This document shows, piece by piece, positions 1 to 12,976 of a DNA stretch of 12,976 nt. The DNA is from an uncultured archaeon (GTDB lineage: Archaea > Iainarchaeota > Iainarchaeia > Iainarchaeales > 0-14-0-20-30-16), in contig CAYZSS010000015.1 in assembly GCA_964480435.1 (NCBI GenBank), forward strand, positions 5,414 through 18,389, written 5' to 3'. The notes below the pieces were generated by a model. It had not been told where the DNA came from and made no database searches. It saw only the letters and a program-made list of their open reading frames with translations. Numbering within the stretch: the stretch's first letter is position 1; each line of letters starts with the position of its first letter. Made by a program: the position numbers and the translations under genes.

Positions 1-55
1 TTGCGAAAATACCTGCGGTAGTGGGTACATAAAGTACCCAGGACGACCTCGATGA
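1..55. repeat. 55-bp perfect direct repeat, copy A (touches the window edge). It is a ghost copy of the last 12 nt of tRNA-Arg plus its 43-nt 3' trailer.
   Basis: nt 1-55 (ttgcgaaaatacctgcggtagtgggtacataaagtacccaggacgacctcgatga) match nt 78-132 base for base. Identity stops at 56 (c) versus 133 (g). There is an internal hairpin tgggtac-ataaa-gtaccca at 22-40. Confidence 0.9.
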
Positions 56-77
56 CTGCCTTTTAGAAAAAGGCAAG

Positions 78-117
78 TTGCGAAAATACCTGCGGTAGTG
101 GGTACATAAAGTACCCA
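78..117 (-). terminator. Candidate tRNA trailer terminator: hairpin followed by a T-run.
   Basis: The minus strand just 3' of the tRNA reads TGGGTAC-TTTAT-GTACCCA (7-bp stem, nt 99-117), then ...GGTATTTTCGCAA with a T4 run. Confidence 0.3.
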
Positions 118-132
118 GGACGACCTCGATGA
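78..132. repeat. 55-bp perfect direct repeat, copy B. It overlaps the genuine 3' end of tRNA-Arg (nt 121-132) and its trailer.
   Basis: Identical to nt 1-55. The two copies are separated by a 22-nt spacer (56-77, ctgccttttagaaaaaggcaag) that is itself a hairpin: tgcctttt / aaaaggca. Confidence 0.9.
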
Positions 133-194
133 GAGTCGAACTCATAATCCCCAGCTTAGGAGGCTGGTGCCTTATCCAATTAGGCCACGAGGTC
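121..194 (-). tRNA. tRNA-Arg, anticodon CCU; no encoded CCA.
   Basis: The reverse complement folds by hand into a cloverleaf. Acceptor GACCTCG/CGAGGTC (7 bp); TG; D-arm GCCT-AATTGGATA-AGGC; A; anticodon arm CCAGC-CTCCTAA-GCTGG; variable GGATT; T-arm ATGAG-TTCGACT-CTCAT; discriminator G. Total 74 nt. GC is much higher than in the flanks. Confidence 0.9.
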
Positions 195-224
195 CCGAGC
201 CTTTTAAGAAAAGGGTTCTAGGAC

Positions 225-260
225 ATATTATATATATTTTTATACTATTTCTTTTTATAG
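225..260. promoter_or_regulatory. AT-rich divergent promoter region with TATA-like elements, between tRNA-Arg (-) and the 841-aa gene (+).
   Basis: atattatatatatttttatactatttctttttatag lies 31-66 nt from the tRNA 5' end (194) and 15-50 nt from the ATG at 275. The exact TATA assignment is not resolvable by eye. Confidence 0.35.
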
Positions 261-274
261 GTTAGGGAATTATT

Positions 275-2800
275 ATGAATAAAAATGCAATCCTTGTTTT
301 TGCTTTATTTTTTATCCTTATTATCCCACTTTCTTTTTCTAGTCTTGGCAACCTACAGCATTATCAAAACAGTAAAAGTAGTTTTTACACAGGAGCACAC
401 CCTGCAAAAGGTCTAGACAAATCTTGTAATTTATCCTATATTTTACCAGAAAATATAGCTGAACTAAAAAGTTTAGGAATAAAGAAAATTATCGTACTAG
501 GGGGAGATTGCCTAAAACCACAAACTGTTGCAGGCCTAAGTAAAAATTATTTAGGAATTATTGAAGAAGATGGGTTTGAGTATGCATACATTAACATGGG
601 TTCAGTGATTATGAGCAAAAGTAAAAAATATGATGCAGAACTAGCAAAAGCATATTCCTGGCTAGACACTGCAAAAAATGATGTATATGTTCATTGTTAT
701 TATGGAGCACACAGAACAGGGGCTTTTGTGGGTAAATGGTTAATACAAAACAATTTAGCATCTCAGGAAAACAAAAATTATCAGAGAATTATAAAAAATT
801 TAAATTCATTAAAAGGAGAAACACGCACAGAATATCTAAATTGGGTAACAGGAAGTAGTCCTTTACCACAAAGTAACCCAACAGCTAAACAAAGCACAAG
901 TAATCCAGTTGTTAAAAAAGAAACAAGCACGCCAGTTACTAAAAAAGAGACTAGCAATTTATTTGTTAAAAAAGAATCCTACAATGAAAAAGAAGGATAT
1001 ACACTAAAAGTCAACCCAAACTTATATGATATTAAAATTTTATCTGCAAAAACTATTACTGGAAAGTTAAAAGCTACTGTTCAAGAAATGGTTGAAAAAT
1101 CAGGAGCCATTGCAGGAATAAATGCATCTTTCTTTAATGTTAATTCTGGTGGAGATTGCTCAAAACCAACAATATCAGGAGTACCCCTAGGGTTAATGAT
1201 TGAAAACAAAAAAGAATTATATTCATACTTAGGAAGTGGAGAATGGGATTGCCACCTAATGAAAACTACTGCATTTCCAAATAACTTTTTAGTGATAAAT
1301 AACAACATCCCAGAAATAGTTAATAAACAAACATATGATTCTAAATATAGTTCTAAAAATCCAGATTATGCAATACAAAGTGCAGCCTTAAAATATAATA
1401 ATATTTACAACTGTGATTTAGGTCTAAGTTATTGTAGTAATAAATCACACTCTGCATCCTACGCCTGTGTTACTTACGATAACAAACTTTTACTTGCAGT
1501 ATACAGAAAAGCCGGGACAACCTATCCAAATTCCTTTAATCAAAGATGTAAAGAAATTATGATTCTTGATGGAGGAGGAAGTTCATCCCTAATAGTACCA
1601 GAAAAAAATCTTTATTATTCCGGAGAACAAGACTCAAGTGCAGGGAGAGCTGTGCCAAACGCTATTTTAATATTTAAGAAAACAACACCAATCAAACAGG
1701 AAACACCCTTAGCAGAAGAAAATCCAGCCCCAGATCCAATCGAAAAAACTGATGAGATAATTTCTTTTTGTGATATTGACTCAGAGCAAGCAAGTATACT
1801 TTGCCAAGCCGGAGAAAAAATGCTTGATACTTTTTTCACTAAACCCACTAAAAGTAGTATCACAGAAAAACAAATAAATAACAATAACAGCGGTTCTTTT
1901 TCATTTGCAATAATCTCCGACACCCATGTAAATAATTCAAAAATTGGATTACAAAACTTAGATACTTTTGATAGAGCATTAAAAATTTCATTAGATAATG
2001 AAGTTAGTTTTATTGTAGGAGACGGAGATTTAATAGAAAGTGCAAAAAAAGGAGGGGGATTAGTTTCTTCAGACCCTGAAATTGCAAAAAAACAATCCAG
2101 AGAAAACTTTGATTTATTCTATAATAAAATTAAAAACTTATCCACCCCATTTTTCCCTGTTGCTGGAAATCACGATTATTCTTTCTTTAGCGAGTATTGG
2201 AAAGGAACCAAAGAATCAAACATCAACAACCTAAAAAATAATAATTCTAATCTTAATTTCTCAGGAGTCTATCCTAACTATTATGCTTTTTCCTACAATA
2301 ATTCAAGGTTTATTATTTGGTACGCTGTAGGATCTGGACAAGGCGGACAACTAGGTACAGACTGGCTTTTATCAGAGTTATATAAAACAACAAATGTAAA
2401 ATATGACCATGTATTTGTATTTGCACACTACCCACTATTAGATATCACTAGTGCTAACTCACAAGTAGGATACAACAAGCAACAACTAATTGAGGCATTA
2501 AATAGCGCTAATGCAACATATATTGCAGGCCACGCGCATGTATTCTATTTATCAAAGGTTGAGGGAGTAGAACAAATTCTAGTTGGAACACTTTCCACCA
2601 GAACCCAATATACAATAAAAACTACCAACGTGTCCCAATTCCCAAAGAACTTTCTAATAGTTAATGTTTCTGGAGCTGATATTTCTCTAGAGCCATATTC
2701 AGGAAATAATTTGACTGCTGGATTCGACAAATCATTTTGGCCAGCAGATATGCTAGCAATATCACAAGAATTAAGTGAATCAACAATTCAGATATCCTAA
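275..2800 (+). CDS. Secreted or anchored multidomain phosphoesterase: signal peptide, PTP/DSP-like Cys phosphatase, KKETS linker, phosphodiester glycosidase (NAGPA-like, ex-DUF2233), and calcineurin-like metallophosphoesterase.
   Basis: The N-terminal signal-like segment is MNKNAILVFALFFILIIPLSFSS. The PTP signature VHCYYGAHRTG (C141-X5-R147, nt 689-721) is intact. NAGPA-like motifs GAIAGINASFFN and ILDGGGSSSL are present. The full metallophosphoesterase motif set is present: SDTHVN (D at 1919-1921), GDGDL, GNHDY (2165-2179), FAHYPL, GHAHVF. Confidence 0.85.
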   Translation: MNKNAILVFALFFILIIPLSFSSLGNLQHYQNSKSSFYTGAHPAKGLDKSCNLSYILPENIAELKSLGIKKIIVLGGDCLKPQTVAGLSKNYLGIIEEDGFEYAYINMGSVIMSKSKKYDAELAKAYSWLDTAKNDVYVHCYYGAHRTGAFVGKWLIQNNLASQENKNYQRIIKNLNSLKGETRTEYLNWVTGSSPLPQSNPTAKQSTSNPVVKKETSTPVTKKETSNLFVKKESYNEKEGYTLKVNPNLYDIKILSAKTITGKLKATVQEMVEKSGAIAGINASFFNVNSGGDCSKPTISGVPLGLMIENKKELYSYLGSGEWDCHLMKTTAFPNNFLVINNNIPEIVNKQTYDSKYSSKNPDYAIQSAALKYNNIYNCDLGLSYCSNKSHSASYACVTYDNKLLLAVYRKAGTTYPNSFNQRCKEIMILDGGGSSSLIVPEKNLYYSGEQDSSAGRAVPNAILIFKKTTPIKQETPLAEENPAPDPIEKTDEIISFCDIDSEQASILCQAGEKMLDTFFTKPTKSSITEKQINNNNSGSFSFAIISDTHVNNSKIGLQNLDTFDRALKISLDNEVSFIVGDGDLIESAKKGGGLVSSDPEIAKKQSRENFDLFYNKIKNLSTPFFPVAGNHDYSFFSEYWKGTKESNINNLKNNNSNLNFSGVYPNYYAFSYNNSRFIIWYAVGSGQGGQLGTDWLLSELYKTTNVKYDHVFVFAHYPLLDITSANSQVGYNKQQLIEALNSANATYIAGHAHVFYLSKVEGVEQILVGTLSTRTQYTIKTTNVSQFPKNFLIVNVSGADISLEPYSGNNLTAGFDKSFWPADMLAISQELSESTIQIS
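902..982 (+). repeat. Three 27-nt imperfect tandem coding repeats (9-aa units) forming an interdomain linker.
   Basis: The units encode NPVVKKETS / TPVTKKETS / NLFVKKESY. The DNA units share ...gttaaaaaagaaacaagc / ...actaaaaaagagactagc / ...gttaaaaaagaatcctac. Confidence 0.7.
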
Positions 2801-2802
2801 AA

Positions 2803-3501
2803 TTAGAAGTACTTTTCAATAAGGTGAAGATTCTTATTATAGAAATTATATTGTTCTAAGTTTCCTACACTATACCAAAAGAAATTACTTGTATAAGAGT
2901 ATATTTTCATATTTCTCTTTAGTAGTCTTGGGAATACATCTCTTGCAAAACCATCTCCAAACTCAATATGGTTAAAAATTTGCGGTTTAAAGAAATAGAT
3001 ACCCGTGTTTGTAAGAAATTTATTTATTGGCTTCTCTTTAAACCCAGTAACATAATTATTTTTAGTTTCTAATACACCATAATCATATTTTGTTTCATAT
3101 TCTATTGCTGCAATGCTTGCAATAGCCTTGCTTTCCTTATGTCTATCATAAAAATCCCTGAAGTCAATATTAGTGATATCATCCCCAACAGTAACAAAGA
3201 AATCATCTGAAAATATGTCTTTACTTTGAAGTACAGAACCAGCAGTGTTAGCAGCAGCAGAAGAAGAAATATAATCTATTTTCAGTCTATAATTATCCTT
3301 TACTTGCTCCACATGATCTATAATTTGATCTTTAAGATGTCCTACAGCCAAGTATACTTTATTAACACCTTCACGATCTATATTTTTTAGAATATAATCA
3401 AGAAGAGTATAATTACCTAATTTTAATAAAGATTTGGGAGTTTTTTCTGTTAGGTGACCCATTCTGGTTCCATAACCTCCACATAAAATAATTCCTTGCA
3501 A
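2803..3501 (-). CDS. Sugar-phosphate nucleotidyltransferase (NTP_transferase fold; substrate specificity unknown).
   Basis: It carries the N-terminal GxGTR signature GIILCGGYGTRMGHLTEKTPKSLL and a VGDD-type motif. The ORF track starts at GTG 3513. However, the minus strand reads gtGGTGATttatTTG, so the GTG codons look like the SD and TTG 3501 gives the canonical N-terminus MQGIILCGGYGTR. Confidence 0.8.
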   Translation of the reverse strand: MQGIILCGGYGTRMGHLTEKTPKSLLKLGNYTLLDYILKNIDREGVNKVYLAVGHLKDQIIDHVEQVKDNYRLKIDYISSSAAANTAGSVLQSKDIFSDDFFVTVGDDITNIDFRDFYDRHKESKAIASIAAIEYETKYDYGVLETKNNYVTGFKEKPINKFLTNTGIYFFKPQIFNHIEFGDGFARDVFPRLLKRNMKIYSYTSNFFWYSVGNLEQYNFYNKNLHLIEKYF

Positions 3502-3523
3502 ATAAATCACCACAATTTTTTAG

Positions 3524-4132
3524 TTATATGAAAAATAGCAAAAATGCGATAGAAGTAAATAAAGGAATTGTATAGTTGCTATCTATGTGTGGCAACAAAT
3601 CAAACAGAGCCGCAATTAAAGACAAGTATACAAATATTATGACTGCATATGGGAACAGCAAGTAAAACACAAGTATATTAACTAATACAGCAATTACAAA
3701 TCCTTCCACACTTATTTTTGCATTTATAAAGTGCAAATGGTTTCTAAATAAAGCCTGCACAGGTTTTATTAGATTATGTCCAAAAGCCAAAGGCACTAAT
3801 CCCATTAATGCAACAGTAACTAAAGGAAATACAGCAAAGTATTGCAATATCCACAGTATAATTAAGAAAAATATATATCCTAAAAGTATTGCAAGTGTTT
3901 CTTTTCCAGAAAACCCTTTCTCATATTGTCTTTCAAATCTAAGTAAAACTGTTTCTAATGGTTTTAGGTGAACTACCTTTGTAAATATTACTAACAAAAT
4001 AAATATTCCTGTTAAAATCCACAGAGTAGGTAAAAAGTCCAAAAAATACAATGATAGCATTAAAATAATACAAAATGCTAAATTTATAAGAAATCTTTCT
4101 AAAGCTCTTTTTACAACTTGCAAATTATTCAC
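3524..4132 (-). CDS. Polytopic membrane protein, possibly a degenerate CTP-dependent polyprenol (dolichol) kinase / CdsA-superfamily member.
   Basis: It has about 6 hydrophobic segments. Loose matches to family landmarks are AFGHNLIKP...AKISVEGFV (compare GD..A..G....KS.EG) and C-terminal DLLPHIDSNYTIPL (compare DN.tiP). The start is uncertain: GTG 4132 lies inside aaAGGTGAataatTTG, so TTG 4123 is an alternative. It sits 10 nt upstream of the nucleotidyltransferase and is probably in the same operon. Confidence 0.4.
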   Translation of the reverse strand: MNNLQVVKRALERFLINLAFCIILMLSLYFLDFLPTLWILTGIFILLVIFTKVVHLKPLETVLLRFERQYEKGFSGKETLAILLGYIFFLIILWILQYFAVFPLVTVALMGLVPLAFGHNLIKPVQALFRNHLHFINAKISVEGFVIAVLVNILVFYLLFPYAVIIFVYLSLIAALFDLLPHIDSNYTIPLFTSIAFLLFFI

Positions 4133-4225
4133 CTTTTTATATATAACATATAAAACTCACTCAATTATATAAACATTCCTTTTATGAAAACAGCTTGCTA
4201 ACCTAAATGCAGTATTTTATTTATA

Positions 4226-5263
4226 TTACTTACCAACACAAGAGTCATAGCTCATTTTTTCATTACTTAGTGCTACCTCCTGAGTATAAGAGATATATTC
4301 TTTTCCGGTTTTCAAATTCCACTGCTCAGAACACATTGAAGGAGCTAAACAGCCACTACAGCTAAATTTTTTAATACACACCCCTTCTGCAAAATTATAG
4401 GTATTTTCGTTTAGCGTTTCTACCGCTGTACAACCAGTTAATAAATTTTGGTAACTAGATACAAAATTCATGTTCTCCGCTTTAAAATACATGTTACAAA
4501 GCGGGAAATCTTGAATAAATCCATCTTTTATTTCCTGGATCTTACCATAAATTCCAGGGCAACTACTTATATACAAACCTGTATACTTTCCAACATTCTT
4601 CACATTAAATGAAATTTTATCTGTGCCAACTGTTTTTGATGCCAATTTCGTAAAAAAGTCTATATTCAGATATATACTATCATAATTAGAAACATCAACA
4701 TCCCCAATTAGCAAGTTAGTTTCATAGTTTGGATTATTGCCTAAATCTAAAGTATAATCTTGTAAAATATTATAGTCGTTTTTTGTGAATTCATTTTGTA
4801 TTACTTGTTTTGAGTCGTCTTTATTCAACCCAAAGATAATTAAACAATAAATTTGTGGGTCAACAAAAGATTCATCATCAAATAACACATTAGAAAAATT
4901 AGGATAACAAATTGTTGAGAACTTCATATCTTTTTTTACTTTCGGGGTAACTGTGATTTTTTTATACAAATCTACACTTGGAACAGGAGATAAATTCATC
5001 ATTTCTACACTCTTATCTAAAGTATAATAAGAATAAACTATATCTAAATTAGCAGGCAGATAGTCCTTTATACTATTATAATTCAAAAGGTTTTCAAATC
5101 TTCCACTACTTGTAAAAAAGTAACCAGGGCTCTCATAGGACAGCTTTAGACTATTAGCTATTGCTTTTTCCATTGGGTCTACTGGTATAAAGAAAAAGAA
5201 GTAGATTATTCCAATCAGCGCCATTGCCACAATAAATAATATTACTATCTTAAAAACATCCAT
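4226..5263 (-). CDS. N-terminally anchored, Cys-rich extracytoplasmic protein of unknown function.
   Basis: ATG start with gaagggatc upstream. The N-terminal TM segment is FKIVILFIVAMALIGIIYFFFFIP. Asn/Asp/Tyr-rich body. Cysteines cluster in the C-terminal third (CPG..., PLCN, TGC, GVC, FSCSGCLAPSMC, DSC). I recognise no family. Confidence 0.6.
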   Translation of the reverse strand: MDVFKIVILFIVAMALIGIIYFFFFIPVDPMEKAIANSLKLSYESPGYFFTSSGRFENLLNYNSIKDYLPANLDIVYSYYTLDKSVEMMNLSPVPSVDLYKKITVTPKVKKDMKFSTICYPNFSNVLFDDESFVDPQIYCLIIFGLNKDDSKQVIQNEFTKNDYNILQDYTLDLGNNPNYETNLLIGDVDVSNYDSIYLNIDFFTKLASKTVGTDKISFNVKNVGKYTGLYISSCPGIYGKIQEIKDGFIQDFPLCNMYFKAENMNFVSSYQNLLTGCTAVETLNENTYNFAEGVCIKKFSCSGCLAPSMCSEQWNLKTGKEYISYTQEVALSNEKMSYDSCVGK

Positions 5264-5378
5264 AAGCTGATCCCTTCGGTTGATTACATATATTTATATA
5301 TATTTTGATACCCATTCTATTTAAGTTTTAACTTATATTTATAAATGTTTAATTATAAAAATATATCTAGGTGATGTA

Positions 5379-5660
5379 ATGGCAAATAAGAAACCAAAAG
5401 GACCAAGAGCAAATACAAGAAATTCTTTTAAAGGCAGTAAACTAACTATTGAGCAAAGATTAAAAGAGTTGGAAGTTGGCTCAAAAGTAGTAGTAAAAGC
5501 AAATGGAAGATACCAGAATGGTATGCCTAACAGAAGATTTACTGGTAAAATCGGGTCAGTAGAAAAGAAAGTAGGATTATCAAGTTATATGATTAATTTT
5601 TTAAGAGAAAAAAAGAAACTAATTATTGGCATATGCCATTTAAAACAGGTAAAAGATTAA
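5379..5660 (+). CDS. rpl21e: Ribosomal protein L21e.
   Basis: MANKKPKGPRANTRNSFKG...LEVGSKVVV...NGMPNRRFTGKIGSV matches the L21e pattern (basic N-terminus, EVGDKV, GMPHRRYHGK.G.V). SD ctaGGTGATgtaATG. Confidence 0.9.
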   Translation: MANKKPKGPRANTRNSFKGSKLTIEQRLKELEVGSKVVVKANGRYQNGMPNRRFTGKIGSVEKKVGLSSYMINFLREKKKLIIGICHLKQVKD

Positions 5661-5670
5661 GGTGTTAATT

Positions 5671-6015
5671 ATGCAAAAAGCTGAAACTAAAGAGCCAATT
5701 TCATTTGCAGAAGCAAAAGATATTATCACAAAGATAATAAAAGAAAAAAAAGAAAATGACTTAGAGCCTACCTATGAACAGGAAAGCACTCTAAAGTATA
5801 TTTCTGCTTTTGAAAAACTTAATAAAAAAGATTCTGAAAAGCTTTACAAGGAGCTAGTAGGATTAAAAATCCCAGCTAATGTTGCCATGAATATAGTAAA
5901 CATAATGCCAAAAGAAAAAGAGACATTAGAAGCAATATTAACAAAAAGAAGCGATTTTGATGATGCTAAACTTGTAGAAATCTTTAAATTATTAGATAAC
6001 TATAGGAAAGAATAA
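5671..6015 (+). CDS. rpoF: RNA polymerase subunit Rpo4/F.
   Basis: ISFAEAKDII...YEQESTLKYISAFEKL...EKLYKELVGL...VNIMPKEKETLEAIL...KLLDNYR resembles archaeal RpoF, and the gene follows rpl21e as in the conserved archaeal pair. I prefer ATG 5671 (SD AAGGTG at 5659-5664, 6-nt spacer) to the ORF-track GTG at 5662, which sits inside that SD. Confidence 0.8.
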   Translation: MQKAETKEPISFAEAKDIITKIIKEKKENDLEPTYEQESTLKYISAFEKLNKKDSEKLYKELVGLKIPANVAMNIVNIMPKEKETLEAILTKRSDFDDAKLVEIFKLLDNYRKE

Positions 6016-6034
6016 AACTTTCCCAAGTTTTATT
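6011..6034. terminator. Bidirectional hairpin shared by convergent rpoF and the methyltransferase gene.
   Basis: aataaaactt-tccc-aagttttatt forms a 10-bp perfect stem with a 4-nt loop. The rpoF stop TAA (6013-6015) and the MTase stop (6030-6032) both lie inside the stem. On the plus strand it is followed by ttttt. Confidence 0.55.
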
Positions 6035-7175
6035 TTTGTAGCACAATAGTAAACTCTTTTACTTTTCCAAGCTTTGTGGTTCTATCTTTATGACAGACCA
6101 ATTCTCTATTCACTTCACTTTCCACAAATTTAAACCATAAATTATCAGCTAATTTTATAGTATAATCATAAATATCCACTGCATGGTTCTTGAAACAACC
6201 ACCAGCAATAACTACTACTAAGTATCCATTTTTATTAAGCAAGCCATAACTTTTCTTAAAGAACATTTCCAGCCCTGTAAAGTAATTATCCACACTATAA
6301 TTTGCCATTTTGTGTTCAGAATCCAGCCTTATCTTTGGCAAAATACTTGAGAAAAATATAGTATAAAAATTACAATCTTTATTTTCTATTGATTCTGATT
6401 CATTTCCCAGCCCAGGGAGATAAGTTGCAGAATCCAAAAACCAAAGTTCAATCCCATACCTTTTGGTGTATTCTGTTTTATTCAAATAAGGGGGACTAGT
6501 AATAATTAAGTCAAACTTATTGTTTTCAGGGATATCGTGCACAGACCCATTGTGGACTTCTGCTTTTCCACTGAAAAGTTTTTTTCGTTCCCCTCTCTTA
6601 AGATCTTTTATCTGGTTTTTTATCATTTTTTCAAAAACAGCATAAACATTGAATATTGGTACTGCCCTCTTTTTCAAAGATTTTCCTACTTTCTTTGCTT
6701 TTGTTACTGTTTCCAATGTCCTCATTAGAGCCAATATAAAAAAGTCTTTGTAATGCAATTCTAATGATTCAATTCTATCTCTTAGATCTAGCAGACTATC
6801 CAAAACTTCTTTATGAAAGTATTGTTTTACCCAGGCAGGAGTATCAACCTCTAATTTCACAGGATTTATGCTCAACACTTTTTCCTGTTCTTGTTCCAAT
6901 TCTTCAATATTATAATCCCCAGTCTTTGCCCTGCTTACAATTGACATAAGTTTAGAGATATCATAACCAACTGCAGAAAGCCCATTCTCTTTTGCAACCA
7001 AAAGAGTTGTTCCTGTTCCACAAAAAGGGTCCAACACCTTTCCTTTCACATTGTACTTTTTAATATACTTATTAACAATTCCTCTGGAAAACGCTTCAGT
7101 AAAATAAAACCAATTATATATTGGGTAGGTATTATTACCTCTATATGTTGTCCAAAGCTCTGGTTTCCAGCTCAT
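6030..7175 (-). CDS. SAM-dependent N4/N6-type (probably DNA) methyltransferase; solitary.
   Basis: Motif I is VLDPFCGTGTTLL (aa 48-60) and motif IV is IITSPPYLN (aa 224-232). SD aatGGTGATtATG. No nuclease-like partner is present in the window. Confidence 0.75.
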   Translation of the reverse strand: MSWKPELWTTYRGNNTYPIYNWFYFTEAFSRGIVNKYIKKYNVKGKVLDPFCGTGTTLLVAKENGLSAVGYDISKLMSIVSRAKTGDYNIEELEQEQEKVLSINPVKLEVDTPAWVKQYFHKEVLDSLLDLRDRIESLELHYKDFFILALMRTLETVTKAKKVGKSLKKRAVPIFNVYAVFEKMIKNQIKDLKRGERKKLFSGKAEVHNGSVHDIPENNKFDLIITSPPYLNKTEYTKRYGIELWFLDSATYLPGLGNESESIENKDCNFYTIFFSSILPKIRLDSEHKMANYSVDNYFTGLEMFFKKSYGLLNKNGYLVVVIAGGCFKNHAVDIYDYTIKLADNLWFKFVESEVNRELVCHKDRTTKLGKVKEFTIVLQK

Positions 7176-7252
7176 AAAATCACCATTTTGTGTGCCTGTT
7201 TTGATTTTTCAGTTCCAAAAATCACAAACTTGTATCCCATAAACAAATCACT

Positions 7253-8137
7253 TTAATTCAAAACTTGTATGTCCAAAACAACTTGTATTATTGCTGGAGA
7301 AAAGTCCCTTACCTGTCTCTTAAAAATTACTTTTACTTTTTTTCCTTCTTTTTTTGCAATGCCCATAATATTTTTTTCAATTTCTGTATAGGGGTCATCC
7401 TTAGGAACAAATTTGTATAAAGTAATAACTCCATTTTTCTTTATAACTTTTAGTGCAGAATCAAAGAATATATCTGCATCTTTAGGCAAAGGCATCACAA
7501 CCAAGTCAAACTTTTCTTTTGTTTTCTTAGCATATTCCTTTACATCATCCAAAATTGCAGTCACTTTGTTTTCCATTTTATTAAGTGTTATATTTTCCAA
7601 AGCATAAGCATGTGCTTTAGGATTAAGTTCAACAGAGACAACCTTTTCTACTTGAGGGTTATTCTTAGCAACCACTAAAGAGAATGGAGCAACCCCGGAA
7701 AAAAAGATACAAACCCTGTCTTTTGGTTTTACTAATCCAGATACCCTAGTCCTTTCAAAGCTCAATCTAGAAGAGAAAAAACTATCACTTACTCTTATCT
7801 TAAAAACACAGCCGGATTCTTTTACATAAGTAATAAAAGTTCTTTTTCCTGCTAAGTATTTGACTTTTTGTGTTCTAAATTTGCCTTTATGAACACTATC
7901 AGTTTTCACAACAGTTTTAATTTTTTTATTAGAATCTAGTAAGGCCCGTGCCATCTTTTTTTCTTTTTTTATTAATTCTTCAGGTATTTTTATTATTGCA
8001 ATATCACCCAGCACATCATAGGAAGTAGTTGCTATCTTAAGTTCTGACTCAGAGATAACACCCTTAAGCACATCCCTAAAAGGAAGAGTTAACTTTGATT
8101 TTTTAAAATCGTTTTGTACTTTCTGAACTTTTTGCAT
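7253..8137 (-). CDS. trm5: tRNA (guanine37-N1)-methyltransferase Trm5 / Met-10+ family.
   Basis: The protein is collinear with archaeal Trm5. YDVLGDIAIIKIPEEL matches FDIIG.laIieIP. SFERTRV matches GGERARI. FFSGVAPFSL matches DMFAGvGPFSi. VELNPKAHAYALENITLNK and DLVVMPLPK also match family blocks. Confidence 0.85.
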   Translation of the reverse strand: MQKVQKVQNDFKKSKLTLPFRDVLKGVISESELKIATTSYDVLGDIAIIKIPEELIKKEKKMARALLDSNKKIKTVVKTDSVHKGKFRTQKVKYLAGKRTFITYVKESGCVFKIRVSDSFFSSRLSFERTRVSGLVKPKDRVCIFFSGVAPFSLVVAKNNPQVEKVVSVELNPKAHAYALENITLNKMENKVTAILDDVKEYAKKTKEKFDLVVMPLPKDADIFFDSALKVIKKNGVITLYKFVPKDDPYTEIEKNIMGIAKKEGKKVKVIFKRQVRDFSPAIIQVVLDIQVLN

Positions 8138-8194
8138 AATAACCTAAAAGATAAAAAGAAATAAAAAGAGATAAAAGAAAAAAAGGAAAGAGTT

Positions 8195-8959
8195 CTATTC
8201 GTATGAGAATAAAACACTTAAGGAAACTGATACTTCCAATTCTCTTGGAGTAATATCTGTACTTATGCTATCCATTAAGCCCATTCCTGAAGATTCTGAT
8301 TTGGAGTAATAAACAGGAGGATAGTAGTTATAACTATCTATAGCTATTGTCTTTGGAGTATTATTTAATGTAGCACCAGTAGCATCAACAACTTCAGTTG
8401 CTTTATCCTTTGCATCAGTAAATGCTAAAGCCCACAAGTCTTTCTTTACAGACTCTTGTGTTTCTTTCTTTAGTCCAAATGATACAGAATCTATGTTGTT
8501 TACACCTTTGCCTACAACCAAATCTGTAATTTCTCCTACTTTAGAAACATCACTTAATGTTAGTTTTAGTGTATGGTTAACTTTGTATCCATTTATTTCA
8601 TATTTTTCAGTATCTTTATTCCATTCCTGATTTGGATACACATTATAACTTTGTGTTTCGTATTTCAGATAACTTAGTTTATCTAATTCAGCTTTAATTC
8701 CATCCCAAATCTCAGCGTTCTTATTCTGGGAAGTCTCAGCCTTATCAGATTGTGTTTCTATAGTAAAATTAATGTATCCCTCATCAGGCATTAGTTTTTG
8801 ACTTGCGCTTCCACTTACAGAAACAGTATTGTATTCACTCTGATTAGTATAAACATTTATTCCACTACTTTTTGGCCAAAATGACATTGTTCCCATTAGA
8901 GCCACAATAAGTATTAAAACAATAAATAACACATAATAGTGTCCTTTATTTACTTCCAT
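8195..8959 (-). CDS. SIMPL / DUF541 domain protein, membrane-anchored.
   Basis: N-terminal TM segment YYVLFIVLILIVALMGTM. VSVSGSASQKLMPDEGYINFTIET...AE and C-terminal ITPRELEVSVSLSVLFSYE fit the SIMPL pattern (V.G.g...v.PD.a.i.f.v ... i.pGe.ev.v.v.v.fe). Strong SD GGAGGTGtgattttATG. Confidence 0.75.
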   Translation of the reverse strand: MEVNKGHYYVLFIVLILIVALMGTMSFWPKSSGINVYTNQSEYNTVSVSGSASQKLMPDEGYINFTIETQSDKAETSQNKNAEIWDGIKAELDKLSYLKYETQSYNVYPNQEWNKDTEKYEINGYKVNHTLKLTLSDVSKVGEITDLVVGKGVNNIDSVSFGLKKETQESVKKDLWALAFTDAKDKATEVVDATGATLNNTPKTIAIDSYNYYPPVYYSKSESSGMGLMDSISTDITPRELEVSVSLSVLFSYE

Positions 8960-9040
8960 AAAATCACACCTCCGATTTATAGAAATCCTCTATATATATA
9001 TTTATTACACTGGTATATAATATTAAAGGATGCGAGCAAG

Positions 9041-9865
9041 ATGAACTTTTTTTCTAAATACTTCATAGATCCAATAATAAACAACACCTACACAACCCTA
9101 AATACATTTGTTTATGTTGGTTTGTTACTATTATTTTGCTTTGGACTACTCTACCCCTGGCTTAAAAAAAGAGAGCTAATAAATTTTAAATTATTTACTG
9201 CAATTCTACCCTATGTAATTGTAGGCGCCTTACTCAGGATTGCCGAGGAGCCTTATTCTGCAGTACATCTTATAGATAAGGCAACTAGCCCTTTATCATT
9301 AGGTTTTTGGTTTATAACTCCTGGAATCTATATAGTCATGTTTGTTGGTACTTTCCTGATTCTTATTATTTGTTGGAAATTAAACAAAGAGAAGGCCCTA
9401 AACTATTTCAGAAATATTGGTTTATTTTTTTGTTTGGCACTTTTAATACCTTATTTACTTTTACTTACTAAACCAATACATTTTGCTTTGACCTTGCTAG
9501 CAATAATTGTAGTTTCCGGCATATTCTTTATTTTATTATACTATTTTAAACCAGAATACCTAAAGGAAAAACTAAATTTAACTCTATTATTCAGCCAGAT
9601 TTTTGATGGCTTTGCAACTTATTTTGCAATTGCATTTTTTGGATTTGGAGAAAAACACGTCCTAAGCAACTGGGTTATAATAAATATAGGGGTTATTGCT
9701 TTCCCTATTCTAAAAATTATTCTTTCATTTGTAATCATAATTCTTATAGAAAAGTCAATTACAGTTAAAAACAAGAATATACTTAACTTTACAAGAATTT
9801 TAATCAGTATTATTGGCTTTGCAACAGGAATAAGGGATTTATTCAGTATAGGGCTAAATTTATGA
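9041..9865 (+). CDS. DUF63-family archaeal integral membrane protein.
   Basis: Multiple TM segments; FDGFATYFAIAFFGFGEKHVLSN is a DUF63-like core. I chose ATG 9041. The ORF-track extension from 8939 overlaps the SIMPL gene and the TATA-like tggtatataatatt, and it encodes junk-like sequence. Confidence 0.7.
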   Translation: MNFFSKYFIDPIINNTYTTLNTFVYVGLLLLFCFGLLYPWLKKRELINFKLFTAILPYVIVGALLRIAEEPYSAVHLIDKATSPLSLGFWFITPGIYIVMFVGTFLILIICWKLNKEKALNYFRNIGLFFCLALLIPYLLLLTKPIHFALTLLAIIVVSGIFFILLYYFKPEYLKEKLNLTLLFSQIFDGFATYFAIAFFGFGEKHVLSNWVIINIGVIAFPILKIILSFVIIILIEKSITVKNKNILNFTRILISIIGFATGIRDLFSIGLNL

Positions 9866-9882
9866 TGATTTAAGGTGAAAAT

Positions 9883-9963
9883 ATGCTCAAGTTTATGATT
9901 TCTTCAAAAAATCAGAAATCAAAACAGGAACATAAAAAGGATGTGATTTTATGTTGTATTTAA
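9883..9963 (+). CDS. Candidate 26-codon mini-ORF (MLKFMISSKNQKSKQEHKKDVILCCI) overlapping the dphB start.
   Basis: A canonical SD, ttAAGGTGAaaatATG, precedes it. The frame stays open for 27 codons in an AT-rich intergenic stretch and ends 13 nt inside dphB in another frame. There is no homology evidence. Confidence 0.2.
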   Translation: MLKFMISSKNQKSKQEHKKDVILCCI

Positions 9964-10691
9964 TCGGACTAGGGCTAAACCCTAAAGAACTAACTTTAGA
10001 AGGGCTAGAGGCCTTAAAAGCTTGCAAAAAGGTGTACTTGGAAGATTACACCAGTAAGTATTCTGAAGGAACCCTTAATGACCTTGAGAAAACTATTGGA
10101 AAAACAGTAATTCCATTAAAAAGAACAGAAACTGAAGAAGAAAGACCTTTTTTGAACTTTCCTAAGGAAAATGTAGCACTATGTATAATTGGAAATATTA
10201 CTTCAGCAACTACCCATCAAGAGATTCTCTCCGAAGCTCAAGCTAAAGGAATTAAAGTAAAATTAATTCCTGGAATAAGCATTCTTTCCGTAATTCCCAT
10301 GCTTACTGGGTTACAAGAATATAAGTTCGGAAGAACCGTAAGCATAGTAAGACCTGAGAAGAACTACAATCCAACAAGCTTTTTCGACTATTTCCTAGAA
10401 AACCAGAAGATCGGACTTCACACAGTTCTACTATTAGATATTAAAAGAGAAGAGAACTATTTCATGAGTCCAAGCGAGGCTGCCCAGATTCTTTTAGAGA
10501 TTGCCAAAGAGAAAGGCCAAAAACTAGACAAAGTAATAGTTATCTCAAATGCAATGGGCAAGAACCAAAGTGTAGAATATTGCACAGCGGAAAGAATAGC
10601 AAAAAAGAAATACCCTACTAGCAGTATTTCTTGCCTAATAATTCCAGGAAAGCTTCATGATTCCGAGAAAGAGTTTCTAGAAAAATTATAA
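9951..10691 (+). CDS. dphB: Diphthine synthase.
   Basis: MLYLIGLGL...GLEALKACKKVYLEDYTS...SATTH...YKFGRTVS...PTSFFDYFLENQKIGLHTVLLLDIK...LIIPGKLH is collinear with archaeal DphB and yeast Dph5. SD aAGGATGTGATtttATG. The family G-D-P-x-x-A-T-T-H block reads G-N-I-T-S-A-T-T-H here (nt 10191-10199). Confidence 0.9.
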   Translation: MLYLIGLGLNPKELTLEGLEALKACKKVYLEDYTSKYSEGTLNDLEKTIGKTVIPLKRTETEEERPFLNFPKENVALCIIGNITSATTHQEILSEAQAKGIKVKLIPGISILSVIPMLTGLQEYKFGRTVSIVRPEKNYNPTSFFDYFLENQKIGLHTVLLLDIKREENYFMSPSEAAQILLEIAKEKGQKLDKVIVISNAMGKNQSVEYCTAERIAKKKYPTSSISCLIIPGKLHDSEKEFLEKL

Positions 10692-11036
10692 TTCATAAAA
10701 TTCTTTTATCTTTTGTTTTAAGTTAATAAGTGCCTCAGGGGTCAAAGAAGTTATTTTATATTGTAACATTTCTTTGCTTAGCTGTAAAGGTTTGTCTACT
10801 CGAATATAACTGTTTTGTTTTAAACTAGCATCTAATAATTCAGAATTTGTTATTTTTAAAGAAATGTTTGAATCTTTTTCCTTTGTAGTTATGCCTAACA
10901 AAACTACATCTTCAAATAAATTGTTGTAGTTATTTGGGCTTATTATTACTACTGGTCTTGTTTTTAAGGCACTCAAATCAGAACAGGGGTTTTTTGCAAC
11001 AAAAATGCCTCCAACATCATAGTTTAAAGATTGCAT
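10686..11036 (-). CDS. Type II toxin, PemK/MazF family.
   Basis: GGIFVAK...LKTRPVVIISPNNYNNLFEDVVLLGITTKEK...NSYIRVDKPLQLSKEML...LTPEALINLKQKI follows the MazF/PemK pattern (Gdi..v....K.RP.vvvS......d.i.vpiTs....S.v....i.tidk..l...ig.L....l..v...l). I prefer ATG 11036 (gaagggga upstream) to the ORF-track TTG at 11069. Confidence 0.7.
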   Translation of the reverse strand: MQSLNYDVGGIFVAKNPCSDLSALKTRPVVIISPNNYNNLFEDVVLLGITTKEKDSNISLKITNSELLDASLKQNSYIRVDKPLQLSKEMLQYKITSLTPEALINLKQKIKEFYEL

Positions 11037-11220
11037 CTGCTTCTTCCCCTTCACTAAAAAACTTTTCAACTGCTATTTTATCTAAAAAGTTTTCGCCTTT
11101 TTCCAGTTTAGCAACATACTGCTTTATTGCTTTCTGAACAACTACACTCCATCTTATTTCATTATATTTCTTCATTACATCATAAACTTCATTTGGTAAG
11201 GAAAAGGTAACATTAGCCAC
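11017..11220 (-). CDS. Ribbon-helix-helix (CopG/MetJ-like) antitoxin.
   Basis: (M)ANVTFSLPNEVYDVMKKYNEIRWSVVVQKAIKQYVAKLE reads as a beta-strand followed by two helices, then an acidic C-terminal tail (SEGEEADAIF). It lies directly upstream of the toxin and overlaps it by 20 nt. The start is GTG 11220, preceded by taAGGAGTGATattt; the ORF-track GTG 11229 lies inside that SD. Confidence 0.6.
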   Translation of the reverse strand: MANVTFSLPNEVYDVMKKYNEIRWSVVVQKAIKQYVAKLEKGENFLDKIAVEKFFSEGEEADAIFKL

Positions 11221-11246
11221 AAATATCACTCCTTATATTGGGGCCT

Positions 11247-11274
11247 GTTTGGTATTTTAAGTATAAATCCAAAC
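11247..11274 (-). promoter_or_regulatory. Candidate TA-operon promoter and operator: a TATA-like core bracketed by a 6-bp inverted repeat.
   Basis: gtttgg (11247-11252) - tattttaagtataaat - ccaaac (11269-11274). The AT core lies about 30-40 nt upstream of the antitoxin start. Confidence 0.35.
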
Positions 11275-11396
11275 TTGCCATAAACATCACTAGTTATATT
11301 TAGTAACAGAAGATTTATATTTCTATGTGGCACCACATATTTTGCATACGGGTTTCACTATTTTTACAAAATACAGAAAAAGGTATTTGGGATATA

Positions 11397-11762
11397 TTAT
11401 GATTTTTTGTGTATCTCTTCCCAATTTTTTGCTGCAATAATTCCTTTTTCTATTTGTTCTTTAGGTATTCCTAAACCCTCTAATGCTTCTATTTTTACTC
11501 CTTTTATAATAAAAAAACTTACTGGGGCCAGGTTAAAAAGTCGAGGCAGTTCTTCCATTGCCTTAAATTCAGAAAGTATTTTTAGAAGTATATCTGGAGA
11601 CATAGATCCCCCGTGCATACGCAGAAGCCCAATTAATTTTTCCACCCTTTCTGCCTTACTAATAGGTGGCTTATATGGTTCCACCTCTTTTTCTTTTTCT
11701 TTTTCTTTTATAGGTTCAGGTGCTTTCTTCCTTTTCGGTAATGGAGGTGGTTTAACAGGCAT
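11397..11762 (-). CDS. Hypothetical 121-aa protein: Pro/Lys/Glu-rich N-terminal tail plus a compact helical domain.
   Basis: ATG preceded by gtaGTGATtattt. MPVKPPPLPKRKKAPEPIKEKEKEKEVEPYKPP is followed by AERVEKLIGLLRMHGG...EALEGLGIPKEQIEKGIIAAKNWEE, which is a possible helix-hairpin-helix-like GLGIP turn. The opposite-strand ORF 11407-11787 looks like a shadow ORF. Confidence 0.55.
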   Translation of the reverse strand: MPVKPPPLPKRKKAPEPIKEKEKEKEVEPYKPPISKAERVEKLIGLLRMHGGSMSPDILLKILSEFKAMEELPRLFNLAPVSFFIIKGVKIEALEGLGIPKEQIEKGIIAAKNWEEIHKKS

Positions 11763-11825
11763 AAATAATCACTACAAAATAAGTTAAAAGAAGTATATAT
11801 ATTTAACTTTATAAAAAAATAAATT

Positions 11826-11841
11826 AAAAAAGTAGTAAAAA
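11826..11841 (-). terminator. Oligo-T terminator tracts just downstream of 5S rRNA.
   Basis: The minus strand reads ...ACTTATTTTTACTACTTTTTTAATTT immediately after the 5S 3' end: a T5 tract (11837-11841) and a T6 tract (11826-11831). Confidence 0.4.
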
Positions 11842-11846
11842 TAAGT

Positions 11847-11960
11847 GTAAACAGCGTGCAACTTTTCCCGCGCGTCTACGCAGTACATACCGCCGATGGC
11901 AAACTTAACTTCCGGGTTCGGAATGGGACCGGGTGTTTCTCTGCCTCTATGGCCGTTTAC
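11847..11960 (-). rRNA. 5S ribosomal RNA (ends accurate to within a few nt).
   Basis: The reverse complement is GTAAACGGCCATAGAGGCAGAGAAACACCCGGTCCCATTCCGAACCCGGAAGTTAAGTTTGCCATCGGCGGTATGTACTGCGTAGACGCGCGGGAAAAGTTGCACGCTGTTTAC. It contains the universal CCGAAC...GGAAGTTAAG, GTACTG and GGGAAA blocks. The terminal helix GTAAACGGC/GCTGTTTAC closes. It is a GC-rich island in AT-rich DNA. Confidence 0.9.
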
Positions 11961-11984
11961 AAATAATATTATGTAGGAGTTATC

Positions 11985-11992
11985 TTTAAAAA
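11985..11992 (-). promoter_or_regulatory. TATA box for the 5S rRNA gene.
   Basis: The minus strand reads cTTTTTAAAgata, 25-32 nt upstream of the 5S 5' end. It is embedded in the small palindrome atcttt-aa-aaagat. Confidence 0.45.
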
Positions 11993-12028
11993 GATATCTG
12001 CCAAATGCCCCTTATTCCTTTCAAAAAA

Positions 12029-12976
12029 CTACCTGCTCCAGGCATCCTCATCAAATTCTTTATTATCAGGAAGATCTTCTATATCAGAGTCATCGTCCTT
12101 AGGCCCTTCAGGTTTTGGCTCTTCTACTTTTGGTTCTTCAGTTTTAGGTTCATCTTCAACCACAGGTTCTTCTGTTTCCTCTACCTTTGATTCAGATTCT
12201 TCAGTTACAGAGGGGCTTTCTTCCGGAGCTTTTTCTACGGGTTTAGGAATTTGCTCCTTAGGAACTGTCAAGCTACTTGGCTTATTCTTGGAAACAAGAG
12301 TAACAACAACTATTAAAATAATAATCAGAAGAGCTACTACACCTCCAACAACACCAGCAATTAACTTATTATCCTTAAGCCAAGCCAATAGATCTTTTGT
12401 TTCATTTGTAGCGTCACCAGTAGTATTATCATCTTGATTTTCTTCCCCTGTTACTCCTAAATCACCAGCAGCATTATTATTATTATTTGTTCCAGAACCA
12501 GCAGATCCAGATTGTACTACACATCTATGGTTTTCTACTTTTTCGTTTGTCCCACAGCCCAAAGATACACAAACATTAGATGAACATTTTTTATCAGCAG
12601 CACACTGAGCATCATATATACAAGCCACACAGGTATGATTGGATGGATACTTGCCACTAGTACAAGCTAATGTTGTACAAACATTAGCATTACAATATTC
12701 TAATGGTAAACATTCTGCACTTGAAGTACAAGAGTCATCACCACTAGCACTACCACCACCACTACTGCTACTACCACCATCACTACTACTGCTACTGCTA
12801 CCATCACCAGTATTATTATTAGTTACAGTGTCAAGCAAAATTAAAGGCAAATAATCAACATAATCATCAGAGCCACATTCAAATTCATAGACATCATCAC
12901 AGAAAGCATCATCATTTGCATTCTCACATCTGTCAGAATCATTAGAGAACCCATGCCACCAATTTCCGCCTATTCC
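12029..12976 (-). CDS. Large surface protein, N-terminus cut by the window edge: Cys-rich repeat modules, Ser/Gly stalk, C-terminal TM anchor and acidic Pro/Glu/Lys tail.
   Basis: The frame stays open upstream of the ORF-track TTG (12850) all the way to nt 12976 (GIGGNWWHGFSNDSDRCENANDDAFCDDVYEFECGSDDYVDYLPL...). Two roughly 35-aa modules are SAECLPLEYCNANVCTTLACTSGKYPSNHTCVA and DAQCAADKKCSSNVCVSLGCGTNEKVENHRCVV. The TM segment is LIAGVVGGVVALLIIILIVVVTLVS (nt 12290-12364). The tail contains EEPVVEDEPKTEEPKVEEPKPEGPK. Confidence 0.7.
   Translation of the reverse strand, partial: GIGGNWWHGFSNDSDRCENANDDAFCDDVYEFECGSDDYVDYLPLILLDTVTNNNTGDGSSSSSSDGGSSSSGGGSASGDDSCTSSAECLPLEYCNANVCTTLACTSGKYPSNHTCVACIYDAQCAADKKCSSNVCVSLGCGTNEKVENHRCVVQSGSAGSGTNNNNNAAGDLGVTGEENQDDNTTGDATNETKDLLAWLKDNKLIAGVVGGVVALLIIILIVVVTLVSKNKPSSLTVPKEQIPKPVEKAPEESPSVTEESESKVEETEEPVVEDEPKTEEPKVEEPKPEGPKDDDSDIEDLPDNKEFDEDAWSR

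What the first reader, a model, noticed from the sequence alone, without database searches (positions are those of the whole stretch)
275..2800. Secreted three-in-one phosphoesterase: PTP-like, NAGPA-like phosphodiester glycosidase and metallophosphoesterase on one polypeptide
One 841-aa ORF with a signal-peptide-like N-terminus chains three catalytic modules that all act on phosphate esters, and each has an intact signature.
- Cys-phosphatase loop VHCYYGAHRTG (CX5R[S/T]).
- NAGPA / 'uncovering-enzyme'-type phosphodiester glycosidase blocks GINASFFN and LDGGGSS.
- All five calcineurin-like metallophosphoesterase motifs: DTH, GDGD, GNHD, H, GHAH.

The modules are joined by a 3 x 9-aa KKETS repeat and a Pro/Glu linker. 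Each domain is well known individually, but I do not recognise this fusion as a described architecture.

The following is inference. Secreted PTP-like domains are known as phytase-type enzymes, and NAGPA-type enzymes cleave sugar-1-phosphodiester caps. An exported enzyme combining these with a metallophosphoesterase could strip and then dephosphorylate phosphodiester-linked glycans or teichoic-like polymers, either its own or a host's. For a small-genome archaeon this could serve phosphate scavenging or surface remodelling.
Basis: partly seen in the sequence, partly recalled or inferred. Interest (0 to 1): 0.7.

Follow-up and report, generated by a model that had tools for sequence, protein, structure and literature searches.

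The report
Secreted three-enzyme phosphoesterase of a DPANN archaeon
A tiny-genome archaeon encodes one exported protein that joins three phosphate-ester-cleaving enzymes, a rare combination whose nearest relatives are fused to bacterial-cell-wall-degrading enzymes, so it probably strips and dephosphorylates sugar-phosphate polymers outside the cell; this function has not been tested.

Summary
ORF 275..2800 (+) encodes 841 aa with one N-terminal hydrophobic segment and three catalytic modules.

- **NAGPA module:** Pfam above threshold. All 15 significant PDB fold matches are NAGPA/DUF2233. DGGGS and the essential Arg are present.
- **Metallophosphoesterase (MPE):** Pfam above threshold. All five metal motifs are intact. 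The closest solved relatives are purple acid phosphatases.
- **Cys-phosphatase module:** It belongs to the superfamily only. The fold resembles SsoPTP, PRL and PFA-DSP, not the phytase type. The general-acid position is Ser here.

The gene is not a chimera. An independent Iainarchaeota-type MAG carries a collinear 807-aa orthologue in the same synteny. A sister lineage keeps only the Cys-phosphatase and NAGPA modules.

The novelty is partial. MPE+NAGPA fusions recur in Woesearchaeota proteins that also carry peptidoglycan hydrolases, and the literature already mentions such fusions. The added Cys-phosphatase is the rare part: I found three sequence clusters plus two fragments among billions of proteins.

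The best reading is an exported "uncover, then dephosphorylate" enzyme acting on sugar-1-phosphodiester glycopolymers, most likely from bacterial cell walls. That function is inferred, not shown.

The parts
226..274 (+). Upstream region with a TATA-like A/T box and a GGTTAGGG ribosome-binding-like element
   Evidence: ATATATAT...TATAC and AGGT[T/A]GAGG-like elements are conserved before the start codon in the syntenic loci L001 and L003. Promoter function is inferred; the sigma-70 scan is not informative for archaea.
275..2800 (+). Complete gene for the 841-aa tri-modular protein (end includes the stop codon)
   Evidence: ORF listing. Collinear 807-aa orthologue P0002 at 51% identity and 100% coverage in an independent MAG.
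275..343 (+). Signal peptide or N-terminal signal anchor (aa 1-23, MNKNAILVFALFFILIIPLSFSS)
   Evidence: Only strongly hydrophobic window in the protein. Conserved PLSF[S/A/G] motif in all homologues. Cleavage is inferred.
347..844 (+). Cys-based phosphatase (atypical DSP-like) domain, aa 25-190; P-loop VHCYYGAHRTG at nt 689-721 (Cys141, Arg147)
   Evidence: PTP-clan Pfam hits in all 3 members. SsoPTP profile hit E 1.9e-4. AF2 model pLDDT 76 with Foldseek best hit SsoPTP 2i6p at E 1.9e-5, and 40 matches at E<=1e-3.
845..979 (+). Linker 1 (aa 191-235) containing the 3 x 9-aa [ST]xxxVKKE[TS] repeat (nt 896-976)
   Evidence: Tandem Repeats Finder: period 27, 3.0 copies. Insertion absent from P0002 and P0003; 24-35% identity to them.
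980..1681 (+). NAGPA-type phosphodiester glycosidase domain, aa 236-469; GINASFFN nt 1115-1138, DGGGS nt 1568-1582 (Asp432), Arg458 nt 1646-1648
   Evidence: PF09992 at 41.2 bits vs cutoff 25. Family profile hits guinea-pig NAGPA at E 2.2e-11 with DGGGS and Arg aligned. AF2 pLDDT 79; all 15 significant Foldseek hits are DUF2233/NAGPA. Motif roles from PMC13474241.
1682..1756 (+). Pro/Glu-rich linker 2, aa 470-494
   Evidence: Sequence. Replaced by poly-Thr in homologues; 13-14% identity.
1757..1843 (+). Conserved Cys-x10-Cys / EKML-TFF mini-module, aa 495-523, function unknown
   Evidence: C499, C510, E514-K-M-L517 and T519-F-F521 are invariant in all three members. It forms the C-terminus of the two-domain protein P0003.
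1895..2797 (+). Binuclear metallophosphoesterase domain, aa 541-841; metal motifs D549-x-H551, G584-D585, G631-N-H-D634, H718, G752-H-x-H755
   Evidence: PF00149 at 46.3 bits vs cutoff 21.5. Motif residues invariant or near-invariant in 45 relatives. Family profile hits purple acid phosphatases at E 2e-25, then Rv0805 and GpdQ.

Best explanation
The gene encodes an exported (secreted or N-terminally anchored) tri-catalytic enzyme of an Iainarchaeota-type DPANN archaeon.

**Proposed mechanism (inferred)**
1. The NAGPA module cleaves the glycosidic C-O bond of a sugar-1-phosphodiester. This releases the capping or linking sugar and leaves a phosphomonoester on the remaining glycan.
2. The two phosphatase modules then hydrolyse the exposed phosphate and neighbouring phosphoester bonds, releasing phosphate. 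These are a dual-specificity-type Cys phosphatase and a purple-acid-phosphatase-like binuclear metallophosphoesterase.

**Likely substrate**
The most likely substrates are phosphodiester-linked glycopolymers of bacterial cell walls. These include wall-teichoic-acid or secondary-polymer linkage units and sugar-1-phosphate polymers. The enzyme would attack them to scavenge phosphate and sugar, or to strip the wall.

**Shown versus inferred**
- Shown here: domain identities, intact catalytic motifs, conservation, rarity, and the association of relatives with peptidoglycan hydrolases.
- Inferred: export, the order of reactions, and the substrate.
For: - **Domains and motifs:**. DGGGS (the human D286 motif) and an Arg aligned to human R316 are essential for NAGPA catalysis according to PMC13474241.
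- **Selective constraint:** all three modules are conserved at 53-67% identity between the window protein and its homologues (PTP and NAGPA: P0002 and P0003; MPE: P0002 only). Linkers are 13-35% identical and contain indels.
- **NAGPA is always paired with a phosphatase in this family:** PTP+NAGPA+MPE in P0001 and P0002, and PTP+NAGPA in P0003, which occurs in 5 assemblies. The next relatives carry MPE+NAGPA.
- **Relatives carry cell-wall hydrolases:** the closest non-family relatives of both the NAGPA and MPE modules are Woesearchaeota proteins. These also carry SLT lytic transglycosylase, GH73 glucosaminidase, C39-like peptidase or GDSL esterase domains. One sits next to a Peptidase_M74 murein endopeptidase.
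- **Syntenic neighbour:** in the syntenic Iainarchaeota locus, the conserved neighbour gene is fused to an N-acetylmuramoyl-L-alanine amidase.
- **Export:** a single N-terminal hydrophobic segment and 10 non-catalytic Cys that are invariant in the homologues fit an exported protein.
- **Literature:** DPANN 'large lytic murein transglycosylases' have been read as evidence of attack on bacteria (PMC9723730). Extracellular calcineurin-like phosphoesterases fused to NAGPA have been predicted to act on (lipo)teichoic acids, with PhoD as the precedent (10.1101/2024.03.27.587046). NAGPA has been found fused to TelC and NlpC/P60 in bacterial conflict proteins.
Against: - No biochemical data exist for any member of the family.
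- This protein itself has no peptidoglycan-hydrolase or wall-binding domain.
- Neighbourhood conservation is seen only among close relatives that also share housekeeping synteny, so it says little about functional linkage.
- The residues that give human NAGPA its GlcNAc specificity (E226, T227) could not be mapped, so the sugar is unknown.
- The residue aligned to the SsoPTP general acid is Ser114 here, versus Glu or Asp in the homologues. The Cys-phosphatase may therefore be slow on monoesters or prefer phosphoanhydrides.
- The MPE is dispensable in one lineage.
- Most NAGPA-family proteins are stand-alone and of unknown role.
Confidence: 0.5

Rival explanations
1. It is a general extracellular organophosphate scavenger acting on soluble compounds rather than on wall polymers. 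NAGPA would split nucleotide sugars or sugar-1-phosphodiesters. The MPE would hydrolyse nucleotides or diesters. The PFA-DSP-like Cys phosphatase would hydrolyse pyro- or polyphosphate or inositol pyrophosphates. The archaeon would take up the released phosphate.
For: - The P-loop HC-x-x-G-[A/K]-H-R-T-G resembles PFA-DSP/Siw14 (HCKRGKHRTG), whose known substrates are phosphoanhydrides (my own knowledge).
- No Asp sits at the general-acid position, which suits good leaving groups.
- The MPE is closest to purple acid phosphatases, which are broad phosphomonoesterases.
- The protein has no carbohydrate- or wall-binding domain.
Against: - The closest relatives of the NAGPA and MPE modules are embedded in polymer-degrading, peptidoglycan-targeting proteins.
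- Pfam scores to the PFA-DSP family (PF03162) are below threshold in all members.
Confidence: 0.25
2. It remodels the archaeon's own cell surface. It would trim phosphodiester-linked sugars on S-layer or lipid-linked glycans, analogous to the eukaryotic uncovering enzyme acting on the cell's own glycoproteins.
For: - A sugar-1-phosphate nucleotidylyltransferase and two membrane proteins are conserved next to the gene in all three syntenic loci.
- Human NAGPA acts on self glycans.
Against: - The neighbour genes are convergently transcribed, and the synteny extends into housekeeping genes, so linkage is uninformative.
- The family is extremely rare even among DPANN genomes: 2 of 185,579 species genomes. 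That argues against a core surface-biogenesis role.
- Relatives are fused to enzymes that degrade peptidoglycan. To my knowledge (not tested here), Iainarchaeota do not make peptidoglycan.
Confidence: 0.15
3. It is an artefact: a chimeric assembly, or a decaying fusion in which one or more modules are inactive.
For: - The window's exact protein is on record from a single contig.
- Ser replaces the acidic residue at the putative general-acid position of the Cys phosphatase.
- One lineage has lost the MPE.
Against: - An independent MAG has the same three modules in the same order over 100% of the length.
- Fragments P0005 and P0006 point to further members.
- The reading frame is uninterrupted.
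- Catalytic residues are invariant while the linkers diverge.
Confidence: 0.03

Closest known systems
Woesearchaeota (DPANN) 'large lytic murein transglycosylase' multidomain proteins, e.g. P0156/MBT4823688.1 (MPE + SLT + NAGPA + weak, sub-threshold GDSL match) and P0007/PIN86129.1 (MPE + 2 NAGPA)
   Same: They are the best non-family matches of the NAGPA module (P0004/P0156, 40% identity in alignment A3). The MPE module's best non-family match is P0007 (32% identity). They are exported DPANN proteins that pair a NAGPA domain with a phosphatase.
   Different: Domain order is reversed: MPE first there, NAGPA before MPE here. They carry peptidoglycan hydrolase domains that this protein lacks, and they have no Cys-phosphatase domain.
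Bacterial extracellular calcineurin-like phosphoesterase radiation around B. subtilis ShfP, some members fused to NAGPA (10.1101/2024.03.27.587046), and the teichoic-acid hydrolase PhoD
   Same: Signal peptide plus binuclear metallophosphoesterase, sometimes with NAGPA. They are predicted or shown to hydrolyse phosphoester links in cell-surface polymers.
   Different: Direct homology of this MPE to ShfP or PhoD was not tested. This protein has no Ig, LTD or FN3 adhesion domains. It is archaeal and carries an extra Cys phosphatase.
Vertebrate uncovering enzyme NAGPA and bacterial DUF2233 proteins (PDB 6PKU, 6PKY, 6U11, 3OHG, 5H3K)
   Same: Same fold (TM up to 0.68). DGGGS loop and the phosphate-binding Arg are conserved, and Pfam membership is met.
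   Different: Sequence identity is about 13-15%. There is no propeptide, EGF stalk or C-terminal membrane anchor. The sugar-recognition residues could not be mapped, and the domain is fused to two phosphatases.
Small archaeal and atypical dual-specificity Cys phosphatases: SsoPTP, Tk-PTP, PRL, and PFA-DSP1/Siw14
   Same: Size, fold and the HCX5R(T) P-loop. The homologues' GKHRTG matches the PFA-DSP P-loop.
   Different: Those enzymes are, to my knowledge, cytoplasmic (not checked here). This domain is exported and has two extra invariant Cys (C51, C79). It scores below the gathering score of every specific Pfam family, and it has Ser at the position aligned to the SsoPTP general acid.
Purple acid phosphatases (e.g. 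PDB 6GJA, 1UTE, 1KBP)
   Same: They are the best solved relatives of the MPE family profile (E 2e-25). GD, GNH[D/E], H and GHxH motifs are shared.
   Different: Motif I is DxH, not GDxG. Motif II has no Tyr ligand (GDLIE here versus GDxxY). It is therefore not a true purple (Fe-Tyr) enzyme; its ligand set resembles GpdQ, Rv0805 and Mre11.

Membership tests
Cys-based PTP/DSP superfamily (Pfam clan CL0031) | HCX5R(S/T) P-loop with nucleophilic Cys and Arg | tested here: met
   VHCYYGAHRTG at aa 139-149. H140, C141, G144, H146, R147, T148 and G149 are invariant in the three members.
Cys-based PTP/DSP superfamily (Pfam clan CL0031) | DSP/PTP alpha-beta fold | tested here: met
   AF2 model pLDDT 76, pTM 0.78. 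The 50 best-listed Foldseek PDB matches, including all 40 at E<=1e-3, are Cys phosphatases; the best is SsoPTP at 1.9e-5 with TM 0.56-0.60. The model confidence is only moderate.
Cys-based PTP/DSP superfamily (Pfam clan CL0031) | Score above the gathering threshold of a specific family model | tested here: not met
   For the window protein, DSPc scores 23.1-25.8 bits versus a cutoff of 33.5, and every other family is also below cutoff. Only homologue P0003 passes one model (PF22785, 29.6 versus 27).
Cys-based PTP/DSP superfamily (Pfam clan CL0031) | General-acid Asp on the loop preceding the P-loop | tested here: inconclusive
   The position aligned to SsoPTP's 'PDGG' Asp is Ser114 here, Glu in P0002 and Asp in P0003. 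I take that Asp to be SsoPTP's general acid (D69) from memory; this was not checked here. The window protein has Asp120 where the others have Asn. Model coordinates could not be inspected.
PTP-like phytases (PTPLP) | Larger two-domain PTP-like fold with structural similarity to Selenomonas-type phytases | tested here: not met
   The domain is about 165 aa. No PTP-like phytase appears among the 50 best Foldseek matches or among the PDB sequence-profile hits.
PFA-DSP / Siw14 family (PF03162) | Family HMM above threshold and an HCKRGKHRTG-type P-loop | tested here: not met
   PF03162 scores 14.6-21.1 bits versus a cutoff of 27. The P-loop is similar (GKHRTG in P0002 and P0003, GAHRTG here). PDB hits to At1g05000, DSP1 and Siw14 have E 0.026-0.21.
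NAGPA / phosphodiester glycosidase (PF09992, DUF2233) | Family HMM above the gathering score | tested here: met
   41.2 bits versus 25, covering profile positions 2-169 of 169. P0002 and P0003 also pass.
NAGPA / phosphodiester glycosidase (PF09992, DUF2233) | Invariant DGGGS catalytic loop and the phosphate-binding Arg (human D286, R316) | tested here: met
   D432-G-G-G-S436 aligns to DGGGS of guinea-pig NAGPA, and R458 aligns to the Arg of 'CPRRV'. Residue roles come from PMC13474241. D208/G209/G210 of alignment A3 are invariant in 11 sequences.
NAGPA / phosphodiester glycosidase (PF09992, DUF2233) | Three-subdomain alpha/beta fold | tested here: met
   AF2 pLDDT 79, pTM 0.84. All 15 Foldseek hits at E<=1e-3 are NAGPA/DUF2233 structures, and the next hit has E 0.2.
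NAGPA / phosphodiester glycosidase (PF09992, DUF2233) | GlcNAc-specific recognition (human E226, T227) | tested here: inconclusive
   The region aligns with gaps and insertions, so no confident equivalents could be assigned. The sugar specificity is unknown.
Calcineurin-like metallophosphoesterases (PF00149) | Family HMM above the gathering score, and five metal-binding motifs | tested here: met
   46.3 bits versus 21.5. In 45 relatives: D549 43/45, D585, G631, N632, H633 and D634 45/45, H753 44/45, H755 40/45, and H551 as H or N in 40/45 (27 H + 13 N). The motif IV His is invariant in 21 sequences.
Purple acid phosphatases sensu stricto | Tyr metal ligand in motif II (GDxxY) and GDxG in motif I | tested here: not met
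   Motif II is G-D-L-I-E (E588, with no Tyr in relatives) and motif I is D-T-H. The PAP motif definitions are from my own knowledge.
DPANN/bacterial multidomain cell-wall hydrolases with MPE+NAGPA | Presence of a peptidoglycan-cleaving domain (SLT, GH73, amidase or peptidase) | tested here: not met
   No such domain is found in the 841-aa protein at E<=1. They are present in relatives P0004/P0156, P0009, P0012, P0091 and P0123.
Exported proteins (Sec signal peptide) | A predictor-supported signal peptide and cleavage site | not testable with these tools
   Only hydropathy and the -3/-1 pattern could be examined. SignalP or DeepTMHMM is needed.

The most novel reading that the evidence does not exclude
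This is a founding member of a previously unrecognised class of archaeal anti-bacterial or wall-harvesting enzymes. The NAGPA module would hydrolyse the sugar-1-phosphate linkage unit that anchors teichoic acids or secondary polymers to peptidoglycan. A fused glycan-directed Cys phosphatase (functionally like the glucan phosphatases laforin and SEX4) and the MPE would then remove the residual MurNAc-6-phosphate and degrade the released polymer. That would be the first assigned physiological substrate for a prokaryotic NAGPA domain. It would also be direct molecular evidence that Iainarchaeota feed on, or attack, Gram-positive-type walls.
Probability: 0.15. Interest if true: 0.8.

Novelty: new variant of a known kind. 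Interest (0 to 1): 0.45.

Why it matters
Prokaryotic NAGPA/DUF2233 proteins are numerous (1,057 relatives in one search), yet I found no physiological substrate reported for them.

In this family the NAGPA domain is always tied to one or two phosphatases. In the next relatives it is tied to peptidoglycan hydrolases. That gives a concrete and testable hypothesis: NAGPA uncovers a sugar-1-phosphodiester, the phosphatases remove the exposed phosphate, and the substrates are bacterial wall polymers.

If true, three things follow:
- It would add a phosphate-harvesting or wall-stripping step to the proposed predatory or scavenging lifestyle of DPANN archaea.
- It would extend that idea from Woesearchaeota to Iainarchaeota.
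- It would provide an exported Cys phosphatase acting on glycans.

If the protein only scavenges soluble organophosphates, it is an ordinary, though unusually compact, nutrient-acquisition enzyme.

Tried and rejected
- **Chimeric assembly or frameshift:** rejected. There is a collinear orthologue in an independent MAG and an intact reading frame.
- **PTP-like phytase identity for module 1:** rejected.
- **True purple acid phosphatase identity for module 3:** rejected on ligand motifs.
- **Deeper homologues for the PTP-like domain:** the profile word-index search with A2 returned nothing at E<=10. The exhaustive phmmer search found no PTP-region hit outside the family.
- **More family members:** the genome-contig scan gave only 2 loci, and the JGI metagenome scan gave none.
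- **Architecture statistics:** the NAGPA-profile search lists only the best 120 of 1,057 hits, all without PTP or MPE. A full census was therefore not possible.
- **NCBIfam on the whole protein:** no meaningful hit.
- **Sigma-70 promoter and terminator scan:** uninformative for an archaeon.
- **Neighbouring genes as functional clues:** the nucleotidylyltransferase is generic and below all equivalog cutoffs. The 202-aa and 345-aa membrane proteins match no family.
- **Literature on PTP+NAGPA fusions:** none found.


Full report
**1. What is in the sequence**

The window carries an uninterrupted ORF at 275..2800 on the + strand, with an ATG start and 841 codons.

The genomic context is archaeal. 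Neighbouring genes include ribosomal protein L21e, an Rpb4-like RNA polymerase subunit, a Trm5/TYW2 methyltransferase, a tetrapyrrole-methylase-family protein (PF00590; probably diphthine synthase in this archaeal context, my inference) and DUF63. There is also a 5S rRNA gene and a tRNA-Arg(CCT). GC content is about 31%.

The same gene order occurs in a MAG named 'Candidatus ainarchaeum sp.' (GCA_028710695.1) and in an uncultured-archaeon bin. Iainarchaeota belong to the DPANN group (Nanobdellati).

The 27-nt x 3 repeat is detected by Tandem Repeats Finder. The only strongly hydrophobic stretch is residues 4-24, and it ends in a conserved S-F-[S/A/G] motif. This looks like a signal peptide or signal anchor, but no predictor was available.

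**2. The three modules**

*NAGPA module (aa 236-469).*
- Pfam PF09992 scores 41.2 bits against a cutoff of 25.
- A profile of this domain and ten relatives hits guinea-pig NAGPA at E 2.2e-11, Slr0280 at 2e-14 and the DUF2233 structure 3OHG at 1.4e-7.
- The AlphaFold model (pLDDT 79, pTM 0.84) gives 15 significant Foldseek matches. All are NAGPA/DUF2233 structures, and the next hit has E 0.2.
- The DGGGS loop is strictly invariant across the family. In the human enzyme, D286A, G288A, G289A, S290A and R316 substitutions abolish activity (PMC13474241).
- Here the loop is D432-S436, and R458 aligns with the essential Arg.
- The residues that recognise the N-acetyl group in the human enzyme could not be mapped, so the sugar is unknown.

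*Metallophosphoesterase (aa 541-841).*
- PF00149 scores 46.3 bits against a cutoff of 21.5.
- The metal ligands D549/H551, D585, N632/H633, H718 and H753/H755 are invariant or nearly so in 45 relatives.
- A 21-sequence profile hits purple acid phosphatases best (E 2e-25), then Rv0805, GpdQ and SMPDL3.
- Motif I is DxH and motif II lacks the Tyr ligand, so this is not a true purple enzyme.

*Cys-phosphatase module (aa 25-190).* This is the weakest assignment.
- DSPc scores E 6.8e-5, below the gathering score.
- All three family members nevertheless hit seven PTP-clan families, with the best E 1.7e-7. P0003 passes PF22785.
- The family profile hits SsoPTP at E 1.9e-4, and PFA-DSP1, At1g05000 and Siw14 more weakly.
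- The model (pLDDT 76) gives 40 Foldseek matches at E<=1e-3, and the 50 best-listed matches are all Cys phosphatases. These include SsoPTP, PRL-1, Cdc14, PFA-DSP1, Tk-PTP, MKPs and a plant glucan phosphatase (4KYQ). None is a PTP-like phytase.
- H140, C141, R147 and T148 are invariant.
- The position aligned to SsoPTP's 'PDGG' Asp, which I take from memory to be its general acid, is Ser114 here, Glu in P0002 and Asp in P0003.
- The module is therefore a superfamily member with an intact nucleophile loop. It has no specific family assignment, and its general acid is uncertain.

**3. The fusion is real and under selection**

- P0002 (807 aa) aligns over 100% of the length at 51% identity (BLASTP; 55% in the MAFFT alignment), in the same gene neighbourhood of an independent assembly.
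- Between the window protein and its homologues, the modules are 53-67% identical. The linkers are 13-35% identical and contain indels.
- The KKETS repeat is an insertion found only in the window protein. The Pro/Glu linker is replaced by poly-Thr in the others.
- P0003 (490 aa; five near-identical copies in separate assemblies) is a complete gene that ends right after a conserved Cys-x10-Cys/EKML-TFF element and has no MPE.
- P0002 and P0003 are closer to each other (PTP 70%, NAGPA 86%) than either is to the window protein. The MPE was therefore lost secondarily.
- The constant core is thus the Cys phosphatase plus NAGPA.
- Ten non-catalytic Cys are invariant, which fits an extracellular protein with disulfides.

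**4. Rarity, and what the relatives look like**

- An exhaustive phmmer search of 1.84 billion representatives found no other protein matching all three modules. It returned 172 hits, nearly all to the MPE alone, plus two short fragments of further family members.
- Only 2 of 185,579 species genomes carry the family. A JGI metagenome scan found none.
- The best 120 of 1,057 NAGPA relatives are essentially all stand-alone proteins.
- The nearest non-family relatives of both the NAGPA and MPE modules are large proteins that carry both domains together with wall-degrading domains:

| Protein | Architecture |
|---|---|
| P0004/P0156 | MPE + SLT + NAGPA (+ weak, sub-threshold GDSL match in P0156) |
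| P0009 | MPE + NAGPA + weak, sub-threshold SLT match |
| P0012 | MPE + NAGPA + GH73 glucosaminidase + C39-like peptidase |
| P0013 | GDSL + MPE + NAGPA |
| P0007 | MPE + 2 NAGPA |
| P0091 | NAGPA + SLT |
| P0123 | C39-like peptidase + NAGPA + SLT |

- The named proteins among these are from Woesearchaeota and one KSB1 bacterium.
- P0004 lies beside a Peptidase_M74 murein endopeptidase.
- In the syntenic Iainarchaeota locus, the conserved 345-aa membrane-anchored Cys-rich neighbour is extended by an N-acetylmuramoyl-L-alanine amidase domain.

**5. Literature**

- Woesearchaeota 'large lytic murein transglycosylases' have been taken as evidence for attack on bacteria (PMC9723730; also cited in PMC12352652).
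- An analysis of B. subtilis ShfP describes a vast radiation of extracellular calcineurin-like phosphoesterases. Some are fused to NAGPA, and they are predicted to cleave (lipo)teichoic acid, eDNA or lipid head groups, with PhoD as precedent.
- NAGPA is also found fused to TelC and NlpC/P60 in predicted conflict proteins of Bacillota.
- I found nothing on a Cys-phosphatase/NAGPA fusion.

**6. Mechanism**

The chemistry of NAGPA is cleavage of the sugar C1-O bond, which leaves a phosphomonoester. In this family NAGPA is also constantly paired with a phosphatase. Together these suggest an 'uncover, then dephosphorylate' sequence carried out outside the cell.

Because the relatives sit in peptidoglycan-degrading proteins, the most likely substrates are phosphodiester-linked polymers of bacterial walls. 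This is inference, and I give it about 0.5 overall. My confidence that bacterial walls specifically are the target is lower.

The rivals are:
- scavenging of soluble organophosphates (0.25), favoured by the PFA-DSP-like P-loop, the missing Asp and the absence of any binding domain;
- remodelling of the archaeon's own surface (0.15);
- artefact (0.03).

**7. Verdict**

This is a new variant of a known kind. It is a rare three-way fusion within an already noted class of exported MPE/NAGPA enzymes. It matters mainly because it gives a testable handle on the unknown function of prokaryotic NAGPA domains and on how DPANN archaea acquire nutrients. Interest 0.45.

Noticed in passing
window 1-55 and 78-132 (tRNA-Arg at 121-194, minus strand): A perfect 55-nt direct repeat. 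The second copy overlaps the last 12 nt (3' end) of tRNA-Arg(CCT). The first copy is followed by a hairpin-like CTGCCTTTT..AAAAAGGCA. The repeat is absent from the syntenic loci, although the tRNA is conserved there. It could be a local duplication, an att-like scar or an assembly artefact near a contig end.
   Followed up: partly
window 4226-5263 (-) versus L001 6496-8178: The 345-aa membrane-anchored, Cys-rich protein with no family match is 47% identical to the first 351 aa of a 560-aa protein in the related MAG. That protein carries an extra C-terminal N-acetylmuramoyl-L-alanine amidase domain, so a peptidoglycan hydrolase is being gained or lost at this locus.
   Followed up: partly
L003 420-1892 (P0003) and L005: A sister lineage has a complete two-domain version (Cys phosphatase + NAGPA, 490 aa) with the MPE cleanly absent. 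The next gene starts 15 nt after the stop. Five near-identical copies occur in separate assemblies.
   Followed up: yes
window 1757-1843 (aa 495-523): A small conserved element (Cys-x10-Cys, then EKML-x-TFF) lies between the NAGPA domain and the MPE. It is retained as the C-terminus of the two-domain protein. Its function is unknown.
   Followed up: no
window 10686-11069 (-) and 11017-11229 (-): A PemK/MazF-type toxin gene (E 8e-12) is preceded by an overlapping 70-aa ORF that could be its antitoxin.
   Followed up: no
window 11846-11960 (-): A stand-alone 5S rRNA gene (Rfam 90 bits) is not adjacent to other rRNA genes within the window.
   Followed up: no
window 6030-7175 (-): An N6/N4 DNA methyltransferase (PF01555) has no obvious restriction partner nearby. 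It is conserved in the syntenic loci.
   Followed up: no
window 12029-12850 (-): A 273-aa protein with a Ser/Gly-rich, Cys-rich N-terminal part, one transmembrane segment and a highly acidic Pro/Glu-rich tail. It has no confident family match.
   Followed up: no
L002 (Woesearchaeota contig JABIPR010000055.1) 5421-11069: The MPE+SLT+NAGPA protein P0004 lies two genes downstream of, and on the same strand as, a Peptidase_M74 (murein endopeptidase) gene, within a run of unannotated proteins. This may be a wall-degradation gene cluster.
   Followed up: no
tool behaviour: The word-index search with the 3-sequence PTP-domain profile returned no hit at E<=10, not even the source proteins. That negative result is therefore not informative.
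   Followed up: no
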